Part shown: positions 1 to 64,000 of the stretch, piece by piece
Layout: each line of letters opens with the position of its first letter
Numbering within the stretch: position 1 is the first letter of the stretch
Notes under the pieces: model-generated
Seen by the model: the letters and a program-made list of their open reading frames with translations, nothing else
What the model was told of the DNA's origin: nothing
The model's database searches: none
Assembly: GCA_024407725.1 (NCBI GenBank)
Contig: JAKSVZ010000002.1
Location: forward strand, 7,403 to 71,402
Reading direction: 5' to 3'
Origin: Opitutales bacterium
GTDB lineage: Bacteria; Verrucomicrobiota; Verrucomicrobiia; Opitutales; UBA9783
DNA: 64,000 nucleotides
Made by a program: the position numbers and the translations under genes

Positions 1-1047
1 TCCGATTACGATACCGGTAATTAAACCAGCAACCAACGCTGACCATAACGCAGCGTCAAAGCCTAAAATCCGGCATAAGAAATAAGAAACAACAATCAAT
101 CCACCTGCCGCTATATGAATTCCTTTATCCAAGGCCTTTAAAATCGATTTTCCGGATTCTGCTCCAGTAACTTTTACGTTAAAAATACCTACCAACGATA
201 AGAAGATACCAAAAGCTCCTACGAGTACAGGCGCTAATACTGCATTCCATTGCAGGTCAGAATTTGCAAAGGCAATTGCACCTAAAGAAGCAGCTGCAAT
301 GATCGAGCCATAGTAAGATTCATACAAATCAGCTCCCATTCCTGCAACATCCCCTACATTATCTCCAACGTTATCTGCAATCGTCGCTGGATTTCTTGGA
401 TCATCTTCAGGAATATTGGCTTCTACTTTACCCACTAAATCAGCACCAACATCTGCTGCTTTTGTAAAAATTCCACCGCCAACACGCGCTAGCAATGCAT
501 TTAAGGAAGCTCCAACCCCGAAGGTAACCATCGTGGTTGTGATCAACGTGGCACGTTCGCTTGATGGAATATTTCCCGTAAACTGATTCAAAACAAAGAA
601 CCAGAATGAATAATCGAGAATCGCCAAGCCTACGACCACCAATCCCATAACGGAACCGCTACGGAAAGCAATCATCAATCCTTTGTTCAATGAATGACGA
701 GCGGCTTCTGCCGTACGAGCTGAAGCTGCAGTTGCTGTTTTCATTCCTAAGAATCCAGCAAGACCCGAAAAGAATCCACTCGATAAAAATGCAAACGGTA
801 CCCATTGGTTTTGCAATTGGAACCCATAGGCTAAAATCGCTAAAAATATAGCTAAGCAACCAAATAAGCATGCTACAATCTTATACTGTTGCTTTAAGTA
901 GGCCATGGCTCCTTCGCGCACATACCCTGCAATGGTACGCATCGTTTCGTTACCTTCATCTGCTTGCCTCATTTGCCCATAAAAATAGGCGGCAAATCCT
1001 AGGGCTGTTAAACCCGCTAATGGCGCTAGCCAGAACAATCCACTCAT
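1..1047 (-). CDS. hppA: Membrane-bound H+/Na+-translocating inorganic pyrophosphatase. N-terminal 349 codons only; the gene continues past the window start.
   Basis: Not in the ORF track because no stop codon lies in the window. The reverse complement from the ATG at 1047-1045 reads MSGLFWLAPLAG... with no stop down to nt 1. Nt ~330-420 encode ANIPEDDPRNPATIADNVGDNVGDVAGMGAD, the classic H+-PPase signature. Confidence 0.9.
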   Translation of the reverse strand, partial: MSGLFWLAPLAGLTALGFAAYFYGQMRQADEGNETMRTIAGYVREGAMAYLKQQYKIVACLFGCLAIFLAILAYGFQLQNQWVPFAFLSSGFFSGLAGFLGMKTATAASARTAEAARHSLNKGLMIAFRSGSVMGLVVVGLAILDYSFWFFVLNQFTGNIPSSERATLITTTMVTFGVGASLNALLARVGGGIFTKAADVGADLVGKVEANIPEDDPRNPATIADNVGDNVGDVAGMGADLYESYYGSIIAAASLGAIAFANSDLQWNAVLAPVLVGAFGIFLSLVGIFNVKVTGAESGKSILKALDKGIHIAAGGLIVVSYFLCRILGFDAALWSALVAGLITGIVIG

Positions 1048-1123
1048 AATCCTTATTATTTTTACAATTTCAGTATAGTTACTTTAAAAAATTTTACAAG
1101 CCCCTTAACGAAACTTCCCTTCC

Positions 1124-1837
1124 TCAATAATTAAAATCCAGCTGAATCGATGTAATACCTTTTTCGCGGATTAACGAACGCAACTTCGCATCTTGTTCCT
1201 CAAAACCCGGCATGCAATGCACATGCGTTACCACCAACATATGCTTAATTTTTTTGTACAAACCAGTTTCAATCAGTTTAATCACAATCGGGTATTCGCA
1301 CCCTTCTACTGCCAGCTTTAAAACATCAATGTCCGTCTGCAAATCCTCAATAAAAGCACATAAATCGATACATTCAATATCGATGGTATCGCCCTTAAAG
1401 CTTTTACGTACGTTATAGATAGAGCTTTCTTCTGAAAAGAAAACATCGTATTTCCCATAAGACTCTAAATACAGTTTCGTATTCAACGGCTTATCTAAAA
1501 CTCCCTTTTGATACAAATGGACATTGGGATTCGACCCAAATTTCTTTTGTAATTCTGCGATACACTTGGGATTGGGTTCAAATCCGTAAACAACTGCACC
1601 CTTTTCGACAAACAATTGCGCTACTTGCCCTAAATTCATCCCGCAATCAATATAAATAGCTCCAGGTTTTAATGCCTGATACCAATCGGTGTTTCGGAGT
1701 TCTTCTAAGCATCGTTCTTCACGACCCGTAGAACCCATCCATTTAACCAACATGGCTCTAGCGCGCTCAGGGAAAGCCCATCGGACGCACGCACGAATAA
1801 CCCCGTTTTCATATAATTTACGCAAAAAATGCTTCAT
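1124..1837 (-). CDS. FkbM-family SAM-dependent methyltransferase
   Basis: 237-aa ORF with an ATG start. IYIDCGMNLGQVAQLFVEKGAVVYGFEPNP resembles the FkbM-type SAM-binding core. Looks AT-rich relative to the housekeeping genes. Confidence 0.7.
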   Translation of the reverse strand: MKHFLRKLYENGVIRACVRWAFPERARAMLVKWMGSTGREERCLEELRNTDWYQALKPGAIYIDCGMNLGQVAQLFVEKGAVVYGFEPNPKCIAELQKKFGSNPNVHLYQKGVLDKPLNTKLYLESYGKYDVFFSEESSIYNVRKSFKGDTIDIECIDLCAFIEDLQTDIDVLKLAVEGCEYPIVIKLIETGLYKKIKHMLVVTHVHCMPGFEEQDAKLRSLIREKGITSIQLDFNY

Positions 1838-1962
1838 ACGTATCTTTGGTGTAAAAGAAAATCAGTTTTGTAGCAAGCACAAGTTCATACATGAATTTGT
1901 CTCTTTTTAAAATAAGCTTGATTATCAGAAAACTAATTTACACCTTTTTTGATAGTTGCTTC

Positions 1963-4449
1963 ATGAAACAGCTGGTAATTGCTGAAAAACCAAGCGTTGC
2001 GAAAGATTTAGCGAAAGCGCTAGGGGGATTTAAGACTAATAAAGCCGGATATTTTGAGCGGGATGATATGATTTTATCTTCCGCCTTAGGACATTTGGTA
2101 GAGTTGTATTTACCCGGAGACATTGATAAAAAATATAAATTTTGGACACTCAAAAATTTGCCCATTTTACCGGAAAAATTTCAACTAAAGCCCATTGAAA
2201 AAAGCGCTGAGCGTTTCCATTTTTTAAAAAAGCTGATGGAGCGTTCGGATGTATCAGGGTTAATCAATGCCTGTGATGCCGGTCGCGAAGGGGAATTGAT
2301 TTTTGCGTATCTATGTGAATTGGCGAATTGTAAAAAACCCACGCAACGGTTATGGCTTTCATCCATGACGCCTGATGCCATCCGCGATGCCTTTGATCAT
2401 CTACGAAGCGCCGAAAGTATGCAGTCGTTAGAAGCTGCCGCCCGTTGCCGTTCTGAAGCGGATTGGTTGGTAGGAATCAATGGAACGCGTGCGGTTACCG
2501 GACGTATGATGGGGAATCGCTCAAAAGATGTTGCGAGCGTCGGTCGAGTGCAAACTCCTACCTTGGCACTGATTTGCGAACGCGAACAAGAAATTCGCGA
2601 CTTCAAACCCACTCCTTTTTGGACCCTAGAAGGAACGTTTAAGTTGCACTCAGGTACTTATACGGGTTGGCTTCAGCGCCCAAACTTTAAAAAGCAACAG
2701 GAAGCAGATCGCAGTGACCGTTTTTGGAAGGAATCGGAAACGCAAGCCTTAATAACCCAACTTAATAGCCTTAAGCCAACGGATTGGGTGGTTCAGGACA
2801 GCCAAAAACTATCCAAAACAGCTGCTCCGCGTTTGTTTGACTTAACCTCCTTGCAACGTACCTGCAACCAACGCTTTGGGTATTCGGCAAAATTTACGTT
2901 GGATATGGCGCAAAGTTTGTATGAAAAGCATAAAGCGCTCACATACCCCCGTACCGATTCGCGTGCCTTGCCTGAAGATTATGGACCAACCTGTATTAAC
3001 ATCCTTAAAAAATTAAGCGGGGCTTATGCACCTTTAGCAACTAAGGTGATTGAACATCATTGGGTCAATCCTCAGTCGAAAATCATTTTTAATAACAAAG
3101 CAATTTCAGACCACTTTGCTATTATTCCAACCGAAATTGCTCCCAAGGAGCTCAAGGAAAGCGAACGAAAGGTATACGATTGCGTTGTACGACGCTTTAT
3201 TGCTGCCTTTTTTCCACCTGCTGAATTTTCAACCACTACACGCTTAACCACTCAGGCTGAGTTAACCTTTAAAACAGAAGGGAAGATACTCGTTCAACCG
3301 GGGTGGTTAGAAGTAACCGGAAAGCCAGAATCAAAAGAAGAACTGCCTGCCTTAACCCCTGACGATCAGGAGCATGCAACCAGCGAGGCTTTTCAGGTTC
3401 AAGCAGACGAAACGCATCCACCCGCTCGCTTCACCGAAGCGACCTTGTTAACCAGCATGGAGCACGCAGGTCAACAAGTGGAAGATGCGGAATGGGCTGA
3501 AGCCATGAAAGAACGTGGATTAGGAACTCCTGCCACACGCGCTCAAATCATTGAGAATTTAATCGGAGTTCATTATCTCGAACGGGTTGAAAAGCATCTA
3601 TGTCCTACGCCTAAAGCTGAACAGCTATTAGCGTTTTTAAACCTAACGCAGGTGCAAGACTTAGCAAGTCCAACCCTTACGGGCGAATGGGAGTATCGGT
3701 TAAATCAGATCCAAGATGGATCTCTGAATCGTGAACAATTCATGGAAGATATAAAGACGATGACAAAGCAGCTCGTGGAAAAGATTACCACGTTCCAAGA
3801 CTATCAAAACACGCTAAAGGTGCTAGCTCCAACCGACGGGAAACCAATGATTGAAACCTTTCGGTCGTATCAATCCCAAGATGGCACCTTGGTGATTTAC
3901 AAAACCATCGGTAACCGCAAGTTATCGCTTGAAGAGCTCGGTACGCTGATCAACCAAAAGCGGATTGGACCCCTGACCGGCTTTACCTCTAAATTAGGCA
4001 AGCTTTATACGGCTTCGCTTGTTTTAGGCGATGATTATAAGGTGAAGTTTGAGTTTGAATCCAAAACCGAATCAGCTCCAATCGATTTAAGCCTATGCGA
4101 ATGGATCGGAACCTGCCCCCTCTGCGGAGCTAAGGTTTATGTGAATGACCAATCCTTGGTATGTGAACATTTTTTGGAAAAAACCTGCGGATTGCGCATC
4201 AAACGCACGATTTTGGACTATACCTTATCGAACGATCAGTTGGTATACTTGTTAAAAAATGGTAAAACAGAGCTGATTACTCGCTTTAAATCAAAACGAA
4301 CTGGAAAGTTTTTCTCAGCCTATTTGGTGCTCAACAAAAACGGTTCTCTCAGCTTTGAATTTGAGTCCAAAGCCACCAAGGCTACCGATGAAAAGCAGCC
4401 GAAAAAGGCGAAAAAAGCGAAAGCTAAAACAAAAACAAAATCAGCTTAA
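1963..4449 (+). CDS. topB: Type IA DNA topoisomerase, topoisomerase III-like, with C-terminal zinc-ribbon/repeat modules and a Lys-rich tail
   Basis: MKQLVIAEKPSVAKDLAKALGG is a Toprim N-terminus of the TopB type, so the start was moved to the ATG at 1963. A C-terminal module is duplicated (...YTASLVLGDDYKVKFEFES / ...FSAYLVLNKNGSLSFEFES). CPLCG / C..C cysteines are present. The tail reads KQPKKAKKAKAKTKTKSA. Confidence 0.85.
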   Translation: MKQLVIAEKPSVAKDLAKALGGFKTNKAGYFERDDMILSSALGHLVELYLPGDIDKKYKFWTLKNLPILPEKFQLKPIEKSAERFHFLKKLMERSDVSGLINACDAGREGELIFAYLCELANCKKPTQRLWLSSMTPDAIRDAFDHLRSAESMQSLEAAARCRSEADWLVGINGTRAVTGRMMGNRSKDVASVGRVQTPTLALICEREQEIRDFKPTPFWTLEGTFKLHSGTYTGWLQRPNFKKQQEADRSDRFWKESETQALITQLNSLKPTDWVVQDSQKLSKTAAPRLFDLTSLQRTCNQRFGYSAKFTLDMAQSLYEKHKALTYPRTDSRALPEDYGPTCINILKKLSGAYAPLATKVIEHHWVNPQSKIIFNNKAISDHFAIIPTEIAPKELKESERKVYDCVVRRFIAAFFPPAEFSTTTRLTTQAELTFKTEGKILVQPGWLEVTGKPESKEELPALTPDDQEHATSEAFQVQADETHPPARFTEATLLTSMEHAGQQVEDAEWAEAMKERGLGTPATRAQIIENLIGVHYLERVEKHLCPTPKAEQLLAFLNLTQVQDLASPTLTGEWEYRLNQIQDGSLNREQFMEDIKTMTKQLVEKITTFQDYQNTLKVLAPTDGKPMIETFRSYQSQDGTLVIYKTIGNRKLSLEELGTLINQKRIGPLTGFTSKLGKLYTASLVLGDDYKVKFEFESKTESAPIDLSLCEWIGTCPLCGAKVYVNDQSLVCEHFLEKTCGLRIKRTILDYTLSNDQLVYLLKNGKTELITRFKSKRTGKFFSAYLVLNKNGSLSFEFESKATKATDEKQPKKAKKAKAKTKTKSA

Positions 4450-5472
4450 CGCGGTTTTGATGATTTCCCAATAACGGCGCACTCTCCACGAATAATGGGG
4501 CTGGAAGAACGTACAATCTCCGCCTTCATAATTTACCAAACCGGTTGACATACAATCTTTGCAAAAATCAACCTTTTGATGCCATAATGGTAGATTTTCT
4601 TTCGTAACATCAAAAACGCTTCCAATGGGTTCTTGAATATTACAACAGGCTATAATTTCTCCCTTTGCGTTCATAGCCAATTGATGATCAAACCAATAAC
4701 AGGTTTTAGATGGTTTAAAGCATTTTGCATTTAATCCCATCAAAAGATCTTCAACGAGGCATTTTAAATATTCTTGTGGTAAAGTATTTTTAATATATTG
4801 CATCCAGATTTTAAAATCTAATGGAATTGCGTAATAAGGGATAAGCATAACGTTCAACGATTTTGCAAATTCGTAGGCCGCTGGAATTTCATGAATATTG
4901 AACTGATACACATGAAAACGAATCATAATTCGTCCGATACATCCTCGTTGTCTCAACGTGCGGACCAATGTACGAATATTGTTTTTGATGTGTTCGAAAT
5001 CAAAACGATGAATCCGATCGTAGGATGCCTGGCTAAAACCACACATGGAAATGAACATAGACATAATTGGGCTTGCATCAAAGGTGCTGGGCAACGATGG
5101 CAAAACATTCGCATTAGTGCTTAAATCCAACAAACATTGCTCTTCGTTTGCGATTTCAACAATTTTTGCAAACTCCGGGTGCAGTAGCGGTTCATACCAA
5201 ATATATAAAATTAATTCACTACCAACCGTTAAAAAACCTTTTGCCTTTAAATCCTTAATAATCCTTCGGAAAAGCTCTACATCCATGAATCGATTACCTT
5301 CGCAGACAACAGGCGCATGGTTACGGTTCGCCATTCCCGTTGGGCAAAAATAACATTGAGCGTTACATACCTGACTAATATCCATCAACACCTGATTCTT
5401 TGCTGAATCGGGTAGTTTGCGGTACGCATTAATGCGTTTAATCGTCGATAGGGTTTTTAGGATCTGGGGCAT
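4441..5472 (-). CDS. Radical SAM enzyme with a C-terminal Cys-rich (SPASM/twitch-like) domain, paralog A
   Basis: 343 aa with an ATG start. Has the CX3CX2C motif CNAQCYFC, then YEPLLHPEF. The C-terminal cysteines read ...GEIIACCNIQEPIG...FCKDCMSTG...C. Its 3' end overlaps the topB 3' end by 9 nt (convergent). Confidence 0.8.
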   Translation of the reverse strand: MPQILKTLSTIKRINAYRKLPDSAKNQVLMDISQVCNAQCYFCPTGMANRNHAPVVCEGNRFMDVELFRRIIKDLKAKGFLTVGSELILYIWYEPLLHPEFAKIVEIANEEQCLLDLSTNANVLPSLPSTFDASPIMSMFISMCGFSQASYDRIHRFDFEHIKNNIRTLVRTLRQRGCIGRIMIRFHVYQFNIHEIPAAYEFAKSLNVMLIPYYAIPLDFKIWMQYIKNTLPQEYLKCLVEDLLMGLNAKCFKPSKTCYWFDHQLAMNAKGEIIACCNIQEPIGSVFDVTKENLPLWHQKVDFCKDCMSTGLVNYEGGDCTFFQPHYSWRVRRYWEIIKTALS

Positions 5473-5512
5473 TTTTTAAAATGATATTAACATTATCGTT
5501 TGTATGTAAATT

Positions 5513-6571
5513 TTACAAAAAGTATGATAAAGATGGTAAATCGAATTCATCGTTGTCTTCACACTGTATACGCGGGACACCTGCTGCCTTGCAGGTTTTA
5601 CAGAATTCAGACGTAGCATAATATGCCTGCAAGCTTTCTGGGGTCATGTTAAATAAACTGCCTATAGGTTTTGGGAACATAACACAAACATTTAAATCCC
5701 CATCCGGATTAATACAGATGTCCGTAAAGGAACATGTATTTACCGGTCCTCTTGGATGGCTACCATGAAACAAATACTGAGACATTAGTGTTAGATAATC
5801 TACAGGTAACTCTCGATTGTGGTATTTTAAAGCTCGTTCTCCATCCACAAGAAAAGCCCATACGGGCCAAAATCCTATATGTAACGAGCGTGCAAATTCG
5901 GCTGCAGCTTTAATTTCATGTGTGTTAAATTGATAAACATGAAATATTAATGTAAAATATCCTATACAACCATGTGCACGAAATTCATGAACTACTGATG
6001 CAATATTTTTCTTACACTGTTCAAAATCACTCATAAAAATCTTATCGTAAGATTTTTGACTAAACCCACACATGCTCAGTCTAAAGAAGGAAACACAAGA
6101 TGCATCAAATTTATCAGAAAATTTAGGTAAGAAAATTCCATTAGTAGATAAAGAAATGTGACGTTTTTTACGAGTTATGTAATCCATAAACCGTTCGAAT
6201 TCCGGGTGCAGCATAGGTTCGCCCCAGTTATACAAAGCAACCATCTGGTTGTTGTTTGTATGCAAAAAATGCTGTTTTTCTAGGTAATCCAGGATTTTTT
6301 TAAAAAGTTCAAAATCCATAAAATGACCTTTTTCAGTCGGAGCACACCCGTTGCGATTTTTATTTCCGGTTGAACAAAATATACACTTAGAATTACATAC
6401 GTTGCCTATATCTATATAAAATCCTGTCTCTTTCAGGCATTGTCGATAAGACAAAACGCGTTTTAATGCTTCAAGTTTATTAGGGATAAACTTTGATGTG
6501 CTAATTGTTTTAAGAATCTCCCAGCGTTGAGCTAATTTCAAACATTGATCAATTCGAAATAACTTATTCAT
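5513..6571 (-). CDS. Radical SAM enzyme with a C-terminal Cys-rich (SPASM/twitch-like) domain, paralog B
   Basis: 352 aa. Has CNSKCIFC (CX3CX2C) and YNWGEPMLHPEF. CSFTDICINPDGDLNVC fits C-x10-G-x4-C and is followed by CKTC...C. Roughly 60% aa identity to paralog C by eye. Confidence 0.8.
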   Translation of the reverse strand: MNKLFRIDQCLKLAQRWEILKTISTSKFIPNKLEALKRVLSYRQCLKETGFYIDIGNVCNSKCIFCSTGNKNRNGCAPTEKGHFMDFELFKKILDYLEKQHFLHTNNNQMVALYNWGEPMLHPEFERFMDYITRKKRHISLSTNGIFLPKFSDKFDASCVSFFRLSMCGFSQKSYDKIFMSDFEQCKKNIASVVHEFRAHGCIGYFTLIFHVYQFNTHEIKAAAEFARSLHIGFWPVWAFLVDGERALKYHNRELPVDYLTLMSQYLFHGSHPRGPVNTCSFTDICINPDGDLNVCVMFPKPIGSLFNMTPESLQAYYATSEFCKTCKAAGVPRIQCEDNDEFDLPSLSYFL

Positions 6572-6769
6572 ATTATCCTAAACGTAACCTATTGTTTTTG
6601 TAAGTACAACTTATTTTATCAGCCATTGGTTTCTTAAAAAGAAAGATTCTGATATACTAAATTATAATTATAAATTTATGCTAGGTATTACCCAAACCCC
6701 GTTATTCAGCCTTTTAGGGCAAAAAATAGCGGAAGATCCGTTTCGGCTGATCAGTGCGGTTATTTTCTT
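6561..6769. repeat. Copy 1 of a 209-nt perfect direct repeat (partner at 7994-8202)
   Basis: Compared base by base: 6561-6769 is identical to 7994-8202 (offset 1433). It covers the first codons of the rSAM gene (minus strand), the whole divergent intergenic region and the first 30 codons plus 2 nt of the plus-strand membrane protein gene. Confidence 0.95.
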
Positions 6770-6812
6770 GTGTGCTATTTTACATATCTGTGCGACATTT
6801 ATCCGCACTTGA
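6678..6812 (+). pseudogene. Truncated 5' copy of the 8111-9463 membrane protein gene (44 codons plus stop)
   Basis: Reads MLGITQTPLFSLLGQKIAEDPFRLISAVIFLCAILH, identical to the first 36 aa of the 8111 ORF. It then diverges (ICATFIRT*) at the duplication junction. Too short for the ORF track. Confidence 0.8.
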
Positions 6813-6882
6813 TCATTTGCTGATTCGGGCAGTTTCCGATAAGCCTAGATGTGTTTAATAATTGATAAGATTTTTTAAGATC
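6793..6882 (-). pseudogene. Decayed 5' fragment of a radical-SAM gene related to paralog A
   Basis: 6808-6882 aligns by eye to 5391-5464, the codon ~4-27 region of paralog A, at about 75% nt identity. The start codon is lost (gatcttacttgt versus gatctggggcat) and the frame contains stops. Boundaries are approximate. Confidence 0.65.
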
Positions 6883-6942
6883 TTACTTGTGAGTAAATAA
6901 ATGAAATTGTTTTATGATCCACTTTATCTCAATTACAATCAT

Positions 6943-8004
6943 TTATAAATAATACTTCAAAGCACGTAAATCGAATTCGTCGTCATCTTCGCACAATAAA
7001 CGCGGAAACCCTGCAGCTTTGCATTCTGTGCAAAACGGATAAGAATCACACAACGCTTTCCAGGAATCAGGTGTCATATCAAAAATGCTACCCATAGACT
7101 CTCGAAACATACAACATCGATGTACTCCTCCTCGTGGATTAATACAGAGTTGTGCAAAATGACATGTGTTAACGGGACCACGTTTATGGCCTCCATAAAA
7201 CAAGTATTGAAACATTTTACTCAAATATTCTGTTGGTAATTCTCCTTTTAAAAACTGCATGCCTCGCTTTCCATCCACTTGATATGCCCAAACTGGCCAA
7301 AAATCTATATGTAGCGATCGTGCAAATTCAGCCGCTGCTTGAATTTCATGTGTATTAAATTGATAAACACAAAAAATCAAACCAAAACCCCCAATATATC
7401 CATGATGTGCACGAAGATTTTTAACAAGCGTTGCAATATTGCGTTTACATTGTTCAAAATCCGCCATGAAAATTTTATCGTATGAAGCCTGACTAAAGCC
7501 ACACATTGTGAATCTAATAAAACGAATAGAAGATGCATTAACATTTGCCGAAAATTTAGGAAGATAGATTCCATTGGTGGATAACACAATTTTTCGTTTC
7601 TCTTGCGTTAAATAATCAATAATACGCTCGAATTCCGGATGAAGTAAGGGTTCTCCCCAGTTATACAAAGAAATTCGTTGATCTTTTGGGGTATGTATAA
7701 AACCCACTTCTTTAAGATGAGTCCAAACCTGTTTAAAAAATTCAAAGTTCATAAAGCTGCCTCTTTCTTCAGAGGAGCATCCGTTGCGATTTTTAATGCC
7801 GGTCGAACAAAATAAACATTTCGAATTACACACGTCTCCGATATCAAGGAATATATTATCTACATCCATCTCATGCCGATAACATACTAACTGCTTGATA
7901 GCCTTTAGTTTATTTGGCACAAATTTTGAAGTACTGATCGTTTTTAAAATTTCTAAAGCTTGATATAGTTTTAGGTGCCTACGCAACCGAAACAACTTAT
8001 TCAT
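6943..8004 (-). CDS. Radical SAM enzyme with a C-terminal Cys-rich (SPASM/twitch-like) domain, paralog C
   Basis: 353 aa. Has CNSKCLFC and YNWGEPLLHPEF. C-terminal cysteines read CHFAQLCINPRGGVHRCC...CTECKAAG...C. Shares the acidic tail CEDDDEFDL with paralog B. Confidence 0.8.
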   Translation of the reverse strand: MNKLFRLRRHLKLYQALEILKTISTSKFVPNKLKAIKQLVCYRHEMDVDNIFLDIGDVCNSKCLFCSTGIKNRNGCSSEERGSFMNFEFFKQVWTHLKEVGFIHTPKDQRISLYNWGEPLLHPEFERIIDYLTQEKRKIVLSTNGIYLPKFSANVNASSIRFIRFTMCGFSQASYDKIFMADFEQCKRNIATLVKNLRAHHGYIGGFGLIFCVYQFNTHEIQAAAEFARSLHIDFWPVWAYQVDGKRGMQFLKGELPTEYLSKMFQYLFYGGHKRGPVNTCHFAQLCINPRGGVHRCCMFRESMGSIFDMTPDSWKALCDSYPFCTECKAAGFPRLLCEDDDEFDLRALKYYL

Positions 8005-8202
8005 ATTATCCTAAACGTAACCTATTGTTTTTGTAAGTACAACTTATTTTATCAGCCATTGGTTTCTTAAAAAGAAAGATTCTGATATACTAAATTATAA
8101 TTATAAATTTATGCTAGGTATTACCCAAACCCCGTTATTCAGCCTTTTAGGGCAAAAAATAGCGGAAGATCCGTTTCGGCTGATCAGTGCGGTTATTTTC
8201 TT
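7994..8202. repeat. Copy 2 of the 209-nt perfect direct repeat (partner at 6561-6769)
   Basis: Identical to 6561-6769. Here it sits at the intact rSAM-C / membrane-gene divergent junction. Confidence 0.95.
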
Positions 8203-9463
8203 ATGCGCCATCCTGCATACCTTTTTCTGCAGTAAATTCAGCACAAAAGCGCGGCAATTGGAGCAGGCGAACTGTGATAGCTACAAAGTATCCATTTTCC
8301 ATTGGCTTGGAGAAGTAGAGGTAATTTTTGGATTATGGCTCATTCCGCTTTTATTGAGCTTCATTTGCTTCAAAGGCTGGAATGCCAGTGTTCAGTATTT
8401 TTCCACGCGGCATTATACCGAACCCATCTTTGTGTGCATCATCATGATGATAGCAGCTACACGTCCTATTTTATACGTAGCAGAACGTTTTATCAATTTA
8501 GCGGTTAACACCCTAGGGGGAGAACGTCCATCCACTTGGTGGTTTTGCATTCTAACCATTGCCCCTTTGTTTGGCTCTCTGATTACCGAACCCGCTGCGA
8601 TGACGATTGCTGCCCTGCTCTTGTCGCATAAGGTTTTTGTTTACAAACCGAACGCTTGGTTTTCGTACGCGACCCTAGGCTTGCTGTTCGTTAATGTATC
8701 CATTGGGGGAACTCTAACCCACTTTGCCGCCCCTCCCATCCTGATGGTAGCCAACACGTGGCATTGGACCACCGCTTATGTATTCTCGCATTTTGGGATT
8801 AAAACAATCATGAGCGTTATCATCTCAAGCGTACTGTACTTTTTACTCTTTGCCCCTCACTTGCATACGCTCAATAAGCGCGCAAAAATGGAAACGCTAT
8901 CCTCCCAGAATGAACAAAGACTACCGCTGGGAATTATTCTAACCCATGTCGGCTTTTTAACCTGGACGGTGCTCAATGCACACCATACGGCTTTGGTTGT
9001 ATTCGGAGGATTGCTATTTTTGATGGTAGCTCAAATCTTTAAAAAGTATCAATCCCCCATGGCGCTCAAAGAATCTCTGTTGGTGGGATGTTTCTTGGCA
9101 GGGCTTGTAACACACGGCGGACTGCAAGAATGGTGGATCGAGGCTGTTTTATCACGGCTCAATGATGCCTGTTTGTTCTACGGATCGGTTATTTTAACCT
9201 CTTTTAATGATAATGCATCGTTAACCTATCTAGCATCCTTGGTTCCAGCGTTTGCCGATCATTTTCAATTGCAATCAGCGGTGGTTAGCGGCGCAGTGAT
9301 TGGTGGGGGATTAACGGTTATTGCCAATGCACCTAATCCAGCTGGACAATCCATCTTATCCAAGTTTTTTGCCCATAACATCGTAAAGCCCCTACCTTTG
9401 TGCTTAGGTGCTTTATTGCCCACCTGCGTCACGATTTATATCTTCCGCTATTTAATGGGATAG
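8111..9463 (+). CDS. Polytopic inner-membrane protein, probable ion/solute transporter (family not identified with confidence)
   Basis: 450-aa ORF with an ATG start. About 11-12 hydrophobic segments are visible in the translation. It resembles uncharacterised putative cation antiporter-like proteins, but I cannot verify the family. Confidence 0.75.
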   Translation: MLGITQTPLFSLLGQKIAEDPFRLISAVIFLCAILHTFFCSKFSTKARQLEQANCDSYKVSIFHWLGEVEVIFGLWLIPLLLSFICFKGWNASVQYFSTRHYTEPIFVCIIMMIAATRPILYVAERFINLAVNTLGGERPSTWWFCILTIAPLFGSLITEPAAMTIAALLLSHKVFVYKPNAWFSYATLGLLFVNVSIGGTLTHFAAPPILMVANTWHWTTAYVFSHFGIKTIMSVIISSVLYFLLFAPHLHTLNKRAKMETLSSQNEQRLPLGIILTHVGFLTWTVLNAHHTALVVFGGLLFLMVAQIFKKYQSPMALKESLLVGCFLAGLVTHGGLQEWWIEAVLSRLNDACLFYGSVILTSFNDNASLTYLASLVPAFADHFQLQSAVVSGAVIGGGLTVIANAPNPAGQSILSKFFAHNIVKPLPLCLGALLPTCVTIYIFRYLMG

Positions 9464-9567
9464 GCTTCTAAAAAAGCAAAACACAAAAAAATTTCGCTTT
9501 TTTAGCGACAGTAAGCCTAAGGGTTATATACTGTTTTTGTCCTTCTAATTTAGCATGAAATGAATTT

Positions 9568-9599
9568 AAAAGTAAGGATGCTTGGGATCCTTTACTTTT
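9568..9599. terminator. Candidate bidirectional intrinsic terminator downstream of the membrane protein gene
   Basis: aaaagtaaggat / gcttggg / atcctttactttt forms a 12-bp stem with one bulged T and a 7-nt loop. A-run and T-run arms flank it. It lies about 100 nt after the stop at 9463. Confidence 0.45.
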
Positions 9600-9602
9600 G
9601 AG

Positions 9603-9631
9603 TTGACATTAAGATGAAAAACAGATTAAAT
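9603..9631 (+). promoter_or_regulatory. Sigma70-like promoter with no ORF downstream
   Basis: TTGACA (9603-9608), an exact 17-nt spacer, then TTAAAT (9626-9631). Confidence 0.4.
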
Positions 9632-10143
9632 TTATCTTAATTTGTATACCATATGCAGTGGACAAAATTATTTTATCCCAACAAGATTTTTTGTCAAGCT
9701 CTTTATAAGAGGGGGATGCTTTGGGGGGACTTTCCCTATTTGTTTTTTATCTGCTAAACGGATCCATTGTACATCACCGAGAAAACACTGATGAAATACT
9801 CTTTGTGCCTCTGTTTTTTATCGACATGGATTAACAATTACCGTATGATACGGTATTGCCTTTTCTGATTCTGCTTTTCCAAGAAAAAGTTTATTTCAAA
9901 AAAACCATCCTGTCGAGCCTTTTTAAGATAAATCCTAAAAGGATCCTATGGGTTGATTGGGATTTTCCGTCTTTATAAATGAAGGTTAAAACAAGCAAAC
10001 TTACTGTTTTCGCTTGATAGCCCTGTAAAAAAGCAACCGCTCCCAAAGAGGGCATGGGGCATTATAGGTTTATCGTTTAAAAAACCAATTTTTTTAGAAA
10101 AGGCTCATAGTAAAAAGAGAACCTATGAACTTTCGCTTTTTTA

Positions 10144-10172
10144 TTGACATAGGCACATAGGTTGAATAAAAT
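10144..10172 (+). promoter_or_regulatory. Sigma70-like promoter with no ORF downstream
   Basis: TTGACA (10144-10149), an exact 17-nt spacer, then TAAAAT (10167-10172). Confidence 0.5.
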
Positions 10173-10228
10173 TACCTATGTAAGGAAGCAATCCTCCAAT
10201 TAATGGAATTTTTGTCCCTCAAGCATTC

Positions 10229-10270
10229 ATAGGCTTACAGCAGGTGATAATTGGTAAATTTATCATGTTC
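10229..10270 (+). repeat. Non-coding element related to the 21868-21948 and 22251-22332 elements (copy U3)
   Basis: ataggcttac (10229-10238) and gtgataat (10244-10251) are exact matches to 22287-22296 and 22297-22304. A related atcatgttc / atcatctcc tail follows. Confidence 0.45.
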
Positions 10271-10363
10271 TTCTTGGTCTTTTTTAGGAGATTCTCATAA
10301 AGATTTTAACCAATCCTTATCGAACAGTCAAGGACAAAAGCGGAGCAAGAACCCTAACGAACA

Positions 10364-10402
10364 TTAAAAAATATCGCCTAGAGGGAAACCTTTAGGCGAT
10401 AT
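10364..10402 (-). terminator. Rho-independent terminator of ald (possibly bidirectional)
   Basis: atatcgcctagagg-GAAA-cctttaggcgatat forms a 14-bp stem (one G-U pair) with a GAAA tetraloop. On the minus strand it is followed by TTTTTT. It lies 24 nt downstream of the ald stop at 10426. Confidence 0.7.
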
Positions 10403-10425
10403 TCATAGGTTTTAATAGCTTATGC

Positions 10426-11565
10426 TTATTTCTTAGAACAAGTGCAATGGCCACCGAACAAGGTTTCGGGGCAAACGAACTTCATCTTTAAGGAATCAGC
10501 AACTGCTTTATGGGTAATAGAACCCTTATAAACGTTCAAGCCGTTCAGCAAGTGCTTGTCTTCCTTAAGGGCGCGTTCGTAACCCAAGTTCGCCAATTTT
10601 TCAACGAATGGGAACGTTGCGTTGTTCAAGGAGATGGTAGAAGTACGAGCAAAAGCTCCAGGCATATTGGCTACGCAATAGTGGACAATACCGTTTACTT
10701 CAAACACGGGATGATCGTGTGTTGTTGCATGGCTGGTTTCGCAGCATCCACCTTGGTCAATAGCGACATCAACAATGACGCTACCCGGTTTCATGGTCTT
10801 CAGCATGCTCTTCATAATCAAGCGTGGAGTCGATAATCCAGGGATTAAAGCCGCACCAATAACGATATCAGTTGAAGGAAGGAGCGCTTTAATGTTTTCA
10901 GATGACGAATAAACGGTTTTTACGCGGCTTTTAAATACATTGGCAATGTGTTCCAACGTTGGTTGATAGGAATCAACAATCGTTACATCGGCACCCATTC
11001 CGCTTGCGATTAACGCTGCATTTTGTCCGACGCAACCACCACCTAAGATAAGAACTTTGGCGGGTAATACACCGGGAACGCCGCAAGGTAATAAGCCACT
11101 ACCACCGAATTGTTTTTGTAAGAAATAGCTTCCCATGAGGGCTGACATGCGTCCTGCAATGGTACTCATAGGCATCAACAACGGTAATTTTCCGCGTGCA
11201 TCGGTAACGGTTTCGTAAGCGATACAAACAGCTTTGGATTTAACCAACGCATCGGTTAATGGACGATCGGCCGCCAAGTGTAGGTACGTAAAGACAATCT
11301 GATCTTTGCGAATTTTGGAGTATTCTGCTTTTAACGGCTCTTTGACCTTAACGATCATATCGGCCTGCTTCCAAATCTCATCTGCAGTTTTGCAAATTTT
11401 AGCTCCAGCTTTCTTGTAATCTTGATCTGAGAAGCCAGCGCCAACTCCTGCTGAGGCTTCAACCAAAACAGTATGTTTTTGATGGGTTAAACTGGCTACA
11501 AACGCCGGTATTAACCCAACCCGATTTTCTCTTTCTTTAATTTCTTTTACGATACCTATTTTCAT
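10426..11565 (-). CDS. ald: Alanine dehydrogenase
   Basis: 379 aa. MKIGIVKEIKERENRVGLIP is an Ald-type N-terminus. Has a GGGCVG NAD-binding loop and Ald-like similarity along its length by eye. Confidence 0.9.
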   Translation of the reverse strand: MKIGIVKEIKERENRVGLIPAFVASLTHQKHTVLVEASAGVGAGFSDQDYKKAGAKICKTADEIWKQADMIVKVKEPLKAEYSKIRKDQIVFTYLHLAADRPLTDALVKSKAVCIAYETVTDARGKLPLLMPMSTIAGRMSALMGSYFLQKQFGGSGLLPCGVPGVLPAKVLILGGGCVGQNAALIASGMGADVTIVDSYQPTLEHIANVFKSRVKTVYSSSENIKALLPSTDIVIGAALIPGLSTPRLIMKSMLKTMKPGSVIVDVAIDQGGCCETSHATTHDHPVFEVNGIVHYCVANMPGAFARTSTISLNNATFPFVEKLANLGYERALKEDKHLLNGLNVYKGSITHKAVADSLKMKFVCPETLFGGHCTCSKK

Positions 11566-11723
11566 AAATGTGCATCCTTTCGTTCTAGGAAAATAGCGAA
11601 CCTCCTATGCGTCAACTCTAAACCGTTACATAAAAATAGGTTCGCGATTTAACCGTATTTTATATTATAAAAGGTACGTACTAACGGAGCAATAGGTGAG
11701 TTGCTCCCATTCAAACACACAGC

Positions 11724-14240
11724 ATGACGCACGCTATTGATTCTATCGCTTCCTTTCAACTGGACAATGGTTTGTCGGTTGTGGTTATTCCAACCCAATC
11801 GCCTGTGTTAGCGCTGCAATTATGGGTAAAAACCGGCAGTATTCATGAAGAAAGTTATTTGGGGGCAGGGCTATCGCACTTTGTAGAACACATGGTGTTT
11901 AAAGGAACGGAAGACTATACCTATCAAGAACTGTTTAAAACCGTTCAAAACGCAGGCGCCAAGCTCAATGCTTATACGACCTTTGACCATACCGTTTATA
12001 CCTTTGACGGAACCGCTTCTGCATTTACAACGGGTCTGGCTATTCTCAACAATTTGGGCTTTAAACCCACCTTTCCGGAACAAGAATGGGGCAAGGAACG
12101 GGATGTGATTTTGCGGGAAATTGCGCTGTATGCCGATGACCCTGATGACCGCTTGGATACGTTAGTATTATCCACGGCTTATCGCGTTCACCCTTATCGC
12201 TATCCGGTTATTGGCTATCAAAAGCTATTTGAACAACTGACCCTAGATCATTTGAAACAGTACTGGCAAAAGCGGTATGGGGTTAATAATGCGATTTTGG
12301 TCGTTGCCAGTAATCTACCGGACGATCAAATCCGGACGCAAGTAACCTCGGTTTTTGGCGCGCATAGTCAGCGTTACATGGCGCCTTTATGGATTCCAGA
12401 CGAACCCTTGCAGTTGGTCGAACGTTCTCAACGCTTAACAGGGCATTATCAATTAACGCGCGGCATTCTTGCGTTTAAAATCCCTGGGTTAGGGCATCCT
12501 GATTTAGTACCGTTGCAGGTCATTGGAACCGTATTAGGCAGCGGCGAAAGCTCCATTTTATACCAAAAACTGCGCAAAGAGCTACGGTGCGTATACCAAG
12601 TGGATACTTCGGTTTGCGCTGAATTATACCAAGGGCTTTTGATCATCAAATACACCTGTGATGCCGACAAACGCACATTGGTTGAGCAACAGCTACAGGA
12701 ACATTTGGTTCAATGGACCTTGGATGCCCTAGACCAAAAAGCCATTGATAAGACCTATCGGCAGGCTTTGATTACGGAAATAGATACCAATCGCAGCGCA
12801 TCTGAATTAGCTCAGCATATCGGTTGGGTTAAGCTCAATTTTGACGATTTTAGCTATCCGCAGCACTATCTAGATCAACTCAAAACCTTAACGGTTGAAG
12901 CGGTACAAACGGTTATTCATCGGTATTTAATTCCCTCTCAGCGCGTTCAGGTATCCTTAGAGCCCACCCCTCAAAGCACCCCATCCGCAACAGTTAATCC
13001 GACCTCTGTTCCTCAGCAAAAATTAGCTACCTTTGAACTGCAATCCGTACGCTTGGTCTATCAACGCTGTACGCATTTACCCAAAACCCACATCGTAGCA
13101 TTATTTCCAGCAGGAGCTTTGAGGGAAACGCCCCAAGAACGCGGTATTTCGCACCTATTTGCAACCCTGTTAACCAAAGACACCCGCCAACAGTCAGCCT
13201 TGGATATCGCCAATCAAATTGAGGCTATCGGCGGACAATGGCAGGGGTTTGTAGGCAATGATTACCTAGGGTTATCCATTGAAACGTTGGCCGAAAACAC
13301 CACCTTGGCCATTCAACTCCTACAGGAAGCATTAACCCAGTACAACCTTGTTCCACAAACCTTTAAGGTGGAAAAACAGGCGCAAATTGCCGCCTTAAAC
13401 GACCTACAGGATGACATTACCTATGTCGGTCTTCAAGGGCTCAGACAGCAGTTTTTTCAAAACCATCCTTATGCGGTGCCCCCAAACGGAACTCAGAAAA
13501 CACTTGCTGGTATTACCTTGGAGGATTGTCAGCGCTTTGGGGATCGCCTCATTCAAGCCAACAACTGCGTTCTATCGATTGTTTCATCGTTACCTAAACA
13601 ATTCTTTGTGGATGCCTTAGGACCTCTATGCAATACCTTACCAACGGCTTCCAGCTCCAATCATATCTTGGACGATCAGCCCTTTACACCGCAACCTACA
13701 GAGCGCGTTCCGGTTCATTTTCAACAAGCCATGGTACTCCTAGGGTACCCCATTGCTGGCTATACCCATCCGGATTTCTTAATAGGAGCTTTACTAGAAA
13801 CCTTGCTCAATGAAATCTCAAGTGTTTTGGAGGAACCGATACGCGAAATCCATGGCTTAGCGTATACCGTTGGAGCTACCCGTATTCTAGGCAGTCAACT
13901 CGGCCTGTTAGGCGTATTGGCCAATACCAAAACCGAGCAGGTGGATAAGGTACACCAAGAGATGATTCAATGCATGAATACCCTCCTGACGCACCGCTTA
14001 ACCTCTGAAATCTTTACCGCTTGCCGTAATTGCCTAAAAACCAACCGACAAATTTGTTTACAAAGCATAGGTTACCGCGCCTTTACCGCCGGTTACCATT
14101 GCTTGTTAAAACTCCCCATGAAGGATTATCTATCGTATGATGCCCTCGTCGATTCAATCACCCTTGACGATTTTATCGATCGATGCCATGATTTTATTGA
14201 AAATCCCATTGTACGAATTTTAACCCATCATGATAAATAA
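11724..14240 (+). CDS. M16 (pitrilysin/insulinase) family zinc peptidase, double-length, no obvious signal peptide
   Basis: 838 aa. HFVEHMVFKG is the inverted zinc motif HxxEH. A second M16-like half is present. Confidence 0.85.
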   Translation: MTHAIDSIASFQLDNGLSVVVIPTQSPVLALQLWVKTGSIHEESYLGAGLSHFVEHMVFKGTEDYTYQELFKTVQNAGAKLNAYTTFDHTVYTFDGTASAFTTGLAILNNLGFKPTFPEQEWGKERDVILREIALYADDPDDRLDTLVLSTAYRVHPYRYPVIGYQKLFEQLTLDHLKQYWQKRYGVNNAILVVASNLPDDQIRTQVTSVFGAHSQRYMAPLWIPDEPLQLVERSQRLTGHYQLTRGILAFKIPGLGHPDLVPLQVIGTVLGSGESSILYQKLRKELRCVYQVDTSVCAELYQGLLIIKYTCDADKRTLVEQQLQEHLVQWTLDALDQKAIDKTYRQALITEIDTNRSASELAQHIGWVKLNFDDFSYPQHYLDQLKTLTVEAVQTVIHRYLIPSQRVQVSLEPTPQSTPSATVNPTSVPQQKLATFELQSVRLVYQRCTHLPKTHIVALFPAGALRETPQERGISHLFATLLTKDTRQQSALDIANQIEAIGGQWQGFVGNDYLGLSIETLAENTTLAIQLLQEALTQYNLVPQTFKVEKQAQIAALNDLQDDITYVGLQGLRQQFFQNHPYAVPPNGTQKTLAGITLEDCQRFGDRLIQANNCVLSIVSSLPKQFFVDALGPLCNTLPTASSSNHILDDQPFTPQPTERVPVHFQQAMVLLGYPIAGYTHPDFLIGALLETLLNEISSVLEEPIREIHGLAYTVGATRILGSQLGLLGVLANTKTEQVDKVHQEMIQCMNTLLTHRLTSEIFTACRNCLKTNRQICLQSIGYRAFTAGYHCLLKLPMKDYLSYDALVDSITLDDFIDRCHDFIENPIVRILTHHDK

Positions 14241-17124
14241 ATCATTTTTGTTTGCTTTTGCTGAATGCTTATGCCTACCGTTGATGGCTCAAACGGTTGC
14301 GTCTGCGAACCCATCAGAGGTTCCGAATCTCCCAAAAATTCATGAAAAAACATCGGCAGAACCCATAAGCCAACAACTATCGTTAGCACCCACCACCTCT
14401 TGGGAACAGCCCCTTGTTGCGGATTCCGCCATTCGTTCCGGAACCTTAGCCAACGGAATGCATTATTATTTATACCCCATGCAGCACCCATCCAATTCTA
14501 TTAGTCTCCAGTTGCTCGTACAGGCTGGTGCGCTTATGGAAACAGATGCGGAGGATGGATTAGCTCATTTTATTGAACACATGGTGTTTTGCGGAAGCCG
14601 CCATTTTGAGCCTAAAACCCTCGTACATTTCTTTCAGAAAAACGGAATGAATCTAGGCCCCGATAGCAACGCGTATACCGGTTGGTTTCATACGTGCTAT
14701 CTTTTAGATTTGCCCAATAACGAACCAGCTAATTTACAAAAGGCGTTGACCGTATTAAACGACTTCATGTTTGAAGCCTCATTTCTAAAATCCGAAATTG
14801 AACGCGAACGAGAGGTCATTTTATCGGAAAAACGCTTACGAGACTCCATAGCCTATCGCGCATCGGTATCGTTTTTAAAGCAGTTTTATCCCGAACATCA
14901 ATTAGGTAAACGCTTCGTCATAGGTACGGAAGACGTAATTAAAGCGGTTACCGCGGAAAACTTTTTTAACTTTTACAAGCAATGGTACACGCCCAACCGC
15001 ATGGCGTTGATTATCGCTGGAAACATCGATGCTGATAAGACCTTAACCTTGCTACAAAACACCTTTAAGGCAAGCCGTCCGGAAACCCCTACGCCTGATT
15101 ACGGGACCATCAAACCATTCAAGAAAACCCCCGCGGTATCGGTATATAGCGATAAAGAATTACCCGAAGCTACTTTGTTATTAGCAGCGCGACGTCCGTT
15201 TGCTAATCCGCACCCATCCACATTGAACGATTTTAAGTATTTCGTCACTTGGTCCTTGATGAGCATTATGCTCAATCAACGCTTAAATGAATTGGTCAAC
15301 ACAACCGATCTGATTCGCGCAATTTTTGAGCACGAAAACATGGCAGGATGCATCGAAAGCACCAGCTTTTCCTTTTCATGCGCGCACGACCATCTTCTTA
15401 AGATCGTGCCTTTGATCGAACAAGCCTACCGTTCCGTTAACTTGTTTGGCTTTTCCGAACAAGAATTAGCTGCCGCTAAGGTTATTTTGGAAAACAGCTT
15501 AAAAACCGCCTGTATTTCCGAAAAGAACGAAACTCCTAAGCAGCGCGCCGATCGGATGTGCGGGGTTCTAAGCATTAACCAACCGATTATATCCGCTCCT
15601 CAACGGCTGACCCATTTTCAACAAATTCAATCGAGTATTACCCCCCAAACCTGTAAGGAATTGTGGAATTCCTTTTGGAAGAATGGCTATTATTTGTTCG
15701 CCCAAGGTTCGTTTGATGAAAAACTAAACGCTGCCGCCTTAGAAGCTGCGTTCGCCCAATCTCAACAGCAAGCATTACAACAACCGAATCTTTCGCGTCC
15801 AACAGAGTTAAAATCCGTCTTCCCATCCGGTCATCAGGTAAAAATCACTCACTACGTCTATCATCCCGATTTGCAATTGGAAACTTTTACCTTCGACAAC
15901 AATGTACGGGTAAACTTACGACATACAACCTTTGAAAAAGAAAAAATCGATATTCACGTAGCCATGGGTTGTGGATTGATGGAGCACAAGAATCATCCAT
16001 TACCTGGATTGCATTACTTCTTAAACGGAACCTTTATTGAAGGCGGTATTCAGCAATATTCCAAAGTAGAATTGGATCGCCTATTTGAAGGGAAACCGGT
16101 CTCCATTAATTTTTCGGTTAATTCCGATTGCTATGCTTTGTCCGGCCATACCAATCAACGTTATTTGTCGCAAGAATTGCAATTGATTGGCGCTTATTTG
16201 CTACAACCCGGTTATCGCCCTGAGGGAGAAAAGAACTTCCGTAAACACCTACTGGGATTGTACGAAAGCTTTAAGCACGATCCCTTTGGCGTAATGAAAA
16301 CCCAAGGCAATGCGTTTATGACCAACAACGATATGCGTATCGCTTATCCCGAGTTATCCGTCATGCAACAACGCACCACAGAAGAAGCACGCGCCTTGTT
16401 GGAGCCTGTCCTACAAAAACAGTATATGGAGCTGACCATCGTGGGGGATTTCGATCGCAACGTGTTACTGGATCAACTATTTAAAACCTTCGGTCAATTG
16501 CCTGCGCGTGAAGCAACCAAGCACATACCCAATGATTACGAAAATACCTTTTGGCCCACCAAGCGTTCGGTTAAAGTACTAACTTTTCAATCAACGGTGG
16601 ATGAAAAAGCAATGGCGGTGCTTTTGTTCCCTTGTAAGGGCGATCAAAATCCCATCTATGCCCGTAAATTAAGTCTTATTGCTTCGATTATTAGCCATCG
16701 TTTATACGATGAAATTCGAGAAGATTTGGGCGATTGCTATACCGCCAATGCGTGGCTAAGTCAAAACGAGGTCTTTAACCGCGGAGCTATTTTTTCCTAC
16801 TCAATCGTCACCCCTCAAAAATTAAGCACAGTAGCCGACCGCATGCTAAAGATTGCTGACGATATTGCGCATCATGGCGCCACACAAGATGAATTGAATC
16901 GAGCCATTAAACCCATGGTAGGTACCCTTGAAAAAGCACGGGTCACCAATGGCTTTTGGATGAATTGGATGAGCGGTATTCAAGCCAATCCCCATCGTTT
17001 AACATGGGATTTGGCCAATAGCGCTACTTATACCCAAGTAACCCTTGAGGAAATCAACAAATATGCACGGGATTATCTCAACCGCGGATGGGCCATCTCC
17101 CTGCAGATACAACCTGAAAAGTAA
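14230..17124 (+). CDS. M16 family zinc peptidase, secreted
   Basis: 964 aa. N-terminal signal MINKSFLFAFAECLCLPLMAQTVASA. Has HFIEHMVFCG (HxxEH). Overlaps the upstream M16 gene by 11 nt. Confidence 0.85.
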   Translation: MINKSFLFAFAECLCLPLMAQTVASANPSEVPNLPKIHEKTSAEPISQQLSLAPTTSWEQPLVADSAIRSGTLANGMHYYLYPMQHPSNSISLQLLVQAGALMETDAEDGLAHFIEHMVFCGSRHFEPKTLVHFFQKNGMNLGPDSNAYTGWFHTCYLLDLPNNEPANLQKALTVLNDFMFEASFLKSEIEREREVILSEKRLRDSIAYRASVSFLKQFYPEHQLGKRFVIGTEDVIKAVTAENFFNFYKQWYTPNRMALIIAGNIDADKTLTLLQNTFKASRPETPTPDYGTIKPFKKTPAVSVYSDKELPEATLLLAARRPFANPHPSTLNDFKYFVTWSLMSIMLNQRLNELVNTTDLIRAIFEHENMAGCIESTSFSFSCAHDHLLKIVPLIEQAYRSVNLFGFSEQELAAAKVILENSLKTACISEKNETPKQRADRMCGVLSINQPIISAPQRLTHFQQIQSSITPQTCKELWNSFWKNGYYLFAQGSFDEKLNAAALEAAFAQSQQQALQQPNLSRPTELKSVFPSGHQVKITHYVYHPDLQLETFTFDNNVRVNLRHTTFEKEKIDIHVAMGCGLMEHKNHPLPGLHYFLNGTFIEGGIQQYSKVELDRLFEGKPVSINFSVNSDCYALSGHTNQRYLSQELQLIGAYLLQPGYRPEGEKNFRKHLLGLYESFKHDPFGVMKTQGNAFMTNNDMRIAYPELSVMQQRTTEEARALLEPVLQKQYMELTIVGDFDRNVLLDQLFKTFGQLPAREATKHIPNDYENTFWPTKRSVKVLTFQSTVDEKAMAVLLFPCKGDQNPIYARKLSLIASIISHRLYDEIREDLGDCYTANAWLSQNEVFNRGAIFSYSIVTPQKLSTVADRMLKIADDIAHHGATQDELNRAIKPMVGTLEKARVTNGFWMNWMSGIQANPHRLTWDLANSATYTQVTLEEINKYARDYLNRGWAISLQIQPEK

Positions 17125-17133
17125 AGTTTAGCC

Positions 17134-17457
17134 ATGAATTCCATCACCATACTTACTTCCGAAAATTTTGATACCTTTATTCAACAACCCTTTGCCTTGG
17201 TCGATTTTTTCGCACCTTGGTGTGGGCCTTGCAATGCCTTAGCTCCCATTTTAGAGGATATCGCTACGACGCACAACATCCCTGTCGGAAAAGCATCGGT
17301 TGATGAAGCAGCTAATCAGGAACTCGCAAGTTCCTATCATGTACGGAGTATTCCCACTTTACTCTTCTTCCAAAACGGTAAGCTGGTAGAACAACACGTT
17401 GGTGCGCTTTCCAAACAGGAACTATTGGAAAAAATCAAAACCTATGTCACCCTTTGA
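17134..17457 (+). CDS. trxA: Thioredoxin
   Basis: 107 aa with the WCGPC active site. Confidence 0.9.
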   Translation: MNSITILTSENFDTFIQQPFALVDFFAPWCGPCNALAPILEDIATTHNIPVGKASVDEAANQELASSYHVRSIPTLLFFQNGKLVEQHVGALSKQELLEKIKTYVTL

Positions 17458-18049
17458 TTATTTGTCCGATTTGGGACAGCGTTACCCCCAATTGCATCCC
17501 CATATACACGCCATTCAAGAAGCAGTGCAGTTGATCGTCACAACCTTTCAGCAAGGAGGTAAAATGCTCACGGCAGGTAACGGCGGAAGCGCTTCCGACG
17601 CGGAGCATATTTCTGGAGAATTATTAAAATCCTTCAAAAATCCTCAACATCCCAAGGATTTACCATCGAATTTGGCGATGCATTTACAATGCGCGTTGCC
17701 CGTTATCCCTTTAGGAAGCCTACAGGCTGCTTATACTGCATTTTCTAACGACTGCGACCCTCAATGGGCGTTTGCGCAGTTGGTCTATGCATTAGGACGC
17801 AAAGGAGATACCTTGTTAGCCATCAGCACCTCAGGACGTTCAAAAAACATCTGTTACGCAGCTGAAGTTGCCAAAGCCAAACACATGACCGTGATAGGTT
17901 TGTCGGGCAATACCGGCGGAGATTTAAAAGCGCTTTGTGATGTATGCATTTGCGTTCCCGAAACGGAAACCTACAAAATCCAAGAATTCCACTTAGCCAT
18001 CTATCATACGCTGTGCCTCATCATCGAAGAGCGTATGCATACGATGTAA
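17444..18049 (+). CDS. SIS-domain protein, phosphoheptose isomerase (GmhA)/DiaA-like
   Basis: Has GNGGSASDAEHISGE and ISTSGRS SIS motifs. The start was moved to the ATG at 17444, which overlaps the trxA stop. Confidence 0.7.
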   Translation: MSPFDYLSDLGQRYPQLHPHIHAIQEAVQLIVTTFQQGGKMLTAGNGGSASDAEHISGELLKSFKNPQHPKDLPSNLAMHLQCALPVIPLGSLQAAYTAFSNDCDPQWAFAQLVYALGRKGDTLLAISTSGRSKNICYAAEVAKAKHMTVIGLSGNTGGDLKALCDVCICVPETETYKIQEFHLAIYHTLCLIIEERMHTM

Positions 18050-18054
18050 ATCAT

Positions 18055-18381
18055 TTAACCCGCACGCGATGCGTCCCCTGAATGCGGATTATTATGATGC
18101 ATCGGAGTAGAAGACGAATGGTGTTTGGGTCCAAAGCTACGTTTCGGGGGATTTGAATTCGCTAGGGTTGTTCTTAAACGATAGCAAATACGGGCTTTGG
18201 TTAAATCATAGGGGCTCATTTCCATTAGCACCCGATCCCCAATACCAATTTTAATAAAATTTTTTCTTAATTTTCCGGAAATATGAGCTAACAATTCTTG
18301 TTGATTATCCAAGCGCACTCTAAAAAGCGTTTTAGGGAGTACTTTAACAATGGTTCCTTCAACTTCAATTAACTCTTCCAT
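18055..18381 (-). CDS. infA: Translation initiation factor IF-1 with a ~35-aa C-terminal extension
   Basis: The S1-like core runs [67 protein letters not shown] His/Pro/Ser-rich tail follows. The ATG is at 18381; the track start at 18384 is TTG. Confidence 0.85.
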
Positions 18382-18489
18382 CAATAATTTATTACTATAC
18401 CCTTTTTACAGAATCGGTCAAGTGTAAAGGGTAACCCCATTCATCACTTTAACTTGCTCCCTGTCTCCAAACCTGCTTTGATTTTTCTT

Positions 18490-19143
18490 ATGGCAAAGCA
18501 TAAAAAATGGCTAGGAATCGTTCTGTTGCTTGGCAGCTGTATTTGCTTCTTGTTGCCCCAGAGAACTACATGGGATTGTGCTGGATACACCTTATGCCCG
18601 CATTATTTTAAAACCACGCAAGCAGCTAAGGATTTTGTACAAAGCGCCGATTTTAACGAAAACAAACACTATCGGTATTATTGGTCTTGGACGCTTGTTT
18701 TTTCGGACAACCAAGGCAGTAGATCATCCGATTCTACTGGTTCCCAACCCATTTTATGGGCGTTTTTAAGAATACCGCATTATGGTTGGTTCAAAACCAA
18801 GCCCGACAAATGGGTACGCTTGGTATTAGCACAACAAATACAAGCTCAAATACCCCATCGAACGGTAGAAGTTCAAGGCAATGCAATCCTCGTTGATCAT
18901 CAAAGGATTGGAGTGTGTATCGCACAAGAAGAGCGTAATGGAGCATTTTGGGATTACGTAATCGAATTAGCGCTCAATACCCCTAAGGACGCTCTAGCTG
19001 GCACCTCATTTAATACCTCGTTAGCATTAGAATCCCAACAGGTCTATAACAGCGAAACCTTCTTAAAAGCCTTTTGGGTTGCTTTTCTGAAAAATCGAGA
19101 CCCAAGATCGTTCGATCTTAAAACTCCTTTGCCAGAGTGGTAG
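18490..19143 (+). CDS. Hypothetical exported protein or lipoprotein
   Basis: The ATG at 18490 gives MAKHKKWLGIVLLLGSCICF, a signal-like sequence with a possible lipobox LGSC. I recognised no motif. Confidence 0.55.
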   Translation: MAKHKKWLGIVLLLGSCICFLLPQRTTWDCAGYTLCPHYFKTTQAAKDFVQSADFNENKHYRYYWSWTLVFSDNQGSRSSDSTGSQPILWAFLRIPHYGWFKTKPDKWVRLVLAQQIQAQIPHRTVEVQGNAILVDHQRIGVCIAQEERNGAFWDYVIELALNTPKDALAGTSFNTSLALESQQVYNSETFLKAFWVAFLKNRDPRSFDLKTPLPEW

Positions 19144-19247
19144 CGATTCCTCGGTTGCAGATATAAAAAGCATAGGCAGCTAGGACATAGTTGCAAGATG
19201 CCTTGAAAATAGTTGCTTAAAAAGGGCGAATCCTCTAGTGTTGCACT

Positions 19248-19796
19248 ATGGATTACATTATTCGCACCCTACCCTCAACGGCCAACCTAAGGAAATCGTT
19301 AGGAATCTGTGTTTTCGGTAGCTTATTGCTCGCAATTTGCTCTCAAATCCAAATCCCTTTGTGGCCTGTACCCATGACCTTACAAACGGCTGCAGTTTTA
19401 TTTTTGGCTTATCGCTTTGGCAGTACCCACGCCGTTCGCGCAGTATTAGCTTGGGTTCTGGTCGGAAGCTTTAATCTGCCTGTGTTTTCGCATTTAACAG
19501 GCATAGGGGCGCTCAGCGGACCATCCGCTGGATATATCTATGGAATGGTGCTGCAAGCGTATAGTGCCCGTTGGTTTTTTAAATCGGGGTTAAGCATCCC
19601 ACGCCTCATTGCTGGAGGCTATCTATGCGTAGCGCTTACTTTTATCGTTGGATATGCTTGGCTTAGCGGATTTGTTGGAACAAACATGGCTTTTACAACC
19701 GGAGTTGCTCCGTTTTTACTGAGCGAAAGTCTCAAAATTATAGTGACTTCATGGTTTTGCAACCAGAACTCATCCCGCTGCGTCCACACCATTTAG
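19248..19796 (+). CDS. bioY: Biotin transporter BioY
   Basis: 182 aa with 5-6 TM segments. The BioY-like N-terminal region reads ...AICSQIQIPLWPVPMTLQTAAVLFLAYRFG. Confidence 0.75.
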   Translation: MDYIIRTLPSTANLRKSLGICVFGSLLLAICSQIQIPLWPVPMTLQTAAVLFLAYRFGSTHAVRAVLAWVLVGSFNLPVFSHLTGIGALSGPSAGYIYGMVLQAYSARWFFKSGLSIPRLIAGGYLCVALTFIVGYAWLSGFVGTNMAFTTGVAPFLLSESLKIIVTSWFCNQNSSRCVHTI

Positions 19797-20164
19797 TGTG
19801 CTTGCAGTATTTTGTCGGCAATGGATACAGCACAGGGTTTACCGCCAACACCACCCGCGTGCTTACTTACCTTAAACAACATCCAACCCTTGCGTGTATT
19901 CAAATCGTGCAAGGAGCTGATACTCTTTGTCAATCCTGCCCGAATATGCATACGCAATGTGAAACTGCTCAGCAACATGACCAAGGTTATTTACAAGCGC
20001 TTCATTTAACCATCGGACAACAGCTATCGTTCCAAGAAGCCATTGAACGCTTCCAACGGTACGTTAACGATACGGTATTTCACACAATTTGCGGCACCTG
20101 TCCGTGGTATGATCTATGTTCTTCTTTACGTCAAAAGCGAACGCTTGATATACTCGATACGTAA
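19751..20164 (+). CDS. DUF1284-family Cys-rich protein
   Basis: PLRPHHLVCLQYFVGNGYS is typical of DUF1284. Also has CQSCPNMHTQC and CGTCPWYDLC. Overlaps bioY by 46 nt. Confidence 0.65.
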   Translation: MVLQPELIPLRPHHLVCLQYFVGNGYSTGFTANTTRVLTYLKQHPTLACIQIVQGADTLCQSCPNMHTQCETAQQHDQGYLQALHLTIGQQLSFQEAIERFQRYVNDTVFHTICGTCPWYDLCSSLRQKRTLDILDT

Positions 20165-20175
20165 GTAGTTACGCT

Positions 20176-21093
20176 ATGAATGCATCTCATTTTTTGTTGG
20201 TTGACGGTACCAATTTGGCGTTTCGCAGCTTCTATGGGATACAATACCTATCCAACAGCCAACAGCTGCCGGTGAATGCCATTTACGGCTTTTTCAATTC
20301 ACTTCTGACTTTAGCCCAAACGCATTCGTTTGAACGCGCGATTATTTGCTTTGATTGCGGTCATTCAAGTGCCAGAACAGAAATCTTGGATGCCTATAAG
20401 AAAAACCGCACCCCAACACCGGATGATTTCAAAAAACAACTGCCTTACATTAAGGAACTTATTCCGTTGTTTGGATGGGTGTGTTGTGAGCAAATGGGGA
20501 TTGAAGCTGATGATTTAATCGCAACCTGGGCTCAATGGGCCACCCAAAATCAACAATCGGTAGCCATTGTCAGCGCGGATAAAGATCTCATGCAGTGCGT
20601 TACGAATACGGTGCATCAAATCGTTCCAAATTCCAACGGTTGGTATTCCTTAGATCCTGCGGGAGTGGTAGAAAAGGTAGGCGTTTATCCCCATCAAATC
20701 GTTGATTATTTAGCGCTTATTGGGGATTCTGCCGATAATTACCCAGGATTGCTGGGAGTGGGGCCTAAAACAGCTGCAAAATGGCTCAACGCTTATCAAT
20801 CAATCGAGGGTATTTACACTCATTTATCCGCCATAAAACCCGAACGTTTTCAGTCGGTTTTATCCCAATCAAAAACCTTAATCGAACGAAATCAATCCTT
20901 GGCGCGCCTTTCCTGTTCCCTTGATTGGATTGACCCTAAATTCAACCCTCAACCTCAGCCTCAAGCGTTAGATGCTAAGTTAACGGAGCTTAATTTGAAC
21001 AAATTAAGGGGTAAATGCCGTCAGTTTTTCCAACAGCATCCATCGATAATCCCTGATTCTAAGCCCTTGCAACAAGGGGAGTTTGCCTTTTGA
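20176..21093 (+). CDS. Stand-alone 5'-3' exonuclease / flap endonuclease (Pol I N-terminal domain family)
   Basis: Has LLVDGTNLAFRSFYG, IVSADKDLMQ and GDSADNYPGLLGVGPKTAAKWL (H3TH). At 305 aa there is no polymerase domain. Confidence 0.85.
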   Translation: MNASHFLLVDGTNLAFRSFYGIQYLSNSQQLPVNAIYGFFNSLLTLAQTHSFERAIICFDCGHSSARTEILDAYKKNRTPTPDDFKKQLPYIKELIPLFGWVCCEQMGIEADDLIATWAQWATQNQQSVAIVSADKDLMQCVTNTVHQIVPNSNGWYSLDPAGVVEKVGVYPHQIVDYLALIGDSADNYPGLLGVGPKTAAKWLNAYQSIEGIYTHLSAIKPERFQSVLSQSKTLIERNQSLARLSCSLDWIDPKFNPQPQPQALDAKLTELNLNKLRGKCRQFFQQHPSIIPDSKPLQQGEFAF

Positions 21094-21106
21094 GCACCCG
21101 AAAACT

Positions 21107-21763
21107 ATGAACTCCACAGACTTGCCCAATCCCAATACCGTCTTTCCTATTAAAAACCTAACTACGTTAACCTATGTAAAGCCGACCCTTAAAAATCCGA
21201 ATATTAGCGTTGGGGATTTTACTTACTTCGGAGCTAGCGATTTCGAAAGCCATGTGACCCACCATTATGATTTCATCGGGGATAAGCTGATCATTGGTAA
21301 ATTTTGCCAAATTGCCAAGGGGGTCAATTTCGTGATGAACGGCGCCAACCATCAAATGAATACCGTTTCTACCTATCCTTTTTACATTTTTGCCGGCTGG
21401 GGTCAAAAAGCGCCTGATAAGGCCGATATGCCCCTCAAAGGCGACACAGTGGTCGGTAACGATGTTTGGATTGGACAGGACGCAACCATTTTACCTGGAG
21501 TTCATATTGGGGATGGCGCTATTATTGGTTTAAACAGTGTCGTAGGGTCTCATGTTCCTCCTTATACTATTGTGGCGGGAAATCCTGCAAAACCTATCAG
21601 AAAACGCTTTGACGACGAATTAATTGCGCTCATGCTGCGCTTGAAATGGTGGGACAAAAGCATTGAGGAAATTCGTCGACTAATCCCCACGCTAACCAAT
21701 TGCCATTTGGATGAAGTAAAAGCTGCTATCAAACAGCTACTAGCCTCCGATTGCTCAAGATAA
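21107..21763 (+). CDS. Vat-family xenobiotic (streptogramin A-type) O-acetyltransferase, hexapeptide-repeat
   Basis: Similar to Vat/SatA proteins along its length by eye: HHYDFIGDKLIIGKFCQIAKGVNFVMNGANHQMNTVSTYPF...GDTVVGNDVWIGQDATILPGVHIGDGAIIG...AGNPAKPIRKRF...LKWWD. The ATG is at 21107. Confidence 0.8.
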   Translation: MNSTDLPNPNTVFPIKNLTTLTYVKPTLKNPNISVGDFTYFGASDFESHVTHHYDFIGDKLIIGKFCQIAKGVNFVMNGANHQMNTVSTYPFYIFAGWGQKAPDKADMPLKGDTVVGNDVWIGQDATILPGVHIGDGAIIGLNSVVGSHVPPYTIVAGNPAKPIRKRFDDELIALMLRLKWWDKSIEEIRRLIPTLTNCHLDEVKAAIKQLLASDCSR

Positions 21764-21768
21764 AAGCC

Positions 21769-21797
21769 TTGACACTCTAACCGTTTAGAGTTACCAT
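21769..21797 (+). promoter_or_regulatory. Sigma70-like promoter with no ORF downstream (overlaps a weak hairpin that could instead terminate the acetyltransferase gene)
   Basis: TTGACA (21769-21774), a 17-nt spacer, then TACCAT (21792-21797). The spacer contains ctctaa-ccgt-ttagag. Confidence 0.35.
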
Positions 21798-21867
21798 TAT
21801 TTTTGATGGGTGAAACTGGTTGCGGGAAGACATTTTTGATCGGCCATATGGCTGTCCTTCAAGAAAC

Positions 21868-21948
21868 TCGGCTGTTTTTTAGGAACCAGATGGCGTCACT
21901 TGATAGCTTCACGTAATAATAGACTATCAACACTTACGATCATCTCGT
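21868..21948 (+). repeat. Non-coding element, copy U1 (paralog of 22251-22332)
   Basis: Hand alignment shows tcggctgtt identical in both copies. The core ggcgtcacttgatagcttcacgtaataatagactatcaacacttacgatcatctc matches U2 at about 43 of 58 positions. Stops occur in all frames. Confidence 0.55.
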
Positions 21949-22186
21949 GCACCCAAATAGTAAATGAAGGACGTTAAATAAAATATAGTTCCATCATTCA
22001 TAGGTTGGCATGTTCTTTCAAGAAATATTGTACAACCTATCCCCTCCTAGAGTCAAGCCAAAAGCCAAAACTATATAATTTAAATACTAAACACTGCTTG
22101 TTAAAATGTCTTTAAAGAAATGAAAAAAGCAGCAATAAACAGCACAAAATTCCCCGAATCTGTACTGCTTTGATTCGATAAAAATC

Positions 22187-22215
22187 TTGACACAACAAAA
22201 CTTTATTCCTATGAT
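22187..22215 (+). promoter_or_regulatory. Sigma70-like promoter with no ORF downstream
   Basis: TTGACA (22187-22192), an exact 17-nt spacer, then TATGAT (22210-22215). Confidence 0.5.
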
Positions 22216-22250
22216 TTAAGTAGGATGTAGTAAAAGTTTTTTATTACTCA

Positions 22251-22332
22251 TCGGCTGTTCTTCAATAGACTAGAGGGCGTTACCTGATAGGCTTACGTGA
22301 TAATAAGCTGCTAACACTCACAATCATCTCCT
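22251..22332 (+). repeat. Non-coding element, copy U2 (paralog of 21868-21948; shares a core with 10229-10270)
   Basis: See U1. It lies about 35 nt downstream of the predicted TSS of the 22187 promoter. Confidence 0.55.
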
Positions 22333-22497
22333 CTGGCGCTCTGCAACTAAAAGCAGGATCACTAGAAGCAAGAAACGTTAGTGTTGATTCATCCATTTCG
22401 CTTCTACCAAACAGAATTTAACTCATTATTGCCTGAGCGTCAATAAAAAAGATAAGGATGTTCCTTTCCTTTTTTATCTCTTAAAATGCTTTTATCC

Positions 22498-22526
22498 TTG
22501 ACCCTTGGCCAAATAAAGAATATAAT
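22498..22526 (+). promoter_or_regulatory. Sigma70-like promoter pointing at the 3' end of pnp (convergent)
   Basis: TTGACC (22498-22503), an exact 17-nt spacer, then TATAAT (22521-22526). No ORF follows. Confidence 0.5.
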
Positions 22527-22758
22527 TGTTCTTAAGCGAACAAATGGCTCCAATATTCAAAATCTTTTGCACGCAAACCAAATTTTTTGATTTATCGCAT
22601 CTGCCAGCTACCATAGCAAAACATTAAAATACACGCTACAACTTAACGTTTTGACGTTAACTTTAACTTGAGCATTTTCTGGCGAAGCATGCTTGCTTAT
22701 TTTAAGCGCTTTCGCCATCGAATGTCAATTACAACGTAAAGGCTTTTGCCAATCCTTA

Positions 22759-24897
22759 TTATTTACTTGGCTGTTGTTGCATAGCTGCCTTACGGCTTAA
22801 GCGGACACGACCTTTTTCATCAATCCCAACACAGGTAACTACCATCGTATCACCAAGAGCGCATACATCGCTTGGATGATTGACTCGGCAATCAGATAAT
22901 TCGGATACATGCACCAATCCTTCCTGTCCGGGCAAGCATTCCACGAACACACCAAAATCCTTAATGGATTTAACGATGGCTTGGTAGGTTTTCCCAACTT
23001 CGATTTTTTGATCGAGCGCTTGGATTTGCTCAACTACCTTCTTGAGCATTTCCTCATCGCAGGCATAGATTGAAACTTTTCCAGAATTATCTTCGCAGAT
23101 ATCGATTTGGCAGCCGGTTGATTCCGTTAAACGTTTAATGTTCTTACCGCCAGGACCGATTAAAGCACCGATCTTGTCTGGAGAAATCATAACGGTTGCA
23201 ATGCGTGGAGCAAAGGGGCTGGTAGACGTACGCGGTTGCGCCAAGGCGCCTTTCATAACTTCCAAAATACGCGCTCTTGCTTGAGTATTTTGATGAATCG
23301 CTTCCTCCATGATTTCTAGAGGCAATCCAGCAATCTTCAAATCCAATTGAAATCCGGTAATTCCCTTGTCGGTTCCACAGATCTTAAAATCCATATCGCC
23401 GTAATGGTCTTCATCACCGATGATATCCGTTAACAGCTTATAACGCGCGATAGAGCCCGTTTGATCCATTTCGGTTACCAACCCAATGGATATACCCGAT
23501 ACAGGGGCTAAAATGGGCACTCCTGCGTCCATCAACGCTAAGGTACCACCGCAAACGGATGCCATGGAGGTTGAACCGTTTGAGCTCATGATATCCGAAA
23601 CCACACGAATGGCATAAGGGAAATCAGTTTCCGATGGAATAACGGGCAACAACGAACGTTCTGCTAAGGCACCATGTCCTACTTCACGGCGGCTAAGGAA
23701 TCCAAAGCGTCCTGTTTCTCCTGTTGAATAAGGCGGGAAGTTGTAATGAAGGATAAACGATTTCGATTGTGCTCCTCCGGTTAATCCATCCAAATCCTGA
23801 GCATCGCTATTAGCGCCCAAGGTTACGCTCACCAAGGCTTGGGTTTGACCCCGTTCGAACACAGCAGACCCATGCACGCGCTTCGGCAAAACATCAACCG
23901 CACAGGATAATTTACGGATTTCATCCAACGAACGGCCATCTAAGCGCTGATCTTGGTCTAAAACTGCCTTACGGCACACGTCCTCTTGCAAAGCTTCAAA
24001 AGCAATCGATACGGCTTCTTTTGCCTTTTCTTCATCGTCGAACCATTGCTCATCAATCGCCATTTTGAACGCGGACTGTTTGAGCAAGCGTACCCCTTCA
24101 TCAGCCGCTGAACGATCGGCATTGAACCAAGTGTTGCGCAAGGGTTCCGTAAAACTGGCTCTGCACCATTCCATGGCTTCTGTTGTAGCTACATGAGGAA
24201 CGTACGCACTTTTTACACGTCCTACTTGGCGCGCCAACGCTTCTTGGGCGTCTAAAATTGGCTGAATGGCCTGTTGAGCCTTATGTAAAGCCTCAATAAA
24301 ACGTGCTTCCGGCAATTGATCCGCGCATCCTTCAATCATCAAGGCACGGTCTCGGGTACCCACATAGATTAAATCCAAATCCGAATCGAATTGCTGATTG
24401 TTGGTTGGGTTAATAACAAACTCGCCATTGACCTGAGCAATCCGCACGCAACCAATGGGTCCGCCCCAAGGGATATCAGAACACATCAACGCCGCAGAAG
24501 CTCCATTGACCATCAAAATATCCGATTCATTCTTCAAATCGGTCGATAAGAGCAAACCAATAATTTGCACTTCATTTAAAAAGTCACTTGGAAATAAAGG
24601 ACGTAGCGGACGATCGCACAAACGCGAGGTTAAAATTTCTTTTTCGGTTGGCTTTCCTTCGCGCTTTATATAGCCGCCTGGGAAACGACCGGCAGCAGAA
24701 AATTTTTCGCGATAATCAACGGTTAAAGGGAAGAAATCCTGATCTGGAGCCACTTCCTTGGCCATGGTAGCGCTTACAAACACTACCGTATCTCCCGATT
24801 GTACCATCACCGAACCGTTGGCTCGTTGCGCTAACGTTCCGGTCGAAAACGACAATGGCATCCCCTCAACCTCAACGGTATATTTTTGCTTCAGCAT
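22759..24897 (-). CDS. pnp: Polynucleotide phosphorylase
   Basis: 712 aa with two RNase PH-like halves (SSNGSTSMASVCGGTLALMDAGVP). C-terminal KH (GPGGKNIKRL) and S1 (GVFVECLPGQEGLVHVSEL) domains are present. Confidence 0.95.
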   Translation of the reverse strand: MLKQKYTVEVEGMPLSFSTGTLAQRANGSVMVQSGDTVVFVSATMAKEVAPDQDFFPLTVDYREKFSAAGRFPGGYIKREGKPTEKEILTSRLCDRPLRPLFPSDFLNEVQIIGLLLSTDLKNESDILMVNGASAALMCSDIPWGGPIGCVRIAQVNGEFVINPTNNQQFDSDLDLIYVGTRDRALMIEGCADQLPEARFIEALHKAQQAIQPILDAQEALARQVGRVKSAYVPHVATTEAMEWCRASFTEPLRNTWFNADRSAADEGVRLLKQSAFKMAIDEQWFDDEEKAKEAVSIAFEALQEDVCRKAVLDQDQRLDGRSLDEIRKLSCAVDVLPKRVHGSAVFERGQTQALVSVTLGANSDAQDLDGLTGGAQSKSFILHYNFPPYSTGETGRFGFLSRREVGHGALAERSLLPVIPSETDFPYAIRVVSDIMSSNGSTSMASVCGGTLALMDAGVPILAPVSGISIGLVTEMDQTGSIARYKLLTDIIGDEDHYGDMDFKICGTDKGITGFQLDLKIAGLPLEIMEEAIHQNTQARARILEVMKGALAQPRTSTSPFAPRIATVMISPDKIGALIGPGGKNIKRLTESTGCQIDICEDNSGKVSIYACDEEMLKKVVEQIQALDQKIEVGKTYQAIVKSIKDFGVFVECLPGQEGLVHVSELSDCRVNHPSDVCALGDTMVVTCVGIDEKGRVRLSRKAAMQQQPSK

Positions 24898-24916
24898 AGC
24901 TGATCCCGTGGTTGAA

Positions 24917-25183
24917 TTAATGACGTAACTTTAATTGCTCTACAACCGTTTTATAGGCTTCTGGATTCTTGCGCTCCAAGTATTTTAATAACTTTTTGCG
25001 TTGATTGGACAAAGCCTGCAAGCCGTACAAGGAATGCACGTCTTTTTTATGGGTCTTAAAGTGCTCGGTTAGACCCGAAATCCTATCGGTTAATAAAGCA
25101 ATCTGGACTTGGGATGAACCCGCATCTTTTTCGTGTGTCTGAAACTTCTTAATAATATCTTGTTTTGCCGCTTTTATAGACAT
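24917..25183 (-). CDS. rpsO: 30S ribosomal protein S15
   Basis: MSIKAAKQDIIKKFQTHEKDAGSSQVQIALLTDRISGLTEHFKTHKKDVHS...; 88 aa from the ATG at 25183. The longer track ORF adds an implausible N-terminus. Confidence 0.9.
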   Translation of the reverse strand: MSIKAAKQDIIKKFQTHEKDAGSSQVQIALLTDRISGLTEHFKTHKKDVHSLYGLQALSNQRKKLLKYLERKNPEAYKTVVEQLKLRH

Positions 25184-25292
25184 GTCTTTTTTCTCTCTTA
25201 ATACATTTTTATAAAACAAGATTATTTTTGGCTTTTCAAGTAAAAACTCCATCAAACAAAAGGTTTGAACTTTAGCAAAAACCTAACAAGAT

Positions 25293-25304
25293 GGGGGGGG
25301 GGGG
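25293..25304 (+). repeat. Homopolymeric G12 tract directly abutting the start codon of an OMP gene
   Basis: Counted directly: atg-gggggggggggg... There are 12 consecutive G at 25293-25304 and the OMP ATG is at 25305. An out-of-frame ATG sits at 25291. Confidence 0.95.
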
Positions 25305-26159
25305 ATGATAAAACGAACTACTCTATTATTAAGTATCTGTATTGCTTTAGGAATACATACCCCCTGTTATGGTCTATACGTCATGGTACGTTCGGGATTT
25401 GGAACCCTAAAGGGAGATCCTATCTCGTTTGAGTATGAGGATCCAGATTTTCCTGACCCAGGAGTTATACAGTATAACTTGTATGATTACACAGATAACG
25501 CTTTCATTTACAAAGATCACAAAAACTTATCGGTGGCTTTAGGCGGACGCTTAGATGTGTTTGATATCGGCGCTTTAGGGCTGGAAGTTGAAATCCTAGG
25601 TGCTTATGCCAATTTAGATGCAAACAGGGGAAAGAGTGATTGGGGAGGAGATGATAGAAATGCAATATGGCAAAACATACCCGATCCTGATTTTTTTGTG
25701 GAAATCTATCGGAAGGTTCTTCCCTATAATCACAATCATTACTATGTATCCATGCGATTGCTCTACCTAAAAAATCAACGCATTGCTGGAACACAAGTAA
25801 ACGTCTATTGGGAACAGTATCTATTGGATTGGTTATCCGCTGGTATCGGTTGCGGGCTTGGCGGCGCTTATGTTTGCACCAAATTTACGACGTTGGAATG
25901 GGGTGAAATCGTAAATGATCGCGATGACTGGCAGGGTAATACGGAACTAAGCAGCCGCCGTAAGTACGTCCATTCCGGATCATTGCTGTACAACTTTAGC
26001 CTCTTTGTACGCGCAGAGAAATTTGAAACCTTATTCGAAGTCGGTTACCGCCATATCGGTTTACATCAGATGTGGAATAAATGCTATGGATATACAATCC
26101 CGAAGTTGGCTAACATGCATTCCGACCAAGTATACATTGGCGTAGGACGGACGTTCTAA
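25305..26159 (+). CDS. Outer-membrane beta-barrel protein, family 1 paralog 1
   Basis: 284 aa. Signal peptide MIKRTTLLLSICIALGIHTPCYG. Has alternating beta-strand-like segments and a C-terminal ...VYIGVGRTF. Paralog of 29428-30288. Confidence 0.75.
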   Translation: MIKRTTLLLSICIALGIHTPCYGLYVMVRSGFGTLKGDPISFEYEDPDFPDPGVIQYNLYDYTDNAFIYKDHKNLSVALGGRLDVFDIGALGLEVEILGAYANLDANRGKSDWGGDDRNAIWQNIPDPDFFVEIYRKVLPYNHNHYYVSMRLLYLKNQRIAGTQVNVYWEQYLLDWLSAGIGCGLGGAYVCTKFTTLEWGEIVNDRDDWQGNTELSSRRKYVHSGSLLYNFSLFVRAEKFETLFEVGYRHIGLHQMWNKCYGYTIPKLANMHSDQVYIGVGRTF

Positions 26160-26725
26160 AAACGGTGCTCAGTGGCGTTCCAAAGGCGTTTAAGATTTGC
26201 ACGGTGGCGCCAAAAAACTCCTATATTGAGGATAAGCAACGGTAGGGCATGCACGCGCGATGCTTCGAAACCGTAGCATAAGCAACAAAAAGGCAGCAGG
26301 GATAGGACGCAACAAAGGGATGCACACGATACATAACGTAACCATTTAAAGACGATTCCCCAAACCACCAACGCAAGCACCAGCGGTACCGGAATAATAT
26401 ACAATAGACCGCCAATCAGGGTTGCAACCCCCTTACCGCCTTTGAAATGGGCAAACAGGGGATAACAGTGACCCAATAATGCGCCCAACAATCCCCCATA
26501 AGGAGATTGCCAGCAAAGGGTACCGATGATAACCGCCCAACAACCTTTCAACGCATCCAAGGCAAACACCGTATACCCTGCTTTTTTCCCCACAGTACGC
26601 AATACATTGGTTGCTCCTGGGTTTCCGCTCCCTACCTCAAAAATGCACACGCCGTATAGCTTGGCAATCCATACGCCAAAGGGTAACGAACCCAACAAAT
26701 ATCCCACTAATAGCGCTATTCCCAT
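26156..26725 (-). CDS. plsY: Glycerol-3-phosphate acyltransferase PlsY
   Basis: 189 aa, multi-TM, with the GSGNPGATNV motif. Confidence 0.9.
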   Translation of the reverse strand: MGIALLVGYLLGSLPFGVWIAKLYGVCIFEVGSGNPGATNVLRTVGKKAGYTVFALDALKGCWAVIIGTLCWQSPYGGLLGALLGHCYPLFAHFKGGKGVATLIGGLLYIIPVPLVLALVVWGIVFKWLRYVSCASLCCVLSLLPFCCLCYGFEASRVHALPLLILNIGVFWRHRANLKRLWNATEHRF

Positions 26726-26743
26726 ATTTCTTTTAATTCACGG

Positions 26744-29305
26744 TTATTTTACTACAAAATTAACCAATTTATTGGGTACATAAACCGTACGGATTAAGGT
26801 TTTTTGTTCCAAATAAGGTGCAACCTTCGCATCGCCTTTGGCTGCTTGAATCACTTCCGCTTCTTGAGCAGGAACTGGAACAACAATCATTCCGCGCAGC
26901 TTCCCATTCACCTGAATAGGGATGTTTAATTGCTGGGATGCGCACAAACCCGCATCTGCCTTAGGCCATGGAGCATCCACAAGCGCTTCTGTTCGTCCGC
27001 AGCGGTGCCATAATTCCTCCGTAATATGCGGCGCAAACGGAGCCAGTAGTTGCAAAAACACCTCCATCGATTGCTTCGAAATCGTCGCTTCCTTTTGAAA
27101 ACCATTGAGGCAAATCATTAACTGCGAAATGGCGGTATTAAAGCGCAAATGTTCGATGGCATCCGTCACTTTTTGAATGCTTTCATGCAAAAGTTTTTGA
27201 CAATCGTCTGAAGGTGCATCCTGCGTAATGTTTTTAGACAACTCGCCATCTGTACCAATACACGCGCGCCATAGCTTGTTTAAGAAACGCGCTACTCCCT
27301 CAATGTTTTGCGTACTCCAAGGCTTCGAGGCTTCCAGCGGCCCCATAAACAATTCATACAGACGCAACGCATCCGCTCCGTATTGATCGACAATGTCGTT
27401 CGGATTCACCACATTCCCTAAGGATTTGGACATCTTATTGCCATCCGTTCCCAAAATAATACCAGGGTGGAATAAGTGCGTAAATGGTTCAGACGTGGGT
27501 AGCACACCGATATCAAACAAAAAATGATGCCAAAAGCGCGCATACAGGAGGTGTAAAACCGCATGTTCCGCTCCCCCTACATACAAATCGGGCGTTCCCC
27601 AATAAGCTAAAGCCTTGGGGTCTACCAAATGCTCCTCGTTATGCGGCGACAAATAACGCAGATAATACCAACAGGACCCCGCCCATTGCGGCATAGTATT
27701 GATTTCCCGCGCTCCCTCAATCCATTCAGTTGATGCACCTTGGTCTCCCGATTCAATCGCTCCTGTGGCTAAATTGATGCGTATGTGCAACCATTGAGCA
27801 TCGGCATTTTGTAAAGGAGTTGTGGAACCCTCAGTCGGTTGATAAGAATCCACCTTAGGCAAGGTTACCGGTAGGTGTTGTGACGTTAACGGTACAGCAT
27901 AAAACTTCATGCCATCCGCTTCATACGTTACCGGTTGAACCGGTAAAAATTCATGCAAAGGCGAGTTTTTGCACTGCAATAAACGTTGATAGTCCGCTTC
28001 CTTTACCCAAATAATCGGGAAGGGTTCCCCCCAATACCGTTGGCGCGAAAACAACCAATCATGCAGTTTGTATTGCACGGTTGCTTCTCCCAGTTGATGC
28101 TCGACCAATGCGTGCGTTATGCGCTCCTGAGCTTCATCGGTTGAAAGTCCCGAAAATTCCTTTGAATTGATGAGCACACCTGATTCACAAAACGGCAAAG
28201 GCGCTTCCTTTTCTGCTTGAATAACGGGAACAATGGGCAAATGCGCCATTTGGGCAAATGCGTAATCGCGGGTATCATGAGCCGGTACGCCCATAACCGC
28301 CCCTGTTCCATGGTACATCAACACATAATCGGCTACCCAAACCGGAACAGGTTCGTGCGTCAGCGGATGCGTTGCATACGAACCGGTAAACACTCCTGTT
28401 TTGTTTTTGGCAAGATCCGTTCGCTCCAAATCACTTTTGGCTGCAATACTCGCCTGATAAGCTTGAACCGCAGCCCGCTGTTCATCTGTGGTCAATTGGC
28501 CTACGGCCGGATGTTCGGGGGCTATCGCAATAAACGACACCCCAAATAACGTATCGGGGCGGGTGGTAAACACCTCTAAATAATCCCCATTGGGAATTTG
28601 GAACTTTACACGTGCTCCTTTGGAACGCCCTATCCACAATTTCTGTTGCCTTAGGGTCGCTTCCGGCCAATGCAATTGCGCTAATCCATCCAGCAATTTA
28701 TCCGCATAAGCCGTAATGTTCAGTACCCATTGCCGCAACGCTCGACGCTCCACCGGATAATGCCCGCGCTCCGATTTGCCATCGATTACCTCTTCGTTGG
28801 CTAACACCGTCCCTAATTTGGGACACCACCAAACCGGCTTGTTTTCAACGTGCGCCAACCCATGCTTAAAAAGTTGTAAAAAAATCCACTGCGTCCATCG
28901 GTAATAACTCGGCGCGGTCGTATCAATTTCGCGCGACCAATCAATCCCAATACCAACTCGCTGTATTTGCTTACGGAACGCATTGATATTGTTTTGCGTA
29001 TTGATGGATGGATGAACACCGGTCGCAATCGCATTTTGTTCCGCAGGAAGCCCAAACGCATCCCATCCCATCGCATGCAGCACGTTAAATCCACAGGCAC
29101 GCTTATACCGACCTAAAACATCCGTAGCGGTATAACCCTCAATGTGCCCTACATGCAATCCTGCAGCCGATGGATAAGGAAACATATCCAAAATCCAATA
29201 CTTGGATTTATCTGCCGATTCGGTTACACAAAACAATTGCTGGCGTTGCCATTCTTGCTGCCAATAAGCCTCAATCGCATTGAAATCGTAATGTGCATCC
29301 CTCAT
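26744..29305 (-). CDS. leuS: Leucyl-tRNA synthetase
   Basis: 853 aa. PYPSAAGLHVGHIEGY is the HIGH region, KMSKSLGN is the KMSKS motif, and a LeuRS-type editing insertion is present. Confidence 0.95.
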   Translation of the reverse strand: MRDAHYDFNAIEAYWQQEWQRQQLFCVTESADKSKYWILDMFPYPSAAGLHVGHIEGYTATDVLGRYKRACGFNVLHAMGWDAFGLPAEQNAIATGVHPSINTQNNINAFRKQIQRVGIGIDWSREIDTTAPSYYRWTQWIFLQLFKHGLAHVENKPVWWCPKLGTVLANEEVIDGKSERGHYPVERRALRQWVLNITAYADKLLDGLAQLHWPEATLRQQKLWIGRSKGARVKFQIPNGDYLEVFTTRPDTLFGVSFIAIAPEHPAVGQLTTDEQRAAVQAYQASIAAKSDLERTDLAKNKTGVFTGSYATHPLTHEPVPVWVADYVLMYHGTGAVMGVPAHDTRDYAFAQMAHLPIVPVIQAEKEAPLPFCESGVLINSKEFSGLSTDEAQERITHALVEHQLGEATVQYKLHDWLFSRQRYWGEPFPIIWVKEADYQRLLQCKNSPLHEFLPVQPVTYEADGMKFYAVPLTSQHLPVTLPKVDSYQPTEGSTTPLQNADAQWLHIRINLATGAIESGDQGASTEWIEGAREINTMPQWAGSCWYYLRYLSPHNEEHLVDPKALAYWGTPDLYVGGAEHAVLHLLYARFWHHFLFDIGVLPTSEPFTHLFHPGIILGTDGNKMSKSLGNVVNPNDIVDQYGADALRLYELFMGPLEASKPWSTQNIEGVARFLNKLWRACIGTDGELSKNITQDAPSDDCQKLLHESIQKVTDAIEHLRFNTAISQLMICLNGFQKEATISKQSMEVFLQLLAPFAPHITEELWHRCGRTEALVDAPWPKADAGLCASQQLNIPIQVNGKLRGMIVVPVPAQEAEVIQAAKGDAKVAPYLEQKTLIRTVYVPNKLVNFVVK

Positions 29306-29367
29306 GGTCTTTTATCCTACACCCCAAGGATATTTCAGCAAGCGAAAACCCATCCACCCCCCATAAG

Positions 29368-29396
29368 TTGCGATTTCTGGAATTATCGAATATAAT
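29368..29396 (+). promoter_or_regulatory. Sigma70-like promoter of the OMP gene at 29428
   Basis: TTGCGA (29368-29373), an exact 17-nt spacer, then TATAAT (29391-29396). It lies 32 nt upstream of the ATG. Confidence 0.55.
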
Positions 29397-29427
29397 TCTT
29401 TTAAGGTTTCCCCAGAAAGAACATAAC

Positions 29428-30288
29428 ATGATTCACAGATGGATGGTTTTAGGCACCTTAAGCCTAGGGCTAATAATGTGTGTACCTTGCCATGGATATG
29501 TCATGGTACGCGGAGGATTTGGAGATTTACACAGTGATGATACCGGAAGTTTCGAAAAAACAAACGGCGCTGTCGATAATCCTCCACCCGATGGACAGGA
29601 AATACATGGAATTTGCCGCCAAAATCAATGTACAACCGGATCATTTCATTACAGCAGTAAAAACCTATCCGTTGCATTAGGCCGTCGCTTCGATATATTT
29701 GCCTTCGGAGCATTAGGATTAGAATTAGAAATCTTAGGCACTTACGCCAAGTTAAAAGACCCAACACGAACACTCACAAATCAATTGGGAAATATGATCG
29801 CTATACCTATGCCGGATATGTATGGCGTCATTGCTAAACGAATTCGGGAACCCGGCAATCCTAATCCTGCCACGCTCTTGAATCCACGTTTTTTATACCT
29901 CAAAAACCAATATGTTGCCGGAGCTCAGGTCAACGTGTATTGGGAACAGTATCTATTGGATTGGTTATCGGCTGGTATCGGAGGAGGTATTGGCGGTGCT
30001 TACGTCAGCACACGCTTTAGCACCTTGGAATTTTATGTAAGAGGAATTGGAGCTGGTGCCCCTTTTGCTACCCCCGCGACCAATCACTCAAAGTACGTCC
30101 ATTCCGGCTCATTGTTGTATAACTTTAGCCTCTTTGTACGCGCAGAAAAATTTGAGACGCTATTCGAGGTTGGTTACCGCCATATCGGTTTGCATCAGAT
30201 GTGGAATAAATGCTATGGATATACAATCCCAAAGTTGGCTAACATGCATTCCGACCAAGTATACATTGGTGTAGGAAGAACGTTCTAA
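29428..30288 (+). CDS. Outer-membrane beta-barrel protein, family 1 paralog 2
   Basis: The ATG at 29428 gives MIHRWMVLGTLSLGLIMCVPCHG. The last 65 aa are identical to those of the 25305 paralog. Confidence 0.75.
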   Translation: MIHRWMVLGTLSLGLIMCVPCHGYVMVRGGFGDLHSDDTGSFEKTNGAVDNPPPDGQEIHGICRQNQCTTGSFHYSSKNLSVALGRRFDIFAFGALGLELEILGTYAKLKDPTRTLTNQLGNMIAIPMPDMYGVIAKRIREPGNPNPATLLNPRFLYLKNQYVAGAQVNVYWEQYLLDWLSAGIGGGIGGAYVSTRFSTLEFYVRGIGAGAPFATPATNHSKYVHSGSLLYNFSLFVRAEKFETLFEVGYRHIGLHQMWNKCYGYTIPKLANMHSDQVYIGVGRTF

Positions 30289-30310
30289 CAGAACAAAAAT
30301 GCCGCTAAAT

Positions 30311-31198
30311 CTACTTCAAATCCCACGAAAAGAAGTATTCATCTATCGGTTTGTGCTGTTTAAAATAGTCGTACGACTTGGCTATATGACCTAAATCGAG
30401 CGCTTGATAACCCTTCAATGCTAAATCATAAGCCAAAACAGTAGCGGTTGTCCCTAAAATCACCACTACTAAGGATTGTTTATCAATCGTCAGAGCTTGT
30501 TTTAAAATGGCATCGTATTCCGCAAATGCTTCCCGTTCAGGGGCATATTGATAACGCACCTCTGCCGCATTATCAAAAACGTTATACTTAAAATGTTTAA
30601 AAGTATAACGCCCACAGATAACCACGACGTTACGCTTTTCCCATAACTGCCGAAGTTTTCGGTAATAAGCATCTTCCTCCGAATGACACACAAACGGAAT
30701 ACTTAAACAAGCCTCATAGTACGTCATACCTTGGTGAATAACAGCTTCTAGGAACCCTCGATGTTCATAGGCCGTCAACATATGTTCGTGATCACAACGG
30801 GTATCTAAATAATAATAGGAGCGCTTAATCCCAATCAAAATATCCGGATGATTGGAGTGCAAAATTGCCTTCAGGCGCTCAGCAAGCATCGGATTGGGCT
30901 GCTGAAAAACATTCGGGCGTCCCATCATAGTATCGATTTCCCCGTCCCCAAAGCGCACAATACTCACACGCCGCGATAGAAGTTCGTTTACTGTTTCTTC
31001 AGCCGTTTTAATCGTCGGAATACACACCTTGGGTAATTCATCATGCAGGGCGTATTTTAACGTTTCTTTTAAAAAATCCATGTTTTCACACAACAAAAAC
31101 TGAAACTGTTTGTTGTATCGACGTAAGATATAATGCAAACACTGAGCCAAAACCCATCGAGGGGTCCAATGACGTATATTCTTTAAGCGCTTAAACAT
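30311..31198 (-). CDS. DUF1792 / GT-D-type glycosyltransferase-like protein
   Basis: 295 aa. SIVRFGDGEIDTMMG resembles the conserved R-x-GDGE motif of the DUF1792 (GT-D fold) family. The assignment is from memory of that motif only. Confidence 0.5.
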   Translation of the reverse strand: MFKRLKNIRHWTPRWVLAQCLHYILRRYNKQFQFLLCENMDFLKETLKYALHDELPKVCIPTIKTAEETVNELLSRRVSIVRFGDGEIDTMMGRPNVFQQPNPMLAERLKAILHSNHPDILIGIKRSYYYLDTRCDHEHMLTAYEHRGFLEAVIHQGMTYYEACLSIPFVCHSEEDAYYRKLRQLWEKRNVVVICGRYTFKHFKYNVFDNAAEVRYQYAPEREAFAEYDAILKQALTIDKQSLVVVILGTTATVLAYDLALKGYQALDLGHIAKSYDYFKQHKPIDEYFFSWDLK

Positions 31199-31225
31199 TG
31201 ATTTTTGAATACATTAAAGCATCTA

Positions 31226-31302
31226 TGGTCGGGATGATCGGATTCGAACCGACGGCCTCTACGTCCCGAACGTAGCGCTCTACCAGGCTAAGCTACATCC
31301 CG
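31226..31302 (-). tRNA. tRNA-Pro (anticodon CGG), CCA encoded
   Basis: The reverse complement is CGGGATGTAGCTTAGCCTGGTAGAGCGCTACGTTCGGGACGTAGAGGCCGTCGGTTCGAATCCGATCATCCCGACCA. Acceptor stem CGGGATG/CATCCCG, anticodon loop TTCGGGA, T-loop GGTTCGAATCC. Confidence 0.9.
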
Positions 31303-31328
31303 ATTATGCTATTACATAAAACCGAAAA

Positions 31329-31829
31329 TTAAACGTAACTCAAACCTTTTGATGAAAAACAATAACATAAGGCAGCTGCACTCGCATCCGATTCATCATA
31401 AGGGAGGGGGCTGGGTAGGTGTAACAACTGCATAACCATTTGCGCCACTTGTTGTTTGGTCGCTTGTCCACGGCCTGTAATCGATTTTTTAATCCGCAAA
31501 GGCGTAAACTCTTGCACAGGAAGCTGAGCCAAAGCAACTGCGCTTAAACACGCTCCGCGCGCAGACCCCAAAATATGCGCTGTCCGAACATTCTGAACAT
31601 AAATCGTTTGTTCAACCGCAACTGCTGTTATCGGATACTTTTGCAAAAACCGCTGAGTCGTTAAAAAAATCTCCCCTAAACACTCCGTAAAACTTTTGCT
31701 TGCGCTTAATTTTAACGTTAAGGAATCAAGTAAACGAATCGTATGCATCGGGCTAGCCTCAATAACGCTAAATCCTGATCCTCGCAAACTGGGATCGATT
31801 CCCAATACCGTACCTGCAAAAGGCGCCAT
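31329..31829 (-). CDS. ruvC: Holliday junction resolvase RuvC
   Basis: From the ATG at 31829: MAPFAGTVLGIDPSLRGSGFSVIE... (catalytic Asp region). About 167 aa, which is RuvC-like in length. Confidence 0.85.
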   Translation of the reverse strand: MAPFAGTVLGIDPSLRGSGFSVIEASPMHTIRLLDSLTLKLSASKSFTECLGEIFLTTQRFLQKYPITAVAVEQTIYVQNVRTAHILGSARGACLSAVALAQLPVQEFTPLRIKKSITGRGQATKQQVAQMVMQLLHLPSPLPYDESDASAAALCYCFSSKGLSYV

Positions 31830-31935
31830 GTCGGTATTGATTGATCGTGCACGCGGCTTAGTTTTACCCTTAATATGAGCCGTCCATAACGCCCGTCGTC
31901 CCGTCATTCCCATAAATTGGCTTTCGGTAGTTAAA

Positions 31936-32664
31936 TTACTCTTTGGGAGTATTTGCCGGTATCCGTAATTTCATCCCTACGCGTACGCTATTAGCGGACG
32001 GCAACACATCTCGGTTGGCATCATAAATGCGCTTCCATTTACCGGCATTTCCGTACATTTTAAGGCTGATTTTGGATAACGAATCGCCATCCTGAACCGT
32101 ATACAAACTTCCCTGTTGGGCTACCATGGGAACCACTGGCGTCACTACATTATTGGGGGTATGAGTCGCAAGGGTATTGGATAGGCGTGCTTGAGCTAAG
32201 GCAACTTTCAGGCGATCGTTTTCAGCACGCACCTGCTTTAAAACATCCAATAAATCCAAATGTTCTTTGTTTTCGGTATAACGATCGTTCAAGGGTAGGG
32301 TGCGGATAAATTCCTTTTTGGCGGTATCAATCAAATCTACCACCACGCGCGCTAACTTTCCCTCTGGGCTCTTTTCCAAATAACACCGAAAATGATAAAT
32401 GGCAAAAATTGGATCTTTTTTGATACGCAAGTAAAGCTGTCCCAATTCAAAATGGGTTTCGGGGCAAGCTCCCTTCCGTTTTTCCAATAAGCGATTGAAC
32501 AAATCGAACGCTTCCTCGTTGCGGTTTTCTTGCAAACACAACTGCCCTTCTTGGAACAAGGGCTCTTCTCGCTCTTCTACAATTTTCTTGGAATAATCAC
32601 AGCCCCCGAGATGGATTAAACCCATCAACAGGATAATGCCAAAATTGTATCGAAATGCCTTCAT
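31936..32664 (-). CDS. Lipoprotein with a TPR-like region and a C-terminal LysM domain
   Basis: Lipobox LGGC in the signal peptide. The LysM domain reads YTVQDGDSLSKISLKMYGNAGKWKRIYDANRDVL...GMKLRIP. Confidence 0.75.
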   Translation of the reverse strand: MKAFRYNFGIILLMGLIHLGGCDYSKKIVEEREEPLFQEGQLCLQENRNEEAFDLFNRLLEKRKGACPETHFELGQLYLRIKKDPIFAIYHFRCYLEKSPEGKLARVVVDLIDTAKKEFIRTLPLNDRYTENKEHLDLLDVLKQVRAENDRLKVALAQARLSNTLATHTPNNVVTPVVPMVAQQGSLYTVQDGDSLSKISLKMYGNAGKWKRIYDANRDVLPSANSVRVGMKLRIPANTPKE

Positions 32665-32702
32665 GTAATTTTATTATAGCACTTGGGTACACACGTTGAT
32701 AT

Positions 32703-34559
32703 TCACGCTTCCTTTTCCTGAAACGCTTCTGGTAATAAGCGTTGATCGATTTCAGTGCGTAACAAGGCAATCAATTGGTCAATGGGATAAGTTCCATTGT
32801 TATGCGGCTGACAACGCGAACGTATAGAAACCGAACGTGCTGATTGCTCTTTCTCTCCTAAAATACAAACATAGGGGATTTTGTCGCCTTCGGCACTGCG
32901 AATCTTTGAATTTAACGTTTCCGCACGGTCGTCTACCGAACAACGGATCTTCGCTTGCTTTAACAAGGCATACACTTCGTCCGCATAAGCAATACAGCTA
33001 TCCTTAATCGGCAATAAACGCACTTGTTCAGGCGCTAACCACAAGGGGAAATCACCCCCAAAGTGCTCGATTAATAGACCGCAGAAGCGTTCCATAGAAC
33101 CAAACGGTGCGCGATGGATCATAATCGGTACATGCGGCTGGTTATCTGAACCCACATAGTGAATCTTAAACCGATACGGAAGGTTATAATCGATTTGAAT
33201 GGTTCCTAATTGCCACTCACGCCCTAATACGTCCCGCACGATAAAATCCAATTTTGGGCCATAAAACGCTGCTTCTCCGATGGCTTCGGTCGATGGCTTA
33301 TCCAGCTGTTTAGCTGCTTCCCGTAAGGCCTGCTCCGATTTTTCCCATAAAGCACTATCGCCAATATACTTATCAGATGCGGGATCCCGTAGGGAAATAC
33401 GCACACGATAATCACTCATGCCCAAGGTTGTGAAAATAATATTAACTAACTTCAGGCATCCCTTCAGTTCATCTGCAACCTGATCTTCACGGCAAAAGAT
33501 ATGGGCATCATCTTGGGTAAAGCCTCGAACACGCGTTAACCCTCCAAGTTCTCCCGATTGTTCCCAACGATAAACCGTACCAAATTCTGCCAAACGCAAC
33601 GGCAATTCACGGTAGGAACGCATCTGAGAGGCATACAAACGGACGTGCATGGGACAATTCATGGGCTTTAACAAAAAGCCATCGATATCCAGTTTGTCTC
33701 TTACACGCTCTTTTATTTCATCTAAACTCTGCGCTTGAGCAACAGCTCGTTCCATGCATTCTCGATCCCAAATAGGATGGAATTGCGAATCTTTATAGTA
33801 CGGATAATGCCCAGAAACCTTAAAGAGGTCTAATTTTCCAATATGAGGGGTCATCACTTGGTCATAACCTTGTTTGTCCAATTCCTCCTCTAGAAACAAC
33901 TGCAATTGTTTCCGCAAAATGGTACCCTTCGGCGTCCACAAAATCAATCCTTGACCAACCAAGCTGTCGATTAGGAACAGATTTAACTTAACCCCCAATT
34001 TACGATGATCCCGTTCTTTTGCCTGCTCCATACGTTGCAGGTACTGCTCCAAATCTTTTTTGGAAGCAAAGGCGGTTCCATAAATCCGTTGCATCTGCTG
34101 ACGAGTCTCATCGCCCTGATAATAACACCCAGCAATGGATAACAACTTAATAGCCTTAATACACCCAGTACTTTTTACGTGAGGGCCGCGGCACAAATCT
34201 AAAAAATCGCCAGTTTTATATAGCGAAATAACCTCGCCTTCCGGAATAGCGTCCAAACGTTCACACTTGTACGATTGATGGAGGGCTTGCATTTTCTGAC
34301 GCGCTGTTTCGCGCGATACCTCCATGCGCTCAAAAGGCTCATTGGCTGCTATAATCGACTGCATTTCAGCTTCAATAGCAGTTAGGTCTTTTTCGGTTAA
34401 TGATCTGGGAAGATCGAAATCGTAAAAAAAGCCATTTTCGGTGGCAGGACCTATATCATACTTTGCATCCGGAAACAAACGTAGTACTGCTGCTGCTAAC
34501 ACGTGAGCCGCCGAATGACGTAAGATCTGCAATTGATTCTGTTCGTCGTTAGAAGCCAT
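32703..34559 (-). CDS. thrS: Threonyl-tRNA synthetase (no N-terminal TGS domain)
   Basis: The ATG at 34559 gives MASNDEQNQLQILRHSAAHVLA, which starts at the editing-domain HxxxH motif. Class II core YRWEQSGELGGLTRVRGFTQDDAHIF. Confidence 0.9.
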   Translation of the reverse strand: MASNDEQNQLQILRHSAAHVLAAAVLRLFPDAKYDIGPATENGFFYDFDLPRSLTEKDLTAIEAEMQSIIAANEPFERMEVSRETARQKMQALHQSYKCERLDAIPEGEVISLYKTGDFLDLCRGPHVKSTGCIKAIKLLSIAGCYYQGDETRQQMQRIYGTAFASKKDLEQYLQRMEQAKERDHRKLGVKLNLFLIDSLVGQGLILWTPKGTILRKQLQLFLEEELDKQGYDQVMTPHIGKLDLFKVSGHYPYYKDSQFHPIWDRECMERAVAQAQSLDEIKERVRDKLDIDGFLLKPMNCPMHVRLYASQMRSYRELPLRLAEFGTVYRWEQSGELGGLTRVRGFTQDDAHIFCREDQVADELKGCLKLVNIIFTTLGMSDYRVRISLRDPASDKYIGDSALWEKSEQALREAAKQLDKPSTEAIGEAAFYGPKLDFIVRDVLGREWQLGTIQIDYNLPYRFKIHYVGSDNQPHVPIMIHRAPFGSMERFCGLLIEHFGGDFPLWLAPEQVRLLPIKDSCIAYADEVYALLKQAKIRCSVDDRAETLNSKIRSAEGDKIPYVCILGEKEQSARSVSIRSRCQPHNNGTYPIDQLIALLRTEIDQRLLPEAFQEKEA

Positions 34560-34677
34560 AATTTTATTTTTTAGCATAGCCCTTTGATAAAACCCGCGCA
34601 ATGAAATTTATAACAACTTATTTTAAAAATAAATTGCGCTTGCAGATTCGCTACAGATAGCTTAGCGTTAAAACGTT

Positions 34678-34763
34678 GCCGGAGTGGCGGAATGGTAGAC
34701 GCTGAGGACTTAAAATCCTTTGATCGTAAGGTCGTGCGGGTTCAAGTCCCGCCTTCGGCACCA
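34678..34763 (+). tRNA. tRNA-Leu (anticodon UAA), long variable arm, CCA encoded
   Basis: GCCGGAGTGGCGGAATGGTAGACGCTGAGGACTTAAAATCCTTTGATCGTAAGGTCGTGCGGGTTCAAGTCCCGCCTTCGGCACCA. Anticodon loop CTTAAAA, T arm GCGGG-TTCAAGT-CCCGC. Confidence 0.9.
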
Positions 34764-34782
34764 ATCCCAAAGTTAGCTTTTT

Positions 34783-37700
34783 TTAAGAAGTAAAAGCCCT
34801 ACGACCCGTGTTTTTCATAGGAAATGGCGCTATTTCACGAACCCCCACCTCTAACGCATAAAACGCCGGATGCGCGCGCAATTCCTGAAGATCGTTCAAA
34901 GACATAAAGCACTTAGCTCCATACGGCAAAGAGCCTTCTAACGCAAACTGGTCATTGACCTTAAAGCTTACTTTTTGCTCCACCGACCCATCATTTCGCT
35001 CAATTTTTTCACGCAAACACTTAAAGAAATCAATTGCAGCCTCTGTTGGCTTGATAATCCAATGAAACGATTGAATGAGGGTATTAAAGCTTGAATGAAA
35101 GTCCAACACACGCTGAACGGTTAACGAATACCCTGTGTCATTTTTCCGCACGGTTCCTTCAACCACCAACAGTGATCCTTCTTGTACCAATGCTCCATAG
35201 CGCTCAAAAGCATCCGAAAACAATTGCATTTCGTAACGAAAGGTCTTGGTAGAAAGATTAAAGTTTAACCAAGGGCGGTTCGTTTTGCGCGAAATCCGTT
35301 TGGTCACCTCATCAACAACTCCACAGATACGAAAAACTTCATTGTTGGGAACCAGAGGCAATTCTTCCGGCAAAAAGGTTTGTAAACGCTCATCCAAGCC
35401 TTGCAGCGCATCCAAAGGATGACCGGATAGATAAAATCCAAGCAGTTCATGCTCGTCACGCAATTGGTCAAACAGTATCGTGCTGTTCGGCGGTTGAATC
35501 GACTCATCCGCTCCTTTTGCATTGTCGTCCTGAACCTCTGAAGCGCTTTCGCCGCTGCCCATCAGGGTACCTAGGTCAAACAAAGAGGTTTGCCCGCGTT
35601 GGCGGTCGGATTGAACCGATGCAGCCGTTTTCAACAAATCATCCATGTGGGTCAGCAAATACTGACGATTCGCATTCATACTATCAAACGCGCCCGTTTT
35701 AATCAGATTTTCTACCACACGCCGATTGGACGCCTTGGAATCCACCCGCTGAATAAAATCGATAAAAGAATGAAACGGCCCATTGCGTTTTCTCTCTTCT
35801 AAAATACTGTTGGCGGCTACATCCCCAACCCCTTTAATAGCGGATAAACCAAAACGAATGTGCCTTTGTCCCTTGCTGACAATAGGCGTAAAGGTTGCCC
35901 CTGATTCATTTACATCTGGGCCTAAAATCGTGATATGCAGCTCGGAGCGTGCGTTTTCAATATAGTAGGACAGACGGTCGCTATTGCCCAATTCGGACGA
36001 TAAAACCGCTGCCATAAATTGAACTGGATAATGTGCCCTTAAATACGCCGTTCGATAGATAATAATCGCATAGGCATCCGAATGGGATTTGTTAAACCCA
36101 TAACCAGCAAATTTGGCCAAAACATCGAAAATTTCATTCGCTTTGCCCTCTGAAATGCTGTTATGCTCCCAAGCGCCTTTGACAAATACCGCTCGTTGTG
36201 CATTCATCACCTCCACTTTCTTTTTCCCCATGGCACGCCGCAAAATATCTGCTTCTCCCAAGGAATAACCGGCAATCACACGCGCAGCCTGCATTACCTG
36301 TTCTTGGAACACCAAAATTCCATAGGTCTGTTTACAAACCGGCTCTAACAATGGATGGATGTAATGGATGCTATCCGGATTCTTTTTCCCGTTGATATAC
36401 TCGGGTATCCATTCCATCGGCCCCGGACGATTCAACGCACTTAAGGCACTGATTTCATCAATTGAACGAAATTGAAACTGACTGCACAGCTTTTGAATAA
36501 ACGGAGATTCAAATTGAAACACCCCAACCGTCTCCCCGCGGGTTAACATTTGAAAGGTAGCTGCATCCTCAAATGAAATTGTGCGTATATCAAAATCCGG
36601 ATCGCCCTGTTCATGGATAAAGGTTTCGGTATCTTGAATAATGGTTAAGGTTTTTAGACCCAAAAAATCCATTTTCAATAGCCCTAATTCCTCAACGTAT
36701 TCCTTGGAATATTGCGTTGTTAACTCATCCTCTTGCAAGGTGGTAGGAACAAAATCCGTTAGCGGATGATCACTGACAATAATACCGCACGCATGCGTAC
36801 CGGAATTACGTGCAATCCCTTCCAACACCAACCCTTGCTCAATGAGCTTCTGGGCTGCCGGATCGGCATCAACCGCCTCTTTAAGCTCAAGCGAGCGTTC
36901 CAAAGCATCCCTAAGGGTAATGTGTATGTCATCCGGAATCATTTTTGCCAAACGATCCGCCTGAGCATAGGACATATCGTACACCCGTGCTAAATCTCGC
37001 ACAACCATCTTGGCACCCAAGGTACCAAACGTAATAATTTTGCCGACGTTCTCATCGCCATACGTCCGCCGTACATACTGAATCACTTCGTCGCGGCGCC
37101 GCATGCAAAAATCAATATCGATATCCGGAGGAGATACACGGTCTGGATTGAGGAAACGCTCAAACAGCAGGTTAAACCGTATAGGATCGGTATCCGTGAT
37201 GGTTAAAACGTAAGCCACCAATGAACCGGCAGCAGAACCTCGTCCGGGACCCACAGCAATCCCTTGCGTTTTAGCCCAATGGATAAAATCCCAAACAATC
37301 AAAAAATAATCAATAAAGCCTGCTTGCTCAATAATACGCCATTCATACTTCAGGCGTTCCACCATGTCATGCGCCGATAGGCCAAATACATCCGGACCTG
37401 TTTCGCTTGCAAAATCAATTCCATAGCGATTCTTGAGCCCCTGAATGCACAAGCCCATAAACAGCTCTTTGTTGTTCTTATACTGCTTTTGATAGGCTTC
37501 TGATAAGTGCGAAGCGGTAAACACCGGATAATGATTTTCCCCAAATGGCAAAACAGCCGAACACTGCTCCATAACCCTCAGCGTATGGGTCAACACCTCG
37601 GGGTGATCCGGAAACGCCAAAGCCATTTCTTCAGCTGATTTTAAATAAAATTGACGGGTTGGCATGCGCATACGCTCTTCATCGCTAACCTTCATACCGG

Positions 37701-38391
37701 TTTGAATGCATAACAAGGCATCCTGTGCTTCCCATTCAACATCGCGAATATAATGGACATCGTTAGTTGCGATGCAGCGTACTCCAAGTTCTTTCCCGAG
37801 CTGAAACAAGGAGGGGTTGATCGCATGCTGCTCAGGCATCCCTTGGTTTTGTACTTCGATGAAAAAATGGTCTTTGCCAAAAATATCTAAATAAACCCCA
37901 AGCGCTTGCTTGGCTTTTTCATACTCTCCGCGCAACAAAAACTGCGGAATCGCGCCATTGATACAGCCAGATGATACGGTCAAGCCCTCGTGATAACGCG
38001 CCAACTGTTCTAAGTCGGTTCGGGGTTTATAGTAAAACCCATGCACATGCGCATCCGAAACCAATTGCGTCAAATGCTTAAGTCCAACTTCATTTTCAGC
38101 CCACGCGCACATATGGGCTAGCTTCAATCCCTCAGAACCTTGTTGACGCTGCCGCTCCAAACGCGACCCTTCATGCAACAGATAAAGTTCACACCCCAAA
38201 ATAGGCTTAATACCTGCCGCTTTTGCCGCCTTATAAAACGCAGGTAATCCGAACAAATTCCCATGGTCGGTTAGCGCAATGGCTGGCATGTTCAATTCAA
38301 CCGCTCGATTGATCAAACGATTGATCTTACACGCACCATCCAACAGGCTATATTCCGAGTGAACGTGCAAATGAACGAAGGAATCAGTCAC
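34783..38391 (-). CDS. dnaE: DNA polymerase III alpha subunit
   Basis: 1202 aa with a GTG start. PHP domain [15 protein letters not shown]. DnaE-like along its length. Confidence 0.95.
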
Positions 38392-38469
38392 AAGAAAAGT
38401 TTGTCAAAACTCGATCGATCACTCCAGCTAAAAAACAATCCGAGATATACCCCCAATCGCCTTAGAAAA

Positions 38470-38835
38470 TTAGCTGATAACCGCCATTGCTAACGCGTAC
38501 GTTTTGCAATGAGACAAGGAAATATGCACCTGAGTAGCCCCACACTGCTTCAAAAGCGCCTGCCCTCGCTCATCCAGCCGTACATAGGGCATTCCGTTGG
38601 GCTGGTGTAATACCTCAATCGATAACCACCCCAGCTGTTGACAAAAGCCCGTTGTTAATGCCTTAGCTACCGCTTCCTTGGCTGCAAAACAAGCAGCAAA
38701 TGAAGCACACGTGGGCTTGCCATAACAGTATTTCCATTCGCTTGGCGTAAATATAAAACGGCATAATGATTGTTCATACCGCTCCAACAACCGTTGTACG
38801 CGGCTAATTTCAACAATATCCGTTCCTATATACAT
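38470..38835 (-). CDS. acpS: Holo-ACP synthase
   Basis: MYIGTDIVEISRV... and AAKEAVAKAL are AcpS-type motifs. I prefer the ATG at 38835 over the TTG at 38844. Confidence 0.85.
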   Translation of the reverse strand: MYIGTDIVEISRVQRLLERYEQSLCRFIFTPSEWKYCYGKPTCASFAACFAAKEAVAKALTTGFCQQLGWLSIEVLHQPNGMPYVRLDERGQALLKQCGATQVHISLSHCKTYALAMAVIS

Positions 38836-38840
38836 AGCGT

Positions 38841-39980
38841 TCAATTTTGAATGCGGGTTCTAGGCTTTCCGGCACGCAACCAAGCCTCAATAAATCTATC
38901 GATATCCCCATCCATCACTGCTTGCACATTACCTGTTTCTACATTGGTACGCAAATCCTTAACCATCTGATACGGCTGAAATACATAGCTTCGGATTTGA
39001 TACCCCCAGCCAATTTCACCTTTTTCCCCATAAAAACGCTCTAAAGACGAACGTTTTTCATCCTGCATCCGTTCATACAAACGTGCTTTGAGAACCGCCA
39101 TCGCTGCTTCACGGTTTTTAATCTGCGAGCGTTCGTTTTGGCAAGTAACCACAATACCGGTTGGGAAATGCGTAATGCGCACCGCCGATTCCGTTTTATT
39201 AACATGCTGCCCACCCGCGCCACTCGAACGATAGACATCAATCCGTATATCCTTATCCACAATCGGGACCTCAATGTCCTCTTTAAGTTCGGCCACCACA
39301 TCCACCGCACAAAACGACGTATGACGTTTACGGTTGGCATCAAAGGGACTAATGCGCACCAGACGATGCACCCCTCGCTCTGCTTTTAAATTGCCGTAAG
39401 CATATAAACCTTCAACCCGAAACGTTACGCTGCTAATACCCGCCTCATCGCCGTTTTGCATCGATTGCAGTGTTAAAGTAAAGCCTTTGCGTTCAACCCA
39501 ACGGGTATACATCCGCAACACCATTTGTGCCCAATCGCATGCCTCGGTACCCCCTGCCCCCGCGTGAATGGTTACAATCGCATTGTTGGCATCCATGGGG
39601 TCTGACAAAAATGCCTGAAGCTCCATGCTATCCAAAAGCTTTTGGGTGGTTTCAATCGTTTGGTTCAATTCCGTTACCCACGTGTTGATTTCGTCATCCG
39701 ATAAGGCTTCCTTGCACAACGTTAAAATCTCCTGAGCATTGCCCACCAACTGATACGCTTGATCCAATTGCGCCAACGCACGCGTTAAATCTTTGCTTTC
39801 GCGCTGCAGAGATTGAGCAAGTTCCAAATTACCCTCTTGCCACAAACGATCGTCCGTCAATTGTTTTTGGATCGCCTGCAAACGCTCCTTCTTCTCTTTG
39901 TGCTTCAAAAAGCTGGCAATCTGCTCCAAACGATGCGCAAGCGTTTCAACGGCATTGACTGTAGTAATATCCACCGTCAT
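38841..39980 (-). CDS. prfB: Peptide chain release factor 2, single uninterrupted ORF
   Basis: Has the SPF tripeptide (RISPFDANRKRHTSF) and GGQHVNKTESAVRITH. 379 aa with no in-frame UGA. Confidence 0.9.
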   Translation of the reverse strand: MTVDITTVNAVETLAHRLEQIASFLKHKEKKERLQAIQKQLTDDRLWQEGNLELAQSLQRESKDLTRALAQLDQAYQLVGNAQEILTLCKEALSDDEINTWVTELNQTIETTQKLLDSMELQAFLSDPMDANNAIVTIHAGAGGTEACDWAQMVLRMYTRWVERKGFTLTLQSMQNGDEAGISSVTFRVEGLYAYGNLKAERGVHRLVRISPFDANRKRHTSFCAVDVVAELKEDIEVPIVDKDIRIDVYRSSGAGGQHVNKTESAVRITHFPTGIVVTCQNERSQIKNREAAMAVLKARLYERMQDEKRSSLERFYGEKGEIGWGYQIRSYVFQPYQMVKDLRTNVETGNVQAVMDGDIDRFIEAWLRAGKPRTRIQN

Positions 39981-40018
39981 ACGTAGGTACCCTAACGTTT
40001 TACCTGCATAAATGCAAG

Positions 40019-40513
40019 TTATGAACCCTCATCCAGCAAAATCGTACTGACCAATCCGGTTGTTCCTGTTTTATGGTAAGCCTCCTCAGAAGCCTTGATA
40101 AACCCATCCGATTCAGGCACCGGAATGGCTTTAATCCGACGGCAATGATAGGGGTACATGGGATTATCTTCGCACCCCAATTCAGGTTTGGGCGCATCCG
40201 GTAACACACTCATCAATAAATCATCCATATGGCGCTCAGCTTCCCACAAACGCCGTTCAAAATACCGAACAAGCAACGGTTTACCTTGGAAAGGCGTCTG
40301 CGAATAACAGGAAAAGTTATAATCCGTATGGATATAATCGGCTCGGTCATCGCTAATTACCGCTTCACCTGCATCCATAGCGGTTAACGATAAAAACGAC
40401 TGTCGGGATTCAGGAAACAACAACACGGGACGATCCGCTTTAAAGGGCAAATCTGACCAACACCGCAGGGCACAAAACCCTACTACCAAGCAAAAACCCA
40501 CTGCTACTCGCAT
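40019..40513 (-). CDS. Hypothetical exported or membrane-anchored protein in the TonB/TolA position of the exbBD cluster
   Basis: 164 aa. N-terminal hydrophobic segment MRVAVGFCLVVGFCALRC. Overlaps exbD by 10 nt. I recognised no motif. Confidence 0.55.
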   Translation of the reverse strand: MRVAVGFCLVVGFCALRCWSDLPFKADRPVLLFPESRQSFLSLTAMDAGEAVISDDRADYIHTDYNFSCYSQTPFQGKPLLVRYFERRLWEAERHMDDLLMSVLPDAPKPELGCEDNPMYPYHCRRIKAIPVPESDGFIKASEEAYHKTGTTGLVSTILLDEGS

Positions 40514-40953
40514 GATGCATTAACTGCTAACTGAACCGATGTCCATCCATGGGTTTTAGCAAATGAGGTTAGCTCCAACACCTTGCTCAACGGCACCTGC
40601 CCATCCGCTTTCAACAACAGCGTACCATCGCTTTCCGGAATCGCGCGAAACACTTGTTCCAATTGCGTAAAATCATACAGGCGGTGATTAAAAAAGATAC
40701 GCAGATCTGCATCAATCGTAATGCTTTCGCGAAACGGCCGTGCATATTGGTAACTCATGGATTGCGCTACCGCCGGAACAGCCACGGGGAATCCGGGGGG
40801 GCAGAGCCAATGCGAGCTCAACAACACAAGCCCCAAAGCCAAGGTCAGCACATTAACATACGGAATCCATTGCCAACCCCGTGCGTTGATGATTTCAGCA
40901 CGCTCCCAATGCGACACCAACTCAAGCGGTTCCAACGTACTAATGCTTTTCAT
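40504..40953 (-). CDS. exbD: ExbD/TolR-family biopolymer transport protein
   Basis: 149 aa with a single N-terminal TM (IPYVNVLTLALGLVLLS). The periplasmic domain reads ...LLLKADGQVPLSKVLELTSFAKTHGW. Confidence 0.7.
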   Translation of the reverse strand: MKSISTLEPLELVSHWERAEIINARGWQWIPYVNVLTLALGLVLLSSHWLCPPGFPVAVPAVAQSMSYQYARPFRESITIDADLRIFFNHRLYDFTQLEQVFRAIPESDGTLLLKADGQVPLSKVLELTSFAKTHGWTSVQLAVNASCE

Positions 40954-41609
40954 TTAACGTTCGTGCTAGGATTCAATGGCTCGCTGGGGTTGTCAAAACG
41001 CAACGGGTTTTGTTGAAAAAACACTACCCATTCGTTTGCTACCCATTCCAAATCAAACACAATTCTTCGTGCACGCGAATTTAAAAAATAATAACCTACC
41101 GCCAACAGCAGCATTTCAACAAGCCCTAAAAAGGTAACTGAGCAGGCAGATACAATGTAAGGCGAAAACGTGGTTAATTGCGTATACGCTTGAACGCTGC
41201 CCATCATCCAAAACCCCTTCAAGAGAAAAAAGACCGTACCGATTAATCCAATCATTGGAGCAATAGCGCTCAAAAGACGCACAGATTCAATCCGCTTGCG
41301 CAACAGTGGGAGTTCAATCAAGGCACTTTGTTGCAAAATCAAACGTAATACCGCCGCCGGTTGTTGATGATTTAACAGCGCCCCTTTGGTTAGCCGTGCC
41401 ACAGCTCCCTGTGTATGTTCGCACAAGGTTAGCGCTTCCATAAAACGCCCCTTAATCAACAGCCCTTTAATGCCATCCACAAAGCCTCTTGAGGATAAAG
41501 CGGTTTTGTTAAGGAAGCTTAAACGCTCTACAAAAAACAAAGCCCCTAAAAACCCAATTATACCCAATGGGAATAAAAACCAACCGATTGTTTTGCAGAT
41601 TTCAACCAT
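40950..41609 (-). CDS. exbB: MotA/TolQ/ExbB-family proton channel
   Basis: 219 aa with a 3-TM topology. The C-terminal region is ExbB-like (...LLSAIAPMIGLIGTVFFLLKGF...). Has a 4-nt overlap with exbD. Confidence 0.75.
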   Translation of the reverse strand: MVEICKTIGWFLFPLGIIGFLGALFFVERLSFLNKTALSSRGFVDGIKGLLIKGRFMEALTLCEHTQGAVARLTKGALLNHQQPAAVLRLILQQSALIELPLLRKRIESVRLLSAIAPMIGLIGTVFFLLKGFWMMGSVQAYTQLTTFSPYIVSACSVTFLGLVEMLLLAVGYYFLNSRARRIVFDLEWVANEWVVFFQQNPLRFDNPSEPLNPSTNVK

Positions 41610-41612
41610 GCA

Positions 41613-42653
41613 CTAGTTAGCAGCAGGTTTTTCGGTCGGAATATACTGCGCTTTCCCAAACAATTTATCAGCCCAATTGGTTGGAATCGGTTTTTCATCA
41701 CGAATGAACTGAATACGTTCTTGCGCCAATTCGGTACTATCCGAAGCCGGAGTAAACCGTCTGGCTTCCTCGTAGAAAATCATCGCTCCATCCGGATAAT
41801 GGCGGCGGAACAAAAAGAAATCGCCCATGACTACGCGACTACCGGTATGGTAATTATAGGCTGTTTTTAAGCCCTCTTTGGCTCGCTCCGTTAAATCAGC
41901 TAAATCGCTGCGGTTACCAAATAACACCAAAAAATCCTTATAAGCATTAATAGCTTTTCGGGTCATTCCCTGATCCTGCGCCGGCCCATTAACAAAGGCT
42001 AAATACAAATCGCCTTGAAACACATAGGCTTTCGGGGTCCATGGGCTGTTGGGATAACGATCAATCAACTGATCCAGCGCCTGAATGGCCTTTGCTTTTT
42101 CATTATCCATTTGGTGCATTTCTGCAATGTAATAAAAGGCTTTGGGGGCTTTTTCGGTACGCGGAGCCCGCTCAATGATATGATTGAAGCTTTCAATAGC
42201 CTTTTTGGGATCTTGGAAAAAGGCTGTAAAGCGCGAGGAAGTACGTTTCTTGGTTTTATACTCATCGCATAGCTGACACGCTACCTCAAATTCATCGTCC
42301 ATAACCTCCCCATAACGGTCATACGCAGGAAAGTTTTTGGTTACAAATTTGAATTTATCAAAAGCCTCTTTTTTGCGATCCATACGCAACAGCAATTTAC
42401 CCCATGAATAATGGGCTTCTGCTGCTGCCTCGGTTCCCAAATACGATTTGGCAATGGTCTTGTAAATTTTTTCAGCACCTTGGTCGTTGCCTGCTCGCTC
42501 AAACTGTAAAGCTCGCTCTAATAGTTCCTGTGCTTCTGCTTCCTGTTGATCGTTGTAGGCTACAATTTGCTGCGGGGGTATATCGTTTTTAACGGTTTTA
42601 CATCCGCCTAAAACCAACAATGCAATTGGGATAAAATACAATCCTTTGCTCAT
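41613..42653 (-). CDS. TPR-repeat lipoprotein (BamD/YfiO-like)
   Basis: The ATG at 42653 gives MSKGLYFIPIALLVLGGCKTV, containing the lipobox LGGC. Multiple TPR-like repeats follow. Confidence 0.6.
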   Translation of the reverse strand: MSKGLYFIPIALLVLGGCKTVKNDIPPQQIVAYNDQQEAEAQELLERALQFERAGNDQGAEKIYKTIAKSYLGTEAAAEAHYSWGKLLLRMDRKKEAFDKFKFVTKNFPAYDRYGEVMDDEFEVACQLCDEYKTKKRTSSRFTAFFQDPKKAIESFNHIIERAPRTEKAPKAFYYIAEMHQMDNEKAKAIQALDQLIDRYPNSPWTPKAYVFQGDLYLAFVNGPAQDQGMTRKAINAYKDFLVLFGNRSDLADLTERAKEGLKTAYNYHTGSRVVMGDFFLFRRHYPDGAMIFYEEARRFTPASDSTELAQERIQFIRDEKPIPTNWADKLFGKAQYIPTEKPAAN

Positions 42654-42655
42654 AG

Positions 42656-43639
42656 TTAGTACTGTATTAAACTTGCGCCCCAAGTCAACCCTCCTCCAAA
42701 AGCAACCAACAAAATGCGTTCACCTGGGTTAAAACGCCCTGCCGCTTCTGCTTGTGCCAACGCCACTGGGATGGAAGCCGCCGAGGTATTGCCGGTTTGA
42801 TCGATATTACAAATCATCCGATCCATTGGGAATCCCAATTCATCTGCCAATGCTTGAACAATGCGTAAATTAGCCTGATGAGGAACCATCCATTTGATAT
42901 CTGCTATCGTTAACTGCTGGCGTTCTAACACTCCCCGCACGGCTTCTACCATCCGACGAACCGCTACCTTAAAGATTTCGCGTCCATTCATCGACACAAA
43001 ATGCAAATTATCCGCCACGGTGGTTGCGGTAGCCGGTTGTAAAGAACCGCCTGCGGGTACGCACAACAAACTGGGATTGGAACCATCTGCCCCCAATACC
43101 CCATCGACCACACAGTGTGCATTCGTATCCGATTGACCTAATACGCAAGCGCCGGCACCATCTCCGAACAACACGCAGGTATTGCGATCCTTCCAATTAA
43201 CGATGGCGGATAGTTTTTCACTGCCAATCACCAAGGCATGGCGATAAACCCCGTTGGCTAAAAAATGGCGTGCAACATCCAATGCATAGACAAAACCCGA
43301 ACAGGCGGCGTTGATATCAAACGCCATAATAGGTCGCAGTCCCAATTTCGCCTGTAATATAGCTGCAGTGGATGGCAGTGGCATATCGGGCGTAACCGTT
43401 GCGACAATCAATAAATCAATCGCTTCGGGGGCAATTTTGGCGTTGGTTAACGCTTGTTTAGCGGCCTGTAATGCTAAATCTGAACAGGCTTCGTTTTCAG
43501 CTGCAATGTGGCGTTGAGCAATACCGGTACGGGTACGAATCCACTCGTCTGAAGTATCAACACACTTCGACAAATCATCATTGGTTACTACCTTTTTCGG
43601 CAGATAATAACCCGTTCCCATGATACGAACAAATGCCAT
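42656..43639 (-). CDS. fabH: 3-oxoacyl-ACP synthase III
   Basis: 327 aa. Active-site Cys context INAACSGFVYAL. Also has HQANLRI and GNTSAASIP. Confidence 0.95.
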   Translation of the reverse strand: MAFVRIMGTGYYLPKKVVTNDDLSKCVDTSDEWIRTRTGIAQRHIAAENEACSDLALQAAKQALTNAKIAPEAIDLLIVATVTPDMPLPSTAAILQAKLGLRPIMAFDINAACSGFVYALDVARHFLANGVYRHALVIGSEKLSAIVNWKDRNTCVLFGDGAGACVLGQSDTNAHCVVDGVLGADGSNPSLLCVPAGGSLQPATATTVADNLHFVSMNGREIFKVAVRRMVEAVRGVLERQQLTIADIKWMVPHQANLRIVQALADELGFPMDRMICNIDQTGNTSAASIPVALAQAEAAGRFNPGERILLVAFGGGLTWGASLIQY

Positions 43640-44718
43640 TATGACCGTACTCCTTCACTTGCTAACAACACCGCATTGGAATAAGCCACATCCGACTTAA
43701 CCGTTTGCACATCAAAAACCTCAATACACTTAAGGCATACTTGAATACAACCCGCAATCGCTTCTGCCTTACTCGAACCGTGGGCTTTAAATACCCAGCC
43801 ATTAAGACCCAATAAGGGGGCTCCGCTGAACTGTTCTGGAGCAAATTTCTGTTTCATCTCCTTAAACGCCCCGTTACATAATAACGCACCCAATTTACGG
43901 ATAGGATACCGTTGAAATTCCTGCTTCAAAAAGCCCTTTAAGCATCCAAATAACGACTCGCAGCTTTTGAGCAAAATATTACCGACAAAACCGTCGCAAA
44001 CTACCACATCCACCCCGTTGGAAAACAGGTCAAATCCTTCTACCAACCCGATATAATGGATGCGGTCGGTACACTGTTTGAGAACCGCATGAGCCGCTTG
44101 AATGGAGGCAGTTCCTTTTCCTTCTTCCTTACCAATGGTTAACAGTCCTACCCGAGGTTTTTCGCAATGTAAAACGGCTTTTGCAAAATGTGCCCCTAAA
44201 ATAGCATTATGCACTAAATAATGAGCATCGTTAGCTGGATTTGCTCCTACATCCACTAAGATAAAAGGATCGGTGCTGGTAGGAATAATACTCGCTAAAG
44301 CAGGGCGTATAACCCCCTCGATGGTTTTGAGCTTCAACGTACTTCCGGCCATTAATCCACCGGTGTTACCGCAGCTAATCACAGCATCTGCTTTCCCCTG
44401 CGTTACTAAATCAATCGTTTTAAAAACGGATGCTTCTTTTTTATGGCGCAATCCATCCAAAGGATGATCGTCCATCTTTAACACTTCAGGGGTATGGCAC
44501 AGTTGAATGTTTTTGGCACAATCCAACCCGTTTTGTTTCATCAACGGTTGGACAATAGCCTCATCCCCAACCAACGTAAGCGAACCAATACGATGCCCGA
44601 CGGAGGCTAAGGCTAGGCTTACCCCCTTAATCAGTTGTTCTGGGCCATAATCTGAACCCATAACATCCACCCCAATGCGCGGCAATGCCAGCGTAGGGCA
44701 ATGTGAAGCATTAGACAT
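43639..44718 (-). CDS. plsX: Phosphate acyltransferase PlsX
   Basis: The ATG at 44718 gives MSNASHCPTLALPRIGVDVMGSDYGP..., which is PlsX-like. The rpmF-plsX-fabH order is conserved in bacteria. Confidence 0.9.
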   Translation of the reverse strand: MSNASHCPTLALPRIGVDVMGSDYGPEQLIKGVSLALASVGHRIGSLTLVGDEAIVQPLMKQNGLDCAKNIQLCHTPEVLKMDDHPLDGLRHKKEASVFKTIDLVTQGKADAVISCGNTGGLMAGSTLKLKTIEGVIRPALASIIPTSTDPFILVDVGANPANDAHYLVHNAILGAHFAKAVLHCEKPRVGLLTIGKEEGKGTASIQAAHAVLKQCTDRIHYIGLVEGFDLFSNGVDVVVCDGFVGNILLKSCESLFGCLKGFLKQEFQRYPIRKLGALLCNGAFKEMKQKFAPEQFSGAPLLGLNGWVFKAHGSSKAEAIAGCIQVCLKCIEVFDVQTVKSDVAYSNAVLLASEGVRS

Positions 44719-44726
44719 GAAGCGGA

Positions 44727-44927
44727 TTACAAAGTAACATCCAACACCTGACGTCCACGGTACATACCGGTGTCCGGATTGACATGATGACTTTTTACCC
44801 AAGAACCATCCGTTGGATCTTGAACCAGATTTGGCTGCGAATATCCCAAGCGCCGCTTTGTGGAGCTATTGGCTCCCCGCCTTAAACCGCTACGTCTTTT
44901 GGATTGTTTTCTTTTTGGCTGTCCCAT
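44727..44927 (-). CDS. rpmF: 50S ribosomal protein L32
   Basis: MGQPKRKQSKRRSGLRRGAN...; 66 aa, located upstream of plsX. Confidence 0.85.
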   Translation of the reverse strand: MGQPKRKQSKRRSGLRRGANSSTKRRLGYSQPNLVQDPTDGSWVKSHHVNPDTGMYRGRQVLDVTL

Positions 44928-45008
44928 AGCAAATAGTTTTTATTGATTTTTTATAAAGCAAACATTCCTAACGATTGATGTCAATGACGAACCTTATCAA
45001 TCAACCCA

Positions 45009-46376
45009 CTAAGCTTGTTGTGTCTTTGCGCATTGCCGCTTTTTCATCCAAATAGAAAGCGCTAACCCAATGGCCATTAAGGGAGGATAAAATTCGCAGC
45101 GCATAATATCCACTGCGCTTAAATGGACTGCCGTAGATAAGCTAGTAGCAATCAACACTTGCGCGCCATAAGGAATCATGCCCTGAACCACGCACGACGT
45201 AATGTCCATCAAACTGGCAATACGCTTTGGATCTACTTTATAGCACAACCCCATTTCTTTTGCCAAAGGCCCTGCAGTGATAATCGCAATCGTATTGTTG
45301 GCGGTAAACAAATTGATAATGCCGGTTAGGCAACAAATTCCCAATTCGCAAGTATATCGATTTTTAATCAACCGACCTGCTGCCTGAATTAAATACGCAA
45401 TACCGCCATTGTATCGAATCAGCACCATTAAACCGCCAGACAACAAGGCAATAATCAAGGTGGGTGCCATTTCCACAGTACCGTTGCCAATAATGCTAAA
45501 CGCATCGAAGATATTAAAGCTCTGGTACCAAAGCCCAATGCCTATATTGAGTGCGATCCCCAAAAACAACAACAGCAGGACATTAACGCCCGCTACTCCT
45601 AGGATTAACAAGAGAACATAAGGCATTACCTTAATACAATCGGTAAGCGTCACAGCAACCACATCAGTCGCTACCCTTGGCGCAGCAAACGTTGGTAACG
45701 CATACAACAGGATGCAAAGCAAAGCTGGCACACAAACAATTTTGATATTACACAGCATTTTATCGCGCATTTCGACCCCTTGAGTACGGGTAGCAGCAAT
45801 CGTGGTATCCGATACCAACGATAAATTGTCGCCAAACATAGACCCTCCAACAATCGCACCGGTAATAACAGCTGGATTTAACCCCAAGGTGGTTGCCAAC
45901 GAAATTCCGATAGGTACCAAGGTTGCAATGGTTCCGCAGGACGTTCCCATAGCCAAAGCGATAAAGCAAGCCACCATAAACATTCCGGGGAGTAAAAACG
46001 CATCCGGAACCAACGCGCGTGCAATCGTTACTGATGCATCGACTCCGCCGACCGCCTTAGCAATTTCCGTAAACGCTCCAGCTAGGATAAAGATAAGGCA
46101 CATAATCATGATGTCTTGATGCCCCATGCCTAACGCAAACAGTTCGATTTTCCGTTGCAGCTTTTCCTTGCGGTTCAACATTAAGGCGGTTGCAGACGAA
46201 ATTAAAAACGCAATGGTCATGGGCACCTTGTAAAAATCGCGCGTTATCAACGCAAAACCGAAATAAAATGCCACAAATACACCAAAGGGCAACAAAGCCT
46301 TGGGGCGTGGAGGGCACCAAGGATCCAACAATGCATCTAACCGAGGATCTTTAGCAGGTCGGTTTGATAAGTTCAT
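45009..46376 (-). CDS. NhaC-family Na+/H+ antiporter-like membrane transporter
   Basis: About 455 aa from the ATG at 46376, with ~11-12 TM segments. The family call rests on overall resemblance only. Confidence 0.6.
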   Translation of the reverse strand: MNLSNRPAKDPRLDALLDPWCPPRPKALLPFGVFVAFYFGFALITRDFYKVPMTIAFLISSATALMLNRKEKLQRKIELFALGMGHQDIMIMCLIFILAGAFTEIAKAVGGVDASVTIARALVPDAFLLPGMFMVACFIALAMGTSCGTIATLVPIGISLATTLGLNPAVITGAIVGGSMFGDNLSLVSDTTIAATRTQGVEMRDKMLCNIKIVCVPALLCILLYALPTFAAPRVATDVVAVTLTDCIKVMPYVLLLILGVAGVNVLLLLFLGIALNIGIGLWYQSFNIFDAFSIIGNGTVEMAPTLIIALLSGGLMVLIRYNGGIAYLIQAAGRLIKNRYTCELGICCLTGIINLFTANNTIAIITAGPLAKEMGLCYKVDPKRIASLMDITSCVVQGMIPYGAQVLIATSLSTAVHLSAVDIMRCEFYPPLMAIGLALSIWMKKRQCAKTQQA

Positions 46377-46436
46377 GATATAGGATAATGAAGGCGTATA
46401 GCCGTTAAACGTCAACCTTGTTACGCAATGAGGGAA

Positions 46437-47045
46437 TTATAAAACCTTCGCTATCTGCTTGAACACCGCATAATGCCCTTGCCGTCCGGTTACGCGTGCA
46501 AAAAACGTATCTACAACATAAGGCTCAACCTCAACTAGCTGCCAATCGGGATGGTCGGTAACCGTTTGGCAAACCGCCTCAAAATAATCAATAGCGTCGG
46601 TTTCAAAATGAATACAGGCGTCAGGGCTTACCTTGCGCGCCAATTGCGATAAAAACGGCGCCTGCAACAAACGATGCTTGTGATGGCGCTTTTTTGGCCA
46701 AGGATCCGGATAAAAAATAAGCACCTCATTCCATAACCATTGCTCCGGCAAACAATCCAGCAATTCTTCCGCGCGTGCCTTTAAAAATTGACAGTTGGTT
46801 AGACCCAACCGCTGGGCTTTGCGGTTCGATTTACCCACCCGCTGCGTAATAAGATCAATCCCAAAGCAAAACCGTTCCGGATAACGCTGCGCATACGATA
46901 CCAAAAAATCCCCGTGTCCGCTGCCAATTTCCAACGTTTTAAACGCACAATCAGTATGTAGAAGTTCGGATAAGGTTTTCGACAAAGTAGCTTTGCGCGC
47001 CTCAACTGAAGCAAGGTACGCTGTATAGCTAGAACTCGTGTTCAT
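46437..47045 (-). CDS. trmB: tRNA (guanine-N7)-methyltransferase
   Basis: 202 aa. Has LEIGSGHGDFLV (SAM motif) and ...FYPDPWPKKRHHKHRL, typical of TrmB. Confidence 0.85.
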   Translation of the reverse strand: MNTSSSYTAYLASVEARKATLSKTLSELLHTDCAFKTLEIGSGHGDFLVSYAQRYPERFCFGIDLITQRVGKSNRKAQRLGLTNCQFLKARAEELLDCLPEQWLWNEVLIFYPDPWPKKRHHKHRLLQAPFLSQLARKVSPDACIHFETDAIDYFEAVCQTVTDHPDWQLVEVEPYVVDTFFARVTGRQGHYAVFKQIAKVL

Positions 47046-47062
47046 TTTTTAAAAAACGTCTT

Positions 47063-47113
47063 GAACTTTATTTATGGAACTTTATTTATGGAACTTTATT
47101 TATGGAACTTTAT
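47063..47113 (+). repeat. 14-bp tandem repeat (gaactttatttatg) x3 plus a 9-nt partial unit, containing the OMP start codon
   Basis: Units at 47063-47076, 47077-47090 and 47091-47104, with a partial unit at 47105-47113. Each unit carries an ATG (47074, 47088, 47102) and only the last opens the long ORF. Confidence 0.95.
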
Positions 47114-47860
47114 AAAAAATTATTGTTTGTAAGTGGGCTGTGTCTAGCAAACTTTTATGCGTTTGCAGATGCGGAGAGCGAATACGATGATTTGGAAGCA
47201 ATTTCTGAGAATAGCTTTTCAGAAGTTGAAGATACAGAGTCTTCCTGTTGGTTAGCGGAGTATCCAACCTACCTCGATCTAAACATAGGACTTGGGTTTG
47301 GCAATAAATTTAACTATGCCAAAAATGCTGAAGAATTGAAATTAACGGGAGGTTCTCCTAAAGCAAAAGTAATAACGGGGCCAATGGGTTTAGAAATAGG
47401 AAAAATCATCAATGAGTGGCGCTTTGGTGTTGAAGCAATATTCATTTATGGAAAGACCGGAAACTTTGAGCTGAAAATAAATGGCAAAGAATATGTAATT
47501 AAAAACACTATATGGGGAGGTAGTTTAATGGGAAACGTTTATTATGATATTCCTTTACACACACATATAGCTTGGTATATGGGAGGTGGCTTGGGTTTTG
47601 ACTATTTAAAAATAAAAATGAAAAAAGAAGAATTGGGGCTCCACGGTAAAAGTTTCTGGGCTCCTGTTTGCCAATTTCGAATAGGCTTAGCTTTTTATTA
47701 CGAAAGTTATATCATGAGTGCTGGCTATCGCATTCGTCATATTTTCCAAAACCTTAAGATCGATAATTCAATAAAATATTATACTGATAAAAAGTTAAAC
47801 AGTGAATGGAAATCTCCAACTATTCATGTTCTTGAATGCGCATTCGCATGGACGTTTTAA
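47102..47860 (+). CDS. Small outer-membrane beta-barrel protein, family 2 paralog a
   Basis: 252 aa. Signal peptide ...LCLANFYAFADA, an acidic N-terminal stretch, Gly/aromatic-rich strand pattern and C-terminal ...CAFAWTF. Confidence 0.75.
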   Translation: MELYKKLLFVSGLCLANFYAFADAESEYDDLEAISENSFSEVEDTESSCWLAEYPTYLDLNIGLGFGNKFNYAKNAEELKLTGGSPKAKVITGPMGLEIGKIINEWRFGVEAIFIYGKTGNFELKINGKEYVIKNTIWGGSLMGNVYYDIPLHTHIAWYMGGGLGFDYLKIKMKKEELGLHGKSFWAPVCQFRIGLAFYYESYIMSAGYRIRHIFQNLKIDNSIKYYTDKKLNSEWKSPTIHVLECAFAWTF

Positions 47861-47894
47861 ATAAAAATCAGCTTAAGTAATTATCACTATTAAC

Positions 47895-47936
47895 GAGCGA
47901 AGCAGAACTTAATGTTCCTTCGCTCGTTTGCTTTTT
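47895..47936 (+). terminator. Intrinsic terminator after OMP paralog a (copy of the one at 48851)
   Basis: gagcgaag-cagaacttaatgttc-cttcgctc forms an 8-bp stem plus an inner gaac/gttc pairing. It is followed by gtttgcttttt. Confidence 0.6.
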
Positions 47937-47990
47937 ACCGCTACCATTAGCACCTGTATATCCGATGGATTAACCCCACTGATACGGGAG
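47895..47990 (-). pseudogene. Duplicated 3'-terminal fragment of mnmG (95/96 nt identical to 48851-48946)
   Basis: Compared base by base at offset 956, with a single mismatch (cacctg versus cacttg). It encodes the last ~27 codons of MnmG plus the stop but has no upstream gene body. Confidence 0.9.
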
Positions 47991-48051
47991 AGTTTTACAA
48001 AAATGTAAGGGATGTAGCGACAGCATCTCTTTTTTTTGTTATACTTTCTCT

Positions 48052-48825
48052 ATGAGATGCTACAAAAAACAACTTTTGGCAATAAGCATTTGTTTAATGA
48101 ATTTTTATGCTTTTGCAGATACAACAGAATACAACGATACAGAAGCGATTTCTGAAGAAAGTATTTCAGAAGTCGATGATACGCCCTCCCGTTTAAGTTG
48201 GTTCATCGATGCTCCAACTTATTTTCAGATGCACGTCGCTCGTGGTCGTGCAAGCGGATTTGAATATTGCAAAAATATTCAAGAAATTAATCCACGATTA
48301 AACTGTAATTCTAAAGTACTAACTGATCTTGATTGGGTCGGAATAGAAGTAGGAAAAGTTTTTGGTAATTGGCGTTTTGGGCTAGAAGGAACGTACTATA
48401 AAGGAGACATGCGGGATGCTTATCTCGATATGGGTCGAGATGAAGCCTACAGAATAGACGCTAAAACGCGGGGATGGGGTATAATAGGTAATGTTTATTA
48501 CACTATTCCACTCACAGCCAATAATGCTTTTCTTTGCATTTTGGGCGTTGGCTTGGGACTTGAGGATCGAAAAATCGAAGCAAACAGCTCCATGCCACTA
48601 AAATTACACGATCATGTCCTTAGAGGATTAGCTTACCAATTGTATGTTGGGCTAGCCTATAACTTTGACGATTATCATGCTTTGAGTATGGGGTATCGCT
48701 TCCATCATTTTACCAAAAATATGGAGTGGAATTCTGCAAGTGAGGGGAATGACCATATAATTTCTCAGTGGGACTCACCAAAGAGTCATATGTTTGAATG
48801 TGCCTTTACCTGTCTGTTTGAATAA
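48052..48825 (+). CDS. Small outer-membrane beta-barrel protein, family 2 paralog b
   Basis: 257 aa. Signal peptide ...ICLMNFYAFADT. Shares an acidic EAISE.S.SEV.DT segment and a ...ECAFTCLFE end with paralog a. Confidence 0.75.
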   Translation: MRCYKKQLLAISICLMNFYAFADTTEYNDTEAISEESISEVDDTPSRLSWFIDAPTYFQMHVARGRASGFEYCKNIQEINPRLNCNSKVLTDLDWVGIEVGKVFGNWRFGLEGTYYKGDMRDAYLDMGRDEAYRIDAKTRGWGIIGNVYYTIPLTANNAFLCILGVGLGLEDRKIEANSSMPLKLHDHVLRGLAYQLYVGLAYNFDDYHALSMGYRFHHFTKNMEWNSASEGNDHIISQWDSPKSHMFECAFTCLFE

Positions 48826-48850
48826 AAAATCCTAGTGTCTATAACCTAAT

Positions 48851-48892
48851 GAGCGAAGCAGAACTTAATGTTCCTTCGCTCGTTTGCTTTTT
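48851..48892 (+). terminator. Intrinsic terminator after OMP paralog b, overlapping the 3' end of the convergent mnmG
   Basis: Same hairpin and T-tract as at 47895-47936. The right arm and T-tract lie inside the last mnmG codons. Confidence 0.6.
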
Positions 48893-50718
48893 ACCGCTAC
48901 CATTAGCACTTGTATATCCGATGGATTAACCCCACTGATACGGGAGGCTTGCCCTAAGGTTAACGGTCGTACTGCCATTAACTTTTGGCGGCTTTCATTT
49001 CTTAAACTCAATACGGTCGTATAATCAAACTCAGCTGGGATTTTAATCGAATCCAGCAACTGCGTACGTTCAATCACCTTCTGTTCGCGCTCCAAATACC
49101 CTTGATAGCAAACCCGATACAAAACTTCTTCGCGTACAGCATCCGGTAGGGTCAAAAATGCAGCAGGTAAGTCAACGGTAGGCTTTGGTTCTTGATTCTG
49201 AGAACGGCGCAATGCGTCACCAAAAGAAATTCCTGCTTCGCAGGGTGTTTGTTCTAGGGTACGTACCCAATCCTCAACCGTTTGCTTTTTGTGCTTAATG
49301 GCCTGAATCCGTTCAGGGCTTAGGCAATGATAACGCGCCGCCTGATCAATCAAACGCAATTCGGCGCTCGCATGATTCAACAACAAACGGTATTCGGCGC
49401 GTCCCGTAAACATACGGTAAGGCTCCTTGGTGCCTTTTGTGGTTAAATCATCAATGAGAACCCCTATATAACTAGCGTCGCGGGATAACACACAGGGTTC
49501 TTCGCCTAAAACAGCCGCGCTTGCATTGATACCGGCGATCACTCCTTGACCCGCTGCTTCTTCATACCCCGAAGTACCGTTGATTTGACCTGCCATGAAT
49601 AACCCACGTACACGTTTGCTTTCTAGGCTTGCGTTTAAATCCGTCGGGTCGGAAAACACATATTCGACAGCATAAGCCGGACGCACCATCACCGCATGCT
49701 CTAACCCCGGAATCGTTTGCAACATCGCCTGTTGGACGTCGAACGGCAAACTGGTGGAAAGCCCATTGATATACCATTCGTCCGTACTCAATCCTTCCGG
49801 CTCTAAAAACAACCGATGCCGTTCCCGATCGGCAAACCGAACGCATTTGTCCTCGATGCTGGGGCAATAACGCGGGCCTGTTCCCTGAATATTGCCTGAA
49901 AATAAGGCAGAACGTTTCAAATTATCCAAAATAATCTTATGCGTATCCTTATTAGTATAGGTCATCCAACACGAACGCCTGTGGGTGTCGGGATCCCAAG
50001 CCATGGGTATCGGCAACACCCCATGGGAGCTTCGGGTATCATAAAACGCAAATAAACACGGATGTTCGTCGCTCTTTTGTTCTTCGCAACGTGAAAAGTC
50101 GATAGTGCGTCCTAAAATCCGTGCAGGCGTACCGGTTTTTAACAGCCCTACCGGAAAGCCTAATTGCGCTAAATTATCCGCCAACGCATAACTGGCTGAG
50201 TCTCCCATACGCCCTCCGGGGAAATGGGTATGGCCTACGTGCAAGGTGCCTTTTAAAAAGGTACCTGTGGTTAAAATGACCGTTTTAGCCTCTAGGGTAC
50301 CCGCTAAACGCGTTTGTACGCCAGTTATACGTCCTTCTTGAACGCATAAACTTAGCACTTCGTCTTGCAACAGCCGAATGTTTGGTACTTGTTCCAACCG
50401 GCGTTTCATGCTGAATTGATAGGCTTTTTTATCACATTGAGCCCGTGGAGCTTGAACCGCCATCCCTTTGGAACGATTCAATATCCGAAACTGAATAGCC
50501 GTTTCGTCCGCATTTACCGCCATCAGCCCCCCTAAGGCATCGATTTCACGCACAATGTGCCCCTTGGCTAGGCCGCCAATAGAAGGATTGCAGCTCATTT
50601 GGGCAATGGTATCCAATTGGTGAGTAATCAGGAGCACTGACACCCCCCGTTTAGCTGCTATCCAAGCTGCTTCGCAACCTGCATGACCACCGCCACATAC
50701 AATCACATCGATACTCAT
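48865..50718 (-). CDS. mnmG: tRNA uridine 5-carboxymethylaminomethyl modification enzyme MnmG (GidA)
   Basis: 617 aa. FAD site [15 protein letters not shown]. GidA-like throughout. Confidence 0.95.
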
Positions 50719-50736
50719 AGCTCCCTTATACCCTCT

Positions 50737-52098
50737 TTATTTACCGATGCAAAACTTAGAAAAGATTACATCGAGGATTTGTTCATAATCCACACGCCCT
50801 ACCACCGCTTCTAAAGCGCGCAGTGCTGATTTTAAATCCGCCGCAAGGCAATCATCATAAGCATGCGTTTGCAACAACGATTGAGCGTGCGTTAACCACT
50901 GCTGAGCTTGTCGAAACGCTTCCGCATGACGTTCGTTCACCATAAACGCTACTTGGGTCGGATCCGCATAATGGGTTTGTAAAAAGTGACGCAACTCGCT
51001 TTGCACCTTAGGCAATTGATCACCATCGGTTAAGCTCAGGGAACAAATAGTATATCCTTCCAAAAGCGCTTTGATGGCAGGATTAACCCCCAAATCCGCT
51101 TTGTTCAACAGTACCAATGTCCGCTCTTGGGGAAATTTCGGCTGAAGTTCCTTCAAGCCATCAAGGGTCGATTGAGAACCATCCACCACCCAAACAATCA
51201 TATCCGCCGTTTGTAATTGTGCGTAGGTTTGTTCAATCCCCATGCGCTCCAACATATCCTCTGAGGTTCGTAACCCTGCCGTATCGATCAAGGTTAAAAG
51301 GTAAGGGTCTAAAGCATAGCGCTCCGTCACATAATCGCGGGTGGTTCCAGGAATCGCACTGACCAACACCCGTTGGCGCCCTAATAAGCCGTTTAACAGC
51401 GTACTTTTGCCTGCATTCGGCTGACCCGCAATTACCACTTGAATGCCTTTGTGCAACGGAGCATACGCCGCATGAGCTTGAATTAACTGCTGCAGTTCTT
51501 TCCCCAATTCCTGTAGGTGCGTATCCAATTCCTGCCGATCTTGTTCCGGCAAATCCTCTTCGGGGAAATCCAAATACGCTTCCACTTTGGCAATTTGCTC
51601 GCTCAATAGGTCAACAAACTGCGTAACTTTTTGGCTGAGCGCGCCCCCTAACTGTTTTTGAGCTAACTGCAGCGCTTGTAATGATTGTGCATGAATCACC
51701 TCTTCCACCGCTTCTGCTTGGCATAAATCCAAAACTCCATTGGTAAAAGCTCGGCGGGTAAATTCCCCTGGCTCCGCTTGCCGACAACCGCGTTGGATAC
51801 AATCGCGCACAATCTGTTGAATAATGATTGGGTTTCCATGGCAGGAAAGCTCCAACATCGCTTCACCCGTATAGGAAGCATGTTCCGCAAAGAGCACAAA
51901 AACCACTTCATCTAAAGCAGTTTCTGGATGATCAAGCAAACGATAATGTCCATAGTAGGCTTGGCGTGGAACCAACGACGTACGTTTAAAGATTGCCTGC
52001 GCTAAGCTTAAGCATAAAGGCCCACTGAGCCGAATAACCCCAATTCCGGATACCCCCCATGGAGTTGATAGAGCCACAATGGTATCGCTTGTTTCCAT
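50737..52098 (-). CDS. mnmE: tRNA modification GTPase MnmE (TrmE)
   Basis: 453 aa. G1 motif GQPNAGKSTLLN, also DTAGLR, and a C-terminal CIGK. Confidence 0.95.
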   Translation of the reverse strand: METSDTIVALSTPWGVSGIGVIRLSGPLCLSLAQAIFKRTSLVPRQAYYGHYRLLDHPETALDEVVFVLFAEHASYTGEAMLELSCHGNPIIIQQIVRDCIQRGCRQAEPGEFTRRAFTNGVLDLCQAEAVEEVIHAQSLQALQLAQKQLGGALSQKVTQFVDLLSEQIAKVEAYLDFPEEDLPEQDRQELDTHLQELGKELQQLIQAHAAYAPLHKGIQVVIAGQPNAGKSTLLNGLLGRQRVLVSAIPGTTRDYVTERYALDPYLLTLIDTAGLRTSEDMLERMGIEQTYAQLQTADMIVWVVDGSQSTLDGLKELQPKFPQERTLVLLNKADLGVNPAIKALLEGYTICSLSLTDGDQLPKVQSELRHFLQTHYADPTQVAFMVNERHAEAFRQAQQWLTHAQSLLQTHAYDDCLAADLKSALRALEAVVGRVDYEQILDVIFSKFCIGK

Positions 52099-52377
52099 AA
52101 CCTCTTAAGCCTTTTCCAGAGCGAGTTTCCTTGGTTTGTTAATAACCCAGTGAATAAATAAGGATAAAAAGGTCAACAAAGGTAAATTGCTCATTTTTGT
52201 TCACCAAAAACCCCTTTCATTCTCAACTTATTCACACTGTAGTATTCAAGTCTACAAGCGGTTTTGTGTCAATTTTTAGCACTTATTCGCCTGTATAATA
52301 AGAATAATAAATAAAACAATTTATTTTCATATAATAAAGCTTTGCAATATCATTCCCAAAATCACTAGATTATACAA

Positions 52378-53289
52378 ATGAATGATGCATTAACGAACGC
52401 TACAGAAAACTATTGGCATGCGTTGTTGCAAGCCTGTGGGGAAGATAGTAGCCGCGAGGGATTGGTAAAAACCCCGCAACGTTTTTTAAATGCCTTTGAG
52501 GAATTAACTTCGGGTTATCATCATACCTTGGAGGAAGTGGTTAATGATGCTTTGTTTCCCTGTACCAACTCCAATCCTATTTACATACAAGATATTCCAT
52601 TTTTTTCGCTGTGTGAGCATCACGTATTGCCTTTTTATGGTACCTGCGCGGTAGCTTACATCCCGAATGGTACGGTTTTAGGGTTATCTAAGGTTTACCG
52701 CATTATTGCCTTATATGCTCAACGCTTACAGCTGCAGGAACAATTAACGCAACAGATTGGTGAGGCTATTCAATCCGTTACGCATGCTAAAGGTGTACAG
52801 GTGGATATGCACGGAACCCATTTGTGTGTAGCGATGCGGGGGGTTAAGCAATCGCAATCGTTCATGCATACCCATTATCAGAACGGAGAAGCCATTCCGC
52901 CTTCCACTCAACAGGCTGCATCCGAACCTACCTGTTCCCTTTATTGTACCTCTCAATGGATTCCGTTATTCATTGGGTGCACCGAAGGAGAACAAAAGCA
53001 GCCGACTCCCATTCAGCTAAGCCTGCAATTACGTATGCCGGTGGATTATGGTACCCGCAAAGACGATTTAAGCACCACGGTGGATTATGATGCCTTGATG
53101 ACGGGGATTAAGCAGGAATGTTTGAACCAACGCTTTCAGTTGATTGAATTTGCGGGTCAAACCATCTATCAATGGGTTCATGAGTATTTAGCGCGCCATT
53201 ATCAAGATATGCCGATAAAAATTACGTTACAGAAGCGTTTGTCGCACGAATGGTTACAGGATAGTCAATTTGCTATAGGAGATTTTTAA
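52378..53289 (+). CDS. folE: Fusion protein: GTP cyclohydrolase I (FolE) N-terminal domain plus a dihydroneopterin aldolase/epimerase-like (FolB/FolX) C-terminal domain
   Basis: The N-terminal part reads GLVKTPQRF...[30 protein letters not shown]...HLCVAMRGV. The C-terminal ~115 aa read [20 protein letters not shown]...[12 protein letters not shown]...[11 protein letters not shown]...ITLQK, which matches the FolB pattern. Confidence 0.8.
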
Positions 53290-53296
53290 ACCTGTA

Positions 53297-54505
53297 ATGA
53301 ATCGGTGGGCACAGTGGGTTTATTATCGCTTGCAATCGCTGCAACAAGACCGTTTGGATTGCGATTGGGTCAATCCCATTATCATGCTGATTTTAAGCGC
53401 CATTGGGCTTGCCTTAATCTATTCCGTGCAACTGGATGTCGAGGCTCATGCTAAGTGGCACCAACAGCTTTTGTGGATCTTAGTTGGTTTATGTGTCTAT
53501 GGGGTGACCGCGCGTATTCATTATAAATTCTTTTTTCAAAACGCTCATTGGTTATACCTGTTGTCCATTCTTGCTTTGTGCGCTTTATGGACCCCATTGG
53601 GAAAAAGTATTGGGGGTAGCCGCCGCTGGATTCATTGCGGAGCATTTGCCGTACAACCGTCCAATTTTGGTACCCTAGCGGCTCTGTTAATGTGCGTTAA
53701 TCACTTAGCCCGTATGCAGTTTGTCTCCTTAAAAGATCATATGGAAGGCATCCTTTATACTGCTGTTATTGGCGGAATTCCTTGCTTGTTAATCTTTATT
53801 CAACCCGATTTTGGTTCAGCCATTCTAATTCCAATGGTACTCATTGGTTTATGGTTTGTTGCGAATATCAAACTGCGGTTCTTTGTAGGGATGATGGTGG
53901 TAAGCGTGTTGGGATTGGGAATTGTGGCTTTGGATAGCTATGCCTACAGCGCACAATTGCAGCAAAAAACGTTAAAAATTAAGCCCTTTTTGCCCTTAAA
54001 GGATTATCAGCGGAACCGCATTTTGTCGTTTGCAGCACCCAGCGTGGTGGATCCGCGAGGAGTTACGGTGGGTTGGCAGCTGAAACAATCGTTGATTGCC
54101 ATTAGTTCTGGGGGTACCTCAGGGAAGGGTTGGTTGAAAAACATGCAATCGCGGCTGGGGTTTTTACCCAAAGCTACTTCGTTGGATGACTTTATCTTTT
54201 CAGTGCTCGCAGAAGAAACCGGTTTATGGGGTACGTATTTTGTATTTGCACTTTATGGAATTTTAATTTTGAATACTTTACGTATTGCATTAATAGCAAG
54301 GGATCTCTTTGGATACTATTTGTGTGTTGGAATCGCCCTATTGATGTCAATGCATGTTTGGATTAACGTTGGGATGACACTAGGGATTATGCCTATTACT
54401 GGGATATCCATCCCCTTTTTGAGCTATGGTGGATCCTTTATGCTTATGTGCTTTTTTAGTCAAGGCTTAGTGCAGAGTGTGTATCGCTTCCGTTTGTCTG
54501 AATAG
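53297..54505 (+). CDS. SEDS-family peptidoglycan polymerase (RodA/FtsW)
   Basis: 402 aa with ~10 TM segments. Has FIQPDFGSA, and ISSGGTSGKGW...LP...DDFIFSVLAEE is typical of FtsW/RodA/SpoVE. Confidence 0.85.
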   Translation: MNRWAQWVYYRLQSLQQDRLDCDWVNPIIMLILSAIGLALIYSVQLDVEAHAKWHQQLLWILVGLCVYGVTARIHYKFFFQNAHWLYLLSILALCALWTPLGKSIGGSRRWIHCGAFAVQPSNFGTLAALLMCVNHLARMQFVSLKDHMEGILYTAVIGGIPCLLIFIQPDFGSAILIPMVLIGLWFVANIKLRFFVGMMVVSVLGLGIVALDSYAYSAQLQQKTLKIKPFLPLKDYQRNRILSFAAPSVVDPRGVTVGWQLKQSLIAISSGGTSGKGWLKNMQSRLGFLPKATSLDDFIFSVLAEETGLWGTYFVFALYGILILNTLRIALIARDLFGYYLCVGIALLMSMHVWINVGMTLGIMPITGISIPFLSYGGSFMLMCFFSQGLVQSVYRFRLSE

Positions 54506-54532
54506 AAACCATTAGTCTTATATGAGCCTACC

Positions 54533-56224
54533 ATGTCTGAAAGTAATCAAAAACAACTGGCAGATACTATTTGTTATCAAGTAAAACCAAAAGAAACCCC
54601 CGTAACCGTTAATAAGAAAGCGATTCAAACAGCCGCAGAACAACGTTCGAAAGAGCAAAACCTTTTTAAGCGTATTCTTGATTTATTCAAAAGGGATAAA
54701 CGCTTTACGGAAGTTTTTATCAATGGCGTATTAAGCCACAAACGCGTTGCGGTTTCGGTTAATGGAATCCTAGAGTCGTTTGAAACCGAAACGGATCGCC
54801 AGCAACTGTTTGGATCGATTTTTAAGGGAAAAATTCAAAATCTAGAGTCAGGATTAAAGGCGGCTTTTGTTGATATTGGGCAAGAAAAGAACGCTTTTTT
54901 GCATTATTGGGATATCCTTCCTTGCCTCAATGGTGAAGGGTACAATGAGCATAATCACGATGATGAGATTGAAATTATCAATCGAGAAGAGCGTAAATCT
55001 GCCTCATCAGCCACCATTGATATGGTACCGGAGCGCTTTCCGATTGGTTCCGACATTATTGTGCAAGCCATCAAAAGTTGTATTGGCACCAAGGGTCCTC
55101 GGGTAACCACCCATATTACCTTGCCGGGACGTTATTTAATCCTTACGCCTTGTTCGGTTCAATGCGGTATTTCTAAAAAAATTGAGAACAAACACGAACG
55201 CGAACGCCTCAAGGGTATTTTAAAAAAATTAACGCTTCCCAATGATATGGGGGTGATTTTCCGTACGGCGAGCAATGGGTGTCCGATGCGTCATTTAGTG
55301 CGCGATTTGCAGGTGTTATTGAACACGTGGCGTCGTATCAAAGCCAAGCTGGCGGAAGCCAAGGAACCCTGTTTGTTATACACCGAACCAACGTTGTTGG
55401 AACGGGTCGTGCGCGATGTGTTAACGGATGATGTGGATCGCGTTTTGGTTGATAACGAAGCGGATTTTGCGTTTATTACCGAGCGTGTAAAGGAGATTGC
55501 TCCGCACATGCTTAAGAAAATTAAACTGTATCGGGATTCGATTCCGATTTTTGAGCGTTTCAATGTTGAATGTCAAATTGAGCAAACCCTAGCGACCCGC
55601 GTTCCATTGCCCTCAGGCGGTGAAATTGTCATCCAAGAAACCGAAGCGTTAACAGCGGTGGATGTCAATACGTCGTCGCACAAAGGTGGGGAGAACAAAA
55701 CCTTTATTTTCCAAGTTAATTTGGAAGCAGCTCGCGAGATTGTCCGTCAAATTCGTTTGCGCAACATTGGGGGGGTAACCATTGTTGACTTTGTGGATAT
55801 GAAGCAGGCAAAGAGCCGCCGCTTGTTGTTTGAATTTGTTCAGAAGGAATTGGAAACCGATAAAGTACATACGCAGGTATTTCCCCTGACCCAGCTAGGG
55901 TTGATGCAAATTTCGCGTCAACGGCATACAGAGAGCTTGCATAGCCAATTATATGCCCCGTGTTGTTACTGCAACGGTGAAGGGAAACTGCAATCATTTT
56001 GGTTTTTGTGGATGAAGGTACAAACGGCGTTATGGGAACAACGGCAGAGCATACCGGAAGCCCCGTTAAGCTTTAAGGTGGTGGTGAACCCGTTAGTGAA
56101 AACCTACTGGTTAGGGCATTATCAGGATTCGATTCAAGCCATAGAGCACAAATGGTCGTTGCATTTGAATTTTAGCGAAGACGCGCAGATACATGTTGAA
56201 CATTTTCGCTTAACCCGCCAATGA
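54533..56224 (+). CDS. rng: Ribonuclease G/E family endoribonuclease
   Basis: 563 aa. S1 domain GSIFKGKIQNLESGLKAAFVDIGQEKNAFLH. Catalytic-region motifs ALTAVDVNT and GGVTIVDFVDM. Confidence 0.85.
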   Translation: MSESNQKQLADTICYQVKPKETPVTVNKKAIQTAAEQRSKEQNLFKRILDLFKRDKRFTEVFINGVLSHKRVAVSVNGILESFETETDRQQLFGSIFKGKIQNLESGLKAAFVDIGQEKNAFLHYWDILPCLNGEGYNEHNHDDEIEIINREERKSASSATIDMVPERFPIGSDIIVQAIKSCIGTKGPRVTTHITLPGRYLILTPCSVQCGISKKIENKHERERLKGILKKLTLPNDMGVIFRTASNGCPMRHLVRDLQVLLNTWRRIKAKLAEAKEPCLLYTEPTLLERVVRDVLTDDVDRVLVDNEADFAFITERVKEIAPHMLKKIKLYRDSIPIFERFNVECQIEQTLATRVPLPSGGEIVIQETEALTAVDVNTSSHKGGENKTFIFQVNLEAAREIVRQIRLRNIGGVTIVDFVDMKQAKSRRLLFEFVQKELETDKVHTQVFPLTQLGLMQISRQRHTESLHSQLYAPCCYCNGEGKLQSFWFLWMKVQTALWEQRQSIPEAPLSFKVVVNPLVKTYWLGHYQDSIQAIEHKWSLHLNFSEDAQIHVEHFRLTRQ

Positions 56225-56254
56225 GCTGATAAGCGTTAAAACCATCCAAAGCGT

Positions 56255-57040
56255 ATGATTCATCCAACAGCACAAGTTGATCCGTCGGTTACGGTACCCG
56301 AATCGACGATCATTGGTCCCTTTTGTGTCGTTGAGCGAGGCGTCCAACTAGGGCAGCAGGTTCGGTTGGATTCCCATGTGGTCTTAAAACGAGGCGTGAT
56401 TTTAGAAGATCAGGTGGAGGTACATTCAGGAGCGATTGTGGGAGACGACCCGCAAATCATTCCTGCAGCTTTCGATTTCGATAGTGGCGTATCGGTTGGC
56501 GCACGTACGGTGATTCGCGAAGGGGTTACGATTCATCGCTCGTCAAAGCCGAATCAAAACACAACCATCGGTCATGATTGCCTCCTGATGGCCTTTTCAC
56601 ACGTTGGTCATGATTGTGAGATTGGCAATTACTGCATTCTGGTCAATCAGGTATTGTTGGCCGGTCATGTCGTTGTTCACGATTATGCGTGTTTAAGCGG
56701 CCATGTTGTTATTCACCAGTGGGTGCATATTGGCGAAAGCGCATTTGTTTCGGGGCAATCCGCTATTACCCAAAATATTCCGCCGTTCGTTATTGCTTGG
56801 AGCCGTGATGATCTATCGGGGTTAAATTTGGTAGGGTTACAGCGGCGAGGATTTACGCATGAAGCGATTGCGGATATCAAACAGATGTATCGATGGACTT
56901 ATCAATCGTTATCGGTTAAACGCAACGCCCAACAAGCGTTAACCGAGCATAGATACACAACGGACTTTGGACGTCAATTTTTGGAGTTTTTTATAAACAC
57001 GCTAGGAGACCGCGGATTTTTACATCCCCATAAGGCTTAA
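56255..57040 (+). CDS. lpxA: Acyl-ACP--UDP-N-acetylglucosamine O-acyltransferase
   Basis: 261 aa. MIHPTAQVDPSV..., hexapeptide repeats, and ...GLNLVGLQRRGF... in the C-terminal helical domain. Confidence 0.85.
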   Translation: MIHPTAQVDPSVTVPESTIIGPFCVVERGVQLGQQVRLDSHVVLKRGVILEDQVEVHSGAIVGDDPQIIPAAFDFDSGVSVGARTVIREGVTIHRSSKPNQNTTIGHDCLLMAFSHVGHDCEIGNYCILVNQVLLAGHVVVHDYACLSGHVVIHQWVHIGESAFVSGQSAITQNIPPFVIAWSRDDLSGLNLVGLQRRGFTHEAIADIKQMYRWTYQSLSVKRNAQQALTEHRYTTDFGRQFLEFFINTLGDRGFLHPHKA

Positions 57041-58560
57041 CGTTTTTTCTGTAGATAGCGGTTCCATAAGGGTTGCAGGAGCGCAAAATACTTACGTTCT
57101 AACGTTAACAATCCCAGTCCATAGATCAACAGACTTACGCTGATAACACCCCCTAAATAAAGCGTATCATGTAGTTTATCGTAGGCCCAAGGAATTTGCC
57201 GATTAACAAAGACTAAGAATACCCCCAAAAGGATATTGCTGATCCAAGGAACTTGCAGCAGGGATCGATAGCTAACCTTCAAATTTGGGTATTGGTGCTG
57301 GATGCTGCGGATTTGTAGCCACAGCTGTAATCCATTGCTGACGACGGATGCCCAAACCAACCCAGGAACTTGAAAGAAGTGGGATAGCCCCAAAGCGCTG
57401 ATTAAATAGACAATGAAGGTAAAAAAGCTGATTTTTACCGGAATCATGGCTTCGTGATGGGCGTAAAAAATACGGGCGAATAGCGCGGTTAGTCCAAACA
57501 GGGGAAGTCCAATGGTAAAAATCCGCAACAGAGGAACCACCTGTTCAACCGATTGACTTGCAAAACGATTCCAGCAAAAGAACACATTAAGGATGGGGCT
57601 TGCTAAACACGCAAGGCCGATGGCTGATGGGATTAATAGCAACTGTAGCAGTTGAATATGATTGTGGAGCAATTGGTGGGTATGCTGCGCGTCTTTTTGA
57701 GCGATGGACAACGACAGTTTTGGAAGTAGGATGGAGATGATGGAAAAGGCAAACAGGCCTAACGGAAGCTCTAGGAAACGATTAGCAAGGTATAAGAACG
57801 AAACGCTGGTTGGGTCAATAGCATAGGCAAATAACCGTCCACAAAGGGCATTGATTTGGTAAATAGCGACCCCCAAAATGCTGGGGACAAATAGATGCCA
57901 TACTTCGGTAAAGCCCTCATCGGGTTCCCAACACCAGCTAAAAGGATAACCTTTGCGTTTGAGTTGCCCTTTGGGTAGAATCCATTGAAAAAATCCACCG
58001 ATTACAACGCTTAACGATAGCACCATCACCCATTGCATTGGGGTAGAATATAGCCCGCAACAAGCGATACCTAGAATCATGCTCAGATTGAGTAAAATAG
58101 GCGAAAAGGCTGTGATAGCAAAGGCATTTAATACGTTTAGAGCACCATTCAGTAAGGCTGCGGTACAAATGAACCATAGATAAGGCAGCATGAGGGTGGT
58201 TAATTCGCAAACCACATGCCATTTAGAACAGGATATGCCGCGCATCAATAACCGTAAAAAGATACCCACGCATACCGTTGAAACGCCTAAATACACACCG
58301 AATTTGGAGAAAAAAATGTTTAAAAATTTAGCGGCTGTGATGGGATGTTGCGCATAACGTTTAGAAAACACGGGGATAAACGCAGCGCTTAAGGCTCCTT
58401 CTCCGCAGAGTCGACGAAACAGATTAGGAATAGCAAACGCAATTAAAAATGCGGATGTTTCCATGGATGCTCCCAGCATGGAAAACAAGAGGATATCGCG
58501 CAAAAATCCTGAAATACGGGAGCAAAACGTCCCAGTAATCATTTTTAACAATGCGTGCAT
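57037..58560 (-). CDS. murJ: Lipid II flippase MurJ (MviN)
   Basis: 507 aa with ~14 TM segments. The N-terminal region SRISGFLRDILLFSMLGAS...AFAIPNLFRRL..EGALSAAFIPVF is MurJ-typical. Confidence 0.85.
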   Translation of the reverse strand: MHALLKMITGTFCSRISGFLRDILLFSMLGASMETSAFLIAFAIPNLFRRLCGEGALSAAFIPVFSKRYAQHPITAAKFLNIFFSKFGVYLGVSTVCVGIFLRLLMRGISCSKWHVVCELTTLMLPYLWFICTAALLNGALNVLNAFAITAFSPILLNLSMILGIACCGLYSTPMQWVMVLSLSVVIGGFFQWILPKGQLKRKGYPFSWCWEPDEGFTEVWHLFVPSILGVAIYQINALCGRLFAYAIDPTSVSFLYLANRFLELPLGLFAFSIISILLPKLSLSIAQKDAQHTHQLLHNHIQLLQLLLIPSAIGLACLASPILNVFFCWNRFASQSVEQVVPLLRIFTIGLPLFGLTALFARIFYAHHEAMIPVKISFFTFIVYLISALGLSHFFQVPGLVWASVVSNGLQLWLQIRSIQHQYPNLKVSYRSLLQVPWISNILLGVFLVFVNRQIPWAYDKLHDTLYLGGVISVSLLIYGLGLLTLERKYFALLQPLWNRYLQKKR

Positions 58561-59283
58561 TTAGCGTAATGAAAACAAATGTTTTTTCAAAATCCAGCCA
58601 TCTTCGCCGGTTAAGGTGCTGACAAAGTAGTAATCTGCCTGTTCAGCTTTAATCCAACAAAAGGTTCCTATAGGCCATTGATAACGCGTTGGGCTTTGAG
58701 TGCTGGGGGCAAAATACCCAGTGGTTTTTTCAGGCAATATGCACAAGGAGCGATAAGGAGCGTTAACCATTATCCCCATGCTTGTAGTTAAGCCTATACC
58801 TCCGAACAGGAGAGATAATGCCAAGCAATAAGTCCGTTTGTTGCCTAAAAAATAGAGCGTTAAAAATACAGCACAGACCCAAAAAGCACCTGCAGCGATC
58901 CATCGCCAAGCGGTATCGGTTAAAAACGTAAAGGCGTTATGATACCAAGGGAAGGTAGGGGGATATAAATCAGGGCATTCGGTATACACCTGCTGAATGG
59001 CTTGGCGATTAGCCTGCCACCGAGGATCGCACCGTTGAGCTTTTAGCAAGTAGGCTAAGGCCCATCCGTATTGACCGTTATGGGCATAGGCCTGTCCTAT
59101 ATTATGGTAAACTTGAGGGCTTTGACCGAACGCCAACGCCTGTTGATAGGATTCAATCGCCTGCTTAAAGTGCTGATGACTAAAGTGTTGATTGCCAGCC
59201 TGATACGCAGCTTCGGCTTCTGACCGGTTGATGGCAGACAACACACCCGGCAATAACAAAAGGAACAACAAATAAGGTTTCAT
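58561..59283 (-). CDS. batE: BatE-like protein (signal peptide, TPR, TM segments, C-terminal SH3-like)
   Basis: 240 aa and the last gene of the bat cluster. Has TPR-like repeats (YHNIGQAYAHNGQYGWALAYLLKA). The call rests on position and architecture. Confidence 0.6.
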   Translation of the reverse strand: MKPYLLFLLLLPGVLSAINRSEAEAAYQAGNQHFSHQHFKQAIESYQQALAFGQSPQVYHNIGQAYAHNGQYGWALAYLLKAQRCDPRWQANRQAIQQVYTECPDLYPPTFPWYHNAFTFLTDTAWRWIAAGAFWVCAVFLTLYFLGNKRTYCLALSLLFGGIGLTTSMGIMVNAPYRSLCILPEKTTGYFAPSTQSPTRYQWPIGTFCWIKAEQADYYFVSTLTGEDGWILKKHLFSLR

Positions 59284-61031
59284 CGGAGGGTATGAATAAG
59301 GTTTTTGATCGCATCTAAGGAATCGGGCATAGGTACATTGTGGCGCCCAAATTGTCCTTCTTGGTACCGTTGCTCTAAGGTACGCAACAACTGGATTTGG
59401 TCGGAACTTAATTGAGTCAGTTTCCCTCCCAATGCCGCTTCTAGTGAACTTCCGTTATGGGTGAGTTCGCATTCGATAAGCGCATGGGTAGTTGCGTAAA
59501 GGACTACGCTTTGTTGCTGTTGGAACGCCTGTTGAAGGTCTTGTTCCAATTGCGCAACGTTTTGCTTATAGTGCTTGTGCGTACGATGCGTTGGTTTTTG
59601 AATGCGTTTGTACAAGCAAATACTGGTGATGAACCCTAAGGCAAGCATCAGCTGGATAGGCCAAAACCAAGCAGTATGCGGATGAATCCATTGAGGGGTT
59701 CCGAGCACATTAGGATGGTCGAATGATGAACGATGAGGCGCTACCGGTTTGGGTTGAGGAGCTGCTTTTGTTTGAACGATGGGTTGTGCAGCAGCAACAA
59801 CTGGGGTTGGTTGTGAAGCGCGAATGGCAGGTTTAACCGATACGAATTGCCCTGCAGACTTGAGGGTTTGGTACTGCTTGGTTTCTGGGTTAAAGTAGCA
59901 AAATTCAACGGACGGCAAGGGTAAAGCGCCTTCTTTAAGCGGAACAACCGTGTAGGTAAATTGCATTACGCCTTGGTATCCATAGTCGTCTTTTGCATCA
60001 AAGACGGCTTTGGGGTCATACGCACGCCAAACAGTTGAGTCGTAGTGTAGTTGGGGGGCTTGGATGGCTGAAAAATTCCCCTTTCCGCTAATGCTCACCC
60101 TTAACGACACAGGTTCGTTTTGAATCCGTTCGTTTTCAATGATTTTTAAGGGTAATAGCGAAAATTGTCCTATGCCCTGTGAAAATTGCTGAGGAAGGGG
60201 TGTGGGCAACGGTAGCACTTCGACCGGAACGGATTCTGTGGTTATCTGCAGGGGTTCTAGTTTATGAACCCCAAGGCTTTGAAACATCGAAAATGCATCG
60301 GTTGGGTCATCGAACGGATTTCTGGATTTTACCACCTTATCCACTTGGATCACAATGGAAACTTGTAAGTTAGTTTTAGCCGGTTGAAATGCGGTTATAA
60401 GAGCCGGCCAAGTAAGCGTTAAGTAGGTTTGACCATTGATTGTGGTGGAGGATGTTTTGGGTTCATCCGGAAGCTTAAAGGCCGAAAATGCTTCGTTGGA
60501 GTGAGTCGGATAGGAGGCAATTTGACCATGAATATGCGGTTTAATGGCTAATTGCAGGTTCATCGGATAACATTGCCCCACATACCATTTGGTTGGCATG
60601 GGATGCGTGCAACGGAATTCAATGCCTTCTTGCCGAGCTACCGGAAGGGGTTCGTCGACCGAAAAGGTGATTTCCGGAATCGTAAATGATCCTTTGCTGC
60701 CCGTACAGTGAAACGAAGGAATGACAAACGTTCCTGGTTTTTTAGGGCGTAAACGGAAATGCAGAGCTTCTTCGTGCGTTTGCTTGCCGTTAATAAACAG
60801 CGTATTGATCGATTTACCTTCGTAATAGATTTCTAGATCTTTTACGGTTGGCAATTGGTACTGTAATTTCCCAATCGATTGATGAGCGGTAACGATTAAA
60901 AATATCGGTTGATGGAGCGCAGGACGCTCAGGTTCAATGCGCGTTGTAACCTCTAGGACTTTTTGTGTGTCTGCAAAAACAGCACATCCACAGCCGATTA
61001 ACGCTAGTATCCAAACGATAATTCGTTTCAT
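59280..61031 (-). CDS. batD: BatD-like oxygen-tolerance protein
   Basis: 583 aa with a signal peptide, a large periplasmic region, a TM near the C-terminal third and a cytoplasmic tail. Sits between the batC-like and batE-like genes with 4-nt overlaps. Confidence 0.65.
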   Translation of the reverse strand: MKRIIVWILALIGCGCAVFADTQKVLEVTTRIEPERPALHQPIFLIVTAHQSIGKLQYQLPTVKDLEIYYEGKSINTLFINGKQTHEEALHFRLRPKKPGTFVIPSFHCTGSKGSFTIPEITFSVDEPLPVARQEGIEFRCTHPMPTKWYVGQCYPMNLQLAIKPHIHGQIASYPTHSNEAFSAFKLPDEPKTSSTTINGQTYLTLTWPALITAFQPAKTNLQVSIVIQVDKVVKSRNPFDDPTDAFSMFQSLGVHKLEPLQITTESVPVEVLPLPTPLPQQFSQGIGQFSLLPLKIIENERIQNEPVSLRVSISGKGNFSAIQAPQLHYDSTVWRAYDPKAVFDAKDDYGYQGVMQFTYTVVPLKEGALPLPSVEFCYFNPETKQYQTLKSAGQFVSVKPAIRASQPTPVVAAAQPIVQTKAAPQPKPVAPHRSSFDHPNVLGTPQWIHPHTAWFWPIQLMLALGFITSICLYKRIQKPTHRTHKHYKQNVAQLEQDLQQAFQQQQSVVLYATTHALIECELTHNGSSLEAALGGKLTQLSSDQIQLLRTLEQRYQEGQFGRHNVPMPDSLDAIKNLIHTLR

Positions 61032-61032
61032 A

Positions 61033-61779
61033 TTACCAATCTTTTAGCACGGGTTCGTGGTTTTGGGGAGCCGAAAAATGTGCAGGGAACAATTTTTCAT
61101 TTTGTTGCTCTTGTTTTAGCAATAATTCACTGGTTTGCTGCTCTTCGTTGGGGCTTTGTTTTTGTTCGGCTTGATCTTCCTGAGGCGCTTGTTGAGGCTT
61201 GTTGGCCGCCGGCTCTTGAGCTTGTTCTTGCGGTTGCTGTTGCTGGTTTTGCCCCTCTTGCTGCTGCTGATTATCACGCGATGGGTTTTGTTGGTTCTTA
61301 TCCGAGGTGTTTTGTTGCTGATTATCCTGCTGCTGTTGTTGCTTGCTCTGTTCCTTTTTTAACTCCTCTAATAGCTTTTGTACCGTTGAACGATTGGCCT
61401 GAGCATCTTGAGCTGTTTTATCAAACGCCAAAGCGGAATCATAGGCCTGTAAGCTTTTTTCTAGCAATGCTATCTTAGCAGGTAATTGCCCCTGTAAGGA
61501 TTTTGCTTTTTCAAAATACGCATGTCCTAAGTTGTAAAAAATGTTCCCCTGCTTGTCCTTTTGCTGACACCGTTGAAGCGCTTGATGGTTCGCTGCTATG
61601 GCTTGGTCATATTGGGCGTTTTGGTCATAGGCACGTGCTAAGTTATAATGACATTTCCAGTCTTTGGGATGCGTTTGACATTGGCGCTGCAATGATTGCA
61701 GGTTCTGATCGCTCGTATCAGAAGCAGCAGCCCCTAGAGAGCAAGGCATCCATAACAGCCAATAATAATAACGTTTCAT
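61033..61779 (-). CDS. batC: BatC-like TPR protein with a Gln-rich low-complexity C-terminal half
   Basis: 248 aa with a signal peptide and TPR repeats (YNLARAYDQNAQYDQAIAANHQAL). Sits directly downstream of batB. Confidence 0.65.
   Translation of the reverse strand: MKRYYYWLLWMPCSLGAAASDTSDQNLQSLQRQCQTHPKDWKCHYNLARAYDQNAQYDQAIAANHQALQRCQQKDKQGNIFYNLGHAYFEKAKSLQGQLPAKIALLEKSLQAYDSALAFDKTAQDAQANRSTVQKLLEELKKEQSKQQQQQDNQQQNTSDKNQQNPSRDNQQQQEGQNQQQQPQEQAQEPAANKPQQAPQEDQAEQKQSPNEEQQTSELLLKQEQQNEKLFPAHFSAPQNHEPVLKDW
61099..61359 (-). repeat. Gln/Glu/Asn-rich low-complexity coding tract within batC
   Basis: Residues ~141-227 read KKEQSKQQQQQDNQQQNTSDKNQQNPSRDNQQQQEGQNQQQQPQEQAQEP... This tract generates the spurious antisense ORFs at 61080-61478 and 61135-61362. 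Confidence 0.85.
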
Positions 61780-62777
61780 GCGTGTTTACGGCTTCTTAAG
61801 GCATACAACAAAGGGTCAACGGCAAGCAAAATGAAAGTAGCCCATAAAAACCCACGGTACCGTTCAATCGGTTTCTTTTCGATACTTTCAAAATTTTCTT
61901 TAGGTAACTGTTTGAGGGCTAGGTCATAGATACGCTGTAATCCATCGCCTGCATTTCCCAGCGGCGCGTAAAACCCTCCAGTTGCCGATGCAATAGTTTT
62001 CAGGGTCTGTTCATCCAAATGTGTAATAAGGGTATTCCCCTGATCGTCCTTTTTGTAGGTTTGCGTTCCATTGGGAGCGTCGATCAGAATGCTTCCGCCT
62101 TGAGCCGTTCCAATACCAATCGTATGTACGACAATGCCCGCCTTTTTGAGTGTTTCGATGGCATGACCAACAGTTCCGCTTAAATCCTCACCGTCTGTAA
62201 TCAGCATAAGGTGTTTGTAGGGTGCTTGAGGATTAAAACACTTTTGGGCTAACAGTAACGGAGCGGATAGGTTGGTTCCTCCGTGTTGAATGGTATCGGT
62301 GTTAATGGCCTGCAAAGAGGCTTTGAATGCACCAAAGTCGGTTGTGGGTGGGCATTGGAGAAAGGCGCTACCTGCAAACGCAATCAATCCCACTTGACTA
62401 TCCTTGAGGGATTTTGAAAGGTCGAGGATGCTCATTTTGGCTAACTCCAAGCGATTAGGTCGAACATCGTTTGCGAGCATACTTTTGGACGTATCGAGCG
62501 CAAAAAGCATGGTAACGCCCCTATGCGGTATTTTTTCTAGTCGAAAACCCCATTGTGGGCGGGCGATTGCAAGGTCAAAACTTATGATTGCAAGCATCAA
62601 ACAGAACGTCCGAAGTGCTTGGCGAATCGGTTCATGAGGCGGAACAATCGCTTGGGTTGCGGCTCCCCAACGCGCCAAACGTTTACGTTGGGTATAGCGT
62701 TGGCTTAGCATCCATGCGCTGACGCACAGGCTGATCAATACGGCTAACAAGCCTAATTTAGGGGATGCAAAGGTCAT
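61776..62777 (-). CDS. batB: BatB-like von Willebrand factor A domain membrane protein
   Basis: 333 aa with N-terminal TM segments and the vWA MIDAS motif LFALDTSKSM. Confidence 0.8.
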   Translation of the reverse strand: MTFASPKLGLLAVLISLCVSAWMLSQRYTQRKRLARWGAATQAIVPPHEPIRQALRTFCLMLAIISFDLAIARPQWGFRLEKIPHRGVTMLFALDTSKSMLANDVRPNRLELAKMSILDLSKSLKDSQVGLIAFAGSAFLQCPPTTDFGAFKASLQAINTDTIQHGGTNLSAPLLLAQKCFNPQAPYKHLMLITDGEDLSGTVGHAIETLKKAGIVVHTIGIGTAQGGSILIDAPNGTQTYKKDDQGNTLITHLDEQTLKTIASATGGFYAPLGNAGDGLQRIYDLALKQLPKENFESIEKKPIERYRGFLWATFILLAVDPLLYALRSRKHA

Positions 62778-63718
62778 GATACAACGCGATAACGGTACAA
62801 ACGCAATACGGCTTCAGTTATTAATCCTAATGCAGCCAACAAAAGGAAGTATTGGAAATAATCGTTTTGGGTTTGATAATCTTCAGCGGCGTGTTTGCTG
62901 GTTTCCAGCGTATCGATTTCATGGTAAATCATACGCAGGGTTTTGAAATCATAGGCGCGATAGAATTTGCCTTGTGTGGTTTGAGCGATTGCCGACAAAA
63001 CCGATTCGTCGGCAGGTAGCACCTGATCATTGCCTACTAAAATGGTATAAATCTTAATATTGAAGCTTTTGGCCAATTTGGCGGCCATGGTTGGGGATAT
63101 CGTACCGCAATTGTTAACCCCGTCGGTGAGTAAAATGATAATCCGACTTTTGTGCGCTTGGTCTTTCATGCGGTTAATGCCCATGGAGATGGCGCTACCA
63201 ATAGCCGTTCCGTCTTCAATAAGTCCTGCCTTCAGCCGTTTCAGGTTATCCAGCAACCAATGATGCCGCAAGGTCAGGGGGCTTACCAAGTAAGGATAAC
63301 GGGCAAAAGAAATAAGTCCGATGCGATCATTGGGACGCTGACGGATAAATTCTTCAATAACGTTCTTAGCTGCTTGAATACGGGTGGTACGATTGCCAAG
63401 GGAAGATACAAAATCGGGAGCCAGCATGGAGGTGGATAAATCAAGCGCCAATAAGATATCGATGCCATTTTTTTCGCTATCGGTGTATAAGGTAACCATT
63501 TGCGGGCGAGCCAGTGCTAAGATGATACACCCCAACGATAAGGCGCGCGCCAACAGAGGGATTTTAACAGGGTTGGTGGATAAAGGAACCAGCGCTTGAG
63601 TGGATGCATGAGCGACAAAGCGTTTTGCGTGCCACGTACGTACAGCGTACCAATACCATACGGGAATCCATAGGAGGTTTAATAAAACCCAAAGGTGTTT
63701 GAAGGTAAAGGTGGTCAT
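62774..63718 (-). CDS. batA: BatA-like von Willebrand factor A domain membrane protein
   Basis: 314 aa with N-terminal TM segments, the vWA MIDAS motif LLALDLSTSM and a C-terminal TM. Confidence 0.8.
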   Translation of the reverse strand: MTTFTFKHLWVLLNLLWIPVWYWYAVRTWHAKRFVAHASTQALVPLSTNPVKIPLLARALSLGCIILALARPQMVTLYTDSEKNGIDILLALDLSTSMLAPDFVSSLGNRTTRIQAAKNVIEEFIRQRPNDRIGLISFARYPYLVSPLTLRHHWLLDNLKRLKAGLIEDGTAIGSAISMGINRMKDQAHKSRIIILLTDGVNNCGTISPTMAAKLAKSFNIKIYTILVGNDQVLPADESVLSAIAQTTQGKFYRAYDFKTLRMIYHEIDTLETSKHAAEDYQTQNDYFQYFLLLAALGLITEAVLRLYRYRVVS

Positions 63719-64000
63719 TACGATTTGGGTTGTTCCGATAAAAGTTCTGGATGCGCAAGCTTTTCTGATTTGTTTAGAATAAATTCAGCTTGCTGGAAAA
63801 GTTTCATGCGTTCGGAAGGCGTGCAGGGCAAGGTGGTAAATTTGATTAAGTCACACGCATGGCTAAATTGCGTAATCAACGTTCGTAATTCGTCATTGAG
63901 CCGTTCGCAATGTGGTAATTGCACCAAGAGCTCGTCGGTTGTACATTCCGGCGCAGGCAACTGAAAAGTTTGGGATAGGTACAAACGTAAGGCGTCGGAT
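63718..64000 (-). CDS. Hypothetical protein, C-terminal part only; the ORF stays open to the window end, immediately upstream of batA
   Basis: The frame has no stop between 63718 and 64000, and the track start at 63984 is only a TTG. It has a 1-nt overlap with the batA start. It occupies the slot of the small uncharacterised protein that precedes batA in bat operons. Confidence 0.45.
   Translation of the reverse strand, partial: SDALRLYLSQTFQLPAPECTTDELLVQLPHCERLNDELRTLITQFSHACDLIKFTTLPCTPSERMKLFQQAEFILNKSEKLAHPELLSEQPKS

Follow-up and report, generated by a model that had tools for sequence, protein, structure and literature searches.

The Opa proteins of Neisseria form a multigene family of small 8-stranded barrels with two or three hypervariable surface loops and a conserved last loop, in which expression is switched gene by gene through a CTCTT repeat in the region coding for the signal peptide. 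In Moraxella catarrhalis, a poly(G) tract is located in the 5' untranslated region of uspA1, and a difference of one G alters the expression level. For the outer-membrane protein (OMP) genes tprE/G/J, tprL, and tp0126 of Treponema pallidum, the lengths of promoter poly-G tracts vary in vivo and set transcription, which is permitted by 8 or fewer G's; in tprL, the poly-G overlaps the -10 element and transcription starts 4 nt downstream of the tract (PMC7864442). The poly-G in the -35/-10 spacer of Neisseria meningitidis porA and the poly-C at the -35 of opc are described in the same source as giving graded or on/off expression (PMC7864442). Among the Verrucomicrobia, homopolymeric G/C tracts at gene termini were suggested as phase-variation sites in Akkermansia muciniphila (PMC3048395).

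This study concerns a run of 12 G's (G12) in a 64-kb window, i.e., the whole stretch of DNA that was analyzed, in which the run directly abuts the start codon (ATG 25305) of an OMP gene, here named OMP1 (Table 1). The sequence across the tract and the start codon reads ...caagATGGGGGGGGGGGGATGATAAAACGA..., and a second rendering of the tract region reads ...aacctaacaagATGGGGGGGGGGGGATGATAAAACGAACT.... An upstream ATG is located at 25291-25293, and the first G of the run doubles as the G of that ATG. A previous sequence-only reading had given these same positions for the tract, the upstream ATG, and the start of the gene, all of which were confirmed in the sequence, and its arithmetic of reading frames proved correct when recomputed for each tract length. 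Elsewhere in the 64 kb, G runs reach a length of 7 just twice (G7 at 40795 and 55769) and C runs do not go beyond 6, which leaves G12 as the sole run of either base above 7. Under Markov models of orders 0-5, the expected number of runs of at least 12 is about 5e-5 to 4e-3, roughly 1e-3. G12 is real and non-random, and it lies beyond chance expectation because only about 0.001 such runs are expected in 64 kb. It is a long, uninterrupted 5' repeat of the kind found at contingency loci (G/C runs of about 8 or more).

Table 1. Positions and sequence features of the OMP1 locus, its paralogs, and related loci
Feature	Gene or source	Position	Strand	Description
rpsO	ribosomal protein S15	24917..25183	-	divergent from OMP1
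Putative weak family-type promoter	OMP1	25264..25292	+	-35 TTTGAA 25264-25269, 17-nt spacer, -10 CAAGAT 25287-25292
Mini-ORF from upstream ATG	OMP1 5' region	25291..25308	+	ATG GGG GGG GGG GGA TGA = MGGGG*
G12 homopolymer	OMP1 5' region	25293..25304	+ (C12 on minus strand)	sole G/C run >7 in the window
OMP1	MJ218_00650, P0001	25305..26159	+	284 aa; signal peptide, 8-stranded beta-barrel, C-terminal ...GVGRTF
Promoter	OMP2	29368-29396	+	TTGCGA-17-TATAAT, 31-nt leader
OMP2 (paralog)		29428..30288	+	no long tract, only C6 upstream of -35
Unrelated putative OMP gene		47102..47860		weak Surface_Ag_2 and OMP_b-brl matches
Promoter	MJ218_01320 (L019)			TTGCGA-17-TAAAAT
Family promoters	sister lineage			TTGCAA-17/18-AATCTT
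tsf-downstream locus	UBA3869			C6A8, 1 copy of 15-mer
tsf-downstream locus	two ENA assemblies			C7A7, 6 copies of 15-mer
ffh-adjacent locus	L012			6 copies of 15-mer
ffh-adjacent locus	L014			3 copies of 15-mer

The protein encoded by OMP1 is identical to MJ218_00650 of the Opitutales bacterium MAG. Searches with OMP1 against Pfam and NCBIfam gave no match, none of 30 family members matched a Pfam entry, and the family profile retrieved nothing from the PDB sequences. An AlphaFold (AF2) model built from the family alignment (pLDDT 87, pTM 0.80) shows a signal helix and, after it, long strands in antiparallel arrangement, and all significant Foldseek matches of this model are outer-membrane barrels, namely, OpcA, OmpA, OmpT/Pla, FadL, and Legionella Dot/Icm porins. 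With its signal peptide, antiparallel strands, and C-terminal aromatic residue, OMP1 therefore has the characteristics of an outer-membrane beta-barrel, with modest TM-scores (at most 0.52) that assign it to a class only; the earlier designation of the product as an OMP was borne out by the modeled barrel and its barrel matches. The topology may be read from the model as eight transmembrane strands, with four loops on the outside and short turns on the periplasmic side. Conservation, expressed as the majority fraction, is 0.64-0.89 in the strands and turns, 0.38, 0.28, and 0.26 in L1, L2, and L3, respectively, and 0.74 in L4, so that L1-L3 are hypervariable, and the model places them at the surface. 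At least 18 paralogs (MJ218 locus tags) are present in the same MAG. The family is rare in sequence space, with 17 cluster representatives among 1.84 billion proteins, and its members originate from horse gut and cattle rumen assemblies (PRJEB21624, AUXO01, UBA3869); sister MAGs are UBA3869 and bins of ERZ930493, ERZ27279893, and ERZ27280514. The family is lineage-specific to gut Opitutales and undescribed.

The promoter geometry is common to the paralogs (Table 1), and the putative OMP1 promoter was assigned by positional homology with the paralog promoters. Its candidate hexamers match 6 of the 12 consensus positions, with A2 and T6 retained in the -10, and the TTTGAA-17-CAAGAT arrangement of OMP1 was not called by a consensus promoter scanner. 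G12 makes up the entire 12 nt from the -10-like hexamer to the ATG, and no pair of hexamers brackets the tract as would be the case for a porA-type repeat between -35 and -10. The contrast drawn previously with the paralog at 29428, which has TTGCGA-17-TATAAT and is without a long tract, was confirmed. On the other side of the tract, the divergent rpsO gene is preceded by a promoter-like TTGAAA at 25239-25234 on the minus strand, and G12 lies ~55 nt upstream of that -35. Since rpsO has its own promoter-like site, which is nearer to it, a role of G12 in rpsO expression was rejected and the tract is considered to belong to OMP1. A minus-strand TTAATA-16-TATCAT is also present inside the OMP1 codons, which is within chance expectation. 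In RNA folding, pairing of the tract with the C5 in the conserved TPC codons is feasible, with folds that score no better than those of shuffled sequences (z = 0.2 to 0.7), and an Rfam search of the tract region gave no match.

Repeats at the 5' end of genes are found elsewhere in the family and in this genome. In the paralog MJ218_01355 (P0048), the 9-mer ATTAGTTTA is present in at least 3.8 copies, a lower bound as the contig ends within the array, and is followed by GAAGGAAAAA and then by the ATG. The unrelated putative OMP gene at 47102 starts within a perfect array of the 14-mer GAACTTTATTTATG (3.6 copies, 47063-47113). The OMP1 product is thus a surface-type barrel in a genome with further 5' repeats at several loci, i.e., P0048 and the 47102 gene. 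In a sister rumen lineage, the paralogs carry a cassette of C5-9, A6-8, GCTTGCAA (TTGCAA), ~17 nt, and the 15-mer CTTATAAGGAAACRC in 1-6 copies up to the ATG, and AAGGAA abuts the ATG. Copy numbers at two such loci are listed in Table 1; for the tsf-downstream locus, identity is 97.4% in the flanks and just 74.6% in the OMP gene. For one sister locus recovered from different samples (L012 and L013, 99.9% identity), repeat numbers are the same, so the repeats are not wildly unstable and their change is not extremely fast. In OMP1, the upstream C/A tracts that are typical of the family are interrupted. Among 154 kb of fetched loci, three G/C runs of at least 8 were found, two of which are located at family promoters; the third, a G8, falls within a methyltransferase gene. 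As 5' repeats recur in several independent forms, also in another OMP gene, selection maintaining them is suggested. Within this Opitutales clade, a sister lineage additionally encodes an ATP/ADP translocase.

With about even confidence, we propose that G12 is a slippage-prone stochastic expression switch or rheostat, i.e., a contingency locus, that acts on initiation and not by frameshift. From the above we infer slippage at G12, the assignment of the promoter and transcription start, and an effect on expression. Transcription would start inside the tract, giving an mRNA with few G's ahead of the AUG; overlapping the -10, the upstream ATG would be absent from the mRNA under this promoter assignment. 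Slipped-strand mispairing would add or remove G's, and a changed G count would set a new distance between the -10 and the AUG and hence the leader length, with a tract of ~6-8 G's predicted to yield a leaderless mRNA. The same change would also modify the sequence just ahead of the start codon, whose richness in G is far from typical of this genome. If longer transcripts are made at all, the phase of the tract might have further consequences, namely, I) with 3n G's, the stop of the upstream ORF (uORF) would overlap the main start; II) with 3n+1 G's, an in-frame MGGGG extension would arise; and III) with 3n+2 G's, a uORF of 46-47 codons would run across the main start. The repeats across the family, the array at the 47102 gene, and the differing copy numbers at orthologous sister loci lend indirect yet consistent support to the contingency-locus reading of G12. 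Counting against it are the weak promoter match, the absence of the gene in the nearest relative, the unchanged repeat numbers of L012 and L013, and the presence of just one long G/C tract in 64 kb.

Among the alternatives, the one that survives best, although it is unlikely, is that the tract is hypermutable and functionless, having arisen by slippage while the 5' region of a redundant paralog, itself silent or being lost, decays. OMP1 is without the good promoter seen at OMP2 and L019, the family-type C/A tracts upstream of it are interrupted, the context of ATG 25305 is extremely poor, and the gene is absent in the closest relative. No further copy of the 5' region of OMP1 was found by exact-protein look-ups or in the genome and metagenome contig collections: look-ups with OMP1, rpsO (88 and 111 aa), and plsY retrieved CDS-length records or a 1.3-kb Logan contig only, the latter ending at the OMP 3' end, and the contig scans returned sister-lineage paralogs only. 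A JGI contig (L023) is most closely related to the locus; its PlsY is 93% identical, with 90% nucleotide identity over leuS-plsY. It contains no OMP gene; ~50 nt of the OMP 3' end are left, followed by unrelated sequence. In a more distant species (PlsY 68% identical), the synteny around plsY is different. Since the nearest relative is without the gene, OMP1 could be a recent, dispensable, or decaying copy. Against decay of the locus, however, the OMP1 ORF is intact and every invariant family residue is present, a 12-nt G run far exceeds what drift would be expected to produce in a genome of 44% GC, and 5' repeats turn up repeatedly across the family as well as in a further OMP gene.

Rather less probable is a classical translational frameshift switch, in which ATG 25291 would be the true start and the tract would encode poly-Gly, with G10, G13, and G16 being ON and G12 being OFF. 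An ATG immediately precedes the tract and the frame arithmetic fits: at G12, the TGA of the mini-ORF and the main ATG overlap as ATGA; at G10, G13, and G16, the upstream ATG is fused in frame with the OMP1 ORF; and at G11 or G14, an out-of-frame ORF of 46-47 codons runs from the upstream ATG and spans the real start. The start contexts also point in this direction, as the upstream ATG is surrounded by A-rich sequence, which is usual for starts in this Shine-Dalgarno-poor genome, and obtains an ordinary score (-2.2) with a position matrix derived from the other starts in the window, whereas ATG 25305 scores worst (-7.4), i.e., below every other gene start and among the lowest 2% of all ATGs. 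However, all 30 aligned family members begin with M-x-K-R at the equivalent of 25305, and an N-terminal extension was found in none of them. The tract is located 5' of this conserved start and not inside the frame of the functional protein. Because G12 lies outside the conserved ORF, a frameshift of the annotated OMP1 is impossible, and the conserved start implies that this is not a classical frameshift switch of the annotated protein. Moreover, the upstream ATG overlaps the -10-like hexamer at the family-type position and may go untranscribed, chance alone would place an 'AT' ahead of a G run in about 1 of 12-16 cases, and the main ATG would still be usable in the OFF phase. The sequence-only reading had proposed a contingency candidate in the 5' region of a gene for a surface protein; this was reasonable and is strengthened by the 5' repeats of the family, whose numbers differ between sister strains.

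It is highly improbable that the G run serves as a surrogate Shine-Dalgarno (SD) sequence that pairs with the anti-SD and whose length tunes the spacing between SD and AUG. GGGGG could conceivably pair with CCUCC by means of one G-U pair, and the sister paralogs carry AAGGAA at the same place against the ATG. Yet an SD is missing at the majority of the 39 gene starts that the window contains and a handful are SD-like, so that SD-led initiation is not the norm in this window. Sequences ahead of the starts are rich in A/T and poor in G, with a G content of 16% in -12..-1 and at most 4 G's there in any other gene. The earlier suggestion that the tract takes the place of an SD fits poorly with this rarity of SD sequences, with the G-poor upstream regions, and with the context of ATG 25305 being the lowest-scoring one.

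Finally, the identical PlsY and two identical paralogs are present in Logan contigs of run SRR17543914, which belongs to a horse faecal metagenome study based on PCR-free libraries, HiSeq3000 sequencing (2x150), and metaSPAdes assembly (PMC9529974; PRJNA438436, SRR17543904-SRR17543914). A sequencing or assembly artefact (poly-G dark cycles, chimeric join) is hardly credible: the MAG was built from short reads and 12-nt homopolymer calls are error-prone, so that the called tract length may be off by +/-1, but the tract is internal to an 83-kb contig and shorter than any assembly k-mer, for which reason reads must span it, family-homologous sequence continues on both flanks, and the dataset with the identical genes is PCR-free and was generated with four-colour chemistry, which makes a dark-cycle poly-G artefact very unlikely. 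A two-colour poly-G artefact was rejected on the grounds of platform and k-mer.

Beyond the single locus, OMP1 and OMP2 share ~90% identity over the last 200 nt and 45-50% over the 5' half, and these conserved 3' ends next to divergent 5' halves suggest gene conversion between the two paralogs. A more far-reaching model, which we regard as improbable in its entirety, is that this uncultured gut Opitutales clade of the horse hindgut and cattle rumen possesses a lineage-specific, Opa-like system of surface variation. Between a shared promoter and the start, every paralog would have a 5' repeat of a type of its own (G12, 9-/14-/15-mer arrays, C/A tracts). Slippage would determine how long the leader is and would also switch mRNAs between a leaderless and a leadered form, with combinatorial surface phenotypes as the outcome, and the loops would be shuffled by gene conversion acting on the conserved 3' ends.

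Switching of OMP genes by poly-G or other 5' repeats is already known elsewhere, and phase variation by homopolymers was already suggested for the verrucomicrobium Akkermansia (PMC3048395). Should the OMP1 tract vary and control expression, the range of slippage-based contingency loci would come to include uncultured gut Verrucomicrobia; if it does not vary, G12 would be an oddity in a redundant paralog. As the homopolymer forms the whole interval from -10 to AUG, effects of leader length would be separable from those of promoter spacing. The undescribed OMP family with its diverse 5' repeats is of more interest than G12 itself, and this fast-evolving family would, if the reading is true, be flagged as a likely interface with a host or protist partner.

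Compared with the described systems, OMP1 shares with Akkermansia the phylum and the presence of long G/C runs as suggested slippage switches, whereas the Akkermansia runs are intragenic, in capsule-related genes, and have a role there that is likewise only proposed. As in uspA1, a poly-G is located upstream of the start codon of a surface protein; the uspA1 tract is, however, far upstream in a long leader and that of OMP1 touches the ATG. What OMP1 has in common with porA and opc is that an OMP gene carries a homopolymer in its 5' control region, although the OMP1 tract is neither between the -35 and -10 nor overlapping the -35. The resemblance to Opa is one of architecture only, i.e., a family of small 8-stranded barrels with variable loops, the last one being conserved, and with 5' repeats per gene. 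The repeats of the present family lie upstream of the ORF, in contrast to the intragenic frameshifting CTCTT of Opa, and the family is distinct from Opa itself in that it has no Pfam (0/30) or PDB sequence match and no pentamer repeat. By analogy of layout, the nearest counterparts of the OMP1 G12 are the promoter poly-G tracts of the T. pallidum OMP genes. These belong to another phylum and another protein family, and tract variation is documented for them; the OMP1 tract differs in that it follows the -10-like hexamer and touches the ATG, so that leader length and start context would shift as well. What the two have in common is an uncultivable, host-associated bacterium, a paralogous OMP family, and a run of at least 8 G's in the promoter/start region, outside the ORF.

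The outer-membrane barrel family to which OMP1 (MJ218_00650, ORF 25305..26159) and its paralog OMP2 (ORF 29428..30288) belong is an orphan in sequence space: no relatives were found among Pfam or PDB sequences, and in a search of 1.84 billion proteins, the family profile, derived from an alignment of 30 members (A1), matched no more than 17 cluster representatives (50% identity). Within the same organism, 5' repeats also occur at other surface-protein genes (see the table). Every 14-nt unit of the perfect GAACTTTATTTATG array contains an ATG, and the ORF whose start codon this array overlaps encodes a product of 252 aa with a signal peptide and weak matches to Surface_Ag_2 and OMP_b-brl; it is a putative second OMP gene whose extreme 5' end carries a repeat. 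The adjoining ORF, 48052..48825, is OMP_b-brl as well. The other array, ATTAGTTTA, precedes a further paralog of the OMP1/OMP2 family.

In the sister rumen lineage, genes of this family share a common upstream cassette, which is composed of C5-9, A6-8, GCTTGCAA, and one to six copies of the 15-mer CTTATAAGGAAACRC, the latter running up to the ATG. At orthologous loci of closely related strains, 15-mer copy number and tract lengths are unequal. One cassette, L014b, has an additional fragment that resembles a tRNA 3' end, and a similar fragment lies beside L002. Of the long G/C runs in the fetched loci, just one, an intragenic G8, is located away from a family promoter. At L010, the gene next to the family member encodes an ATP/ADP translocase, which hints at an energy-parasitic lifestyle of the rumen lineage, possibly intracellular or protist-associated.

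Coordinates of repeats, cassettes and other features in the window and in the fetched contigs and loci
Feature	Source	Position	Remarks
Perfect tandem array, GAACTTTATTTATG x3.6 (14-nt unit)	window	47063-47113	overlaps start codon of ORF 47102..47860 (+)
Array, ATTAGTTTA, at least 3.8 copies (lower bound, as the contig terminates within the array)	L021, Logan contig of SRR17543914	1-44	immediately 5' of GAAGGAAAAA-ATG of MJ218_01355 / P0048
Upstream cassette	L002	2899-3000	
Upstream cassette	L003	2920-3000	
Upstream cassette	L010	3920-4000	
Upstream cassette	L012/L013	9870-10000	
Upstream cassette	L012	18645-18775	
Upstream cassettes	L014	1290-1344 and 9920-10000	
TLC-family ATP/ADP translocase gene (PF03219)	L010	2319-3851	immediately 5' of family member
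G8 coding PGGG	L004	2971-2978	methyltransferase-like gene of UBA3869
Three radical-SAM paralogs in tandem	window	4441-8004	(-)
279-nt gap, mnmE/mnmG (-) to folE (+)	window	~52099-52377	holds DnaA-box-like TTATTCACA

Strains differ in which family members are present. The closest relative of the OMP1 locus (L023 841-2058, JGI 3300041750), with 90% nucleotide identity across leuS-plsY, lacks OMP1 save for a 50-nt, frame-disrupted remnant of its 3' end, which is followed by an unrelated 280-aa gene. Two ENA rumen contigs, L012 and L014, share synteny (sigma-70 ... SRP54) on the 3' side of a family gene, whereas on its 5' side L012 has tsf and L014 has ymdB, so that the rearrangement breakpoint coincides with an OMP family gene. 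In OMP1 and OMP2, the last ~200 nt (25961-26159 and 30090-30288) are ~90% identical and the final 65 residues are identical, whereas identity between the 5' halves is no higher than 45-50%, and this comparison suggests that gene conversion has acted at the conserved 3' end.

Across all gene starts in the window, a Shine-Dalgarno motif is found at very few genes and upstream regions are G-poor and A/T-rich, which suggests SD-independent initiation in this Opitutales lineage. The 25-nt stretches upstream of two of the radical-SAM genes, 5513..6571 and 6943..8004, are identical, and this indicates that the genes duplicated recently. Lastly, the GC skew switches sign near 52 kb, within the gap between mnmE/mnmG and folE, and together with the DnaA-box-like motif this makes the gap a candidate replication origin.
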